64,000 bases of DNA from an uncultured bacterium (GCA_963701645.1 OY969616.1:502463-566462); one strand, 5' to 3'. Shown: positions 1 through 64,000, numbered from the stretch's first letter. The notes: a model not told the origin generated them from the letters alone. Numbers and translations are program-made.

Positions 1-92
1 TGTGCTACTTTGCCAAAGAAACTCATGGCATGTACTGGAACTGCCGGTATAATGAGGGCAAAGATCATTGTTATTTTTATTACGTTTTTCAT
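1..92 (-). CDS. 5' end of a signal-peptide protein gene that runs off the window (partial)
   Basis: Minus-strand ATG at 90-92. AGGAG (CTCCT at 98-102 on +) lies 5 nt upstream. The translation MKNVIKITMIFALIIPAVPVHAMSFFGKVA looks like a signal peptide. The frame is open to the window edge. Confidence 0.5.
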   Translation of the reverse strand, partial: MKNVIKITMIFALIIPAVPVHAMSFFGKVA

Positions 93-199
93 AAACACTC
101 CTTTTTAAGATATTTCAACTATAATTATCGATTATATCAGTAATAAAAATAATGTCAAGTAGAAATATTTATAAAAGATAGGGGAGGTTTTTTGCTAAA

Positions 200-581
200 A
201 AGGAGCTACTAGAGCATTATTCTTCGACTCCGCCTAAGAGGCTACACGAAGGATGTATAGCATAAAACAGTTGTAATTTCCCGCAAAATCATCCTTATTT
301 TGCGATTATCCCCTTCCCCCGTTCGTCCTGAGCTTGAGTATCCTTTGCTCCGCCTGGAAGGCTTAATATCCTTCCACTCCGTCCCCGAAGGACTCCGTTG
401 AAGGATGTAGAAGAAGGGAAAGATAATTATACCTTTTTCTTTTCCCCTGAAACTCCATGAGGAACGAATGGAGTTAAAAAAACATGATCTTTTCTTTTCC
501 TCTGAGGCTCCACGAAGGATGAGTGGAGTTAAAAGAAAATACGATCTTTTCCTGTTCCCTGAGCTTCTACAAAGTATTTTT
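200..581. repeat. Array of degenerate ~55-nt hairpin-containing (REP/RPE-like) repeat units
   Basis: Repeated cores GAGGCTCCAyGArGrAnGArTGGAG have 5-8 bp inverted arms, e.g. AACTCCAT..ATGGAGTT at 451-475 and CTCCAC..GTGGAG at 508-528. They are flanked by TGATCTTTTCTTTTCC-type tracts. Related units lie at 225-260 and 340-420. The 132-aa ORF at 242..640 is made of these repeats. Confidence 0.75.
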
Positions 582-3500
582 TTACCCCAATGCGACAATT
601 CCGCTATCCGTTCCTGCGCATACAAGTCCTGATGCGCCAACTGCCTGAGCCCAGAAGAAACGGTTGACTGAGTTAAAGGTTGGATTAGTCAGGGGTGCTA
701 TTGTTGTAACGCCAGCAGCGATTGTATTGTAGGGAAATACGGCGAGTTGTGTTTCAAAGTAGGGGGTGCTGAACTGATCGAGAGTGAAAAAGCGGCGGGC
801 GCCATCGGTCCAAAAATTAATGATGGGATCAAGCGTTGTAATGGCAGGATTGTTGCTGTTAAACGGTTCGGGCAAAAAAGGACTGAAAGCAGAGTCGGTT
901 CCGGTGTCATTTCCACTGCCACTTATTTGGTGAATTGAGCTACGATCAAATGTTTTGAAATTGTTGGCATCATCAATGCTTGCAGGCCACACCGTGTGTT
1001 GAACCGGTGTTTCAATACCAGAAACAGCAGAATAGGCAACGGGAGTTGGTGTAACAACAAGTTGCCAGTCCGCAGCATCTTGATCACCCGCCGTTGTAAT
1101 GCCCAAAATAGCATCGGGATTTTCATCAGGGTCTTGATTTGCCTGCGATACAAAAAGTCCCTGATTTGTGGCGAGTATTATTTGCTCCCGCTGAAATTGC
1201 GTTTGATCTGTTGTAATAGTTGCTTCTTGTCCTGTGGCGACAATGCGCATACCAAAAAAAGTAGAGACATCTTCAAAAACGCCAACGCCGCTTTGTGCGA
1301 TGATATCGAGATTATCAGGAGCAAAAAGTTCTGCAACAGTGTCGTTGCCGATTATGCCAAGATTATAAAGTGAGTAGGTGATAGTTTGATCTTTTTGTGG
1401 TTGTGCCATTAAAATATAAAGATTGTTTCCATTGCATTGGATATCGATTGGTGTTCCGGGCAGTGCCGTGCTTGAAATTTTTTGCCACGATCCTGATGTG
1501 AATGGAGGAGCATTGAGTAATCTAAGTTGATCAGCGCTAAATCCACCACCTGCTGCATTAGCAAAGGCAAAAAGTCCATTTTGTGCAGCGGCAAAAAAGT
1601 AGTTTATGTTGCCAAGAGGGACGCCGGCAAGGTTTTGAAGCGGTTGTCGACTATATTCAAGAGCAAGTATGGGGCCAGCAGTTGGCAAAGAGGTGGTAAG
1701 AAAATTTTCAGCATTATTAAAATTAACCGTAACAGTGTCAGGTCCCGTCTCATTTGCTGTGCTGATGAGCGTGAATACAATGATATTGCTGCCGCCAAAC
1801 AGGGCATAGCGGCTGGCAGTTTCCTGCAGGCCACGCGTTGCGCCATCTAAATCAAGCATGCAGTAGCACCCATTAACAAGAACTTTTGACACTTGTGTGA
1901 CCAAATCAGGTGAATACACTTGTTCAATGGTACCAGTATTAGGATTGAGTGCTTGTATTACTTGAGGGCCAATCCAGCTACTGACACCGACAAACATGCT
2001 TGTTTCACCATCTACCATAAAAAGATTTCCTGTTGCTGTATCAACGGCAAAAAATCCGACTGTCGCAAGAGTTGCTGTTGTCTGCTCAAAGGCATCTTGT
2101 GGCGTTGCACGAAGTGCCCAGGGTGTCCAGCGAGCAATTTTTCCATCACTACCAAAAAGAGCTTGTGAGAAAAAGACACCTGCATCTGTTGTTCCACCGG
2201 GAGCGACATACACGGTGTCTCCAACGACCGACATTTGATTGATAATATCATCGCTATTTTGTAAGGGAAAAGTTCCTGCACCAACCTGCGCTTCTATGCT
2301 GTTGGTATTGAACAGATCATTGGCTGTTGCTGGTGGTGTTTGAAAAACGCCATCAATAAGCGGTGCATTAACGTTTGCAAGTGAGCCATTGCCGGGTTCG
2401 CCGGGATTGTCAATAAGGGGAAATGCAAAAAAATCATCGTTAACCATATTTGTTGGAAATGCATTGCCGTTGACAATTAAATAACTTAAACCAGTGCTTG
2501 TGTGCATGACAGCGACACTCTTTATGGTTATTGATTGCATTGATCCCTGTGCAAAAAGGACATAATCGGTACCTGCGCTCATTGTTTCAAGAACGGCATC
2601 ATCTACAATCGGGACAAGTTCAAGTCTACCTTCTTGATCGGGTTCGCTGAATGTTACGATGGCCGCTCCCTTGCCAATGTCTGTCGAAGCGGTGCCGGTT
2701 AAAATACGGACGCCGATATATGCCTGAGCAAGATTGCTGTCCCAAAAAAGCGCAAGTTGATTGACATCTTCTGCAACAGTAGAAAAACTTACATTGCTGC
2801 TTCCTGCCGTTCTTAATACTTCGCTTTGACTATTAAAAAGAAGAGCAGCGCCACCCTCTGCTTCTATAGGTAGACCCGTTTCTGCATTAAGGGGCGTTAT
2901 GGTAATCTCATTCGTTGCTTGTGAAACCTGAGCCAATGCTATGCCGCTTGTGCTGTCGCCAATACCAAAAGCTTCTGGCATCCCTGCACTTGATCCGCGC
3001 ACTGCAGCTAATGCATATGTATTTGTTGCCGTAAGGGCGACAATACCCGGGGTTGGTTCTGCGCCAGTACTGTCATTGAGGGGTGCTGCGGCGCTGACCA
3101 AAAAACCCGTTTCATTTGTTCCCACTAAAGAGGTGCCAGAAAATGCTTCCGCTCCTGCGGGAACAAGAACGATTGTTGCAAAGTTTTGTGTTGTTGGTGC
3201 TGAAAGTGCTAAAAAATCAATACCAATATTAGTAATAATAGAATCCTCGCCTGCAATGGGAATAAAGCTTTGAGGTGAGGTATAAAATGGCCGATCTGCC
3301 CGTGAAAGAGCGTACTCTGCAGCCCCGGTGGTTAGGCCAACAAAAAATGAACCACTGGCTTGATCATAGAGCGTTGCGGTGATGGGTACCGTAAAACCAA
3401 AAGGGGCAGTTGTACTATCGCCCCGAATAATAACAACGCCATGGACTATAATGGTAAAACAAAAAAAAGAGAGCACGCCAGAATAAAAAATTTTTTTCAT
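582..3500 (-). CDS. Large secreted/surface protein (972 aa), Thr/Ala/Gly/Ser-rich, unknown function
   Basis: Long ORF with AAGGAG 4 nt upstream of the ATG at 3498-3500. Signal peptide MKKIFYSGVLSFFCFTIIVHG. It lies 30 nt downstream of the barrel gene 3531-4802 on the same strand. I recognise no catalytic motif. Confidence 0.85.
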   Translation of the reverse strand: MKKIFYSGVLSFFCFTIIVHGVVIIRGDSTTAPFGFTVPITATLYDQASGSFFVGLTTGAAEYALSRADRPFYTSPQSFIPIAGEDSIITNIGIDFLALSAPTTQNFATIVLVPAGAEAFSGTSLVGTNETGFLVSAAAPLNDSTGAEPTPGIVALTATNTYALAAVRGSSAGMPEAFGIGDSTSGIALAQVSQATNEITITPLNAETGLPIEAEGGAALLFNSQSEVLRTAGSSNVSFSTVAEDVNQLALFWDSNLAQAYIGVRILTGTASTDIGKGAAIVTFSEPDQEGRLELVPIVDDAVLETMSAGTDYVLFAQGSMQSITIKSVAVMHTSTGLSYLIVNGNAFPTNMVNDDFFAFPLIDNPGEPGNGSLANVNAPLIDGVFQTPPATANDLFNTNSIEAQVGAGTFPLQNSDDIINQMSVVGDTVYVAPGGTTDAGVFFSQALFGSDGKIARWTPWALRATPQDAFEQTTATLATVGFFAVDTATGNLFMVDGETSMFVGVSSWIGPQVIQALNPNTGTIEQVYSPDLVTQVSKVLVNGCYCMLDLDGATRGLQETASRYALFGGSNIIVFTLISTANETGPDTVTVNFNNAENFLTTSLPTAGPILALEYSRQPLQNLAGVPLGNINYFFAAAQNGLFAFANAAGGGFSADQLRLLNAPPFTSGSWQKISSTALPGTPIDIQCNGNNLYILMAQPQKDQTITYSLYNLGIIGNDTVAELFAPDNLDIIAQSGVGVFEDVSTFFGMRIVATGQEATITTDQTQFQREQIILATNQGLFVSQANQDPDENPDAILGITTAGDQDAADWQLVVTPTPVAYSAVSGIETPVQHTVWPASIDDANNFKTFDRSSIHQISGSGNDTGTDSAFSPFLPEPFNSNNPAITTLDPIINFWTDGARRFFTLDQFSTPYFETQLAVFPYNTIAAGVTTIAPLTNPTFNSVNRFFWAQAVGASGLVCAGTDSGIVALG

Positions 3501-3530
3501 ACTACTCCTTGTATTTTTTTACTGCATATT

Positions 3531-4802
3531 TCAGCAGCGCCAGACAATATCAAAACCGAAACTGAGGCCCCCGACGCTCGTCTTATACGTTCTTTTTCCT
3601 GAAACTTGCGCATTGACAAATAAACCGGCGCGTGGTCCGTAGAGCCGTTCCTCAGTGGCAAAATCGTAATCAGCAAACAGATGTACCACTTGCATTTGAA
3701 AACCGCGGAGCTCTTCATCATTATTAATAATTGCATAGGGGAAAACAATGGGCTGTTGTGCATCAAGGTTTGTTCTATTTTGTGATGCAAATGAGTATCC
3801 AAAACCGCACGAAAGTCCGCAAACAACATGATCAGCTTTAAAGTAGCCACCGGCATGCCAGACAATACCTTCATGGACCTTTGCCTCTCCTGTTGCAAGT
3901 TTGATAATACCTTGTTGCCGAGAACTTGTTTTCATGCGAATTGTTTGTGTGCGTGGCAGGAAGAATATCACTTCTCCATAACCACCAATGGTGATCCAGT
4001 CACACGTTCCCAGTGAACATGCGGCACTCAGGGGAAAGCCCCAATGTTTATTATACCCAAATGGGAGAGATAATAGTTCAGTTTTATTTTTTGCTTTTCC
4101 TGTTGGTGCCAGAATGCCCATTTTAAAAGTGATGTCGATAAAATCAAGAACTTCTGATTCTTGGTAATTTGAGGTCCAGCCTAGGTACAAAGTTAAATCG
4201 CCCACACCAGTTTGTGTAACATTATTGCTCGTCAGGCCATATCGTTGCAATATCGCATTAAAAGAGCCGACAAACTGTTGCCAGATAAACGTGTTTTTGT
4301 TTGGATAGATGTCATCATTCGGTGACAGATCAGTAAAAACAGCATCGGTTGTTGAAAATCTTCGCACCGGTAAATGGGCATTGAAAAAAAATCCACGACA
4401 AAAATTTTGGTACAGCTGCATATTGAGCTCAAGAATAGAAAATTTTCCTGCGACGGAAAATGTACCAAACGTGCTTCGTCCTGGTACTCGTGACAGTTCA
4501 ATCAAAATAAGATCAAGGGGATTGGCAACAGTTTTATTTGGTACACCAATGCCGATATCCTGCGCTCGCGTGGTGCCAAATGTGTCTAGGAGTGGAACAG
4601 TATGCCGATGATCATTGCTCCCATGTTTTGTCCGTCCACCGCCAAACGTGGCGTCAAAAGAAAAGAGCCAGTCTTTTTCAAGGCGCGGTTCAGGGAAAAA
4701 ATTGGTTGCACGGTAAAAGTGAGGGTTATCATAGCAGTGCTGAATCGTCGGAAAAATGAACAAAACCAGAGCGAGTAAACGGCTGACATATATGCGGTTC
4801 AT
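3531..4802 (-). CDS. Outer-membrane beta-barrel (porin-like) protein, a divergent member of the 45969-53447 family
   Basis: ORF 3531..4817 trimmed to the ATG at 4800-4802, which has GAGGA 5 nt upstream. Hydrophobic signal peptide. Shares the motif LAPTGKxxNK...NKHWGF with the porin-like paralogs (ALAPTGKRPN...GKHWELG). The C-terminal end FGFDIVWRC is rich in aromatic residues. Confidence 0.8.
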   Translation of the reverse strand: MNRIYVSRLLALVLFIFPTIQHCYDNPHFYRATNFFPEPRLEKDWLFSFDATFGGGRTKHGSNDHRHTVPLLDTFGTTRAQDIGIGVPNKTVANPLDLILIELSRVPGRSTFGTFSVAGKFSILELNMQLYQNFCRGFFFNAHLPVRRFSTTDAVFTDLSPNDDIYPNKNTFIWQQFVGSFNAILQRYGLTSNNVTQTGVGDLTLYLGWTSNYQESEVLDFIDITFKMGILAPTGKAKNKTELLSLPFGYNKHWGFPLSAACSLGTCDWITIGGYGEVIFFLPRTQTIRMKTSSRQQGIIKLATGEAKVHEGIVWHAGGYFKADHVVCGLSCGFGYSFASQNRTNLDAQQPIVFPYAIINNDEELRGFQMQVVHLFADYDFATEERLYGPRAGLFVNAQVSGKRTYKTSVGGLSFGFDIVWRC

Positions 4803-4904
4803 AACAATCCTCAACATCCTCGTATTCTAAAACAGTGTCTGTGTATAGATATAGAAAAAATATGCGTAAAAGAAAAGGAAAATGTGTGAAAAAAGATACT
4901 CTTC

Positions 4905-4932
4905 TTGCTCATTTCATGCTTTTTGGTATACT
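4905..4932 (+). promoter_or_regulatory. Putative sigma70-type promoter for grpE (TTGCTC-16-TATACT)
   Basis: -35 TTGCTC at 4905-4910 and -10 TATACT at 4927-4932, 52 nt before the grpE ATG. No CIRCE inverted repeat is present. Confidence 0.35.
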
Positions 4933-4983
4933 TAATTTTTTATAAGTTAAAGTAAAATTGATGATTTTAAAGAGGTTTTTCCA

Positions 4984-5499
4984 ATGAATAATGATAGAGA
5001 AAATGAAAACAGGGAAGATATCCTATCAGACATGACTGAACAAGAACAAGATGATTGTTGTCAGATGCTTGATGAGTGGAAAGAAAAATGTATTCGCATG
5101 AGCGCTGATTTTGAAAATTTCAAGCGGCGAGCAATGAAGGACGAAGAGTTTTCTCGCTATGCGTATCAGGCCCTTATTTTTAAAGAGTGCATAAAAATTG
5201 CTGACAATTTTGATCGTGCATTTAAACAGATGGAAACAACACCAGTAACGGGAACAAGCAGTTCATGGCTGGAAGGTTTTTTACTGATTCGCAAATCATT
5301 TGACACGATGTTGTCTCAATTTGGTGTAGAACCCATGAATAATTATGATCTTTTTGACCCGTTGTACCATGAAGCGATTATGCAGGTATCGACTGATGTT
5401 CATGAAGCAGGTTCGATTGTCGAAGTTTTAGAAAAAGGGTATTTTTTACAGGGTAAAGTGTTGCGACCAGCAAAAGTGAGTATTGCCGTGAAGGCGTGA
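4984..5499 (+). CDS. grpE: Nucleotide exchange factor GrpE
   Basis: 171 aa with the GrpE hallmark SADFENFKRR and a C-terminal beta-domain-like GYxLxGKVLRPAKV. Confidence 0.9.
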   Translation: MNNDRENENREDILSDMTEQEQDDCCQMLDEWKEKCIRMSADFENFKRRAMKDEEFSRYAYQALIFKECIKIADNFDRAFKQMETTPVTGTSSSWLEGFLLIRKSFDTMLSQFGVEPMNNYDLFDPLYHEAIMQVSTDVHEAGSIVEVLEKGYFLQGKVLRPAKVSIAVKA

Positions 5500-5539
5500 A
5501 AATAAGAAAACAAAATTTCAATGTACAGAAAGGCGTTAC

Positions 5540-6433
5540 ATGAATCTATCACGAGTTTTTTGTGTTTCTGTTGTAATATTGATGATTCCTCAAGAAATGT
5601 ATGGGATGCTTCCATTAGTGCAATTTTTTGCTTCAGGTGCAGGAAGAAAAATTGAAGAAGCAAGCTTTAAGTGTATAACAAAACAAGAGATTAAAGTGTC
5701 TGATAGGCTTGCCAAGAAGTTTATTAATTTTTCAGATCATGCAGAGATTTTACGCTCGTTTCCTGCAGACCATGATAGATTATGCTGGCTATGCCGAGAA
5801 GATGCGACACAGTTTTCCACTCGAAAAGAGATGCGAGAAGGTTTTTTGCAGCACGCTGAAAAATATGGATTAAGAGATACTATTTCTGTGCAATCATTTG
5901 ATGCTGCATATGGGGCCATGCAGGGGGATTTTCTAGAAAGGACGTATGGGACGTACGGAATAATATTGGAGAAGAATGGGGGCCCTTTATATGATGGTTC
6001 CACAGGAGCTGTTATGTTGGCAATGTTGCGCGGTGTTCGAAAAAATTATTTTTATGGGAGAGAAGAAAAAAAGAAATTTATTGGACCCGTGTTGAGCAAT
6101 AAAGAATTACAGAAAAAGTCAGGTAGGGAGATTCGTGAATTTTGCAAAACCGTTCTTACGCTTGGCATAGAAGGAAATGAAAAGGATTGCGAGTCCATGA
6201 TTATAGAAATCATTAATGGGAATGGAAATTTTGATGTAACGACGGCAATAGTAGAATATTTACAGGAACAGAAAAACATGTACGCAAACCGGGTTCTGGG
6301 CAGGTGTTTGAATGTGGCCGAGCAGAAAAAAAATAAGCGCATCTTTGACCTTCTTACAAAACCAATAGTAAAAAAAGAAGAGATATTGTTTCCAGAAGCT
6401 GTTGCCAACAAAAGTGGTAAAGCTATACAATAA
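5540..6433 (+). CDS. Secreted hypothetical protein, tandem paralog A
   Basis: Signal peptide MNLSRVFCVSVVILMIPQEMYGM. Clearly paralogous to 6469-7431, sharing YMLAM..GV, KKFIGP(V/I)L and CKTVLxLGIE-type blocks. Confidence 0.8.
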   Translation: MNLSRVFCVSVVILMIPQEMYGMLPLVQFFASGAGRKIEEASFKCITKQEIKVSDRLAKKFINFSDHAEILRSFPADHDRLCWLCREDATQFSTRKEMREGFLQHAEKYGLRDTISVQSFDAAYGAMQGDFLERTYGTYGIILEKNGGPLYDGSTGAVMLAMLRGVRKNYFYGREEKKKFIGPVLSNKELQKKSGREIREFCKTVLTLGIEGNEKDCESMIIEIINGNGNFDVTTAIVEYLQEQKNMYANRVLGRCLNVAEQKKNKRIFDLLTKPIVKKEEILFPEAVANKSGKAIQ

Positions 6434-6468
6434 GAACAAATTTTTTTTAACGGTATAAAGGTATTTGA

Positions 6469-7431
6469 ATGAAAAGTTTACGAGTTTTTTGTGCTGCTGT
6501 TTTATCATTCATGATGTTTCAAGAAATGTATGGTATGCGCATAGTAAAAGATGTACTAAAGGTGTTATCAAAAGTTAGAGATATAGTTGGAGATATAAAA
6601 CTCAACGTAAAAGAAGTTAGAGATCTAGTTGGAGATATAAAACTCAACAGGCAACTTAAAACCTATCATTGGAATATGGTGATTGAGCATAAAAAAATTC
6701 TACAAAGATTTCCGTGGTATCATGATGTTTTGTGTAAATCGTGCAATGAAGATGCGGCGATTTTTTTTGAGCGTCAAAATATGCTGAGAAATGCTCAAGA
6801 AAATAAAAAATGGTTGCAGGGTCTTTATGCACCCGATTCGAAATTGCTTTTCAGGTATACTTCTGCATTAGATACAATACAAGGCCGAAATAGAAATGCT
6901 TTGTTTGACGGTTCTCTGGACCCTTACATGCTTGCCATGATCGAAGGTGTTATGGGGAATGATAAGTATACTAAAAAAGAAAAAGAAGCATTTATTGGCC
7001 CCATATTGACTGATGAATCATTTCAAGAAAATAAAGAAAATAATGACGGTAAAGATATATATGCATTCAGTAAAAAAGTTCTTGAGCTTGGCATAGAGGT
7101 AGATAGGTTAAGCTTTGAGAAGGCATTTAGTTTGGCAATTAAACACAATAATATTTTTACCGCTGAAGCAATAATAAAACATTTATTATCAGTCATGAAA
7201 GAAAGGCAGGAATTTTGGCAAAAACATTTGTTGGCACGCTATGTAGTAGAAACGGCTATGAAAAAAAATGAAAAAATGGCAGCCGTATTTTTTGATTGTA
7301 GAGTAGAAAATCCCACTGGCCAGGGTGATGGAAATTATCCATGGTTAAAAGAACAAGAGGAAAAAGCAATTATAAGGGCAGCGAAATGTATTGAGGAAAA
7401 ACAACTGGGCGGTCTGATAGACAATTTTTAA
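6469..7431 (+). CDS. Secreted hypothetical protein, tandem paralog B
   Basis: Signal peptide MKSLRVFCAAVLSFMMFQEMYGM. Paralog of 5540-6433. The conserved 5' coding DNA ACGAGTTTTTTGTG occurs in both. Confidence 0.8.
   Translation: MKSLRVFCAAVLSFMMFQEMYGMRIVKDVLKVLSKVRDIVGDIKLNVKEVRDLVGDIKLNRQLKTYHWNMVIEHKKILQRFPWYHDVLCKSCNEDAAIFFERQNMLRNAQENKKWLQGLYAPDSKLLFRYTSALDTIQGRNRNALFDGSLDPYMLAMIEGVMGNDKYTKKEKEAFIGPILTDESFQENKENNDGKDIYAFSKKVLELGIEVDRLSFEKAFSLAIKHNNIFTAEAIIKHLLSVMKERQEFWQKHLLARYVVETAMKKNEKMAAVFFDCRVENPTGQGDGNYPWLKEQEEKAIIRAAKCIEEKQLGGLIDNF
6574..6648 (+). repeat. Two copies of a 42-nt in-frame tandem repeat (VRDxVGDIKLN)
   Basis: GTTAGAGATATAGTTGGAGATATAAAACTCAAC at 6574-6606 and GTTAGAGATCTAGTTGGAGATATAAAACTCAAC at 6616-6648. 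Confidence 0.85.
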
Positions 7432-7440
7432 TCCTTCAAT

Positions 7441-7505
7441 TGCTCCGTCTCTTCGAGGCTCCATGAGGAACGAATGGAGATAAAGAATGAGTGGAGTGAA
7501 AAGGA
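7441..7505. repeat. REP/RPE-like hairpin repeat copy
   Basis: GCTCCGTCTCTTCGAGGCTCCATGAGGAACGAATGGAG with the hairpin CTCCAT..ATGGAG at 7459-7479, followed by GAATGAGTGGAG. Same family as 200-581. Confidence 0.7.
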
Positions 7506-7624
7506 TGCAAGCAAAAATTTTGAATAAGATTTAAGTTGCATTAATTATGATAAAATTTTTACAGAAAAAAGATTTGGTAAAGAAATTATGGTGAATCCCA
7601 TGCAACTTATCTTTATTTTGAATA

Positions 7625-7700
7625 TCATGCCCGTATCCTTCGACCCTTCGACAAGCTCAGGACAGGCTCTTGCTCAGGACGAACGGGGGGAGGGGAAACA
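7625..7700. repeat. Second repeat type (CCTTCGAC / GCTCAGGAC units), inverted relative to 311-333
   Basis: GCTCAGGACGAACGGGGG at 7672-7689 is the exact reverse complement of 316-333. CCTTCGAC and GCTCAGGAC are each duplicated internally. Confidence 0.7.
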
Positions 7701-7774
7701 TGGTAAGTAGAGGGGAGAAGTTCTTGAGGAGAAAGTCAACATAATGCAAACCGGTAATTCCCAATTGTTTTATG

Positions 7775-8683
7775 CTATATTTTCCATGCAAAGTCGAAAG
7801 CGACAACAAAGTTTGTTTTCCGTTGTATGCCGTTGACATGTTGAGTAATGGGAACACCAAAGCCGGCCTGTGCGATAAAATGTTCTGAAGAAAACCAGAC
7901 TGAAGGTGCAGCAAAAAAAATGTTGCCGCCGGTATTGACGTCAATGACGCCTTTGAGAGTTTCTCGTTGTGTAAATATTCCGTGCAACTCAAGCATAAAT
8001 GCGGTAATCCAGCCCGGTATAAAATTAACGCAATATTCAACGCCAAATTGATACAGAAATTGATTGCCAAGCTTTGATTGTTTGTGAGATGTGGTGAGCA
8101 GTGTGCCTTGAGAGGTGAAAATGTACCAATCTATGGTACCATAGCTCAGCGTCGCACCAACAAAAACAGTCATACCTCCAAAGCCCGTAGGAGGGTTTTT
8201 TGATAATGATCCACTGGGAAATCCAACGTTGATGACTATGGTTCCTTCTGCTGCAGTGGTGAGAGTATTTTTTCCGTAAAATGCCCATTCAGCTTGGACG
8301 GAAATATCTGCAATGCCAGCCGATTTGTCAGAGTCAAGCTTATAGTGGACGGCAATAGGAAAATTGACGAGCAGAGAAAATTCGTCACTGACGGCATATA
8401 AAATGCTTGGTATAAAGTCAGAATAATTTTTTTGTGGGCCGATGGTGCTCACCAGATATGCAAAAAATTGTAAGTCATTTTTATCAAGAATATTTTGGCC
8501 AAAAGCAAAAAGCGGCCCTGGCTGTTGAGAGGCCGGCAGTGCAAAGTTGCCCAGAGGTAATTGCGTAACAGATTCTTTTTCTTCAACATATTCTTTTGCT
8601 GCACTACAACCAAAAAAAAGGATACTGAAGAGACAAAAATAGAGTGGTAATTTTTTTTGCCCGCTGATGTATTGTATTTGCAT
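7775..8683 (-). CDS. Putative outer-membrane beta-barrel / lipoprotein-signal protein (302 aa)
   Basis: N-terminal signal with Cys (FSILFFGCSAAKE). Alternating hydrophobic pattern. C-terminal VVAFDFAWKI. Starts 2 nt after the stop of 8686-9774. Confidence 0.75.
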   Translation of the reverse strand: MQIQYISGQKKLPLYFCLFSILFFGCSAAKEYVEEKESVTQLPLGNFALPASQQPGPLFAFGQNILDKNDLQFFAYLVSTIGPQKNYSDFIPSILYAVSDEFSLLVNFPIAVHYKLDSDKSAGIADISVQAEWAFYGKNTLTTAAEGTIVINVGFPSGSLSKNPPTGFGGMTVFVGATLSYGTIDWYIFTSQGTLLTTSHKQSKLGNQFLYQFGVEYCVNFIPGWITAFMLELHGIFTQRETLKGVIDVNTGGNIFFAAPSVWFSSEHFIAQAGFGVPITQHVNGIQRKTNFVVAFDFAWKI

Positions 8684-8685
8684 GG

Positions 8686-18374: not shown

Positions 18375-18950
18375 TTAATTTATTGTTTGTGCATTAATTC
18401 TTTTTTCTGTAATCTCTGTTCCAAAAATTTTTAATGACGAAAAAATTTCAATAGGCGAAATATAATAACTGGGTTCAATAGGTGCAATATCACTGGGAAG
18501 GACTGTATGTTTTTGTTGAATATTGTGCAGTTTGTCGCTGGCCTGCATGGTGATTTTCTTTATTGGTGTACATATTGCTTCATAATTTTCATCATCACAG
18601 TTAAGACCGAAGTCTTTGACTACACAGCCAGGAAAGAATCGTAAACGTAAGTGAACGAGTGGAAACAAAGCAGCTTGAGGGTCTTTGAGCCAAGAAATAA
18701 ATACAGATTCATGATCTGCAATGAATTTTGAAAACTTGCGTGCAATAGAGACATTTATTGGCTGTATTTCTGCTTCTATTTTTTTTGCTATGTCCAGAGG
18801 ACAGCCTCCTACCTTAAGCACTATTTTTTTTTCGAGCCTCATTCGTGAAGGTTCAATTTTTGATGATGCTTCTTTGTTTGCTAATTCGCTGGAATGTAAA
18901 ACATGAGGAGTAATAGAGAGCGTGCTTATAAGAAAAAACAACTTTTTCAT
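18375..18950 (-). CDS. Small secreted hypothetical protein (191 aa)
   Basis: Signal peptide MKKLFFLISTLSITPHVLHSSE. In tandem with 17707-18363. Confidence 0.7.
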   Translation of the reverse strand: MKKLFFLISTLSITPHVLHSSELANKEASSKIEPSRMRLEKKIVLKVGGCPLDIAKKIEAEIQPINVSIARKFSKFIADHESVFISWLKDPQAALFPLVHLRLRFFPGCVVKDFGLNCDDENYEAICTPIKKITMQASDKLHNIQQKHTVLPSDIAPIEPSYYISPIEIFSSLKIFGTEITEKRINAQTIN

Positions 18951-19146
18951 GAAATGATCCTTAAAATAATGTTTGTAAAATCATGGTCAGTATATTGTTT
19001 TCTTTATATTTGTCACGAAATTTGTGTTTTTTTATGATAACTTTTTTATTGCATAAGACAATTCTTGTTTTATGTTATTATTTACGGTATTCTATGAGCA
19101 TATTTGTCGTGCAATATCCTATGTTTCAATTGAGAAGGGCCGTCGC

Positions 19147-21723
19147 ATGGAAATGGCTGATGCCGCGAAAAAAATTACACAGTTTCTTGTCAAACCTATC
19201 TTGATAGAGGAAGAGTTAAAAGATTCTTTTCTTGATTATGCGATGTCGGTTGTTGTTAGCCGTGCACTTCCTGATGTGCGTGATGGGTTAAAGCCAGTAC
19301 ACCGCCGAGTGCTCTATACTATGCATCAGCTTGGTTTTCATTTTAATAAGCCATATCGTAAATCAGTACGTATTGTGGGGGACGTTCTTGGTAAATTTCA
19401 CCCCCATGGTGATCAGGCATTGTATCAGGCGATGGTGGGCATGGTGCAGGAGTTTTCCAAACGGTATCCACTGCTTGATGGGCAGGGTAACTGGGGATCG
19501 GTTGATGGTGATTCAGCGGCGGCAATGCGATATACTGAAGTCCGCATGGCAAAAATTGCCCAAGAGCTGCTTGCCGATATTGAAAAAGATACCGTTACTT
19601 TTGTGCCAAATTTTGATGAGTCAACGGTTGAGCCAACAGTGTTGCCAAGTCGGTTGCCACATTTATTATTGAACGGGGTCTCTGGTATTGCGGTTGGTAT
19701 GGCTACTTCGATTCCACCCCATAATTTAACTGAAATTGTTAATGCATGCCTGACCATGCTGCAAAAACCTGAAATGTCTGATGATGAGTTATTCGCACTT
19801 GTGCCAGCGCCGGACTTTCCAACCGGGGGCATTATTTGTGGCCGTGCGGGGATTGTCAAGGCGTATAGAACGGGTCGCGGCAACCTTATTTTACGCGGTG
19901 TCATTGATATACAAGAGACAAAAAAAGGCACGATGATGATTGTCACCGAGCTTCCGTATCAGGTCAATAAAGCTGATTTAGCGATAGCTATTGCTGGTTT
20001 GGTGCGCGAAAAAGTGATTGATGGCATTACAAATATCCGTGATGAGTCAAATAAAAAAGGGATGCGGTTGGTGATCGAAATTCGGCGGGGGGAAAATCCG
20101 CAGGCAATTTTGAATCAGCTATACAAACATACTAATTTGCAAGTATCGGTCTCTATTTTAATGCTCGGTCTTCTTGATAATCGGCCGCTGGTGCTCAGTT
20201 TACGGGAGCTTTTGCAAGAGTTTTTACATCATCGTAAACAAATTATTTATAAACGTACCACCTACGATTTAAATCGCGCCCTTGAGCGTGAACATCTTTT
20301 GAACGGCTTTATTGTGGCACTGAAAAATATTGATGAAGTGGTAGCTGCAATTAAGCAGTCAAAATCGGCCGAAGAAGCAATTATAAAATTAAATAAAAAG
20401 TTTTTACTGACAGAAGCCCAGGGCAAGGCGATTCTGGACATGAAGTTACAGCGTCTTACGGGACTTGAACAGGAAAAAATACACACTGAAATGGAAGAGC
20501 TCAAGAAAAAAATTGCCCATTTGCAAGCCATTATTGAACATGAAGATATGCTCAAGCAAGAGATTCTAGATGAGCTGAATGAGATAAAATCTACCTACGG
20601 GGATGAACGGAGATCGCGCATTGAAGGACCTATTGATATTTTGACAGAGGCCGATTTAATTCCCGATGAAGAAGTGGTCGTGACATTGACCATGAAAGGG
20701 TACATCAAACGAGTACCGCTTGTTGTCTACGGCGTACAACATCGTGGTGGAAAAGGTAAAATGGGAATGTCGACTCTTGAGGGGACCGAAGATGTCATGC
20801 AAGATGTGTTTGTCGCAAAAAACCATGACATGTTGTTGTTCTTTACTAATCTTGGTCGAGTCTATAGCATGACGGTTTTTGAAGTGCCAGAAGCATCACG
20901 CATGGCGCGGGGAAGAGCGATTGTTAATTTGCTTGAACTTCAAGAAGGTGAAACAGTTGTAAAATTACTCTGTGCGCGTGATTTGGAAGGTAAATTTATT
21001 GTTATGTTATCGAAAAATGGCATTATCAAACGAACAAATGCAACTGACTTTTCAAATATTCGTACAACGGGTATCAGAGCAATAACATTGCGTGAAGGAG
21101 ATGAGCTGATTTTCTGTTCATTGAGCACCGGCAACGATTCTATTGTCATAGCAACAGCGCATGGACAAGGCATTCGTTTCCAAGAACAGGAAGTACGCTC
21201 CATGGGCCGTCAGGCATCGGGTGTTATTGGTATTAGATTGCGCAAAAATGATTATGTTGTTGGTATGGAAGTTATTTTTGATGGCAAAGATCTTTTATTT
21301 GCAACGGAACATGGCTATGGCAAAAAAGTGCATCTGGAAGATTTTCGGCTTGCGCATCGTGGTGGCGTTGGCGTACGCACTATTCCGACCGATAAACGGA
21401 ACGGTTTGGTTATAGGGCTTGTTGTTGTTGAAGCAAATTCCAATATTTTACTTATTGACCAGTCGGGCAAAATTATTCGTTTGCCGGCAACAGAAGTTCG
21501 TGCAATGGGGCGTCAAGCAAAAGGGGTGCGATTAATCAAGCTTGATGAAGGGCAATCACTTGCCGCTATTGTTTCTTTTGCAGAAGAAGATCATGAAGCT
21601 GAAGCCGATGGAACGTCTGTTGCGCAGATGCCAAAACAAAAATTAACACCATTTGATGATGAAGATGGGGACGTGGTTCTTTTTGATCAGGAACAGACTA
21701 ACGATCATGACTATATCGCGTAA
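19147..21723 (+). CDS. gyrA: DNA gyrase subunit A
   Basis: EEELKDSFLDYAMSVVVSRALPDVRDGLKPVHRRVLY and the active-site region AAMRYTEVRM. Acidic C-terminal tail. Start trimmed from 19072 to MEMAD. Confidence 0.98.
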   Translation: MEMADAAKKITQFLVKPILIEEELKDSFLDYAMSVVVSRALPDVRDGLKPVHRRVLYTMHQLGFHFNKPYRKSVRIVGDVLGKFHPHGDQALYQAMVGMVQEFSKRYPLLDGQGNWGSVDGDSAAAMRYTEVRMAKIAQELLADIEKDTVTFVPNFDESTVEPTVLPSRLPHLLLNGVSGIAVGMATSIPPHNLTEIVNACLTMLQKPEMSDDELFALVPAPDFPTGGIICGRAGIVKAYRTGRGNLILRGVIDIQETKKGTMMIVTELPYQVNKADLAIAIAGLVREKVIDGITNIRDESNKKGMRLVIEIRRGENPQAILNQLYKHTNLQVSVSILMLGLLDNRPLVLSLRELLQEFLHHRKQIIYKRTTYDLNRALEREHLLNGFIVALKNIDEVVAAIKQSKSAEEAIIKLNKKFLLTEAQGKAILDMKLQRLTGLEQEKIHTEMEELKKKIAHLQAIIEHEDMLKQEILDELNEIKSTYGDERRSRIEGPIDILTEADLIPDEEVVVTLTMKGYIKRVPLVVYGVQHRGGKGKMGMSTLEGTEDVMQDVFVAKNHDMLLFFTNLGRVYSMTVFEVPEASRMARGRAIVNLLELQEGETVVKLLCARDLEGKFIVMLSKNGIIKRTNATDFSNIRTTGIRAITLREGDELIFCSLSTGNDSIVIATAHGQGIRFQEQEVRSMGRQASGVIGIRLRKNDYVVGMEVIFDGKDLLFATEHGYGKKVHLEDFRLAHRGGVGVRTIPTDKRNGLVIGLVVVEANSNILLIDQSGKIIRLPATEVRAMGRQAKGVRLIKLDEGQSLAAIVSFAEEDHEAEADGTSVAQMPKQKLTPFDDEDGDVVLFDQEQTNDHDYIA

Positions 21724-22834
21724 CGGTATTTTGCATCTTTCATTATTGGATGGTATAGGACCTGTTACTATTCAAAAAATTGTCGACCAGCTTGACAAGC
21801 ACCATGCATGGGATCGCATATATACATTTTCCGCCCGTGATTTTGAGCATATTTGTTACGTGCCTCCGGCAACGGCACAGGCCATAGCTGATGGTTTGCG
21901 TAATAGTGCATTGCTTGAGCGTGAACTTGCCTTACTCTCTATGCATAAAATTTCTTGGGCAACCGTGTATGATACAACATATCCCCCCCTTTTGCGCCAT
22001 ATTCATGCCCCTCCAGCGGTGTTATATTGGCAAGGGGACGATGGATTATTGCAAGCAGCAGCCATTGCGGTAATAGGATCCCGTTCTGCAAATTATTATG
22101 CGCAGCGCGTGATAAACATGATTATTCCTGATCTTGTGCGTGCTGGCTGGGTGATTATTAGTGGCGGCGCACGGGGCGCTGATAGTTATGTACATCAAGC
22201 GACGCTCGATGCGCAGGGCAAAACAGTGGTTGTTCTTGGTTCTGGTTTATTAAAACCGTATCCGTCAGAAAACATTCGTATTTTTGAGACAGTATGTGCC
22301 CATGGCGGTACTGTTATGAGCTCTTTTGGTTTAGAAACAACGCCGGTGCCAGGCAACTTTCCTGCGCGTAATCGTATTATTGCAGGCTTGGCACGCGGAT
22401 GTATTGTTGTGCAAGCAGCGGCAAAAAGTGGTACGCACAGCACGGCGCAGCATGCACTTGAACAAGGCAAAGATGTGTTTGCCGTTCCCGGTCCCATAGA
22501 TGATCCGTTAAGTGCCGGATGTCATGCACTGTTGCAGCAAGGTGCAATCTTGGTACAATCTGCAGATGATATTCTTGCAGAACTGTCCGGTACCGCGGTA
22601 CAAAAAATGGTGGATTTTGGTGGAGAAAAAACTGACCAGTCTTTTGTTGGGCAACCGGTTGTTGAGCGTACGCTTGCAGATGTTGTTGTGAGTAGTTGTG
22701 TTCGTCCCTGTTCATGGGATGATCTTTTGAGCACAACACAAACTGACCTGGTTTCACTTCAGGCAACGTTGCTGCAGTTACAAATAGCGGGAAAAGTACA
22801 GCAAGATATGAGTGGCAAATGGGTGAGTTTGTAG
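21707..22834 (+). CDS. dprA: DNA processing protein DprA/Smf
   Basis: GSRSANYYA...ISGGARGADSYVHQATL...FPARNRIIAGL...VVQAAAKSGTHSTA Rossmann-like DprA core. ATG 21707 overlaps the gyrA end by 17 nt. Confidence 0.9.
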   Translation: MTISRNGILHLSLLDGIGPVTIQKIVDQLDKHHAWDRIYTFSARDFEHICYVPPATAQAIADGLRNSALLERELALLSMHKISWATVYDTTYPPLLRHIHAPPAVLYWQGDDGLLQAAAIAVIGSRSANYYAQRVINMIIPDLVRAGWVIISGGARGADSYVHQATLDAQGKTVVVLGSGLLKPYPSENIRIFETVCAHGGTVMSSFGLETTPVPGNFPARNRIIAGLARGCIVVQAAAKSGTHSTAQHALEQGKDVFAVPGPIDDPLSAGCHALLQQGAILVQSADDILAELSGTAVQKMVDFGGEKTDQSFVGQPVVERTLADVVVSSCVRPCSWDDLLSTTQTDLVSLQATLLQLQIAGKVQQDMSGKWVSL

Positions 22835-22841
22835 TGCATGT

Positions 22842-23786
22842 ATGAAAAAACTGTATTTATTAGGCATTTTTGCTGTTCTTCTTTTTATCTGCACGTACGT
22901 GTATTTTTTTTATGTACCTGATCGCCTACAAAATAGAGGTGGGCAGAAAAAAAATGTTATAGTTTGTACGACTAGTATTATTGCTGATCTCATGCGTATT
23001 TTGGCACAAAAGCATATGGATGTTATATCACTTATGGGCCCCGGCGTTGACCCGCATGTGTATCGGCCAACAGCGGGAGACATGCAGCGATTGGCACGCG
23101 CAAATATTATTGTATATAATGGGCTGCATCTTGAGGGCAAAATTGAAGATGTTTTTGCCAATATAGGGCGATCTAAAAAAGTAATTATGCTTGCTGATGC
23201 AGTATCATCAGATGAGTTAATTGAAACATCGTTTGCTCATGTCTACGACCCTCATATATGGCATGATGTGCAGTTATGGAAAAAAATAGCATATTATTGT
23301 GCGGAACAACTTTCAAGTTACGATACACAGCATGCAACATCATATGTGTCTGCTGCAGAGATGTATTGCAGAGAGCTTGAAAAGCTTGATGATGACATTC
23401 GCGTACAGTGGAACGCTGTCGCAGTAAATCGACGTGTCATGATTACCGCGCATGATGCATTTGCTTATTATGGGCGGGCATATGGCATTATTGTTGTTGG
23501 TCTTCAGGGAATAAGTACTGATGCACATGTAAGCATGCATGATGTCCAGCGCGTGGTCGATATTATTATCACACACAATGTTGCTGCTATTTTTACTGAA
23601 AACTGTATTCCTGAACGGACTATGAAGGCGGTTTGTGATGCGGTACATGCACAAGGGCGCGAACTCCTGCTTGCCCCTGCACTATTTGCAGATTCTTTGG
23701 GTAACACACAAGAGGGCGGAGCGACCTATGAAGCAATGATGCGCTACAATACACAGATGCTGGTGCAATATCTTGGAGGAAAATAA
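22842..23786 (+). CDS. Metal (Mn/Zn/Fe) ABC transporter substrate-binding protein, TroA/ZnuA family
   Basis: VCTTSIIADL, GVDPHVYRPT, NGLHLEG and TAHDAFAYYGRAYG are typical of cluster A-I binding proteins. N-terminal anchor or signal present. Confidence 0.9.
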   Translation: MKKLYLLGIFAVLLFICTYVYFFYVPDRLQNRGGQKKNVIVCTTSIIADLMRILAQKHMDVISLMGPGVDPHVYRPTAGDMQRLARANIIVYNGLHLEGKIEDVFANIGRSKKVIMLADAVSSDELIETSFAHVYDPHIWHDVQLWKKIAYYCAEQLSSYDTQHATSYVSAAEMYCRELEKLDDDIRVQWNAVAVNRRVMITAHDAFAYYGRAYGIIVVGLQGISTDAHVSMHDVQRVVDIIITHNVAAIFTENCIPERTMKAVCDAVHAQGRELLLAPALFADSLGNTQEGGATYEAMMRYNTQMLVQYLGGK

Positions 23787-23789
23787 TTT

Positions 23790-23817
23790 TTGCATTTTTA
23801 CTCTTTGCTGGTACACT
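23790..23817 (+). promoter_or_regulatory. Putative internal promoter TTGCAT-16-TACACT
   Basis: -35 at 23790-23795 and -10 at 23812-23817, 40 nt before the ATG at 23857, followed by GAAACTAATTTT. It resembles the MKY-family promoters. Confidence 0.4.
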
Positions 23818-23856
23818 GAAACTAATTTTAAATATTCCAAAAAAAAGGATGATCGT

Positions 23857-25452
23857 ATGGTACTGTATCTTTCTCTGGCTCTTCTATTTTTACAAACTGG
23901 CTGTGCGTTTAGTGCGGAAAGAGGACGTGCTTTTTTGATGGGTAGCGGAGAATATGCTGATTGGAATAATCTCTTGCCAAGTGACCCAAAAACTGCTGAT
24001 ATTCCAAAAGATGCTGTTGTTACAATATCTTTGGATGACGGAAAATTTCTAGTAACTGCTGACCATGTCCTTGCTCACGAGTCAAAAATGGTTGAGGATT
24101 GTTTTAAAAAGAAATCGCGGGGCCTGCATTATTCAGAAATAACAGAACAAACAATGCAGAATTTATGTAAACTTTTAAAGCAAGAAGCATATTTATATAG
24201 TTTTGATAAGCAACAAGAGAAGGATATTATATTTGCTGCACACGCATTGCAGTTGAAAACTCTTGATCATGTAAAAAATGTGTGGGATATTCTTGTTGCC
24301 AACCAAGCGCGGAGTGTTTTATGGGGTGCCAATGATTATCTTATGGGCAATGAAGGAGAAGCTTCTGGGCGGAGACGGCTATCTTCTTTTGAAGCAGAGT
24401 TACTTGTAAAAAAGGCAAAAAAATATTTGTATGCTGCGACATTTGATACCATATATTCCAAATCAAAAAACGAAAATCATTATAGTGGCAAACCAATAAT
24501 GGCATATTCTCCACGGGGAGATGCTATAGCGTTAGGGAAAATGATTGTTGCTGGAGAATCTGTTCATATATTTTATCCTGATGTTTCAGAGAAAGCATCT
24601 TTCTGTCCTGAAAAACTAAAGGACCCTTATTATATCAATACTATGCATGGTGTTGAGTCGTTGACATATAATCACAATGGGACATCTTTGGCAGTCGGAT
24701 CTAATGTAGTACAAGTGTGGGATATTGAGACAAATCAACATGATGTACTTCATAATTATGGCGACGTTGTCAGTTATGAAGATCTGCATAAAGGACAACT
24801 AAAGTATTGTTGCCTTGCATATACTGCCGATGGAAAATATCTTGCACATGCGCGAGGTAATACGCTGCTTGTTCGTGATACAAGAACGAGCGAGCCATGC
24901 TTTAAAAACCGTGTAGATTGTCATGACAATCTAACAGCGCTTTGTTGGGGAAGTGATAATACACTGATTACAGCATCGGGTGAAGGCATGATTTCAATAT
25001 TTGATCCAAGGACCTTCTACACCAAGGTGAAATGTTGGCAAGCAAGTAAAAATACTATAAAACATATGCAGTGTCATTCTGGCAAAAAATATATTTTAAC
25101 AGAGGATTTTTTGTACGATTATGGAAATAACACAACAAAATTGTCTTCAAAGAGAAAAGCTGCGTTTTTAGGCTTTACATCAGATGATTACCTCGTCAAA
25201 ATAGGATGGTTTAAAGATTCTTCTGACCCTAGAGTTCAGATAGTTAATGAACAAGATGAAAAAGTTGTTTCATGGCCATCTGAACGGGTAGATGCATTGG
25301 CAATAAATCCTACAAAAAAAATTGATGAATTAGAAATGGTGATAGTAAAGGATATAAATGATGGATATACTATTGATCTGTGGCGAGTGCACAAAATTTC
25401 GCAAGAACGCATGGTGGATACTATAAAACAAATTGCCATAAAAAATGAGTGA
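23857..25452 (+). CDS. Signal-peptide protein with a BTB/Skp1-like domain and WD40-like repeats
   Basis: ATG 23857 with an AAGGA RBS. MVLYLSLALLFLQTGCAFSA signal. VVTISLDDGKFLVTADHVLAHESKMVEDCF...IIFAAHALQLKTLDHV (BTB/Skp1 pattern). WD-like units SLAVGSNVVQVWDIETNQ, YLAHARGNTLLVRDTRT and LITASGEGMISIFDPRT. Confidence 0.8.
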   Translation: MVLYLSLALLFLQTGCAFSAERGRAFLMGSGEYADWNNLLPSDPKTADIPKDAVVTISLDDGKFLVTADHVLAHESKMVEDCFKKKSRGLHYSEITEQTMQNLCKLLKQEAYLYSFDKQQEKDIIFAAHALQLKTLDHVKNVWDILVANQARSVLWGANDYLMGNEGEASGRRRLSSFEAELLVKKAKKYLYAATFDTIYSKSKNENHYSGKPIMAYSPRGDAIALGKMIVAGESVHIFYPDVSEKASFCPEKLKDPYYINTMHGVESLTYNHNGTSLAVGSNVVQVWDIETNQHDVLHNYGDVVSYEDLHKGQLKYCCLAYTADGKYLAHARGNTLLVRDTRTSEPCFKNRVDCHDNLTALCWGSDNTLITASGEGMISIFDPRTFYTKVKCWQASKNTIKHMQCHSGKKYILTEDFLYDYGNNTTKLSSKRKAAFLGFTSDDYLVKIGWFKDSSDPRVQIVNEQDEKVVSWPSERVDALAINPTKKIDELEMVIVKDINDGYTIDLWRVHKISQERMVDTIKQIAIKNE

Positions 25453-25541
25453 TAAAACTCGATAGTAAAATTTTATATCCATGGTACACTGATGTCCTGT
25501 TGAATAAAGAGATATCATTATTTGTACCATGGATTTTTTAT

Positions 25542-26252
25542 ATGGCAGCACTTGCAGTACACCATTTGACCGTTATGTATCATCACGAACCTGTTGTATG
25601 GGATGTGTCACTCACCGTTCCCGCAGGAGTTCTTGGGGCAATTGTTGGGCCAAATGGTGCAGGAAAAACAACATTCTTAAAAGCAATTTTACAGTTAGTA
25701 GACCCATTTGCGGGAACAGTGTTTTGGTTTGGTAAGCAGTATGCAGAGAAGCGTCATGCCATTGCCTATGTTCCTCAGCGCATGAGTGTTGACTGGAATT
25801 TTCCCGCATCAGTCCTTGATGTGGTACTTATGGGACGATATTGCCCTGAGCAATGGTTTTGGAGACCGAATAAACAGGATACAATTTGCGCATATGAGGC
25901 AATTGCGCAAGTGGGGCTCGAGCGATATGCTCATGTTGCCATAGGTCAGCTGTCAGGAGGACAGCAGCAGCGTGTTTTTCTGGCGCGCGCGCTCGTGCAA
26001 GATGCCCTTATTTATTGTATGGATGAACCGTTTACGGGGGTTGATGCGCTGACAGAGCAGATGATGGTAACCTTATTTAAAAAATTATGCGCGCAAGGAA
26101 AAACAATTATCATGGTGCATCACGATTTGCAGACTGTACCTTTGTATTTTGATTGGCTTGCGTTGCTCAATAAATCGTGTATTGCATCGGGGCCGGTCGA
26201 TGCTGTTTTTACTAAAGAATATATTATGGCCACCTACGGCAATTATTGCTAA
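25542..26252 (+). CDS. Metal ABC transporter ATP-binding protein (TroB/ZnuC-like)
   Basis: Walker A GPNGAGKTT, signature LSGGQQQR and Walker B LIYCMDEPF. Start trimmed to ATG 25542. Confidence 0.92.
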   Translation: MAALAVHHLTVMYHHEPVVWDVSLTVPAGVLGAIVGPNGAGKTTFLKAILQLVDPFAGTVFWFGKQYAEKRHAIAYVPQRMSVDWNFPASVLDVVLMGRYCPEQWFWRPNKQDTICAYEAIAQVGLERYAHVAIGQLSGGQQQRVFLARALVQDALIYCMDEPFTGVDALTEQMMVTLFKKLCAQGKTIIMVHHDLQTVPLYFDWLALLNKSCIASGPVDAVFTKEYIMATYGNYC

Positions 26253-26253
26253 C

Positions 26254-27096
26254 ATGCTAAGTCTCTATTACAATTTTCTGATTACCATCTGCGGCACCGT
26301 ACTTTTGAGTATGCTGAGCAGCGCGCTTGGTGTTTTTATTGTGCTGCGGCGGTGGAGTTTGCTCGTTGATGCTCTTGTTCATGCATCGTTGCCTGGTGTT
26401 GCTTGTATGTTTTTGTACTGCGCAACAAAACGTGTTGATTATTTGTTGTATGCAGGATCAGTCTCAAGTTTCTGTGGGGCGATGATTGTGCTGCTGTTAT
26501 GGCACAGGACAACGTTGAAAAAAGACACCGCGCTTGGCATTGTACTTTCCGTTTTTTTTGGTACCGGTTTAGTTCTTATGTCCTGTATCCAGAAAAAGCC
26601 TATAGCTCATCAAGCATTATTACAATCATTTTTATTGGGCAAAGCATCACTTATGCTGTGGGAAGATCTCGTTGCATTGGCTGGTATTGGTGTGCTGGTA
26701 ATTATTGCTCTGTGTGTTCTCTGGCATATTTTTCGCATGATTAGTTTTGATATTAATTATGCGCGATCACGCGGATGTTCTGTTATGCTGTTTGATATTA
26801 TACTTCTTTCTTTGCTTATTCTTGTCACTGTTGCGGGCGTGCAAATTATGGGAGTTGTGCTTATGAGCATGATTGTTATTGCTCCTGCAGCGGCAGCGCG
26901 CCAGTGGACAGCATCATTGTTATTCATGATGCTTCTTGCGCTTTGTTTTGGTACCGGTGCCGGAATTGGTGGTGTTATTTTGAGCACATTTTTCCTTTCA
27001 ATACCCACGGGGCCTACAATTGTTATGCTTGCTGGTTTGATAATTTTTATTTCCTTGCTGTGTGGCCGTGGACAAAGGATTCATCATGTTTCATGA
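26254..27096 (+). CDS. Metal ABC transporter permease (TroC/ZnuB-like)
   Basis: Polytopic hydrophobic protein. ATG lies 1 nt after the ATPase stop. ABC-3 type organisation. Confidence 0.9.
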   Translation: MLSLYYNFLITICGTVLLSMLSSALGVFIVLRRWSLLVDALVHASLPGVACMFLYCATKRVDYLLYAGSVSSFCGAMIVLLLWHRTTLKKDTALGIVLSVFFGTGLVLMSCIQKKPIAHQALLQSFLLGKASLMLWEDLVALAGIGVLVIIALCVLWHIFRMISFDINYARSRGCSVMLFDIILLSLLILVTVAGVQIMGVVLMSMIVIAPAAAARQWTASLLFMMLLALCFGTGAGIGGVILSTFFLSIPTGPTIVMLAGLIIFISLLCGRGQRIHHVS

Positions 27097-28012
27097 GCCG
27101 TTTATTATTAGTATGATACTTGCTTGTTTGGCATCGGTTGTGTGCAGTATTCCCGGAACATTTTTGGTGCTTCGTGGTGTTGCGCTCATGAGTGATGCAA
27201 TTAGTCATACATTATTGTTTGGTATTGTCATGACATTTTTGTGCGTGCAAACACTTCATACACCGCTATTATTTGTTGGTGCAGTATGCTCTGGCCTGAT
27301 GATGGTTTTTGTTGTCGAATGCATTGTCCATACGCGACGCATGACGGAAGATGTGGCAATTGGCACCATATTTCCTATCTTTTTTTCGCTTGGCGTTATT
27401 TTGATGTGTTTATTTGTGCATGATGTCCATCTTGATGTTGATATGGTTCTTTTGGGCGATCTTGCATTTGCTCCCTTTGATCGATTTATCTGCCTGGGAA
27501 TCGATTGTGGTCCCTGGGGGTTGTGGATTTTGAGTAGTGTACTTTGTATCCACGGTGCAGCTATTTTTTGTATGTATTATGCACTTCAGTATGCTTTTTT
27601 TGATATGGAAGGGGCATCAATTATGGGTGTACGCGTGCGTCTTGTGCAGTATGGCCTGATGGCAATTACCGCATTGTCAGCAGTTGCCGCATGCCATGTT
27701 GTTGGAAGCATTGTTGTTGTGGCACTCATGATTACGCCGCCAGCAGGAGCATATTTGTTGACGGAACGAGTTTTTCCCATGCTCATGGTGAGTATTTTTA
27801 TTGGGATCTGTGCATCACTGTGTGGCTATGGAGCAGCGCAGTATGCAGATGTTTCTATTGCAGGGTCAATAGCGGCAGTCAATGGGCTTATTTTTTTGTG
27901 TATCCTCTTTTTTGCTCCGCGCAAAGGAATTATAGGTACCTGGTGGTACGGCCGAGCCTGTCGGCGTGTGTATGCGGAGAAATTGGCGGAAGCCTACTTT
28001 TTAAAAAAGTAG
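27086..28012 (+). CDS. Metal ABC transporter permease (TroD-like)
   Basis: Second polytopic permease, paralogous to the first. ATG 27086 overlaps the upstream stop. Confidence 0.9.
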   Translation: MFHEPFIISMILACLASVVCSIPGTFLVLRGVALMSDAISHTLLFGIVMTFLCVQTLHTPLLFVGAVCSGLMMVFVVECIVHTRRMTEDVAIGTIFPIFFSLGVILMCLFVHDVHLDVDMVLLGDLAFAPFDRFICLGIDCGPWGLWILSSVLCIHGAAIFCMYYALQYAFFDMEGASIMGVRVRLVQYGLMAITALSAVAACHVVGSIVVVALMITPPAGAYLLTERVFPMLMVSIFIGICASLCGYGAAQYADVSIAGSIAAVNGLIFLCILFFAPRKGIIGTWWYGRACRRVYAEKLAEAYFLKK

Positions 28013-30517
28013 TTGCAGCAATTCTGGGAGCGCGCTGGGATCTATTTGTTTTGTTACTGTCGTAATAATGTCTTGTTTTGTCTTTTCAGGTTGCGCATTG
28101 AAAAGTTTGGCAACGTGTTCTACCAGGGATATAAAATTCTTGTCATTCCTCAGATCATTCCAGAAATGTTTTCCCATGCACATTAAAATATATTCGCAGC
28201 ATGCTTTTTGATAGACATCGGTCGTGATAGTTGGGAGTACGCGATTGATATGGGCAACAGAGCCGACTGTTAAAGAATCATCGGTGGCGGTACAGGTATG
28301 CAAGAACTCAACAAAAGCAGATGCATCTTTTTTTGCGATTAAGGCTTCATTGATTTTTTTTTCAAACAAATAAAGTATGCTATTTTCTTGCGGGGTTCGA
28401 ACGAATAATATGCAGAGAATCTCTGCCTGATTAAAGATGTTATTCATATTTGTCGACAGTGCTAAAAATAAAAATAATGGGTCGTTCAGCTGGGTCTGAA
28501 AAATTTTGTTACGCTGATAAAGCTGTTGAGCGGCATGAGGGTAGCATGCAGAAAGATTGCGAATAAGGGAATTTTTTGGCAGCAATGGAAGAATAAGATT
28601 GAGTATGTGTGCTTCTTTTTCAATGGTATTTGCCGTGATAACTTCCAGTTTTGGATGAGTGGGAGAAAAAGTGATCTCCATTTTAACCGGTATTTTATTG
28701 ACAGAACTACTCAATGCTATCAAAGGAGATTGAGTTGTGTGCAGCATTGCATCATTAACTGTTTTTATATTTTCAGATACATCAAAATCAAACACGGTGC
28801 ATAACTCTTCAAAACTGTTTATCTGGGTACCAAAAAAATAATTTATAAGGGAGACAATATTACTGGGATATCCGGCAAGCTCACCAAGGGCATAGCTACT
28901 ATCAACAAATTGGTGGGGACCAAAATTTTCCGAATATTCTTTTCCTTGAATTGGATGCAAAAAAGGCTGATCTGTATTTTTTTGTGCGGGTTGAGAATTA
29001 TCAGTTTTTATTTTGAATAAATATTTGATGCCGGGAATGTCGGACATGAGTTCTGTGAGTTCTGTATGTAAGGGGATTTTTTCTACGATTGTTGCATCGG
29101 GATAGTGTGTAAAAAATTCTTGCAGAGCAGCACCATGCAGCTTTAATATTGTTTTATCAAAAGGAATACCTTTATCATCTAAATACGTTGTTATTCTTGG
29201 TATAATCAGTGATGGAATAAAGATTGCTTGTTCAAAATTATAGGCACCAATTTTGGCTATAATAATCCGAAGAAAATTCATAAACACCGCTTCAGCGCAG
29301 TTCTGAAAACCCATATTTTTTACAGAAACTCCCTGAAATCGTATTTTAGGAGGCAAGCTGGTGCTGAGATTCCAGAGGGCTTCATAGGCAAGTTGTTCAT
29401 AATGTGTGTTGACAAAAGATTTAATTTCTTTTTTGAACTTGGGCTTCCATATTTTCCAGTGCTCACTTTTCTTTGTTATATTTTTTGTGTGATCAAGCTT
29501 TGCATTAAATAACTGCGCCGCATCTTTTTTAATAATAGAGGGATTAAACTGATTGAAATAGATAAAAAAATCGTCTTTGGTTGTTGCTTGTTCATAAAGG
29601 AGCGACAATAAAATGGTATGAGGCGTATATTTCGGATAGATTGCAGTGTCGGTATTGTGCCCAATATGTCCTGCTTCTCTGAGGGCACCTACAAGAGTTT
29701 TTGCCATTTTTGCTGCAGCTATTTTCATAAAATGCCATGATTTTTTATTTTCTTTTTCTTGAACGTTCAGTTTTTTTAATTCCTCGACCAAATTTTTCAG
29801 GTTTGTTATGTATTGTGATTTTCTGTCGGATTGTACCGATTCAAAAAGTTTTTCTATAAAACCTTCTTTTGCATCAGCCAAGCGTTGCAAGCTTCTCTTC
29901 CATTGCTGCTCAGTAAACTGGAAGTATCTTTTTTGCTGTAAAATTTTGGCTAGTGCGAGATCAGTGTCTTTTTCCATGAGGGTAAAATTATTTTTTGCTC
30001 GAATGCCCAGATCCTTAACTGCCTTTGCGATATTTTTCGTTGTTTTAGCTGCTGGTGTTGCAGAAAATATAATTTCTGCCAAAGACTTTTGCAATGTCTT
30101 TACGTGCTTTTCATCGCCCCCATCAAACTCATCTATTTTTGATAATAATTGTCCGATAATATCAGCCGTAAGATGTGTGGCGGGCTTGGTGGGGACATTT
30201 GTTCTGCCAAACTGTCCCGGAACACGATGGAAAAGGCTTAAAATGAGATGCATGGTACTGTCTGCTTTTATGATTTTTTCGACCACGTCATTGGCATCAA
30301 GTTCCACCGTTGCATTACCCCAGACATAATATTTTTCAAGAAGCCCTGATTCGATCCAAATAAAGCCATGAAAAGGAGATAAATATTTCTTTTCTTCAAT
30401 GACCGTATCATACAAACCCCGCAGATCCCGCTTGTCTGCAATGCGAGGGTTGATGACAAAAAAAAGAGAGCTCGTGATAAAAACGAGAAAAAAAATTATT
30501 TGGTGTTTTTTGATCAT
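28001..30517 (-). CDS. Giant-paralog family member 1 (838 aa, shortest), N-terminal membrane anchor
   Basis: MIKKHQIIFFLVFITSSLFFVIN anchor, then the conserved module RIADKRDLRGLYD..YVWGNATVELDAN. Conserved FQNCAEAVFMNFLR and GPHQFVD motifs. Last gene of the operon. Confidence 0.9.
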   Translation of the reverse strand: MIKKHQIIFFLVFITSSLFFVINPRIADKRDLRGLYDTVIEEKKYLSPFHGFIWIESGLLEKYYVWGNATVELDANDVVEKIIKADSTMHLILSLFHRVPGQFGRTNVPTKPATHLTADIIGQLLSKIDEFDGGDEKHVKTLQKSLAEIIFSATPAAKTTKNIAKAVKDLGIRAKNNFTLMEKDTDLALAKILQQKRYFQFTEQQWKRSLQRLADAKEGFIEKLFESVQSDRKSQYITNLKNLVEELKKLNVQEKENKKSWHFMKIAAAKMAKTLVGALREAGHIGHNTDTAIYPKYTPHTILLSLLYEQATTKDDFFIYFNQFNPSIIKKDAAQLFNAKLDHTKNITKKSEHWKIWKPKFKKEIKSFVNTHYEQLAYEALWNLSTSLPPKIRFQGVSVKNMGFQNCAEAVFMNFLRIIIAKIGAYNFEQAIFIPSLIIPRITTYLDDKGIPFDKTILKLHGAALQEFFTHYPDATIVEKIPLHTELTELMSDIPGIKYLFKIKTDNSQPAQKNTDQPFLHPIQGKEYSENFGPHQFVDSSYALGELAGYPSNIVSLINYFFGTQINSFEELCTVFDFDVSENIKTVNDAMLHTTQSPLIALSSSVNKIPVKMEITFSPTHPKLEVITANTIEKEAHILNLILPLLPKNSLIRNLSACYPHAAQQLYQRNKIFQTQLNDPLFLFLALSTNMNNIFNQAEILCILFVRTPQENSILYLFEKKINEALIAKKDASAFVEFLHTCTATDDSLTVGSVAHINRVLPTITTDVYQKACCEYILMCMGKHFWNDLRNDKNFISLVEHVAKLFNAQPEKTKQDIITTVTKQIDPSALPELLQLLF

Positions 30518-30524
30518 AATTATC

Positions 30525-33500
30525 CTACGATTCCAACGCTTTTTTTACGGCTCTTAAAATTGGTTCTTTCTTTTTTTCCAAAAGCTTCTTTTCTGTGCGC
30601 AATGTTTTAAGATCATAATTTGTAGGATCTTCTGCCTCAAGCTTTTCAATTTTTTCTTTGCGAATCTGTATTTGTGTATAGAACAAATTTGATAGCGGGT
30701 TAAGAGATTCATATAATTGGGAATTGGTCATTTTTGTAGCAATAATTCTGTGCATTTTTACTAATATGTTTTCATATGGTTTTGTAATACAAAATGTAAA
30801 AAATGAGGTGAGGCAAGTTTTGATAAGCGGTGTAGTTTGTGCATCAAGACTTTCTGCTTTATTATAAAATGAAAGCATATTATCTATTATGTTGGCGTAA
30901 CAATTTTGAAAGGCTCTGATATCCTCCGATTCCCTTATTAAATCTGTCAATGTCTTGCTTGTATCAGTTGCAAGAAATTTTTCTATACCGCTTGCAAAAA
31001 ATGTTTTTATAAAAGGGAAAAATAGAGTTTTTTGATATTCTATAATTTCTTTTGTCGCTGAAATAATAGTATGGGCAAGAAATTCTGACATGTCCGGTTC
31101 ACTGAGATATGTGGTGATGTATTGTACATTAAATAATTTATTTGCAATCTCTTCTGTGATGGAATATAACGATGTTCCTGGTGTAATATTTTTGTTAATG
31201 AGTTTTAATAATAATATGCCTGCATCGTGAAAAGATCCGAAATCTTCCATGAATTTTGATTGATGAAGGAGTGTAAAGAGTAATGGAAATAAGAAGGAAG
31301 CATCAGCCTCTATAATTTCAGTTTCAGTACTCCATGCATTATGTTTAAACATATTACTGAGAATAGATTGTATTTTTTTTTCTTTTTCTTCTGGAGTGAA
31401 AAAATCAGTTTTTGTGTGGTGTAGTACTTGCAAATAGTTTACTTTATTAGTGCGAGGAAAAAGTTCTCCTTCCAGTGCTAATTTTAAACAAGGAATAAGT
31501 GAATCAGGTATTGTTTGCAATTCAGAACTTGTCAAACTTTCAATGATAATAGCTTGTTGTACGTCTATAGGTTGGCTATTAAGCCATGTAGTAACGGTAT
31601 CAAGAATAGAAACAAAGTGAGAGTCGGTAGCAAACTGTTCCCAATGGTGGTTAACAATAAATTTTAATACATCTGGATAAACGAGCCCTTTTAAAGTTTG
31701 CTTTTTCTTTGAATCTGGTGGGAAACAAGAAAGTAATTTTTCCATGAGCGTGAGTGAATGCTCGCTCAAAATGTGTTCTTTTTTTGCAAAAGCACTTATT
31801 ATTTCTCCGATAAGATAGAGATTTGGTGAGACTATAAATGAAGCAAGCATTTTTTCTGATGTGACGTTTAAAAATTTATTCGGTTCAAATTCATTATGCA
31901 TGATTGATGTGTAAAGAAATTCTCCCTGTACTTTAGATTTCTTGATGTTACTTGATAAAGCAACAAATAAAAGATAAGCACTATCCAAAACTGTTTTGCT
32001 TACATTAAGGCGAATTTCAATTTGTTCCTTGGCATACGGGTAACAAGCGGTAAGATTTTGTATGGAAATATCTGAGGTAATCAAGGGAAGAAGATGATCT
32101 AACATTGGTTCATGTCGATCGAATGATTTATTGGTATCGACAAATTCTAAATTGGTATGACCTGTTGACAAAGAAATGGTAAGTGTTATAGGGGTATTAT
32201 TTATGATGCTGTGCATTGTTACCTTGGGAACTTTTTCTATATTCTGTTCAAAATAAGTGACCCATATATTTTTATCATCTGCTATTTGTACATCTCCGGT
32301 AAGGGCAAAATCAAAAGCGGTACACAGTTCTGAAAAGGAGGTAAAATTAGTACCAAAAAAATGATTTACTATAGTGATAAAACTGCTCGGATATCCTGCA
32401 AGTTCAAACAATGTATACTGATCATCAACAAGCTCATGATTGCCAAATTCTTCACCGTATGTTTTACCAGGAAGGGGATGCAACATGGGCTCCCTACTAT
32501 CCTTATATGCTGGTGCAGAACCATCATTTTTTATTTTTTGTAAATATTTAATACCCGGCAAGTCTGAAGAAATATCTGTCAATGTTTGGTTAATGGAAAA
32601 ACCATCAACGATTGTGGCATTACTGTATTTTTGTAAAAAATTTTGGAAAGGGAGAATATTTTCTTGCATTTTTGCTGCATTAAAGGGAATATTATTGGTA
32701 GTGAAAAATTGACTAATTTTTGAGGGAAGATCATCGGCGATAAAGAGAGATTTGCTAAAATCATATGCTCCCATTTTTGCCACAAGAACTCGAAGCAAGG
32801 TCATGATCGTTGCTTCTCCACAGTCAATAAATTCGCAACCCTTAATAGATACCCTGCTGTCTCGTATTTTAGGAGGCAAAAGTGATCCAAGGTTATAAAT
32901 AGCTTCATAGGCAAGTTGTTCAAATTGATACATAATATATGATTCTATATTGTTCCGCATACCTCTTGCCTGGCTTGTAATATCCAATGTATGATCAAGC
33001 TGTCCTTCAAAATAACCTTCTTCAGGGTGTATAATGGCGGGAGAAAATTGTTTGAAATATATAAGAAAATCATCTTTTCTAGCTGCTGCATCATATAAAA
33101 AGGAAAGTAAAATCATCTGTGTTGTGTAGGGAGGATAGCTTGGATCTTTTTGACTCGTGCGGATAATGCTGCCACATTCTTTGAGAGATTCGACCATATA
33201 TTTTGCAATGTTAGTTACCGACGATTTTAAAACGTTGAACTCTTTTGTTATAGAATCTAGTGAAGCTGTACTGTTTTTAAAATTTTCAACATATTCGGCA
33301 ACAAGGTTGGCAAGCTGTTCCTTGTCTTCTGCGGTGATAGAATCAAATAATTTTCTTATCTGTTCATTGCTGAGTTTGCTCAGATTTTGCAAACTTTTTT
33401 TCCACTGAGATTTGGTGAAATTGAAATATTGTTTAGTTTTTTTATTATTTTGTAGCTGTTGGATTGAGGGGTTTTGGAGAAGTTGCATTGTTTTATTGGC

Positions 33501-34013
33501 TATATCGACCAATATTTTTTCGCTATTCTGCATGCTATGTGCTGTGGGCAAAATATTCATAAAAATTGTGACCAGCTCTTTTTGCAATGCCGCCGCTTCT
33601 TTTTCTGTTTTCCCCTCATAGCGGTCAATGGCGGCAACCATTTTGCCAATGCTTTCAGGCGTGAGATAGCTTGCAGGGTTATTTTTTAATGTTGTTCTGC
33701 CAAACTGCCCCGGAACACGATGGAAAAGGCTTAAAATGAGACGCATGGTATTATCGGCGCTGATTACTTTTTTGACTACGCCATTAGCATCAAGTTCCAC
33801 CGTTGCATTACCCCAGACATAATATTTTTCAAGAAGCCCTGATTCTACCCAGATAAAACCATGAAAAGGGGACAGATACTTTTTTTCTTCAATGACTGCA
33901 TCATACAAACCCCGCAAATCCCGCTTATCTGCAATGCGGGACGAGAGGGGTGAGATAATGGTGATGAGAGAAAGGAATAAAAAAAATGTATATATATGTT
34001 TTGTGAATATCAT
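30525..34013 (-). CDS. Giant-paralog family member 2 (1162 aa)
   Basis: Same N-terminal module. FIDCGEATIMTLLR and GNHELVD motifs. Its stop lies 7 nt before the member 1 start. Confidence 0.9.
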   Translation of the reverse strand: MIFTKHIYTFFLFLSLITIISPLSSRIADKRDLRGLYDAVIEEKKYLSPFHGFIWVESGLLEKYYVWGNATVELDANGVVKKVISADNTMRLILSLFHRVPGQFGRTTLKNNPASYLTPESIGKMVAAIDRYEGKTEKEAAALQKELVTIFMNILPTAHSMQNSEKILVDIANKTMQLLQNPSIQQLQNNKKTKQYFNFTKSQWKKSLQNLSKLSNEQIRKLFDSITAEDKEQLANLVAEYVENFKNSTASLDSITKEFNVLKSSVTNIAKYMVESLKECGSIIRTSQKDPSYPPYTTQMILLSFLYDAAARKDDFLIYFKQFSPAIIHPEEGYFEGQLDHTLDITSQARGMRNNIESYIMYQFEQLAYEAIYNLGSLLPPKIRDSRVSIKGCEFIDCGEATIMTLLRVLVAKMGAYDFSKSLFIADDLPSKISQFFTTNNIPFNAAKMQENILPFQNFLQKYSNATIVDGFSINQTLTDISSDLPGIKYLQKIKNDGSAPAYKDSREPMLHPLPGKTYGEEFGNHELVDDQYTLFELAGYPSSFITIVNHFFGTNFTSFSELCTAFDFALTGDVQIADDKNIWVTYFEQNIEKVPKVTMHSIINNTPITLTISLSTGHTNLEFVDTNKSFDRHEPMLDHLLPLITSDISIQNLTACYPYAKEQIEIRLNVSKTVLDSAYLLFVALSSNIKKSKVQGEFLYTSIMHNEFEPNKFLNVTSEKMLASFIVSPNLYLIGEIISAFAKKEHILSEHSLTLMEKLLSCFPPDSKKKQTLKGLVYPDVLKFIVNHHWEQFATDSHFVSILDTVTTWLNSQPIDVQQAIIIESLTSSELQTIPDSLIPCLKLALEGELFPRTNKVNYLQVLHHTKTDFFTPEEKEKKIQSILSNMFKHNAWSTETEIIEADASFLFPLLFTLLHQSKFMEDFGSFHDAGILLLKLINKNITPGTSLYSITEEIANKLFNVQYITTYLSEPDMSEFLAHTIISATKEIIEYQKTLFFPFIKTFFASGIEKFLATDTSKTLTDLIRESEDIRAFQNCYANIIDNMLSFYNKAESLDAQTTPLIKTCLTSFFTFCITKPYENILVKMHRIIATKMTNSQLYESLNPLSNLFYTQIQIRKEKIEKLEAEDPTNYDLKTLRTEKKLLEKKKEPILRAVKKALES
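31405..31864. repeat. 460-nt block identical (1 mismatch at 31800) to 38323-38782
   Basis: Line-by-line comparison of member 2 and member 4 DNA, offset 6918. Confidence 0.9.
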
Positions 34014-34015
34014 AA

Positions 34016-37000
34016 TTATTCTCCTGTTATTTTTTTGACAGCACTGAGTATGGACTGTTTATCATTTTCTAAATCATTTTTTCTATCGAAAAAACGACGG
34101 AGGTCGGGATTATCGGGATCTTCTTTTTCAAGAGTATTAATTTTTTCTGTATAGAGTTGTAATTGTGTCTCAATTAAGTTGGGCAAGACTTTAAAACATT
34201 CATACAGTTGGGGATCTGCTATTTCGATATTGAGAATATCTTGCAATTTTGGCGCAACAGATGAGTTGTATTGTGTAATACAAGATGTCAAAAAGGATGT
34301 CAGGCATGTTTTGATAAATGGCAGAGTAAGTTCATCGATGTTTTCTGCCTCATTATAGAAAAGTAACATTTGCTCCACTACAGTAGCATAAAATAATAGA
34401 AAATCGACAGATTCTTGGTCATCAAAGATGGAGCTTTCTAAGAAAAATTTTTCTATAAAAGAATAACATATCGTTTTTTGATTGACTGCGATATCACCTA
34501 TAAGAAATGTTAAATAATCGAGAAGAGATGGAATGTCTTTGCTATTTAAATGGGTACGAATGTATCGTATATTAAATATCTTGCTCGCTACATTTTCGGT
34601 TATGGCATAGAGAGGTGTTCCTGGAATTATGTCTTCATTAAGAAGTTCGTTTAATAGTTCTATTCCATCATTTGCAAAAGCGATAGGACCTTTTGGTTCT
34701 GCTGTATTCATTTTTTTGATTAAAAAAGGGAAAAGAAAAGAAAGACCTTGTTCTACAATATTCTTTGCAGTTTCCCATATACTTTTTTCGGGGAAAATTT
34801 TAGACTCAAAAGGCTGTATAATTTTTTCTTTTTCTTCTTCTGTGAAAATAGTACCAGTATTATCTACTACCCTTATATAAGATATGATTCCAGCGTACTC
34901 TTGGGTCAAGGGACCATGATTGATTGATGCTTTTATGATGGGAATTAAGGTATCAGGTATTGCTTGTGGGGAAAATGTTTTTAGTACATTAAAGATAATG
35001 TTCTGTTGCATATCAATTCTTTGCTTTGACAGCCATGTGTTAATGGTATCAAGGATAGTGATAAATTCAGAATTAGTAGCAAATTTTTCCCAATTATTCT
35101 TAAAGATAATTTTTAATATTTTTTCATACGCGTTTTCCTTTTGTATATCTGATGTAATACAAGAAAGGAATTTATGCATTAAAGCAAAAGTATGAGTGCT
35201 TAACTGTTTCAGGTCAAAAAAATTGGTTAAAAAATAAACTGACAGATTTTCATCATTTTTTGATACGACCATATTTACAATTTTTTCTGTTACGCTATAC
35301 AAAGGTTTGGTTGGTTCAAATTGGTTTTTACTGATTAATTTGTCAAGAAGATAAAACAGAGATTTACTAATGTTGCCTGATAAAGCAAAAAATGGAAGAT
35401 ATGCATCGTCTGATAAATTACTTAAGTAAATGCGCTCTTCCGTGCCTTGTTTTGCACGGGGATAGCATGCGCTTAAATTTCTCATGGAAAGTTCTGATGC
35501 ATGGGGGAGTATTACAATCAATATAGATTCATCTTTTTTGGGAGATTCACCAGCTTCATTTAAAAGCTCTATCGCATTATGTCTCGTAGAAAAAGAAAGT
35601 GTGAATGTTATGGGTATTTTATTGATAATTGTTTTTATCGTTATAAACCAAGTTTTATGGATGTTGTTTCTATAAAACTCTTCCCATATTTTTTTGTCAT
35701 TCCCTGTGTCAAGATTTCCTGAACCAGTACAGTCAAAAACAGTACATAATTCTTCAAAAGATGTTATGTGAGTACCAAAAAAATGATTCACCATAGCAAT
35801 ATAACTGCTTGGATATGGAGCAAGTTCAAAAAGTGTATAACTATCATCAACAAGTTCATGAGGGCCAAAATCTTCTCCATATGCTGTATTGGCAACAGGG
35901 TGAATTACTGGTATTTTGTTATCCCTGACTGCCGCACTAGAAAGATCATTTTTTATTTTTTGTAAATATTTGATTCCCGGTATATTGGTAAAAATATCAG
36001 TCAATGCTTGGGACATTTTTGTATCAGATACAATAGTAGCATCACTGTATTTTTTAAAAAATTCTTGCAGAGAAGCAATGTTTTTTTGCATCAAATCTTG
36101 ATTAAATGGAACATGTTGCTCGTGAAAAAACTTTGTAATTTTTGATGGTATTGCATTTGCATCAAACAGGGTAGTTTCAAAATTGTATGCTCCTATTTTT
36201 GCCATAATAATGCGAAAAAATGACATAAGGGCTATTTCTGTGCAGTTACTAAATTTAATATTTTTGATAAAAATAGGATCATCTGTAAAAGATATTTTGG
36301 GTGGCAAGGATGATGCAAGATTATAAATGGCTTCATAAGCAATTTGTTCAAAATGAGTATTAATAAAATAAAGTTGGTGTTCGGGATCGGGATTTTTTTC
36401 TACATTGAGTCTATAATCTAATTTTCCTTCAAAAAGTTGTTCGCTATTTTCTTGTAAAATTGAAGGATCAAATTGCTTGAAATATATCATAAAATCATCT
36501 TTTGTTTTTGCTTTTTCATACAGCAAAGAAAGTAAGATCATGTGTGTTGTATAAGAGGGATAAATTGGCTCATAGTTTGTTGGAATGAATCCACATTCTT
36601 TGAGTGATTCGACAATCATTTTGCTTACTTTTGGAACAGCAAGCCGCAATGCTTTAGATTGCTTTTTACTCTTTTCTTCCTCTATAGCTGTTTTGAAGTC
36701 GCCAACAAGGCTGATAATTTTGTCTCTATAGAGTTCCTTTTCTGTATCCTGTCTTTCTTCAAATAATTGGCGTATGTTTTTGTCAGGTAATGCGCTTAAT
36801 TTTTGCATACTATTTTTCCAATTTTTTGGTGTAAAATTAAAAAATTGTTTTGTTTTTTTATTTTGCTGCAGTTTTTTTATGTAAGGAATTTGGTCAAGCA
36901 ATATGAGTTCTTTACGAATGGCCTCCATTTTTGGCTCAAAGACGCCCATAAGAATATCTTGGATTTCCTGTTCCAGCATGGGGCCTCTTGCTTTTTCTGG

Positions 37001-37414
37001 ATTTTCTTCTATGAGCGTTTCTGTCCGATCTATAGCGGCAACTATTTTTCCGATAACTTCAGGTGTAAAGTAAGTGGCAGGATTGGTTTTTGTTGTTGTT
37101 GGACCGAATTGGCCAGGAAGACGATAGAAAAAATTTAAAATGCAGAGCATAGTATTGTCTGCTTTTATGATTTTTTCGACTACCCCATTCGCATCAAGTT
37201 CCACCGTTGCATTGCCCCAGACATAATATTTTTCAAGAAGCCCTGATTCTACCCAGATAAAACCATGAAAAGGGGATAAATATTTCTTTTTTTCAATGAC
37301 TGCATCATACAAACCCCGCAAATCCCGCTTATCTGCAATGCGAGAGTTGATGACAAAAAAAAGAGAGCTCGTGATGAAAACGAGAAAAAAGATTATTTGG
37401 TGCTTTTTGGTCAT
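34016..37414 (-). CDS. Giant-paralog family member 3 (1132 aa)
   Basis: Its anchor is almost identical to member 1. FSNCTEIALMSFFR and GPHELVD motifs. Its stop lies 2 nt before the member 2 start. Confidence 0.9.
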   Translation of the reverse strand: MTKKHQIIFFLVFITSSLFFVINSRIADKRDLRGLYDAVIEKKKYLSPFHGFIWVESGLLEKYYVWGNATVELDANGVVEKIIKADNTMLCILNFFYRLPGQFGPTTTKTNPATYFTPEVIGKIVAAIDRTETLIEENPEKARGPMLEQEIQDILMGVFEPKMEAIRKELILLDQIPYIKKLQQNKKTKQFFNFTPKNWKNSMQKLSALPDKNIRQLFEERQDTEKELYRDKIISLVGDFKTAIEEEKSKKQSKALRLAVPKVSKMIVESLKECGFIPTNYEPIYPSYTTHMILLSLLYEKAKTKDDFMIYFKQFDPSILQENSEQLFEGKLDYRLNVEKNPDPEHQLYFINTHFEQIAYEAIYNLASSLPPKISFTDDPIFIKNIKFSNCTEIALMSFFRIIMAKIGAYNFETTLFDANAIPSKITKFFHEQHVPFNQDLMQKNIASLQEFFKKYSDATIVSDTKMSQALTDIFTNIPGIKYLQKIKNDLSSAAVRDNKIPVIHPVANTAYGEDFGPHELVDDSYTLFELAPYPSSYIAMVNHFFGTHITSFEELCTVFDCTGSGNLDTGNDKKIWEEFYRNNIHKTWFITIKTIINKIPITFTLSFSTRHNAIELLNEAGESPKKDESILIVILPHASELSMRNLSACYPRAKQGTEERIYLSNLSDDAYLPFFALSGNISKSLFYLLDKLISKNQFEPTKPLYSVTEKIVNMVVSKNDENLSVYFLTNFFDLKQLSTHTFALMHKFLSCITSDIQKENAYEKILKIIFKNNWEKFATNSEFITILDTINTWLSKQRIDMQQNIIFNVLKTFSPQAIPDTLIPIIKASINHGPLTQEYAGIISYIRVVDNTGTIFTEEEKEKIIQPFESKIFPEKSIWETAKNIVEQGLSFLFPFLIKKMNTAEPKGPIAFANDGIELLNELLNEDIIPGTPLYAITENVASKIFNIRYIRTHLNSKDIPSLLDYLTFLIGDIAVNQKTICYSFIEKFFLESSIFDDQESVDFLLFYATVVEQMLLFYNEAENIDELTLPFIKTCLTSFLTSCITQYNSSVAPKLQDILNIEIADPQLYECFKVLPNLIETQLQLYTEKINTLEKEDPDNPDLRRFFDRKNDLENDKQSILSAVKKITGE
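35575..35830. repeat. 256-nt block identical to 39071-39326
   Basis: Member 3 compared with member 4, offset 3496. Confidence 0.9.
36532..37276. repeat. 745-nt block identical to 40046-40790
   Basis: Member 3 compared with member 4, offset 3514. The identical spurious antisense ORFs at 36803..37138 and 40317..40652 are a by-product. Confidence 0.92.
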
Positions 37415-37421
37415 AATTATC

Positions 37422-40400
37422 CTACGATTCCAACGCTTTTTTTACAGCTTTTAAAATTGGTTCTTTCTTTTTTTCCAAAAGTTCCTTTTTTGTGCGCAGC
37501 GATTCAAGATCAAAATAAAGATCGGGATCTTTACTTATTGTTGGATTTTTTGCCTCAAGTTCTTCAACTCTTTTTGTATGTATCTTTATTTGCGCATCAA
37601 ATAAGCTTGATATGGGATTAAGAGATTCATATAGCTGCGAATTGGTTATTTGTGTTGCAATGATTCTTTGCATTTTTAACAACATTTTTTTATTTGGTTC
37701 CATGATACAAAATTTAAAAAATGAAGTGAGGCAACTGTTAATAAGAGGTGTAATTTGTGCATCAAGACTTTCTGCTTTGTTATAAAAGGAAAGCATAATA
37801 TCTATTATATCAGCGTAACAATTTTGGAAAGTTAAGGGATTTTCCTTTTTAGCTAATGCATTTGTACGTGTATTAGCTATATCACTTGAAAAATATTTTT
37901 CTACGCTAGTTAAAAATAATGTTTCTATGTAGGGAAAAAATAGAGCTTTTTGTTCTGTTATAATTGTTTTTATACTTGGAATAAGAATTTCGTGAAGGAA
38001 TTCTGATATGGAACTATCGATGAAATTTGTAGTGATGTAGTGTACATTAAATAATCGTTTTGCAACGTATTCTGCCATGAAATATAAAGGGGTTTCTGGG
38101 ATGATATTTTTGTCTATTAATTTTGATAAAAAGGTGCCTGCCCCTTCAAAATTCATGCGACCTTTTATGGATTTTGCTTGAATTTGTTTATACAGTAATG
38201 GAAATAAGAAAGAGGTATTATTACTACGCATGATGTCAGTTGCAGTTCTCCATAGGTTACGTTGAACCTCATTGCTAAAAACGGATTGTATTCTTTGTTC
38301 TTTGTCTTCTTCCGTAAAAAAGTCAGTTTTTGTGTGGTGTAGTACTTGCAAATAGTTTACTTTATTAGTGCGAGGAAAAAGTTCTCCTTCCAGTGCTAAT
38401 TTTAAACAAGGAATAAGTGAATCAGGTATTGTTTGCAATTCAGAACTTGTCAAACTTTCAATGATAATAGCTTGTTGTACGTCTATAGGTTGGCTATTAA
38501 GCCATGTAGTAACGGTATCAAGAATAGAAACAAAGTGAGAGTCGGTAGCAAACTGTTCCCAATGGTGGTTAACAATAAATTTTAATACATCTGGATAAAC
38601 GAGCCCTTTTAAAGTTTGCTTTTTCTTTGAATCTGGTGGGAAACAAGAAAGTAATTTTTCCATGAGCGTGAGTGAATGCTCGCTCAAAATGTGTTCTTTT
38701 TTTGCAAAAGCACTTATCATTTCTCCGATAAGATAGAGATTTGGTGAGACTATAAATGAAGCAAGCATTTTTTCTGATGTGATGTTTAAAAATTTGTTAG
38801 GTTCAAATTCATTGCGCTTGATTGATATAGAAAGAAATTGACTTTGTATTTCAGATTTACTGATATTACTTGATAAGGCGACAAATAAAAGATAAGCACT
38901 ATCCAAAACTGTTTTACTTAAGTTCAGACGGCTTCCAAATTTCTCTTTAGCATAAGGGTAGCATGTTGTAAGATTTCGTATCGAAATATCTGAGATAATA
39001 AAGGGAAGAAGATGATCTAACATTGGTTCATGTCGATCGAATGATGTATTGGTATTTAAAAATTCTATGCCATTATGTCTCGTAGAAAAAGAAAGTGTGA
39101 ATGTTATGGGTATTTTATTGATAATTGTTTTTATCGTTATAAACCAAGTTTTATGGATGTTGTTTCTATAAAACTCTTCCCATATTTTTTTGTCATTCCC
39201 TGTGTCAAGATTTCCTGAACCAGTACAGTCAAAAACAGTACATAATTCTTCAAAAGATGTTATGTGAGTACCAAAAAAATGATTCACCATAGCAATATAA
39301 CTGCTTGGATATGGAGCAAGTTCAAAGAGTGTATAATTATCATCAACAAGTTCATGGGTGCCAAAGTCTTCTGTATAGATTTTATCAGGAAGAGGATGAA
39401 GAACTGGATTAGCACCATTTTTTTTGGCTTCTTCAGAACCATTGTTGTTAATTTTTTGTAAATATTTTATTCCTGGTATGTTGGTAAAAATATCTGTTAA
39501 TGCTTGGGCCATATTTGGATTAGATGCAATGAAAGCACTGGTATATTTTTTAAAAAATGCTTGTAGAGGAGCAATATTTTTTTGCATCAAATCTTGATCA
39601 AATGGAACATGTTGTACGTGAAAAAATTCTCTGATTTTTTGTGGTATAGCATCTGCATCAAACAGTGCATTTTCAAAATTATATGCTCCTATTTTTGCCA
39701 TAATAATGCGGAAGAATGACATAAGAGTTGCTTCTGCGCAGCTACTAAAAGTAGTATTTTTAATAATGACATTGAGCCAAGGTAATTTGGGGGGCAATAA
39801 TGATTGTAGATTGTGAATAGCTTCATAGGCAATTTGTTCGAAATTGGTAATGATAAAAAGAAGGAGGTTTTCTTTATCTTCTCCTTCTGCTACTTTTTCT
39901 TCTACTTTTTTTGATACATTGAGTGTATGATCTAATTTTCCTTCAAAAAATTTTTCGCTTTTTTCTTGTAAAATTGAAGGATCAAATTGCTTGAAATACA
40001 GTATAAAATCATCTTTTGTTTTTACTTTTTCATACAGCAGAGCGAGTAAGATCATGTGTGTTGTATAAGAGGGATAAATTGGCTCATAGTTTGTTGGAAT
40101 GAATCCACATTCTTTGAGTGATTCGACAATCATTTTGCTTACTTTTGGAACAGCAAGCCGCAATGCTTTAGATTGCTTTTTACTCTTTTCTTCCTCTATA
40201 GCTGTTTTGAAGTCGCCAACAAGGCTGATAATTTTGTCTCTATAGAGTTCCTTTTCTGTATCCTGTCTTTCTTCAAATAATTGGCGTATGTTTTTGTCAG
40301 GTAATGCGCTTAATTTTTGCATACTATTTTTCCAATTTTTTGGTGTAAAATTAAAAAATTGTTTTGTTTTTTTATTTTGCTGCAGTTTTTTTATGTAAGG

Positions 40401-40991
40401 AATTTGGTCAAGCAATATGAGTTCTTTACGAATGGCCTCCATTTTTGGCTCAAAGACGCCCATAAGAATATCTTGGATTTCCTGTTCCAGCATGGGGCCT
40501 CTTGCTTTTTCTGGATTTTCTTCTATGAGCGTTTCTGTCCGATCTATAGCGGCAACTATTTTTCCGATAACTTCAGGTGTAAAGTAAGTGGCAGGATTGG
40601 TTTTTGTTGTTGTTGGACCGAATTGGCCAGGAAGACGATAGAAAAAATTTAAAATGCAGAGCATAGTATTGTCTGCTTTTATGATTTTTTCGACTACCCC
40701 ATTCGCATCAAGTTCCACCGTTGCATTGCCCCAGACATAATATTTTTCAAGAAGCCCTGATTCTACCCAGATAAAACCATGAAAAGGGGACAGATACTTT
40801 TTTTCTTCAATGACTGCATCATACAAACCCCGTAGATCCCGTTTATCTGCAATGCGGGACAAGAGTGGTGAGATAACGGTGATGATAACCAAAAGAAAAA
40901 AATATGATTTTCTCTTTCTTATGAGGCTCCACGAGGAAAGAATGGAGAAAAAAAAGTATGATATATTACTATATTTTTGTGTCATAGCCAT
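37422..40991 (-). CDS. Giant-paralog family member 4 (1189 aa), a mosaic of member 3-like and member 2-like tracts
   Basis: First gene of the operon. FSSCAEATLMSFFR (Cys codon 39738-39740) and GTHELVD (His codon 39354-39356). The N-terminal 29 aa are encoded partly by a REP-like repeat. Confidence 0.9.
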   Translation of the reverse strand: MAMTQKYSNISYFFFSILSSWSLIRKRKSYFFLLVIITVISPLLSRIADKRDLRGLYDAVIEEKKYLSPFHGFIWVESGLLEKYYVWGNATVELDANGVVEKIIKADNTMLCILNFFYRLPGQFGPTTTKTNPATYFTPEVIGKIVAAIDRTETLIEENPEKARGPMLEQEIQDILMGVFEPKMEAIRKELILLDQIPYIKKLQQNKKTKQFFNFTPKNWKNSMQKLSALPDKNIRQLFEERQDTEKELYRDKIISLVGDFKTAIEEEKSKKQSKALRLAVPKVSKMIVESLKECGFIPTNYEPIYPSYTTHMILLALLYEKVKTKDDFILYFKQFDPSILQEKSEKFFEGKLDHTLNVSKKVEEKVAEGEDKENLLLFIITNFEQIAYEAIHNLQSLLPPKLPWLNVIIKNTTFSSCAEATLMSFFRIIMAKIGAYNFENALFDADAIPQKIREFFHVQHVPFDQDLMQKNIAPLQAFFKKYTSAFIASNPNMAQALTDIFTNIPGIKYLQKINNNGSEEAKKNGANPVLHPLPDKIYTEDFGTHELVDDNYTLFELAPYPSSYIAMVNHFFGTHITSFEELCTVFDCTGSGNLDTGNDKKIWEEFYRNNIHKTWFITIKTIINKIPITFTLSFSTRHNGIEFLNTNTSFDRHEPMLDHLLPFIISDISIRNLTTCYPYAKEKFGSRLNLSKTVLDSAYLLFVALSSNISKSEIQSQFLSISIKRNEFEPNKFLNITSEKMLASFIVSPNLYLIGEMISAFAKKEHILSEHSLTLMEKLLSCFPPDSKKKQTLKGLVYPDVLKFIVNHHWEQFATDSHFVSILDTVTTWLNSQPIDVQQAIIIESLTSSELQTIPDSLIPCLKLALEGELFPRTNKVNYLQVLHHTKTDFFTEEDKEQRIQSVFSNEVQRNLWRTATDIMRSNNTSFLFPLLYKQIQAKSIKGRMNFEGAGTFLSKLIDKNIIPETPLYFMAEYVAKRLFNVHYITTNFIDSSISEFLHEILIPSIKTIITEQKALFFPYIETLFLTSVEKYFSSDIANTRTNALAKKENPLTFQNCYADIIDIMLSFYNKAESLDAQITPLINSCLTSFFKFCIMEPNKKMLLKMQRIIATQITNSQLYESLNPISSLFDAQIKIHTKRVEELEAKNPTISKDPDLYFDLESLRTKKELLEKKKEPILKAVKKALES
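38323..38782. repeat. Partner of 31405-31864
   Basis: Same comparison as above. Looser similarity continues to about 39048. Confidence 0.9.
39071..39326. repeat. Partner of 35575-35830
   Basis: Same comparison as above. Confidence 0.9.
40046..40790. repeat. Partner of 36532-37276
   Basis: Same comparison as above. Confidence 0.92.
40905..40960. repeat. REP/RPE-like hairpin repeat copy lying inside the annotated 5' coding end of member 4
   Basis: ATGATTTTCTCTTTCTTATGAGGCTCCACGAGGAAAGAATGGAG matches the unit at 481-530. Hairpin CTCCA..TGGAG at 40927-40947. Confidence 0.7.
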
Positions 40992-41198
40992 TCCCAGTTT
41001 TCAAATTGAATTTATAAGAAAAGTAACATACGGGGTTTGCAAAAGTAAAGGGTTTTATACTGGGTAAAAAACAGTGGGAGGCACGAAAGAGATTGTTTTT
41101 TTTTACATATAGAGTATCCTTAGTTTTCGGAAGTAATTATGCAGATTAAGAGATAAAAATAAGTAATTTTGTATTTTAATATTCAGGATGAGGATTCC

Positions 41199-41435
41199 AT
41201 GCCAGTACCAAAACGTAAACGCTCGCGCACGCGCCGTGATAAGCGGTTTGCCAATAAAGGGTTAATACCACAAACATTTTCCAACTGTACCCAGTGTAGC
41301 AAGCCATGTGTGCCCCACGTTGTGTGTCAGTCTTGTGGATATTACAAGGGTGTCCTTGTGATAAAAGAGCACGTAAAAAAAGCTAAAAAAGTTGCACAGA
41401 AAAAATCAGCAAAATCTGCATCAGCAGAAGAATAA
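41199..41435 (+). CDS. rpmF: 50S ribosomal protein L32
   Basis: MPVPKRKRSRTRRDKR N-terminus and a CxxC...CxxC zinc ribbon (CTQCSKP..CQSCGYYKG). Lys-rich tail. Start trimmed from TTG 41169. Confidence 0.9.
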   Translation: MPVPKRKRSRTRRDKRFANKGLIPQTFSNCTQCSKPCVPHVVCQSCGYYKGVLVIKEHVKKAKKVAQKKSAKSASAEE

Positions 41436-41443
41436 CATCTGCC

Positions 41444-42529
41444 ATGGCGTTACGAGCAAAAAATTGCATTATTGCTGTCGATGCTATGGGGGGGGACTAT
41501 GCTCCGCAAGCTGTTATTGAGGGAGCACTTGCTGCCGCAGCTGAAGGTATCCCTGTTGTTTTGTTTGGTGATGAAAAAGTTATAGAGCAGCTGCTTTTTG
41601 GTTGTGATCAGGAATGGAAAAAACTGCCGCTGGAAATAGTGCATTGTACCGATGTTATTGCGATGGATGAGGAGCCAAGTAAGGCGGTCCTCAGAAAAAA
41701 AGATGCATCTTTAATTAAAGCAATGCACAGTGTTGTCAATGGCAGGACTCATGCAGTTGTGTCGGCAGGAAATTCGGGAGCGGTTTTAGTTGCCAGTACC
41801 GTTATTCTTGGCAGAACAGCAGGCGTGCTTAGGCCGGCAATCGGAGGTTTTTTACCAACGCAAAAAGGATCGGTCTTTTGCATAGATTTGGGGGCAAATA
41901 CTGATTGCAAAACAGAATACTTAGAGCAGTTTGCCTTTATGGGGCATGCGTATGTTTCTGTTGTGCATGGCATGACATCCCCCCGCATTGGTTTATTGTC
42001 TAATGGACATGAGCCCTATAAGGGGTCTGGAATTGTCAAAGAAGCATATGGTCGTCTGACGCAATCGAGTTTGAATTTTGTTGGCAATATCGAGGCACGT
42101 GATATTTTCAATGACAAAACTGACGTGCTCGTGTGTGATGGATTTTCAGGAAATATTATGCTTAAAACTGCGCAAGCAACAGCACGGGTGATGATGGACT
42201 GGCTCAAACAGGAAGCAGCTACATCGTGGTGGTCAAAAGCGGCACTTGGTTTGAGTGCGCCGCTGTTGAAAAAATTAAAATCAAAAACTGATTATAGTCG
42301 TATTGGTGGAGCGTTATTGTTAGGGGTACAACATCCAGTTATCACCGCGCATGGCAGTTCTAATGCACAAGCGATTGCCCACGCAATTTCTTTTGCCCAT
42401 GCAGTGGTACAAAAACAGATTATTAGGCGTTTTAATGAGAAACTGGTAGAGTTGTTGCATAAACAGAAAACATCTTTTTCGACGATGTTGGAACGTAAAG
42501 AACGATCATTATTGTCATGGGCACAGTAA
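41444..42529 (+). CDS. plsX: Phosphate acyltransferase PlsX
   Basis: IAVDAMGGDYAP, VSAGNSGA and GFSGNIMLKT motifs. Sits in the canonical position after rpmF. Confidence 0.95.
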   Translation: MALRAKNCIIAVDAMGGDYAPQAVIEGALAAAAEGIPVVLFGDEKVIEQLLFGCDQEWKKLPLEIVHCTDVIAMDEEPSKAVLRKKDASLIKAMHSVVNGRTHAVVSAGNSGAVLVASTVILGRTAGVLRPAIGGFLPTQKGSVFCIDLGANTDCKTEYLEQFAFMGHAYVSVVHGMTSPRIGLLSNGHEPYKGSGIVKEAYGRLTQSSLNFVGNIEARDIFNDKTDVLVCDGFSGNIMLKTAQATARVMMDWLKQEAATSWWSKAALGLSAPLLKKLKSKTDYSRIGGALLLGVQHPVITAHGSSNAQAIAHAISFAHAVVQKQIIRRFNEKLVELLHKQKTSFSTMLERKERSLLSWAQ

Positions 42530-42543
42530 CTGAAAGGTTTGTA

Positions 42544-43242
42544 ATGAAAAAAAATCATGTGTTGTCAGGAATACAAGAGACAGTAGAAGTAACCCGCACT
42601 GAAATAAAAAAGTATGTTTCTTTTGCATATGCACGCGAAATTTTTGCGGGCATTGCAGTTGTGTGTGTGGGAATCATGTGTTGGTATGGATTTTCGTGGT
42701 ATAAAGTGCGACAAAATCAGCGGGCACATATTGGGTTAAGCTTTTGCATAGAGGCGTATCATAAGGCTCAGTTGGAAGAAGGTGCTGATTTTAGTTCGGC
42801 GATACAGCTGTTTCGTGATGGATATGCAATTCATGGATCAAGTTCATTGGCGCCATTTTTTCTCGTTTATGAGGCGGATATTCTTTTGCAGCAGGGCAAT
42901 CGCCATGATGCAATTCCTGTTTTGAAAAAAGCGGTTGAAACTTTAGGGAATTCTCCTCTTGCGTATTTGTATAAAACGAAACACGCGCTTGTTATGATGG
43001 ACAGCAATGAAACTGATATCAAGCAGCAAGGTCTTGATGCTCTTCTTGCCTTAGCGCGAGAGCCAAAAAATCAGTACAGCGATAATGCACTCTATTTCCT
43101 TGGGCGATATTATGCAGTGAATAATCAAAGAGATGAAGCGCGGATGATTTGGCAGGAGCTTGCGGAAATTTATGAAGTGAATGGTGCTGATGCATCACCA
43201 TGGGCTGAACGCGCGTGGGAAGCACTTCGCCTGATGGTATAA
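42544..43242 (+). CDS. Membrane-anchored TPR-like protein (YfgM-like architecture)
   Basis: One TM helix (IFAGIAVVCVGIMCWYGF) followed by helical repeat-like sequence (ALYFLGRYYAVNNQRDEARMIWQEL). Start set to ATG 42544. Confidence 0.6.
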   Translation: MKKNHVLSGIQETVEVTRTEIKKYVSFAYAREIFAGIAVVCVGIMCWYGFSWYKVRQNQRAHIGLSFCIEAYHKAQLEEGADFSSAIQLFRDGYAIHGSSSLAPFFLVYEADILLQQGNRHDAIPVLKKAVETLGNSPLAYLYKTKHALVMMDSNETDIKQQGLDALLALAREPKNQYSDNALYFLGRYYAVNNQRDEARMIWQELAEIYEVNGADASPWAERAWEALRLMV

Positions 43243-43272
43243 AAAACAGTTTTTGCATAAAGGACGTTTGCC

Positions 43273-44709
43273 ATGCACGACAATATTCAGGTCCGTGTTC
43301 GTTTTGCGCCATCGCCAACAGGATATTTACATATTGGTGGATTGCGCACTGCATTTTTCAACTGGCTTTTTGCACGGCATACTAAGGGAGTAATCTTACT
43401 CCGCATAGAAGATACTGACCTTGAACGTTCGACAGCTGAATACCAAAAATCAATTCTTTTATCGTTGCACTGGGCACATTTGGAACCTGATGAGCCGATG
43501 GTTATCCAATCAGAACGATTTGATGAGCATGCAGCAGTAATTAAAAAATTACTTGATGAACAAAAAGTATATCGCTGCTATTGTACCGCAAAAGAAGAAG
43601 TTGTTCGGTATGAACAAGAAACTGGCGGAGATTTTTTTGTCCGCTATGATGGGCGATGTCGGAATTATAGACCAACGGCTGCCGATGAAGGAAAGCCGTA
43701 TGTTGTACGCTTTAAAATTCCCACGACCATATCCCATATTTCTTTCAATGATCTTATTCGTGGTCCGGTAATCTTTGAATTGGATCAGCTTGATGATTTT
43801 ATTATTGCGCGCTCTGATGGCCGACCAATGTACAATTTTGTTGTTGTTGTTGATGATGCGTGGATGCGTATTACGCACGTTATTCGCGGAGAAGATCATA
43901 TTTCAAATACACCAAAACAGATTCTCCTATACCACGCATGCGGATACACAGTTCCCCATTTTGCGCATGTTCCCCTTATTTTGGGACCAAGTGGTGACAG
44001 GTTGAGCAAGCGTGATGGAGCAACATCGGTTGAAGAGTACCGGAAAATGGGTTTTTTGCCGGAGGCGCTGCTGACGTATTTAGTCCGTCTTGGCTGGTCC
44101 CATGGTGATCAAGAAATTTTTAGTACTGGTGAACTTATTGCCTATTTTTCGCTTGAAGGCATTGGCAAAAAAGGATCTATTTTTGATCTTGAAAAATTAC
44201 AATGGGTCAACAGTATTTATATAAAGGCAGCGACGCCCGCGGATTTATATACACGTATGCAAGAAGATGTTATGCCATCACTGGCACAAAAGCTTACTTT
44301 ATGGAGCACAGAAAAAATATATCATGCCATTACATTATACCAAGATCGGGTGCATACCCTTGCGGAATTAGCGCATGCAGTTGTTGAGTTGCATGATGGT
44401 CCACAGGCATATATTCCCCTTGAACAAATGTTGTGGTCTGCTGATCCAGCAATTGGCCAATTAGTCAATAATGTTCGTCTTTATTTGGCAACGGAACAGG
44501 AGCTGCACCATGAACAGTTACAGGAAGCGGTAACGGAGTTGGTCAAAAAAGCAGGGAAGAAAATTGGAGCAGTTTCACAACCGCTGCGCATGGCTTTGAT
44601 AGGAAAAACATCAGGACCGGGCGTTTTTATGCTTATGAGTTTGTTAGGCTCACAAGAATGTATACGGCGCATTGACGCGCTCGATGCATATATGCAAACA
44701 AGGGGCTGA
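43273..44709 (+). CDS. gltX: Glutamyl-tRNA synthetase
   Basis: RFAPSPTGYLHIGGLRTA (HIGH) and DRLSKRDG (KMSKS-like). 478 aa. Confidence 0.97.
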   Translation: MHDNIQVRVRFAPSPTGYLHIGGLRTAFFNWLFARHTKGVILLRIEDTDLERSTAEYQKSILLSLHWAHLEPDEPMVIQSERFDEHAAVIKKLLDEQKVYRCYCTAKEEVVRYEQETGGDFFVRYDGRCRNYRPTAADEGKPYVVRFKIPTTISHISFNDLIRGPVIFELDQLDDFIIARSDGRPMYNFVVVVDDAWMRITHVIRGEDHISNTPKQILLYHACGYTVPHFAHVPLILGPSGDRLSKRDGATSVEEYRKMGFLPEALLTYLVRLGWSHGDQEIFSTGELIAYFSLEGIGKKGSIFDLEKLQWVNSIYIKAATPADLYTRMQEDVMPSLAQKLTLWSTEKIYHAITLYQDRVHTLAELAHAVVELHDGPQAYIPLEQMLWSADPAIGQLVNNVRLYLATEQELHHEQLQEAVTELVKKAGKKIGAVSQPLRMALIGKTSGPGVFMLMSLLGSQECIRRIDALDAYMQTRG

Positions 44710-44736
44710 AAAAAATAAAAAAAGAAGAGGTAGTTC

Positions 44737-45663
44737 ATGAAAGTAGTCTTTATTTTTCCTGGCTGCGGGAGTCAATTTGTTGGCATGACAAAAGAGTTGT
44801 ATGATACACACCGTATCATGCAGGAGTATTTTGAAGAAGCGTCAAACTGTTTAGATATTAATTTTGTCAAATTATGTTTTGCCTCATCTGATGCTGAACT
44901 TGCGAAAGTTTCTCATGCAACCACATCACTTTTTTTGGTATCTTCTGCTGTTGCAGCACTTTTGATGCAAGAAGAAATTACTCCTGCATTGCTTATTGGT
45001 TTTGATGATGGTCAGTATAGTGCATTGCACACCGCGTCAGCTATCAGTTTTCCCGATGGATTATATTTACTTGCAAAATATAGTGCCTTTTACGAAGATT
45101 TTTTGATCAATTTTAACGGTGGAGCTGCCATTGTGAAGGGATTGCCAACCCAAGTGTTAGAAGAGCTATGCCTGAAAGCAAGCATGGGTGAACGACAACT
45201 ATTTATTACCACGTATTTGACTGTTATTGAGCATATTGTCGCGGGCAGTCGGGTTGCTCTTGATCATTTATATGATCTGGCCAATTTGTACAGCACCGTA
45301 TCTCTTGATTATTATCCCGTGCAGGCAGGATTACATTCTCCGCTGATGCAATCGGTTGCAGACCAGCTTCGCGTGTATCTGGAAAAAATTGATTTTAAAG
45401 ATGTCAAAATTCCTTTTTTAAGTGGTCTGGATGGACACATGGTGAGCCACGGGGGAGAGGTAAAAAAACGAGTTATGGAACAAATTATTAGCCCACTTCA
45501 TTATACGAGCTTGCTTGATATGCTTGAGCAGTATGACATTATTGTTGAAATTGCCAGCAATACACCGCTCAAACACCTTATTCAAAGTCGTTATCCCAAT
45601 AAATCATTTATTACCGTGAAAAAACAGAGTGATCTAGAGGCATTGCAGGAATTGGTAAGGTAG
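44737..45663 (+). CDS. fabD: Malonyl-CoA:ACP transacylase homolog with a degenerate active site
   Basis: FIFPGCGSQFVGM (compare FPGQGSQ) and LHSPLM are conserved. GHSLGE is replaced by GFDDGQ (44998-45015). Confidence 0.8.
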   Translation: MKVVFIFPGCGSQFVGMTKELYDTHRIMQEYFEEASNCLDINFVKLCFASSDAELAKVSHATTSLFLVSSAVAALLMQEEITPALLIGFDDGQYSALHTASAISFPDGLYLLAKYSAFYEDFLINFNGGAAIVKGLPTQVLEELCLKASMGERQLFITTYLTVIEHIVAGSRVALDHLYDLANLYSTVSLDYYPVQAGLHSPLMQSVADQLRVYLEKIDFKDVKIPFLSGLDGHMVSHGGEVKKRVMEQIISPLHYTSLLDMLEQYDIIVEIASNTPLKHLIQSRYPNKSFITVKKQSDLEALQELVR

Positions 45664-45711
45664 TGTAGAGTAAAATACGCATATTAACGCTACATAACTG
45701 GAGATACCGCA

Positions 45712-45966
45712 GTGGCAGATTTTGATAAACATGACACGTATAATAAAGTAATTACTATTATTGCAGAAAAATTGGCAATTGATCCTGCATCAATTACGCC
45801 GCGCTCAACATTGCAAGAGCTTGGTGCTGACTCACTTGATATGGTAGAAATTATTATGAAAATCGAAGAGCTTTTTTCTATAGAAATTAATGATGAAGAA
45901 ATAGAAAAATGTCAGAACTTACAAGATGTTGTTGATTATGTCAATACCTTGCGCATGCAGAAATAA
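45712..45966 (+). CDS. acpP: Acyl carrier protein
   Basis: GTG start with a GGAG RBS. LGADSLDMVEIIM phosphopantetheine-attachment motif. 84 aa. Confidence 0.92.
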   Translation: MADFDKHDTYNKVITIIAEKLAIDPASITPRSTLQELGADSLDMVEIIMKIEELFSIEINDEEIEKCQNLQDVVDYVNTLRMQK

Positions 45967-45968
45967 TC

Positions 45969-47540
45969 TCAAAAATTAGCACCAAGCCGAACCCAGACCG
46001 CCCATTGTGATTCAGCAGTGCGGAAAAAAACGGTGGTGTCCCGTTCATTAATACCTTCAAATTCTATTTCTGCACCGACGCCAATGAGGGGGAGGAATAG
46101 CTCCGTTTCATGCTCACAGGTGTACGCATAGCCGATATAGCCGAAAAATTTGTTGGTCAGAAGAAGTTGTGTTTTGGCAGAATGACGATCAATATTATTT
46201 GGGGTGATAAAGACGGGAGAAGGGCTATCGACAACGAGCATCTGATCAGCAAATTCGTTGCCCAAAATAGTTGCAGTGCTTTGAGTTGTGGGTGCCAGAA
46301 AACCGGTGACCGGATCACTTATTTGTTGGATGCCTTTGAGACCAAGAGTGTTGTTGGTAATATTATTTTCCAATGTTACTTTTTCTTTACTTCTGATCCA
46401 TCCTTCATAGCCGAAATCAAACACAAAATTGTTGTACGTGTACGCGAGCATGAGCAAGCCATCAGCCTGAATATTATTGTGTACTTTACATTCTAGGGTG
46501 GTGCTATTAATAACTGGTGCTGCAGTTCCGGTGAATGAGCCGTTACTGAAAAGTTTTGCGGGAATATATCTGCTGGCAAAGCCATTTGGCTGGAGATCGA
46601 ATGAGCGGTACTGTTTTGAGGCAAGAAGAGTTGATAACGTGAGGTCAAGGTACACATTAAGTTGTTGCTGCCCATCTTTTTCCCAGACAATAGTGTGACC
46701 GGAAAAACCAATGCCGATTTCCGCATTGCGTCGATTACCCAGGAGTGGCTCGAACAGGAAAATACCATGAGGTCGTGTTCCTGTCGGCAATGCTGCGCGA
46801 AGACTGACCCCTGCATGACACAAATCATGGAGAAAAAAGTTCCATCCAAATTCAAGCCGCATGTCTGCAGCGCCAGCCGTTGACCGTTTTTGTATTTTGC
46901 CCCGTTGCAGTCCACCTATGGCACCATAAGAAACGTTGCCTTTCATTGCATCAATGAATGATGCAAACGGCGCGGCGAGTGGTGTTGCATTTGTGGTGAC
47001 ATAGCCGGGAGGAAACGGTGTTGCAGTGCCTGGAGCAAAAATATCTTCCGTCAAACGGAGATCCCATTGTGTCCACCCCGCAGGTAATGTTACCCGTCCA
47101 TAAATACCGCGGTAAATACACGGCATATCTATGTAAAAATCAAATTCAACAAGTGCAGTTCTGATGATCGGGTCAAGGAGTACAAAACTTGCAAATTCTG
47201 GCGAAAGACCAAAATAGTCAGCAAGGAGATCTTGTGGTCCCCGTTGCGGTACTTGGCTGCCAGAAATAGACAGATGAGCGGAGCCAAAAAGGGCTGATGC
47301 GATACGCTGTGGACGAACTGATTGTCCGTACACCGGTGTGACAAAAAAGATGCCCTGTGTTTTTTGTGTTGGCTGATAAATAAAGGGGTGAATGCCGGCA
47401 TAGCGGCGCGCTTCATTAAGACCTTGCGGGCGCGGAATAAAAACGGAAATGCCGCGCAGGGTATCATCAAAATTGCCCCCGTGCAAAAAGGCTGTTGCCA
47501 ATGTACATGCAATAAGAATACTATAGAATGCATAGATCAT
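45969..47540 (-). CDS. Porin-like outer-membrane beta-barrel paralog (523 aa)
   Basis: Signal peptide. Family motifs LLADYFGLSPEF and LPTGTRPHGIFLFEP. C-terminal beta-signal WAVWVRLGANF. Confidence 0.85.
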   Translation of the reverse strand: MIYAFYSILIACTLATAFLHGGNFDDTLRGISVFIPRPQGLNEARRYAGIHPFIYQPTQKTQGIFFVTPVYGQSVRPQRIASALFGSAHLSISGSQVPQRGPQDLLADYFGLSPEFASFVLLDPIIRTALVEFDFYIDMPCIYRGIYGRVTLPAGWTQWDLRLTEDIFAPGTATPFPPGYVTTNATPLAAPFASFIDAMKGNVSYGAIGGLQRGKIQKRSTAGAADMRLEFGWNFFLHDLCHAGVSLRAALPTGTRPHGIFLFEPLLGNRRNAEIGIGFSGHTIVWEKDGQQQLNVYLDLTLSTLLASKQYRSFDLQPNGFASRYIPAKLFSNGSFTGTAAPVINSTTLECKVHNNIQADGLLMLAYTYNNFVFDFGYEGWIRSKEKVTLENNITNNTLGLKGIQQISDPVTGFLAPTTQSTATILGNEFADQMLVVDSPSPVFITPNNIDRHSAKTQLLLTNKFFGYIGYAYTCEHETELFLPLIGVGAEIEFEGINERDTTVFFRTAESQWAVWVRLGANF

Positions 47541-47625
47541 AGCAGTACCCCGGCATAAAGTTCATCTTTTTTATCGCTTTTACTATAGGAAATTTGTGAC
47601 CGTGGAGGCAAGCATTTCTCCTTTT

Positions 47626-49446
47626 TTATCGTAAAATTCCACCCTTTAAAGAAATTGACCAAAAAGAGAAAGCAGTGTTTACGCTTGTCGTTCGTTCTTC
47701 TTTTTCTGTCGGCCCTGGAGCTCGTCCAAAATCAACTTGGGCTCCGAATCCAAAAAACCAGGTAATCGTATCTCGTTCCCAGGTGCGATGGAGATGGGTG
47801 CCTATTTTTTGAACAAGCCCGCGCGTTTCTCCGCTCATGATGTCAAGGTCAGCCAACGAAAGAGGAATTGGTGGCAGTGACGTTTGAATAATGTTGTCAG
47901 GAGACGTGTCATCAATTGATGCTACTAAATATTGGCCTGCCGTGGTGGCGGCGGGGAGCGGGTTATCTATTTTTGGATTGCGGCGAGCTTGTGCAATAAT
48001 GGCATCGGGAGTTTTTGTGCCAATGCCGGTGCGAGGAAAATTAGTACCGGTGTAAATGGTTGCTTGGCTTTCAGTTGCTGATAAGGGGACGGGTGTGTCG
48101 ATGGGCAGAGACCCTGGCGGTCTATTTTGTCCGACAAAACCAAAAAGTTGCGCATCTCCTTTGAATGCCCAGCCTTGGGGAAATACTGACGGATTGAGAA
48201 TGTCGATATGTTCTCCGGTACGCATCCAGACATTGTAAAAAAAAGTGAAAAATGTGCGTGGGCTTTTGTACATGCCCATGAGGGTAAAATCTACCATAAC
48301 GGGAGCCCAGACATGAATATTAAATGTGGTAAAGTTTGCAAGGGGAGAAACTTCTCCATTATATATGGTGCTGATGGGAATGAGCGTTGTGCCTTGCTGT
48401 GCAGCAAGAGGAGACTGATCCATTGTTGTCAGCCGTTCGACAAGCTGATATCGACTGAGCGGTTTTTTCATATCAAACGTTCGCGTTTGCGTGGTGCCAA
48501 AGACATGGCTTATGGTCAGGTTGCTCCAGAAGGTGACTGATTGAATATTGTCATTATCATGCCACGCAAGAGCGCGACCTGAACAGCCTATGCCAAGTGT
48601 TGCCTGATGACCATTATTGGTAATCGGTTCAAATAAAAAAACTGCTTCAGGTCTGTTGTCAGTTGGCACTGTTCCCTGAATATATGGTGCGACATGATAC
48701 CATTTTGATTTCCATGGCACAACGCCGAGCGTTCCCTGGAGTGCCGCGAGCGCTGTTTTATAGAGTGGCTTGGGACTCATTTTGGCATAGGCGAGCGGAT
48801 GAAAATTGAGGTTGTCAATTGTTGGAGTAGCACCTGCGGCAAACGAAATAAAATTGGGGAGTAGTTGAGAGCGGGGAACTGCTTGTGGTGTAAAATATCC
48901 CGCGTCGTAACCATTTTTTCCCGGCACCGTGATAATTTCTTCAAGCTCCATGCTCCATTTTGTGTGTACGACCGGTGCGCTGACAAGAATATACAAATGT
49001 TTGAAACGTCTGTCATTACTATAATAAAAATAGGGACGAAAAATAAAGGTCGATGCATGGGGAGTCAAACGAACGTAACTTGTATAATCAGTCGGCAGGC
49101 AAAAATAGTCAGCAAGCCAGTCATGCTGCGGAACTCGTGTTGGTGCGCGGCTGCCACTGATCGTAATTGTTTTGCGACAATTTGTTGCATCATCGCCAAA
49201 CATGCTTTGATTGATGCGCTCAGGACGAAAGGTCAGGGTAAATTCGATGGCACCATCAAGAATATATCGTTGTTGTTTGTCGTTAATAGTGCGCACAAGT
49301 ATGTCGTGACGACCGATAATGTCATCAACGTTATAAGCAGTGACGGGACGAGGGTTGACAAATGTTGCAACGCGATCCTGAAGAGGGGCGTGCATTAAAA
49401 ATGGGACGCACAGGACAAAAAGGTGAATCAAATAGTAGAGTATCAT
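47626..49446 (-). CDS. Porin-like outer-membrane beta-barrel paralog (~606 aa)
   Basis: The ORF track starts at GTG 49464. ATG 49444-49446 lies 1 nt after the upstream stop (TAAcATG coupling). Motifs WLADYFCLPTDY and PTDNRPEAVFLFEP. Confidence 0.85.
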   Translation of the reverse strand: MILYYLIHLFVLCVPFLMHAPLQDRVATFVNPRPVTAYNVDDIIGRHDILVRTINDKQQRYILDGAIEFTLTFRPERINQSMFGDDATNCRKTITISGSRAPTRVPQHDWLADYFCLPTDYTSYVRLTPHASTFIFRPYFYYSNDRRFKHLYILVSAPVVHTKWSMELEEIITVPGKNGYDAGYFTPQAVPRSQLLPNFISFAAGATPTIDNLNFHPLAYAKMSPKPLYKTALAALQGTLGVVPWKSKWYHVAPYIQGTVPTDNRPEAVFLFEPITNNGHQATLGIGCSGRALAWHDNDNIQSVTFWSNLTISHVFGTTQTRTFDMKKPLSRYQLVERLTTMDQSPLAAQQGTTLIPISTIYNGEVSPLANFTTFNIHVWAPVMVDFTLMGMYKSPRTFFTFFYNVWMRTGEHIDILNPSVFPQGWAFKGDAQLFGFVGQNRPPGSLPIDTPVPLSATESQATIYTGTNFPRTGIGTKTPDAIIAQARRNPKIDNPLPAATTAGQYLVASIDDTSPDNIIQTSLPPIPLSLADLDIMSGETRGLVQKIGTHLHRTWERDTITWFFGFGAQVDFGRAPGPTEKEERTTSVNTAFSFWSISLKGGILR

Positions 49447-49447
49447 G

Positions 49448-51253
49448 TTAAAACGCAAGTCCACCTTTTATCCATACTGTCCACTGAGATACTGACATTC
49501 GGTAAGGTGACTGGCTCTGCTCGTGATTCCACTCACTTTGTGCACCAATGCCGATGTATGGCGTCCATTCTTTGCAGGGAGAACAACTATATCCAGCATA
49601 GACAAAGAGTGTTGATGACATGCCGCGGAGCTGTGCACCGGTTACATCAAGATCACTGACGGTCAAAAATATTGGATTGATCGATGTGTTAATACGATTG
49701 TCAGCAGTATCTGGTAGTCCAGGAGCATACTCAAGGGGAAGTAATTGCGGAGGAGAAGGAGGTGTTGGAGCGGGACTGAATGCTTCTTGTGGATTATCTA
49801 CATTGGGGTTTGTTTGTGCAGTGGCAATAACATCAGGGTCAGTAGTTCCTGTTGCAGGAAAGTTGGTACCGGCATGAATCGTAGCCTGATTTTCAGTAGC
49901 GGATAATGCTACGCTCGTTGCCAGATCGGGATAGTAGCCAAAGACTTGTGCGTCACCTTTAATTGCCCAGGTGGTATTATTGATTAAAACATTTTCACGA
50001 TCGCGGGCAAGAGAAATTGCTTCTTCAGTTTGTCCCCAGAAATTGTATCCAATATCAAATGAAAAGTTGCCCGTAGTGTATGACAATAAGAGCAGTAAAT
50101 CAACTTGTGCTGTTGCATGAACATTGCAATGAACTGCGGTTAAATTAGCAAGAGGGGCAAAGACAAAAGAAAATTGTCCTGTTGAAGGAATACCCTCAGC
50201 ATTGGTAACCGTTGAAGGAAGTTCCAGCTTTTCTGCCAACATAAATCTGGTCAATGGGCCTGTTTTGAGATCAAAGACGCGTATTTGGCGGGTGGTAAAA
50301 AGATGCGTGAGGCTGAGATCGCCATAGAAGTATAAGGCACTATTATTTTCATCATTATGCCAAATGCGATAGTTGCCGGTAAATCCGCCACCAAATTCCC
50401 AGTGATGGCTGTTGCCAATGACGGGAGTGAAAAGATGTACGCCATCGGGTCGTGTGCCAACCGGTGATATGGCAAGAACGCGAACGCCAAATAAATAATC
50501 TTCATAATAAGGAGTGTCCCAGCCAAAACCAAACTGAATGTCGGCAATTTTTGTGTGATGCATGCTGCCTTCTTTCATGCGAGAAAATTTTAGTGATTGC
50601 AGCGTAATGTCGGGAACAGATGTAATGGTAGTATTGCCGCTGGCATAGGAAGAAAATGAGTATAATAATTTTTTCCGCGCAACGCTGCCGACGGCCAATG
50701 CGCCCGGTGCATAATTATTCACCCCAGGACTGGTGACATTTTCTTGAATATGAAGATTTGATGTGCAGCGAACAAGCGGGGCGAATGCCCAGAGATATAA
50801 TCCGCGGAGCCAGGGATTTAAATCAAGATACCAGAGAATATCGAAAATAACTGATTCAGTTCTTGGTTTGAGCGAGACGGTGCTTGAAAAGTCAGTCGGA
50901 AGATAAAAATAGTCTGCAAGAAGATCTTGCGGTTGTCGATTTGTTGTTTGGCTGCCGGTAACGCGGAAAGTATTGTCAGTGGTCAGCGCCATGCCAAATA
51001 ATTTTTTTGCCAAAAGTTTATCTCTAAAGCAGTGGCTATAGCCAAGATTAAATGCCAATGTCCCCTGGAGAATATCAGGGTTGGGATGTGTGTGGACAAT
51101 CCATGGATGGATATACCGCGTCATACCTGCTTGTTGTCGCGCAGCATTATGTCCCTGTGATCTTGTTGCAAAATACGGCAATACCGATGGCTCTGCAGAG
51201 TACATGGTGAACTGAAAAAGACTGAGAGCACATATGATGTATACTGTTTTCAT
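49448..51253 (-). CDS. Porin-like outer-membrane beta-barrel paralog (~601 aa)
   Basis: ATG 51251-51253 with an AGGAG RBS (MKTVYIICALSL). Motifs LLADYFYLPTDF and PVGTRPDGVHLFTP. C-terminal WTVWIKGGLAF. Confidence 0.85.
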   Translation of the reverse strand: MKTVYIICALSLFQFTMYSAEPSVLPYFATRSQGHNAARQQAGMTRYIHPWIVHTHPNPDILQGTLAFNLGYSHCFRDKLLAKKLFGMALTTDNTFRVTGSQTTNRQPQDLLADYFYLPTDFSSTVSLKPRTESVIFDILWYLDLNPWLRGLYLWAFAPLVRCTSNLHIQENVTSPGVNNYAPGALAVGSVARKKLLYSFSSYASGNTTITSVPDITLQSLKFSRMKEGSMHHTKIADIQFGFGWDTPYYEDYLFGVRVLAISPVGTRPDGVHLFTPVIGNSHHWEFGGGFTGNYRIWHNDENNSALYFYGDLSLTHLFTTRQIRVFDLKTGPLTRFMLAEKLELPSTVTNAEGIPSTGQFSFVFAPLANLTAVHCNVHATAQVDLLLLLSYTTGNFSFDIGYNFWGQTEEAISLARDRENVLINNTTWAIKGDAQVFGYYPDLATSVALSATENQATIHAGTNFPATGTTDPDVIATAQTNPNVDNPQEAFSPAPTPPSPPQLLPLEYAPGLPDTADNRINTSINPIFLTVSDLDVTGAQLRGMSSTLFVYAGYSCSPCKEWTPYIGIGAQSEWNHEQSQSPYRMSVSQWTVWIKGGLAF

Positions 51254-51332
51254 AGACACTCCTTTTGCGCAGCATAGCATTCTTGTTCTTGTTATACCAC
51301 AGAAAAGAGATTTTGTGCCAACAATTTTCTAC

Positions 51333-51363
51333 AAAAAAAAGCCCGAGACATCTCGGGCTTTTT
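51333..51363 (-). terminator. Rho-independent terminator (bidirectional-looking) after 51429-53447
   Basis: GCCCGAGA/TCTCGGGC stem at 51341-51358, flanked by an A8 run (51333-51340) and a T5 run (51359-51363). Confidence 0.8.
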
Positions 51364-51428
51364 AAGTACCTATTTTGTTGCTTTATAAAGGTATGTATAT
51401 GTTCTTACATTACCCTAACAAGCACCAA

Positions 51429-53447
51429 TTAGTTGAATGACAGACCAACTCTGAACCATACGCTCCACTGGGTCAGTGCACTGTCAATGGTGTTATTGCT
51501 TGTTGTTACTGTGCTTGTGGTAACAACAGGAGGATTGGCATTGTTGTTATTTTTGTTCACATGTCCGCCAAATTCAGCAGTAGCACCAACGTCGATGTAT
51601 GGAATCCAGTTTTCACAGCTGATAAAGGTGTAGTTAAAGTTTGTGAAAACAGTGTTTGAAATACCCCGTGTTTGCGCGCCTTCCAAGTTCAAATCAGTTG
51701 CCGTGATAAAGACTGGAGGATTGGATGTTTTGATGGTATTGGCAGGGTTGTCAGCTTCATTGCTAGGGTAGAAAATTAACCGTACGCTGGTAGCACCTGA
51801 TGTGGCATATGCAAACTGTGCAGCATCAACGCCATAGTTTCTCAAAAGAGGCTGATTACTAGTAGCATCAGTAATATCCGTCGTTGCATTTGTTCCTGCA
51901 AAAATAGTAGCATTACTTTCTGTCGCAGATAAAGCTATAACGTCTCCTTGCTCGAGTGGAGGCAAGCCGTTACTTGCTACAAACCCATATACCATAGCAT
52001 CACCTTTGAGCGCCCAGGTGTTTTCAGGGAATGCATTAGAGCTTTCATTGCGTAAGTCTACATCTTCTGTGCTGCGGCCCCAGAAATTATAACCAATATT
52101 CCATGAGAACCCTTTGCAGGTGAAATTAAACATTGCTGAAAGATCGCCTTGTGCTCCAACACTGACTTTTACATCACGGGTTGAAAAGTTAGCAACCGGT
52201 GCGATTACTTCTTGGAACTGTGTTTTTAATGGTGTTGCTGCGGGATCGAGAGGAACAGTTCCAGCATTGGAATCCGGATTTTGAGTGCTGCTTGAAAGGT
52301 ACGTTACTGGTGCGCCAAGCTTTGTTGCAAGCATATAACGGCTTAATGGGTCGCCAATGAGATCCAATGTGCGCCGTTGTTTTGCCTTGAACATATGAGT
52401 TATGTCAGCTTCAAGAACGAAGTCAAAATGTTTGTCTTCGTCTTCGCTACGCCAGAAGGTGTAATGGCCAGTGACAACACCGCCAAGTTCCCAATGTTTA
52501 CCGTTACCAGCATTTGGTGGGAATAGGAACTCTGCATTAGGCCGTTTACCGGTTGGTGCAAGAGCCTGAATACCAATACCTAAATGATAATCTTCATCAA
52601 GCAAGAAATCATAGGTTAATTCTAAGCGAAGACCAGCAAAGCTGTTTTGCGTAATACTTGCACTGGTGACGCCAGTTGTGTTGTTGCTATTGTTGGTGCC
52701 GGTGTTGACGCGAGCAAAAACTAATGAGGCAGCTTCTGTTGTCGTCAAATCAGATGGTACTTGTCCTGATAAATATGCCATAAAGCCGGGTAGCAAATTA
52801 GCAGTAAGGACTGGCTCTGTATCAAAGAAACCCCCTTCATATCCAACACTACCCTTGTTTGTTACAGTTTCAGACATATGGAGGTTGTACCGTTCGTGAA
52901 CAAATGGTCCAAAGATACGGAAGTACAGACCTTGTACCCACTCGTCAAGTGCCATGTAGAAATGGAAATCGAGTCTGAATGTTCGTGCTTGTGGCTTGAC
53001 CGTTACAGTACTTGCAAAATCACGGGGAAGATAGAAGTTTTCCGCCATGAGTGCCTGTGGATTACGGCTGGTGTTGACATTCTGATAGCCATCAGCATCC
53101 ACTGTTGCAAGTTCAGTGCCTGAAATGAGGAACATGCGTCCATCATTGTTGTCACTGTTCGTGGTTCCACTTGGTGTTTGTATCAAGGCAGGTCCGAAGA
53201 GCATTTCTGCAAGACGGCCTGGACGGAAAGATTGTGCATAGTCTGCACGGATGAACATGGTACCATAATACGTTTCCATATCATATAAATGAGTATGGTG
53301 ATCCATACCAATTATTTTGATAATAGTGTCACGGTCTGGTGAACGAAACTGTAAATATGGTGCTACGTTCAACGTTAGATTCATTGTCAGCACTGAACAT
53401 GGTACCAATGCAGACATGAGAAGCATTTGTTTCAAAAAATATTTCAT
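51429..53447 (-). CDS. Porin-like outer-membrane beta-barrel paralog (672 aa), probably the major expressed copy
   Basis: GAGGAG RBS 6 nt upstream. Signal peptide. Motifs LMAENFYLPRDF and LAPTGKRPNAEFLFPP..GKHWELG. C-terminal WSVWFRVGLSFN. Has its own terminator and a long upstream leader. Asn/Thr-rich low-complexity loops. Confidence 0.88.
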   Translation of the reverse strand: MKYFLKQMLLMSALVPCSVLTMNLTLNVAPYLQFRSPDRDTIIKIIGMDHHTHLYDMETYYGTMFIRADYAQSFRPGRLAEMLFGPALIQTPSGTTNSDNNDGRMFLISGTELATVDADGYQNVNTSRNPQALMAENFYLPRDFASTVTVKPQARTFRLDFHFYMALDEWVQGLYFRIFGPFVHERYNLHMSETVTNKGSVGYEGGFFDTEPVLTANLLPGFMAYLSGQVPSDLTTTEAASLVFARVNTGTNNSNNTTGVTSASITQNSFAGLRLELTYDFLLDEDYHLGIGIQALAPTGKRPNAEFLFPPNAGNGKHWELGGVVTGHYTFWRSEDEDKHFDFVLEADITHMFKAKQRRTLDLIGDPLSRYMLATKLGAPVTYLSSSTQNPDSNAGTVPLDPAATPLKTQFQEVIAPVANFSTRDVKVSVGAQGDLSAMFNFTCKGFSWNIGYNFWGRSTEDVDLRNESSNAFPENTWALKGDAMVYGFVASNGLPPLEQGDVIALSATESNATIFAGTNATTDITDATSNQPLLRNYGVDAAQFAYATSGATSVRLIFYPSNEADNPANTIKTSNPPVFITATDLNLEGAQTRGISNTVFTNFNYTFISCENWIPYIDVGATAEFGGHVNKNNNNANPPVVTTSTVTTSNNTIDSALTQWSVWFRVGLSFN

Positions 53448-53938
53448 AATAAACTCCTCTGTTTACTCCTTACAATCGATGTAAATATATGGCGAATGTA
53501 TTGTAGATATTATGTACACAAGATACGCGTACATAATGAGATGTACTGTATTTTCTTACATTCTCCTCCTTTCGCTTAAAAACAACCCACATATTATTTT
53601 TTGTACATGCAATGAGTATGTATGGTGCATATAAATCTAGTTAAAATATTTATATATTGCAATACACCTGATCAAAGTATGCACTATATGGTCGGTTGCA
53701 TCCTTATATTTCTCCTTACTATATACCGGAGTTTTGGAAGATGTAAAGAAAAAAATAACTGAAGTCAGCGGTAGGTGATTGCTTTATTGAAAAAAACATA
53801 GCAAAATGCGCGCCAATTGCCATTCTGAAGTTGTATAATTCATGGCAAAACTGTACCAGTCACTCAAAACATTCTTGTGGTAGAAAATTGTTTTGCGCTA
53901 TAGTGATGAAAATAATAAGGGCGAGAGGTGGGGTGAAT

Positions 53939-55933
53939 ATGCGTGTATCTTTGAAAAAAAAATATTACGTCTATGGCATGAAGGGCACAGCATGTGCATG
54001 TGTTTTTTTTGCCGTTGCGCAGATATATTGGTTGTATTACTATTCTGTTCATGCACCATCATGGTTGTACACATTATTTTATGGCACAACAGTTGCTTCT
54101 TCGGGTGGTGGAGCGCAGTATGCTGCAACGATGCGCTATTTGCTTGGCAGTTCTGCTTGGTGTACTGCAGGAATATTATTATATATAAGTTATGTGCTTT
54201 TTATGCGCATTGCACTGCCTGTGTGGCGTTGTGTGCTGTTATTTTTATTGCCATTTATCAGTGCTTGTTGGTGCCATGTTTTTCAGGTCGGAGCAGTTCA
54301 GCGAGGGATTGCAGGAGGACTGTTTGGGCGATTGTTGGGGAACTTTGTGACGATGTGTGTTGGCGTAGAGTACGGTTCATATTTTATTTCTCTCTGTTTT
54401 TTTAGCATGATTATGGTAGCAACAGAGCTGTACATTGTACGATGGGCCTGCCAAGGTGTGCAGCGCATACTCCTTTTTATGCGCAGGCGTACAAAAAAAC
54501 GGTCGGTGCTTCATGGTGCCGTGCGTGAGCGGAAAAGTAAAAATAATCAACAAAAAGATATACCATTTGATAATGTCTCGCTGCCGCGACTTGCCAGCAA
54601 AACTGTTGATACGAGTTTATATGATGATGAGTATGACGGAGGCATCCGCGCAAAAACATTAGAAGAAAAACTTGCTCGATTTGGCATAGCGGGTATTGTG
54701 GTTGATATAAAAAAAGGTCCGGTGGTGACACTATTTGAGTATCAACCGAGTGCAGATACTAAGTTAAGCAAAATTATTGCCCTTGAAGATGATCTTGCCA
54801 TGGCGCTTCAGGCGATGAGTATTCGTATTATTGCACCGATTCCGGGAAAATCAGTGGTGGGATTTGAAATAACTAATACGCATCGTGTACCGGTATTTTT
54901 TGCATCATTGCTCCATGCAGAATCGTATGAAAAAGGAGTACAGCGGCTGCCACTTATTTTTGGCGTGAATACAACGGGCGCGCCGGTGATTGTTGATTTA
55001 GCCCGGTTACCCCATCTGCTCATTGCCGGTTCGACGGGATCGGGAAAATCTGTGGCGCTCAATGCAATGATAACCAGTTTGTTATGCAAGCGAACGCATG
55101 AAGAGCTTCGTCTCATTTTAATTGATCCAAAGCGTCTTGAATTTACCGTGTACGCAGACATTCCTCACTTGCTGTTTCCTTTGGTGACTGATCCGCGCAA
55201 AGCGATCCCGGTAATGCGATGGGTTGTCAAACATATGGAAGAACGATATGTGCTCATGGCGGCCAGTGGTGTGCGCAACATAGAAGAGTATAATGCAAAA
55301 ATTCCAAACGGTTTGCCGTATATGGTTATTATTATTGATGAGCTTGCTGACCTCATGATGAGTGTTGGCCGTGATATTGAAGATCTTATTACGCGTGTCG
55401 CGCAAATGGCACGAGCGGCGGGGATACACATGATTGTTGCGACACAACGTCCTTCCGTTGATGTTATTACCGGTCTGATAAAAGTAAATTTTCCGAGCAG
55501 AATATCATTTCGTGTTACCTCACGCATTGATTCACGGACAATTCTTGATTGTGCAGGAGCAGAAAAGTTGATTGGTAATGGTGACATGTTATTTCTTGAT
55601 GCACATGCACCACATCTTGAGCGACTACATGGTGCATATATTACGCAGCAGGAAATGAGTTCTGTGGTAGACCATATTAAAATGTATCATGGTCCATCAT
55701 ATATAGAGGGGGCTGCAGAACTTGCTGAAAATACTGAATCGTCATATGCACAAGATCCATTATACCACGATATTATTACATTTTTGGAGTCAGTTGATGA
55801 TGTGTCAATTTCACTCTTGCAGCGTAAATTCCATATTGGGTACAATAGATCAGCACGTATCATAGATCATCTTGAAACGCAGGGTCGTATTATGCCATCA
55901 GATGGTGGGAAAACAAGAAAAGTAATACGATAA
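53939..55933 (+). CDS. ftsK: DNA translocase FtsK
   Basis: N-terminal TM segments. Motor domain with Walker A GSTGSGKS and IIIDELADLM. C-terminal winged-helix gamma domain (LLQRKFHIGYNRSARIID). Start set to ATG 53939 (GAGGTG RBS). Confidence 0.93.
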   Translation: MRVSLKKKYYVYGMKGTACACVFFAVAQIYWLYYYSVHAPSWLYTLFYGTTVASSGGGAQYAATMRYLLGSSAWCTAGILLYISYVLFMRIALPVWRCVLLFLLPFISACWCHVFQVGAVQRGIAGGLFGRLLGNFVTMCVGVEYGSYFISLCFFSMIMVATELYIVRWACQGVQRILLFMRRRTKKRSVLHGAVRERKSKNNQQKDIPFDNVSLPRLASKTVDTSLYDDEYDGGIRAKTLEEKLARFGIAGIVVDIKKGPVVTLFEYQPSADTKLSKIIALEDDLAMALQAMSIRIIAPIPGKSVVGFEITNTHRVPVFFASLLHAESYEKGVQRLPLIFGVNTTGAPVIVDLARLPHLLIAGSTGSGKSVALNAMITSLLCKRTHEELRLILIDPKRLEFTVYADIPHLLFPLVTDPRKAIPVMRWVVKHMEERYVLMAASGVRNIEEYNAKIPNGLPYMVIIIDELADLMMSVGRDIEDLITRVAQMARAAGIHMIVATQRPSVDVITGLIKVNFPSRISFRVTSRIDSRTILDCAGAEKLIGNGDMLFLDAHAPHLERLHGAYITQQEMSSVVDHIKMYHGPSYIEGAAELAENTESSYAQDPLYHDIITFLESVDDVSISLLQRKFHIGYNRSARIIDHLETQGRIMPSDGGKTRKVIR

Positions 55934-56085
55934 ATGGCGAAATGAAAATGATTGCTTGACAAAACCCGGAAAAAAAGCCATGTTGTTGTCACGATAAAAG
56001 TGAAAATTAATTTCCTTATGTAATTGTAATTGTGTGTGTAAGAGGATAGGCGCAACATGTGTTATGAAAAATATGGAGATTCTTG

Positions 56086-57471
56086 ATGCAATTTGATAAA
56101 GAGTTTGTAAAAAAGACATTGCCCGAAGCGATTGTTGAAGGGGTAATTCCAGAAGACGTCGTTTTTGCAATTGATACGCGAACATTGCAACCAGGATCGA
56201 TTTTTATCGCACTATCTGGTGCGGTGTGTGATGGGCATGATTTCGTTGCAGAGGCATTTGAAAAAGGTGCCGCTGGTTGTATTATTGCTCGGCACAAGAG
56301 ATCTATACTTGACGGTATCTCAAAGCAGGTGCTATCGCAAAAACTTATTATACTCGTACCTGATACAAGAAAAGCGCTTGTCGAGCTTGCGCGAGCATGG
56401 AGACGGTTGTTTACCTATCCAGTATTTGGTATCACCGGTTCCGTGGGAAAAACATCAACAAAAGAGTTGCTTGGTATTATTGCGCAGCATCATGGTATGA
56501 ATGTGCTGGTGTCGCATGGAAACCAGAACACGTTGATAGGGTTACCGCTTAATATTTTGCGTATGCGTGCACATCACGATGCGGCAATTTTTGAGCTTGG
56601 AATATCGCGGCGCGGTGAGATGATAGAGCTTGCTGATATTGTGCGGCCAACAGCTGCTATTATTACTAATATTGGTCACCAGCATATGGACGGCCTTGGT
56701 TCTTTACAAGATATAGCGCTTGAAAAACGTGCGATTTTTAAATACTTTACTGAAAATGATATTGGCATTATTAACGGTGACCAGGGATTATTGTCCGATG
56801 TTGCGTACGCACATCCGGTTGTCCGGTTTGGATCAAAGACTATTAATCAGATTCAGGCGCGAAAAATACGAGTACAAGAAGGAACTATTCATTTTATTTT
56901 GAAAATTTATGGTAAAAAATATTCTGTTGCCTTGCCTCAAGTGCATGGCGGGTTTGTCTATAATATACTTTCAGCAGTAGCAGGTGCGCGATTATTGGGA
57001 ATTCCTGATAGCACTATTCTAGAAGCGATACAGATACCTATGGTGGTATTTGGCCGCTTTGAAGAGCGTTCTATTAGCAAAGGTGCGTTGAAGGGATGTA
57101 TTATTAATGACTGTTATAATGCAAGTCCGGAAAGTATGAAAGCGGCGTTATTGGCTTTTGAAAAAATACAAACATCAGCAGTAAAAGTTGCAGTGATTGG
57201 AGATATGTTGGGGCTTGGTGTTAATAGTCCTTTTTGGCATCGACAAATTGGCCGCTTTTTGCGAAAAGTTCCATCGCTCAAACGCGTTATCTTAGTTGGC
57301 AATCATGTGGTATGGACAAAAAAGACAGCGCCAGTGTATTTGCCCGTTACTGTTGTACAAAATTGGCAAGAGGCTATAGATCAACTTACACATGAACAGA
57401 ACCAGGTGGTGGTTTTAGTCAAAGGATCTCAGGCAATGGGTCTGAGCAATCTTGTTGGCAGTTTTACATAA
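56086..57471 (+). CDS. murF: UDP-N-acetylmuramoyl-tripeptide--D-alanyl-D-alanine ligase MurF
   Basis: ALSGAVCDGHDFVAEAFEKGAAG, the P-loop GITGSVGKTSTKE and DCYNASPESM. Confidence 0.9.
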   Translation: MQFDKEFVKKTLPEAIVEGVIPEDVVFAIDTRTLQPGSIFIALSGAVCDGHDFVAEAFEKGAAGCIIARHKRSILDGISKQVLSQKLIILVPDTRKALVELARAWRRLFTYPVFGITGSVGKTSTKELLGIIAQHHGMNVLVSHGNQNTLIGLPLNILRMRAHHDAAIFELGISRRGEMIELADIVRPTAAIITNIGHQHMDGLGSLQDIALEKRAIFKYFTENDIGIINGDQGLLSDVAYAHPVVRFGSKTINQIQARKIRVQEGTIHFILKIYGKKYSVALPQVHGGFVYNILSAVAGARLLGIPDSTILEAIQIPMVVFGRFEERSISKGALKGCIINDCYNASPESMKAALLAFEKIQTSAVKVAVIGDMLGLGVNSPFWHRQIGRFLRKVPSLKRVILVGNHVVWTKKTAPVYLPVTVVQNWQEAIDQLTHEQNQVVVLVKGSQAMGLSNLVGSFT

Positions 57472-57483
57472 TAATGAGAGGTA

Positions 57484-58374
57484 ATGGAAACAGGTGCTCC
57501 GCACATACCAGTGCTCGTACAAGAAGTCATTACCTATCTAGATCCGCGACCGGGTAAAGTGTATGTTGATGCAACATTTGGTGCTGGTGGCCACACGAAG
57601 GCTATCCTTGATTATGAACCGCAGTGCCGTGTTATAGCGGTTGACTGGGACCGCGTGTCCCTAGAACAGCATGGAGATCCTCTCAAAGAGATATATGATG
57701 ACCGGTTGCATCTTGTTTGGGGAAATTTTTCTATTATAGACCGTCTTATGGCCAAGGAAAAAGTAAAAAAAATTGATGGCGTGCTTGCAGATTTTGGCAC
57801 ATCTCAGATGCAAATTCAGGACCGTGCAGGTTTCTCTTTGTATAGAGATTCTCCTCTTGATATGCGAATGGCACCATCATATTATCAAGTGACAGCGCAG
57901 GATGTGTTAGCACAGAAATCAGAGAAAGAATTAGCCGATATTTTTTGGGCCTATGGGCAAGAAAAATATGGGCGAGCGATTGCACGTGCTATTGTCTATG
58001 CACGCCAAAAAAAGACAATTGCGACTACTGGGGATCTTGTGCAGGTAATTGAGCAGCTTTTGGGTAAAAAACAGGGGCGCATTCATCCTGCAACGCGAGT
58101 TTTTCAGGCATTACGTCTCTATGTTAATCATGAGCTTGATAATATCACTTCCTTTTTGCCTGCCGCGGTTCGTATGCTATCGGTGGGTGGCAGGTTTGTG
58201 TGTATAAGCTTCCATTCATTGGAAGATGTACGGGTAAAACAGTTTTTCAAAGAACAAGAAAAGGAGCAGGTGTTACATATTCTTACCAAACGCATTGTTA
58301 TTCCGACTGATTATGAAATTCATGAAAATCCATCATCGCGATCTGCACGATTGCGTGCTGCTGAGCGGGTTTGA
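57484..58374 (+). CDS. rsmH: 16S rRNA (cytosine1402-N4)-methyltransferase RsmH/MraW
   Basis: HIPVLVQEV..VDATFGAGGHT, DFGTSQMQI and HSLEDVRVKQFF. Confidence 0.95.
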   Translation: METGAPHIPVLVQEVITYLDPRPGKVYVDATFGAGGHTKAILDYEPQCRVIAVDWDRVSLEQHGDPLKEIYDDRLHLVWGNFSIIDRLMAKEKVKKIDGVLADFGTSQMQIQDRAGFSLYRDSPLDMRMAPSYYQVTAQDVLAQKSEKELADIFWAYGQEKYGRAIARAIVYARQKKTIATTGDLVQVIEQLLGKKQGRIHPATRVFQALRLYVNHELDNITSFLPAAVRMLSVGGRFVCISFHSLEDVRVKQFFKEQEKEQVLHILTKRIVIPTDYEIHENPSSRSARLRAAERV

Positions 58375-58427
58375 CGGTGTGTCGATGCGGTCAAAGAAAA
58401 ATATGTATAAAAAAGATGAAAGAATAT

Positions 58428-58455
58428 TTGACAAAAAAGATGCATATTATACAAT
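58428..58455 (+). promoter_or_regulatory. Putative promoter TTGACA-16-TACAAT for spoVG
   Basis: -35 at 58428-58433 and -10 at 58450-58455, 68 nt before the spoVG ATG. Confidence 0.5.
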
Positions 58456-58522
58456 TTAAGGGCGAGTTAAAGGAAGTACAGAAGCCAAACAAGAGATGTG
58501 ATAGTCTCTAAGGATTACAGCT

Positions 58523-58819
58523 ATGGAAATAACAGAAGTGAAAGTGTTTCCCGCAAAAGACGATGGCCGGCTTAAGGCATATGCGACAATAGTGTTTGAC
58601 AATAGTTTTATTGTCAGGGACTTGAAGGTCATCGAGGGAAATCGCGGATTGTTTGTTTCGATGCCATCGCGCAAGCGAAAAGATGGTACATTTCGGGATG
58701 TTGTGCATCCTCTCAATGCAGACACTCGTCGCATGATAGAGGAAAAGGTAATCGGCGAGTATACTCGCGTTGTGCAACTTGGTCCTGATTATGGAGCATC
58801 GGCAGAGGATGAAGAGTAG
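58523..58819 (+). CDS. spoVG: SpoVG family protein
   Basis: MEITEVKVFPAKDDGRLKAYATIVFDNSFIVRDLKVIEGNRGLFVSMPSRK is the canonical SpoVG N-terminus. Confidence 0.93.
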   Translation: MEITEVKVFPAKDDGRLKAYATIVFDNSFIVRDLKVIEGNRGLFVSMPSRKRKDGTFRDVVHPLNADTRRMIEEKVIGEYTRVVQLGPDYGASAEDEE

Positions 58820-58842
58820 TGTATTGAAATAAATTTGTCACT

Positions 58843-58916
58843 TGGGGCGTGGCCAAGCGGTAAGGCAACGGGTTTTGGTCCCGTGACCGGAGGTTCGAAT
58901 CCTTCCGCCCCAGCCA
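58843..58916 (+). tRNA. tRNA-Gln (anticodon UUG)
   Basis: Manual cloverleaf. Acceptor TGGGGCG/CGCCCCA. D-arm GCCAAGCGGTAAGGC. Anticodon stem ACGGG/CCCGT with loop TTTTGGT. T-arm GGAGGTTCGAATCCTTC. Discriminator G plus an encoded CCA. Confidence 0.92.
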
Positions 58917-59014
58917 TTTTTTTAAAAAACTGGCAAATAGACATATGTGCGCTATCGCATATCCTTTATTTATTTTTTCTATTTTCTCATAAAATTTCCA
59001 TTTGGATGTAATGC

Positions 59015-59644
59015 GTGAAGAAATATAATGGTGCCAGTGCAATTCTCCTTCTCGGTTCAAAGTCTGCATCACGGCAAATGTTGTTGCGTCAAGCGCAGAT
59101 TCCTTTTTTGTGCGTAGAACAGAGTGCTGATGAAACTGCCTGTGATTGGAATTTACCGCTTATACAGCTGGTCAATGCTATAGCGCTCTGCAAAATGGAG
59201 CATGTGATACTGCAGCCAGGCAAACAAGAAGGGGATATATGTTTTGTTCTTACCGCAGATACCATGTCTCAGGATCAAGATGGTACAATTCGAGGAAAGC
59301 CATCTGATCAAAGAGATGCAAAAACAAAAATTATTGCTGCACGTAATGGTGTCTTTTTATGTACCGCTTTTTGTCTTGATAAAAAAGTCTGGCAGAATGG
59401 ACAGTGGCAACATATGTACCGCATTAATCAACAAGTAACGTCGGAATTTTATTACGATGTTCCTGATGCATGGACGGATCTCTATCTCGAGCGCTCATGG
59501 AGTATGAACGCTTCAGGTGCCATTGCCGTTGAAGACTATGGTGCACAATTTCTAAAAACCGTTTCTGGTTCACATTCTACTATTATTGGATTGCCTATGT
59601 TTCAAGTGCGGCAGGCACTAGAAGATCTTAATTTTTTTCGATAA
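59015..59644 (+). CDS. maf: Maf-like nucleoside triphosphate pyrophosphatase
   Basis: GTG start. ILLLGSKSASRQMLL (compare LASxSPRR), TADTM and GAIAVEDYGAQF..GSHSTIIGLP are typical of Maf. Confidence 0.75.
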   Translation: MKKYNGASAILLLGSKSASRQMLLRQAQIPFLCVEQSADETACDWNLPLIQLVNAIALCKMEHVILQPGKQEGDICFVLTADTMSQDQDGTIRGKPSDQRDAKTKIIAARNGVFLCTAFCLDKKVWQNGQWQHMYRINQQVTSEFYYDVPDAWTDLYLERSWSMNASGAIAVEDYGAQFLKTVSGSHSTIIGLPMFQVRQALEDLNFFR

Positions 59645-59663
59645 GTCTTCTTGCTTATTTTTC

Positions 59664-59691
59664 TTTACAAAACATATATATGCATTACAAT
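59664..59691 (+). promoter_or_regulatory. Putative promoter TTTACA-16-TACAAT
   Basis: -35 at 59664-59669 and -10 at 59686-59691, upstream of the ATG at 59759. Confidence 0.4.
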
Positions 59692-59758
59692 GCGTAACGA
59701 GAACTAATTTTATAAGTCTTTTATTTTACATATTAAATAACTAAGAGGCATTATTACT

Positions 59759-61246
59759 ATGAAAAAAAGTTTGCGAAATGCGATTATTGTGCTATTAGGT
59801 TTGTACGTAGCCAATGGCTATGCATCGGAAAGAAAGTTCACAATCCCAGCTCCCGAATTTCCGTTTCCTAAGCTTTCGCTGGAGTCCTATGGTCGTGCGA
59901 CAGAATGGGCAGTTCGCAAAAATCAATCTGAAAACCCACGACCCAAGCTTCCTCCCAAAAGTCAAAGTGTAAAAAATATGATTTACCGTGGTCAAGTTAA
60001 TCCGAAAAAAATGGCACCTGCTCCAAATGAACGGAATGCGGAAAAAGTAGTGACCAGCTGGACGAGTGGTACTCCACAGAAGGAAAAGAGTCCTCGAGAT
60101 GCGACAAGTCCGCTTGCTAGTCCACGGATAAGTCCACTTACAAGTCCGATCGGAAGTCCACGAAGTTTGCGCATAAAAAGTAATAAAAGTCCGCGCGATG
60201 CACAGAGTCCTCGAGAAAATAAAAAGATTGGAAATTCTCAAGAAAAAACTCAAAACCAAGAAATAACTATGAAAGTGTATGATCTTACTCTTCCGGTAGG
60301 ACAAAAAGAGCAGAGAGTAGGACAAGAGAAGAGAGTATCTTTTATGGAGCCTATAACAAGACAAAGATCTTCTTCTTTGCCTGAAAAGAGTTCATCTGAT
60401 GAAAAGCTCCATTCAAATGAAGAGAATTTAACCATAGCTCTTTCTCCACGATCGGAGGATCTCGTTAAATACAAAGAGAAACTTGTGGATTTGATTGATA
60501 ATTTTAGGAGGGCACTACTCCAAGATTTAGAAAAGAGAAAGAATCTTTTAGAAAGAAAAAAGAAGAAATCAATCATGAAGCGTAAAAGAAAAAAAATCGA
60601 AACCGGGTTAGAAGTAATCAATGTAGATAGGGAAAATGTATATAAAATTATCAGCGATGTAACGGGTCTTTCTATTCGGGCATTGCAGCTTCCACAATTT
60701 CGTCTAGCTGGCATTATAGGCTACAAATTAGAAAATACAACATTTTTTAAAAATACTCAGCGATTGTTTTCAATGATAAAATATAATAGAAAGCAGCTAG
60801 CCAAGAAGGGAAATAAACAGGAAACAGAGGTGAGCCCTTTGCCAGCCCAACAAACGTTTAAAATGCGAAAACAAAAGTTGGAAAATGTTGAAAATCTTCA
60901 AACAGTGAAAGATAAGAAAATAAGTCCACCAACTTTTTCTCCGAGGGATGATGCATATGTTAAATACACGCAGAAAATGATGAACTTGATTGGTTGTTTC
61001 GATGATATACTCAAGCAAAATGTTGATAAAGAAAAAGTATACAGCATTATGAGCGACATCACTGGTTTCAGTATTCATGCACTGCAATCGAAAGAATCTT
61101 TAGAAAATACTGTCCTTAGCGAATTAGAAAAGAATAAACAACTTTTTAAGAATACCAAAAAGGTATCTTTAATTATAGGGCATAACAGACGCGAGCGCCT
61201 TGCAGGTGATAGTGAAAATGAAAAAAAAATTGTTGCTAAACAGTAA
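59759..61246 (+). CDS. Secreted basic protein with an SPRx repeat tract and a duplicated C-terminal module
   Basis: Signal peptide MKKSLRNAIIVLLGLYVANGYA. KSPRDATSPLASPRISPLTSPIGSPRS..KSPRDAQSPRE. Two copies of an SPRxD..YxKx..VYxIxSDxTGxSIxALQ module. Confidence 0.8.
   Translation: MKKSLRNAIIVLLGLYVANGYASERKFTIPAPEFPFPKLSLESYGRATEWAVRKNQSENPRPKLPPKSQSVKNMIYRGQVNPKKMAPAPNERNAEKVVTSWTSGTPQKEKSPRDATSPLASPRISPLTSPIGSPRSLRIKSNKSPRDAQSPRENKKIGNSQEKTQNQEITMKVYDLTLPVGQKEQRVGQEKRVSFMEPITRQRSSSLPEKSSSDEKLHSNEENLTIALSPRSEDLVKYKEKLVDLIDNFRRALLQDLEKRKNLLERKKKKSIMKRKRKKIETGLEVINVDRENVYKIISDVTGLSIRALQLPQFRLAGIIGYKLENTTFFKNTQRLFSMIKYNRKQLAKKGNKQETEVSPLPAQQTFKMRKQKLENVENLQTVKDKKISPPTFSPRDDAYVKYTQKMMNLIGCFDDILKQNVDKEKVYSIMSDITGFSIHALQSKESLENTVLSELEKNKQLFKNTKKVSLIIGHNRRERLAGDSENEKKIVAKQ
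60089..60217 (+). repeat. Coding Ser-Pro-Arg low-complexity repeat tract
   Basis: AGTCC(N)CG(N)GA-type units recur, encoding an SPRD/SPRI/SPRS series. Confidence 0.8.
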
Positions 61247-61297
61247 AAAGAAGCATGGTTACAAAATCAAAATCGGTTCTCAGTTAAAGGTATTATT

Positions 61298-62803
61298 ATG
61301 ACACAGAAAATTTTACAAAATTCAGTAGCCGTTCTATTAATTATTTGCATGGCCAATATTTATGCGGCAGAGCAGCAGTGGAAAGTTGCAGAAAAGCAGA
61401 TCGCAGGGAAACAGCGCCGCGGTTCTGATGCTTCAGTTCATGAGCGCAGGGTTGTTCCTCCCATTCCGACGAGCACCAGTGTAAGGGATATTAATTCTCC
61501 TCGTACCCCAAGCCCGAAAAAGTCTTTTGCAATAAATGCAGTAAAACCCATAAAAGTTCCTACAAGTCCACGAACTGCAAGGCGGGGTGAGATTGTTGAG
61601 AGTTTACAAAATACAAAAAAGATTGAATATGAAGAGAGTCCACGAGATGCAAAAAGCCCTGGAAAAAAACGTAATAGTTCTCGACGTAATAGTTCAAAAC
61701 ATAGTAGTCCGCGAGATGCAAAAAGTCCTGCGAGAGACCCAGGAAGTCCTGTAGAAAAACGTAATAATTCACGACATAATAGTCCAAAAAAGAGTAGTCC
61801 ACGAGAAGATGCAAAAAGTCCTGCAAGAGAGCAAGGAAGTCCTGGAAAAAACCGTATTAGTCCTCGTACAGATCCTCAACCTGAAAAAGAAGCGTTGCCT
61901 GAAAAAACAACGGTATATAATCTTATTTCTCTTTCTCAAGAAGCAAAAAGGAAGGTATATGATTTTGTTTCTTTTCCAGTAACAAATAATAATATGCAAA
62001 AGAACCCGGTAAATACGCAAGAGAGGCGAAAGCATATGAGAAAATATTCATCGGTGAGTAGTTTTAGTGGGACAAGTTCAACATTTATGGAAAGTAATGA
62101 TTCAGGGGAGAGTAATTTAAAGAAGAGCGATTCAAGTACAGCAACACTTGACCTTGCTGTTGAGGGAATGGTGAGTGATCTAAGTGAACTTTTTATCCGT
62201 TCAAAACAATATCCAACCGTAAGAGCAAACTCAGCCTATGGTCCTGTAATGAGAGATTGGGGAAAAGAAAAAAAATCGATTCAAAAAGAAAAGCTACATT
62301 CTCCAGAAAAATCGCCAGTTCAGCAAAAAAAACAAGAGATACTGCCGGTAAACGTGGCATCAGTTCAGCCGGAGGAGCCGAAGAAATTAATTCGTTCGCC
62401 ACGAGATTTTGCTACGGAAGAAAAATATGCTAACAGTCTTATTTGTGTGCTGAATAAATATAAGATGCCGTTGAAGTTTTTAGCAAAACAAAGAAAATCT
62501 TTGGAAGAAAAAATAAAAAATAAACAGGGTCTAGTGTGGGCTAAAAAAAAGAAGAAAACATTGAAGAATGATCTAGTAATAGTGAGAAAAAGCGAAAAAT
62601 GTTTGCAAGAAATTGTACAAGATTCTTTAGATGTTGATCCTTACCTGCTTCAATTTGATGAAGAAAAATTGAAAGGAGTAATAGTGACTAGATTCAAAAA
62701 TGATCTATTATTTTATACTCATACTATAAACTATCTTGATCTTCAGGCGGGACAATGCAAAAAAAATTCAGGATCTAAGGATGCTGATAAAAGCTCAGAG
62801 TAA
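61298..62803 (+). CDS. Secreted basic protein with SPRDAKSP / SPKK-type repeats
   Basis: Signal peptide MTQKILQNSVAVLLIICMANIYA. Three about 24-30-aa units: SPRDAKSPGKKRNSSRRNSSKHS / SPRDAKSPARDPGSPVEKRNNSRHNSPKKS / SPREDAKSPAREQGSPGKNRISPR. Confidence 0.8.
   Translation: MTQKILQNSVAVLLIICMANIYAAEQQWKVAEKQIAGKQRRGSDASVHERRVVPPIPTSTSVRDINSPRTPSPKKSFAINAVKPIKVPTSPRTARRGEIVESLQNTKKIEYEESPRDAKSPGKKRNSSRRNSSKHSSPRDAKSPARDPGSPVEKRNNSRHNSPKKSSPREDAKSPAREQGSPGKNRISPRTDPQPEKEALPEKTTVYNLISLSQEAKRKVYDFVSFPVTNNNMQKNPVNTQERRKHMRKYSSVSSFSGTSSTFMESNDSGESNLKKSDSSTATLDLAVEGMVSDLSELFIRSKQYPTVRANSAYGPVMRDWGKEKKSIQKEKLHSPEKSPVQQKKQEILPVNVASVQPEEPKKLIRSPRDFATEEKYANSLICVLNKYKMPLKFLAKQRKSLEEKIKNKQGLVWAKKKKKTLKNDLVIVRKSEKCLQEIVQDSLDVDPYLLQFDEEKLKGVIVTRFKNDLLFYTHTINYLDLQAGQCKKNSGSKDADKSSE
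61637..61870 (+). repeat. Imperfect in-frame tandem repeats encoding SPRDAKSP... units
   Basis: AGTCCACGAGATGCAAAAAGCCCTGG, AGTCCGCGAGATGCAAAAAGTCCTGC and AGTCCACGAGAAGATGCAAAAAGTCCTGC. Confidence 0.85.
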
Positions 62804-62836
62804 TTGTCGTGTCCCTTCCCATTAATATTTTTTAAC

Positions 62837-62865
62837 TTTACAATTAATTTGAATATTTGTAAAAT
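62837..62865 (+). promoter_or_regulatory. Putative promoter TTTACA-17-TAAAAT
   Basis: -35 at 62837-62842 and -10 at 62860-62865, 49 nt before the ATG at 62914. Confidence 0.35.
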
Positions 62866-62913
62866 TAAAATAAGGGTTTTTAGTGTTTGTATAAAAAAAA
62901 AGGAGATCTTGCC

Positions 62914-63543
62914 ATGAGATACGGCAGAGTAGTTTTTGTGTGTATACCATTTTTGTTATCAGGTATATATGCAGCGGAAAAGCGTAAAGATAAAAAAAAT
63001 GATGGTGGTACAATGTATACCAATGCCCGTCCATCGGCAGTGTATATAAAAAAAGAAGAAAAATTTTCTCAGGAAAAAAAAGATTTGCATAAATCTGCGG
63101 AAAAAGCTTTTATTCATCATGGGTTTAAACCGGTAAAATCAAAACATGAAGGTGTGCGAACATTATTGCGGGGAGAAAAGCAACAAAATCAAAATAAAAA
63201 ATCATCTCATGCTAAAAAGCCAGCAAATTATGATATAGAACAGATAAAGGCAATATTGGATGAGCTGGTGATAAAGAGTGAGGAGGCAGGAAGGAATGTA
63301 CCTCCGGAAAAGAAAAAAATTTGGAAAATTGTGCATGAGGGGCTTAGGAAGGTATGTCAAGATATCGTAGATTTTAATGAGCAGTCGTTTCGGGGAAAAA
63401 ATAAAGTTTTTATTCCTTTTATATCTGAGAATGATGGTCCAGATCCCATGCCGCATATTGTAACTAAAGCATTGGTTTTATCTACTATGAAAAATAATAA
63501 AAAGAAGGGTCCTGAAAATCAGAATGAGAAAGACCCTTCTTGA
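62914..63543 (+). CDS. Small secreted basic protein (209 aa), third member of the local cluster
   Basis: ATG 62914 with an AAGGAG RBS. Signal peptide MRYGRVVFVCIPFLLSGIYAAEK, like its neighbours. Lys-rich. Confidence 0.7.
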   Translation: MRYGRVVFVCIPFLLSGIYAAEKRKDKKNDGGTMYTNARPSAVYIKKEEKFSQEKKDLHKSAEKAFIHHGFKPVKSKHEGVRTLLRGEKQQNQNKKSSHAKKPANYDIEQIKAILDELVIKSEEAGRNVPPEKKKIWKIVHEGLRKVCQDIVDFNEQSFRGKNKVFIPFISENDGPDPMPHIVTKALVLSTMKNNKKKGPENQNEKDPS

Positions 63544-63546
63544 TTA

Positions 63547-63999
63547 TTAGTTGATATATTTATTATGGGGCTTCCATCGTTTTAGAAGCTCATTAAACAG
63601 CACTTCTTTGGGATTTTGGTCAGGATTATGTTCCATAGTAATTGTTGCTTTTTCAAGACTTGTTTGTACAACTGCATCAGTGCAGATAGTTGTGTCGATA
63701 TGATCTATCGCAGGAAGTAACTTTTTTTCCTTAGCTTGTTGTACAATTTGTTCTTGCATAGCAAGTCCTAAAAGAGATTCAAGAATATTGAAAAAATCTA
63801 TGATGCTATAATGGAGCTCTTCTTGATTCTGATGGTCAATTTCTTGAATCTTTTTCTGAAGGCCCGTATTTAAAGCCTTAGTAATAAGTTTTTTGAGTTT
63901 TTCAGAATCATTTTCGGCAAGCCAGGAAAGAAGACAAAGAAGTTCGTAAGAAATAGATAATTGGGCATTGTTGGTGGTGGTGAAATTATTGTCATGCAT
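63547..63999 (-). CDS. Hypothetical protein (at least 150 aa; may extend beyond the window)
   Basis: Open frame convergent with 62914-63543. Helical-looking, with no recognisable motif. The first ATG is 1 nt from the window edge. Confidence 0.5.
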   Translation of the reverse strand: MHDNNFTTTNNAQLSISYELLCLLSWLAENDSEKLKKLITKALNTGLQKKIQEIDHQNQEELHYSIIDFFNILESLLGLAMQEQIVQQAKEKKLLPAIDHIDTTICTDAVVQTSLEKATITMEHNPDQNPKEVLFNELLKRWKPHNKYIN

Positions 64000-64000
64000 G

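Follow-up and report, generated by a model that had tools for sequence, protein, structure and literature searches.

Three adjacent genes for basic, predicted exported proteins, two of them with Ser-Pro-rich disordered regions, in a genome assigned to Dependentiae

Results

Three genes, here called A, B, and C, follow one another on the same strand within the window, a stretch of 64,000 nucleotides from an uncultured bacterium (GCA_963701645.1 OY969616.1:502463-566462). An ORF check placed them where an earlier, sequence-only reading of this DNA had located them (Table 1). Their position, between maf and a gene for a 150-residue protein, is a variable slot: the relatives have maf and then different genes. 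The 150-residue protein is 45% identical in a family relative (L007) and matches at 91 of 92 residues in a related metagenome contig (L017). A, B, and C are real, native genes, because the ORFs of A and B extend over 495 and 501 codons, ribosome-binding and promoter-like sites are in place, and GC content and codon use are native to the genome. B begins 51 nt past A, AAAGG precedes its ATG, and it lacks a separate promoter-like site, so A and B probably share one transcript. The true start of C is most likely ATG 62914 rather than TTG 62887, because the ribosome-binding site sits 7 nt upstream of the former.

Table 1. Features of the A-B-C cluster and its borders, in window positions
Feature	Position	Strand	Description
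maf	59015..59644	+	conserved left border of the variable slot; Pfam Maf, E 3.5e-26
Promoter-like site of A	59664..59691	+	TTTACA-16-TACAAT; 10/12 matches, consensus match only
Ribosome-binding site of A	59744..59749	+	AAGAGG, 9 nt before ATG; read from sequence
Gene A	59759..61246	+	495 aa, pI 10.0; signal peptide, disordered Ser-Pro-rich basic region, two helical modules
Predicted cleavable signal peptide of A	59759..59824	+	MKKSLRNAIIVLLGLYVANGYA↓SE; n/h/c regions by inspection; sole hydrophobic segment
Ser-Pro tract of A	60089..60217 (aa 111-153)	+	SPRDATSP, (SPxx)x5 tetrapeptide repeats, SPRDAQSPRE
Helical module A1	60434..60793 (aa 226-345)	+	starts SPRS; Lys/Arg clusters RKKKK, KRKRKK
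Helical module A2	60914..61243 (aa 386-495)	+	internal duplicate of A1 without the Lys-rich insert; starts SPRD
Gene B	61298..62803	+	501 aa, pI 9.9; signal peptide, Ser-Pro-rich basic repeats, Ser-rich middle, one helical module; paralog of A
Predicted signal peptide of B	61298..61366	+	MTQKILQNSVAVLLIICMANIYA↓AE; by inspection; sole hydrophobic segment
Three degenerate repeat units of B	61637..61888 (aa 114-197)	+	23, 30, and 31 aa; each starts SPR(E)DAKSP
C-terminal helical module of B	62378..62800 (aa 361-501)	+	starts SPRD; homologous to A1
Promoter-like site of C	62837..62865	+	TTTACA-17-TAAAAT; identical in L017
Gene C	62914..63543	+	209 aa; ATG 62914; ribosome-binding site AAGGAG 62900-62905; signal peptide MRYGRVVFVCIPFLLSGIYA↓AE
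150-aa gene	63547..63999	-	conserved right border of the variable slot; no family assigned

The source organism, taken to be an obligate intracellular bacterium, can be assigned from its gene sequences to the Dependentiae (Babeliales). The closest relatives of its RsmH, at 53-58% identity in protein comparison, include a MAG titled 'Candidatus Babeliales bacterium', and the synteny ftsK-murF-rsmH-spoVG is common to this genome and its relatives. The genome comprises 1.48 Mb with 38% GC. The organism is described as an uncultured parasite of protists in the phylum Dependentiae. Its secretion genes include two gspD-like secretins, the number found in all TM6 genomes examined (PMC4776705), and two GspE-type ATPases; Sec-type signals are present, and the outer-membrane route is type II-like. 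Neither FHIPEP (SctV/FlhA), as a marker of type III secretion, nor VirB4, as a marker of type IV secretion, was found in the genome.

The similar signal peptides that had been noticed in these three same-strand genes were confirmed. By inspection and hydropathy, the leaders divide into n-, h-, and c-regions, namely MKKSLRN, AIIVLLGLYVA, and NGYA↓SE in A; a segment beginning MTQK, VAVLLIICMA, and NIYA↓AE in B; and MRYGR, VVFVCIPFLL, and SGIYA↓AE in C. By inspection, they are of the SPase I type: the n-region is basic, the h-region falls within about 7-15 residues, and positions -3 and -1 are taken by residues that are small or uncharged. The c-region pattern [IVLGFY][YFW]A[ASQ][EDQ] occurs in six of the approximately 600 N-terminal hydrophobic leaders of the genome, A, B, and C included. 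None of the three has a lipobox ([LVI][ASTVI][GAS]C), the leader cysteines of B and C being preceded by Ile and Val, respectively, or a further membrane segment (KD19 maximum beyond residue 30 of 0.82, 1.04, and 0.24 in A, B, and C). The leader of A, modelled as a helix at residues 3-24, reaches a KD19 maximum of 1.17 and is too short for a membrane anchor. All three proteins, which are basic (pI 9.7-10.0), look Sec-exported by prediction: in each, a single short hydrophobic segment at the N-terminus leads into a small-x-small c-region, and no further membrane segment follows.

The dense Ser-Pro-basic tracts reported earlier for A and B are indeed present, and C, which had been grouped with them as a carrier of such repeats, contains no Ser-Pro motif whatever. 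In a crude set of 1307 ORFs with 102 SP[RK] motifs in total, B has nine and A seven, the next best ORF having two. Ser-Pro dipeptides number 12 in A and 16 in B, against 2.7 and 4.3 expected from composition-preserving shuffles (p <= 5e-5), and the enrichment is also found within the disordered region of A (p <= 1.5e-4); residues 55-230 of A are predicted to be unstructured, with a pLDDT of about 40 over the Ser-Pro tract in the structure model. All four genome-wide occurrences of SPRDA lie in A or B, and the octamer SPRDAxSP is common to both proteins, which are otherwise 23% identical. Pro is encoded by three and Ser by four different codons in the Ser-Pro sites, and A and B have no long block of identical DNA in common, so it is on the level of the protein, and not through recent copying of DNA, that the motif is maintained.

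Most of these motifs are of the form SPR(D/E/S/T), their basic residue standing at +2. The S-P-x-(K/R) consensus of proline-directed kinases, to which the sequence-only reading had pointed, is enriched in B, where the full CDK form [ST]Px[KR] occurs seven times versus 1.2 in shuffles (p 2e-4), but not for A (1 vs 0.9, not significant). The MAPK form P-x-[ST]-P occurs three times in B and not in A. SPKK appears twice, both times in B (residues 72 and 162, 90 residues apart), and is absent from A and C; nine other ORFs of the genome carry one each. RS and SR dipeptides together number three in A and four in B, the longest run being a single dipeptide. With two isolated SPKK, no consecutive RS or SR, and no RRM, the analogy proposed earlier with SR proteins fails, and that with histone SPKK tails is weak. 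Both A and B have clusters that fit the monopartite NLS consensus K(K/R)x(K/R): A has KKKK and KRKRKK, and B has KKKKK.

The repeat units of B hold SPGK, SPAR, and SPKK together with RRNS/KRNS sites; their DNA has a period of 93 bp with 2.3 copies at 81% match (TRF), the D1 and D2 copies being 81-83% identical. A second imperfect repeat has a period of 12 bp with 3.7 copies at 65% match. The DNA repeats of A and B are judged to be old. It had been suggested that tandem repeats make the tract length potentially variable. In A and B the repeats have diverged too far to slip easily, but between C and its ortholog there are tandem duplications of 27 and 15 nt that keep the reading frame, and indel turnover in the cluster is on this evidence taken to be real.

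A and B are built alike. Behind the signal peptide, each has a Ser-Pro region of approximately 170 residues that is basic and disordered, and a Lys-rich helical module of approximately 110-140 residues, which is present twice in A and once in B and starts with SPR(D/S) in each case. Comparison of A1 with A2 gave a blastp E value of 2e-15 and a z score of 15.5, and A1 versus the B module gave a z score of 8.7. The model of A1 is helical (pLDDT 65.6), with one long and four short helices, and has no fold match to any PDB entry. On these alignments, A and B are considered diverged paralogs. Among 5.8 billion proteins, no homolog of A and no match to residues 60-200 of B was found, and a profile search with the module against 1.84 billion representatives returned A and B only. 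The family is absent from all 260 others of the 261 Dependentiae genomes searched, and A and B match no Pfam, NCBIfam, or PHROG family. The homolog check called for by the sequence-only reading thus yielded nothing for A and B in protein sets, Dependentiae genomes, or JGI metagenomes, and a single ortholog for C. A and B are best classified as a family of their own with a new helical module.

C has no detectable similarity to A or B outside the signal peptide, and its mature protein is Lys-rich (18% K). Its one ortholog, P0005 on the JGI contig L017, is 76.6% identical in amino acids, with a dN/dS of 0.46 overall and 0.60 in the N-terminal part. At the nucleotide level C is 87.9% identical and the 150-aa gene 96.8%, so C diverges faster than its neighbours. 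The c-region is kept in the ortholog and the C-terminal 60 residues of C are strongly conserved; C is under net purifying selection. A search of A and B for DNA- or RNA-binding domains found none.

Discussion

We predict that A, B, and C are exported host-interaction factors, a gene class known in the Dependentiae, and hold this assignment to be plausible, although slightly short of probable. A and B are lineage-restricted paralogs, which would have arisen by local tandem duplication, with C as an adjacent, separately transcribed gene that shares only the signal peptide with them. Cleavable Sec signal peptides would take all three out of the bacterial cytoplasm, and type II-like secretin machinery or outer-membrane vesicles may carry them further, to act on the protist host as fast-evolving factors. 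The mature A and B proteins would present a basic, disordered region with Ser-Pro-(Arg/Lys) short motifs, followed by one or more Lys-rich helical modules. As short linear motifs, the Ser-Pro sites would most simply be acceptor or docking sites for host proline-directed kinases or for readers of phospho-Ser-Pro, and the helical module would supply binding or oligomerisation. We infer that the proteins leave the cell and act in the host, and that A and B become phosphorylated. The orphan status of A and B, the variable slot, and the faster divergence of C speak for this assignment, and NopL and LntA, described below, are precedents. The exported effectors of the sequence-only reading thus survive in part: the Sec-type leaders, basic charge, disorder, Dependentiae setting, and type II-like route are in their favour, but the RS-like and SPKK features are weak and C lacks the motifs altogether.

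Several observations bear on how far this prediction can be taken. Disordered polycations are atypical as type II substrates, and many signal-peptide proteins in such bacteria are simply envelope proteins. Instead of a kinase site, the SPR(D/S) that starts each helical module could be a helix N-cap. A shows no enrichment of the full CDK consensus, and in most motifs the basic residue is at +2. That A and B are substrates of host kinases is to be regarded as possible.

A different role would be that of the bacterium's own, partly disordered envelope or surface polycations, which would bind LPS, peptidoglycan, or host surface glycans and serve as structural spacers or adhesins of the infectious stage without acting inside the host. 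Exported bacterial proteins often have disordered linkers rich in Ser and Pro, and such linkers, the Sec-type leaders, and the high net positive charge all suit such a role, as does fast evolution, which fits surface-exposed proteins too. In addition, the 44% of coding sequences with signal peptides in Chromulinavorax destructans necessarily includes envelope proteins (PMC6561590). However, no lipobox, beta-barrel, LysM, OmpA-like, or other anchoring domain was found, the absence of the family from the 260 other Dependentiae genomes is unexpected for a structural envelope part, and the retention of SPRDAxSP in paralogs of 23% identity suggests a specific recognition motif rather than a mere spacer. 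We regard this role as unlikely, yet deserving real weight. Retention of the N-terminal segment as an uncleaved anchor, with the basic domain in the bacterial cytoplasm by the positive-inside rule and bound to the cell's own nucleic acids or membrane, is highly improbable. A strongly basic stretch (AEKRKDKK) does follow the hydrophobic segment of C directly, a single Lys precedes the hydrophobic core of B, and other intracellular bacteria have Lys-rich histone-like proteins (Chlamydia Hc1/Hc2). Nevertheless, hydrophobic cores of 11-13 residues that hold a helix-breaking N/G/S and end in small-x-small are of the cleaved-signal type and too short to anchor a protein stably, the KD19 of the A leader being 1.17, and the ortholog of C has kept the c-region.

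Little probability attaches to A and B being nucleomodulins that bind chromatin or RNA in the host nucleus through SPKK/SPXX minor-groove motifs or an SR-like domain. Their basic charge, the SPxx run in A, the pair of SPKK in B, the Lys clusters that fit an NLS, and the precedent of LntA (PMC3903274) would suit such proteins; the SPKK are, however, isolated and occur singly in other ORFs, RS and SR are never consecutive, neither an RRM nor another nucleic acid-binding domain was found, and the Lys clusters lie inside the predicted long helix of a folded module, where they may not serve as an extended NLS. We think it equally doubtful that the three are young, weakly constrained ORFans without specific function, in which Ser-Pro richness is a by-product of slippage in AGT-CCN-rich DNA. 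Homologs of A and B are missing from everything searched, the repeats clearly arose by tandem duplication, and dN/dS is raised in C. On the other hand, ORFs are intact over 500 codons behind a ribosome-binding site and promoter, old repeats at 81% identity keep Ser-Pro although the third positions of Pro codons vary, the duplicated module is still similar, and C is constrained, above all at its C-terminus. Reduced genomes, moreover, seldom retain useless coding DNA, here 3.7 kb in 1.48 Mb.

Returning to exported host-interaction factors, one may go further and propose that A and B form a new effector family in the Dependentiae, delivered by Sec and a type II-like route, that carries an array of host-kinase sites in which SPRDAxSP is a new motif read by a protist CDK, MAPK, or Pin1/WW-type reader, together with a new-fold module that is possibly nuclear. 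We consider this extended version improbable. If it is true, A and B would be multi-site decoys or phosphorylation-switched binders targeted by the Lys-rich helical module.

Among known systems, the SPKK/SPXX tails of histone H1 and sperm H2B resemble A and B in combining Ser-Pro with basic residues in a basic, disordered tail, and A has five consecutive SPxx. Histones and SR proteins, however, are without export signals, whereas A and B are without a globular H1 domain, histone fold, RRM, or RS runs. Classification as an SPKK minor-groove tail (tandem [ST]-P-[KR]-[KR]) was rejected for A, B, and C, as was that as an SR protein or RS domain for A and B, which have no RRM or other Pfam domain.

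LntA of Listeria monocytogenes, a basic nucleomodulin of small size and helical structure, is an orphan with an export leader, as are A and B, and in LntA this signal peptide is cleaved (PMC3903274). Its structure includes a helical bundle, an NLS is predicted in it, and its site of action is the host nucleus (PMC3903274). In contrast to A and B, it is a fully folded protein of about 20 kDa without Ser-Pro repeats, and, Listeria being Gram-positive, it does not have to pass an outer membrane. NopL, a rhizobial effector (Sinorhizobium/Bradyrhizobium), carries Ser-Pro motifs and serves as a substrate of MAPK (PMC7291247, with its references 29 and 30). It is largely disordered, as are A and B in their Ser-Pro regions, with several Ser-Pro motifs, some in short repeats, that are phosphorylated by host MAP kinase (PMC7291247). 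Unlike A and B, NopL is delivered by a type III secretion system without a Sec signal peptide, and its motifs are of the SPQP type, not SPR(D/E). Membership of A and B in the NopL family was rejected, as there is no sequence similarity and no FHIPEP gene in the genome.

The secreted ORFans of the Dependentiae provide a comparison within the same phylum. Their repertoire is defined by prediction only and is dominated by ankyrin-repeat proteins and hydrolases, with no Ser-Pro-basic repeat proteins described there (PMC6561590, PMC4776705). In C. destructans, the sole member of the phylum examined in this respect, the signal-peptide set is rich in ORFans, which are regarded as a host-manipulation repertoire (PMC6561590). 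These secreted ORFans and A and B alike carry Sec-type leaders, lack recognisable domains, and are without homologs (PMC6561590, PMC4776705), and they share the phylum-level setting, with two gspD-like secretins here as there.

Results

The window spans positions 502463-566462 of a genome assembled as a single contig of 1.48 Mb (95.7% complete), in which the Ser-Pro-basic tracts of the paralogs A and B, and the similar leaders of three same-strand ORFs, were all found where the sequence-only reading had placed them. Upstream of gene A lie a promoter-like consensus match, TTTACA-16-TACAAT, and the ribosome-binding site AAGAGG. Gene B begins 51 nt after A, its ATG preceded by AAAGG, and since this gap holds no promoter-like site for B, the two genes probably form one transcript. 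Gene C has its own promoter-like TTTACA-17-TAAAAT, and because AAGGAG lies 7 nt upstream of ATG 62914, the C product is most likely a 209-aa protein, with the longest-ORF start at TTG probably a wrong assignment; the gene caller used on an identical public contig also chose this ATG. The start of the C ortholog likewise falls at the same position. No RNA family was found at the locus besides the upstream tRNA-Gln, and the opposite strand carries only ordinary shadow ORFs. Recent horizontal transfer of A, B or C was ruled out by their native synonymous codon choice and GC content (37.3%, 37.6% and 34.8%, respectively, versus 38.1% for the genome).

Coordinates of the genes at the locus and of related features elsewhere in the genome
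Feature	Coordinates	Strand	Remarks
Gene A	window 59759-61246	+	495 aa
Gene B	window 61298-62803	+	501 aa
Gene C	window 62887-63543	+	listed start TTG 62887; likely true start ATG 62914
Gene C and ortholog	window 62914-63543 vs L017:130-807		L017, JGI metagenome contig (JGI 3300004092)
150-aa gene	window 63547-63999	-	right of C
Region compared with relatives	window 59645-63546		compared with loci L007, L010 and L004
Two GspD-like secretin genes	genome 1273081-1278201	-	813 and 827 codons, ~4.6 kb apart; L015, L016
420-aa ORF	genome 82222-83484	-	L018, beyond the window

By inspection, the leaders of all three proteins match the pattern of a predicted cleavable Sec signal peptide, with basic residues, a hydrophobic core, a helix breaker and then (G/I)-Y-A|(S/A)-E; no lipobox is present in them. 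The three proteins have a single hydrophobic segment apiece, N-terminal and 11-13 residues long. Only 6 of the ~600 hydrophobic N-termini in the genome have a c-region of this form, and as half of these belong to A, B and C, the three leaders seem to share an origin. One more protein, at genome 923419, has an ...IYASE leader. It was considered as a family member and rejected: phmmer with A, B and C missed it and, judged by eye, it resembles a glycosyltransferase. Outside the leader, the similarity of C to A and B is not significant, and C was not retained as a detectable paralog.

A full-length, single-sequence AlphaFold model of A, of low confidence (mean pLDDT 51), was used only for order, disorder and secondary structure. 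It contains the leader helix and a short helix at 41-54, no structure over residues 55-230, and helical regions at 231-350 and 398-482, which include one confidently predicted long helix. These two regions, the Lys-rich modules A1 and A2, arose by duplication within A (blastp E 2e-15; z 15.5 versus shuffles), and the last 140 residues of B share homology with A1 (z 8.7). Every module opens with SPR(S/D), which may serve as a helix N-cap. A model of the module, derived from its three copies, is a helical bundle (pLDDT 65.6), for which neither a PDB sequence search nor Foldseek returned a match (best E 0.4 and 5.9).

SP[RK] occurs nine times in B and seven times in A and at most twice in any other ORF (genome total 102, in a crude set of 1307 whole-genome ORFs), and all four occurrences of SPRDA in the genome lie in A and B, two in each. 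SP dipeptides number 12 in A and 16 in B, against 2.7 and 4.3 in composition-keeping shuffles (p <= 5e-5 for both), an enrichment of about four-fold. The tract of A has a 12-bp period (SPLA-SPRI-SPLT-SPIG-SPRS) and that of B a 93-bp period, with three units opening SPR(E)DAKSP. The tracts were built by tandem duplications that are old, the units of B matching at 81% of DNA positions. Pro is encoded at the Ser-Pro sites by CCA, CCT and CCG and Ser by AGT, AGC, TCT and TCG, and the longest DNA block common to A and B is ~16 nt at most, by which recent gene conversion between them was ruled out. Given these varied codons and the lack of a longer shared block, the motif appears to be kept at the protein level and not through recent copying or gene conversion.

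The proposed search for homologs yielded none for A and B and one ortholog for C. Pfam, NCBIfam and PHROG scans of all three proteins gave nothing over noise. A word-indexed search of 5.8 billion clustered proteins with A, and with residues 60-200 of B, returned the queries alone, a HMMER search of 1.84 billion representatives with a module profile hit nothing but A and B, and scans of JGI metagenome contigs with B and then A gave no match. Six-frame searches of 40 relatives and of 261 Dependentiae genomes detected no relatives of A or B; matches at E 0.004-0.008 per genome to Lys-rich helices, some with internal stops, were dismissed as noise. The sole other public copy of the locus, a Logan contig, is base-for-base identical to the window and carries no information on variation.

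The best matches of the adjoining RsmH (53-58% identity) come from uncultured MAGs, among them one with the title Candidatus Babeliales bacterium, and the order ftsK-murF-rsmH-spoVG is common to the window and these relatives; both are consistent with assignment to the Dependentiae. Relatives that carry maf have other genes after it, and one has the 150-aa gene a few small unrelated genes downstream. As the genes after maf differ and the 150-aa border gene is kept, A, B and C appear to fill a variable slot flanked by conserved genes. In the family relatives L007, L010 and L004, several of the unrelated genes after maf have signal-peptide-like N-termini. The 150-aa protein is acidic and without family match, with 45% identity in L007 and 91/92 aa identical in L017; on the public contig, a MerR-type gene comes after it.

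The C ortholog lies on a 1093-bp contig of a close relative (L017), adjoining the same 150-aa gene. Nucleotide identity between the window and this contig falls from 96.8% in the 150-aa gene to 93.5% across the intergenic region with the promoter, 87.9% in C and 68% over the last 22 nt matching the end of B. The two C proteins share 76.6% of their residues, with dN/dS 0.46 (0.60 in the N-terminal and 0.31 in the C-terminal part), and the ortholog has in-frame tandem duplications of 27 nt (TNARSSAVH x2) and 15 nt (SAVKV/SAVKA), along with an indel of 6 nt. Set against the neighbouring regions, these values suggest that the cluster evolves much faster than its surroundings, with C, at least, evidently under net purifying selection. 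The divergence of C is four times that of the adjoining 150-aa gene.

Discussion

Dependentiae are widespread, almost uncultured protist parasites. A and B form a new family of very narrow distribution in a class that is already known, the secreted ORFans of Dependentiae. The locus mainly shows how such genomes create new exported proteins, here through tandem duplication, the expansion of repeats and rapid divergence within a variable slot.

The sequence-only reading took the three proteins for exported effectors that act as host kinase substrates or target chromatin or RNA. Export and a role in host interaction are plausible, but the mimicry of kinase, chromatin or RS motifs is unproven and in part contradicted. 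C carries none of the motifs and has no SP at all. Most Ser-Pro motifs of A and B have a basic residue at +2, and the CDK consensus [ST]Px[KR] is enriched in B (7 versus 1.2) but not in A (1 versus 0.9); that A and B are specifically kinase substrates, within a host-interaction role, is doubtful. A nuclear role in binding chromatin or RNA, itself one variant of the effector idea, seems improbable: A has the NLS-like clusters KKKK and KRKRKK and B has KKKKK, all inside predicted helix, the analogy to histones is weak, as SPKK occurs just twice (nine other ORFs of the genome hold a single one), and that to SR proteins fails, as there are few RS/SR dipeptides, none of them consecutive, and no RRM.

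All three proteins are basic (pI 10.0, 9.9 and 9.7 for A, B and C), and they might be polycations of the bacterium's own envelope or surface, a reading that we consider rather unlikely, if the strongest of the rivals. The single N-terminal hydrophobic segment could also be an uncleaved anchor that leaves the basic domain in the cytoplasm; with leaders of the cleavable pattern, this is very improbable. There is likewise little probability that these are weakly constrained young ORFans with Ser-Pro richness as a by-product of slippage; the tracts are tandem repeats, and their codons are varied.

The simplest reading, which we hold tentatively and at somewhat less than an even chance, is that A, B and C would be exported by Sec, then released via type II-like machinery or vesicles, and act as host-interaction factors, with the Ser-Pro motifs of A and B working as short linear motifs. 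If this is true, A and B, as exported proteins built from eukaryote-style Ser-Pro motifs of the phosphorylation type, would be a concrete candidate for host-kinase mimicry in Dependentiae, and an example of linear-motif mimicry whose delivery needs neither a type III nor a type IV system. Beyond the window, a 420-aa ORF has an N-terminus resembling a signal peptide (MNFRLKNIFLAMVVFTAPIAHTA) and a core like that of protein kinases, HFDLHPGNIL...LTDFG (Pfam Pkinase 38 bits, ABC1 27 bits). No other ORF of the genome matches Pkinase, and this one may encode a secreted kinase.

The proposed Sec export and type II-like release rest on the secretion genes of the genome and on the signal-peptide ORFans of a Dependentiae isolate. 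The genome encodes two secretins and two GspE/PilB-type ATPases, and neither FHIPEP (the T3SS or flagellar export gate) nor VirB4 was found in it. The two secretin genes equal in number the gspD copies of TM6 genomes, all of which, among those examined, carry two (PMC4776705). In the isolate, Chromulinavorax destructans, 44% of CDS have signal peptides, and this set is enriched in ORFans, which are regarded as the host-manipulation apparatus (PMC6561590). The host-interaction reading, with its linear motifs, is reasonable in view of two precedents: NopL, a disordered effector of rhizobia that a host MAPK phosphorylates at Ser-Pro sites (PMC7291247 and its references), and LntA, an orphan, basic, helical nucleomodulin with a signal peptide (PMC3903274).
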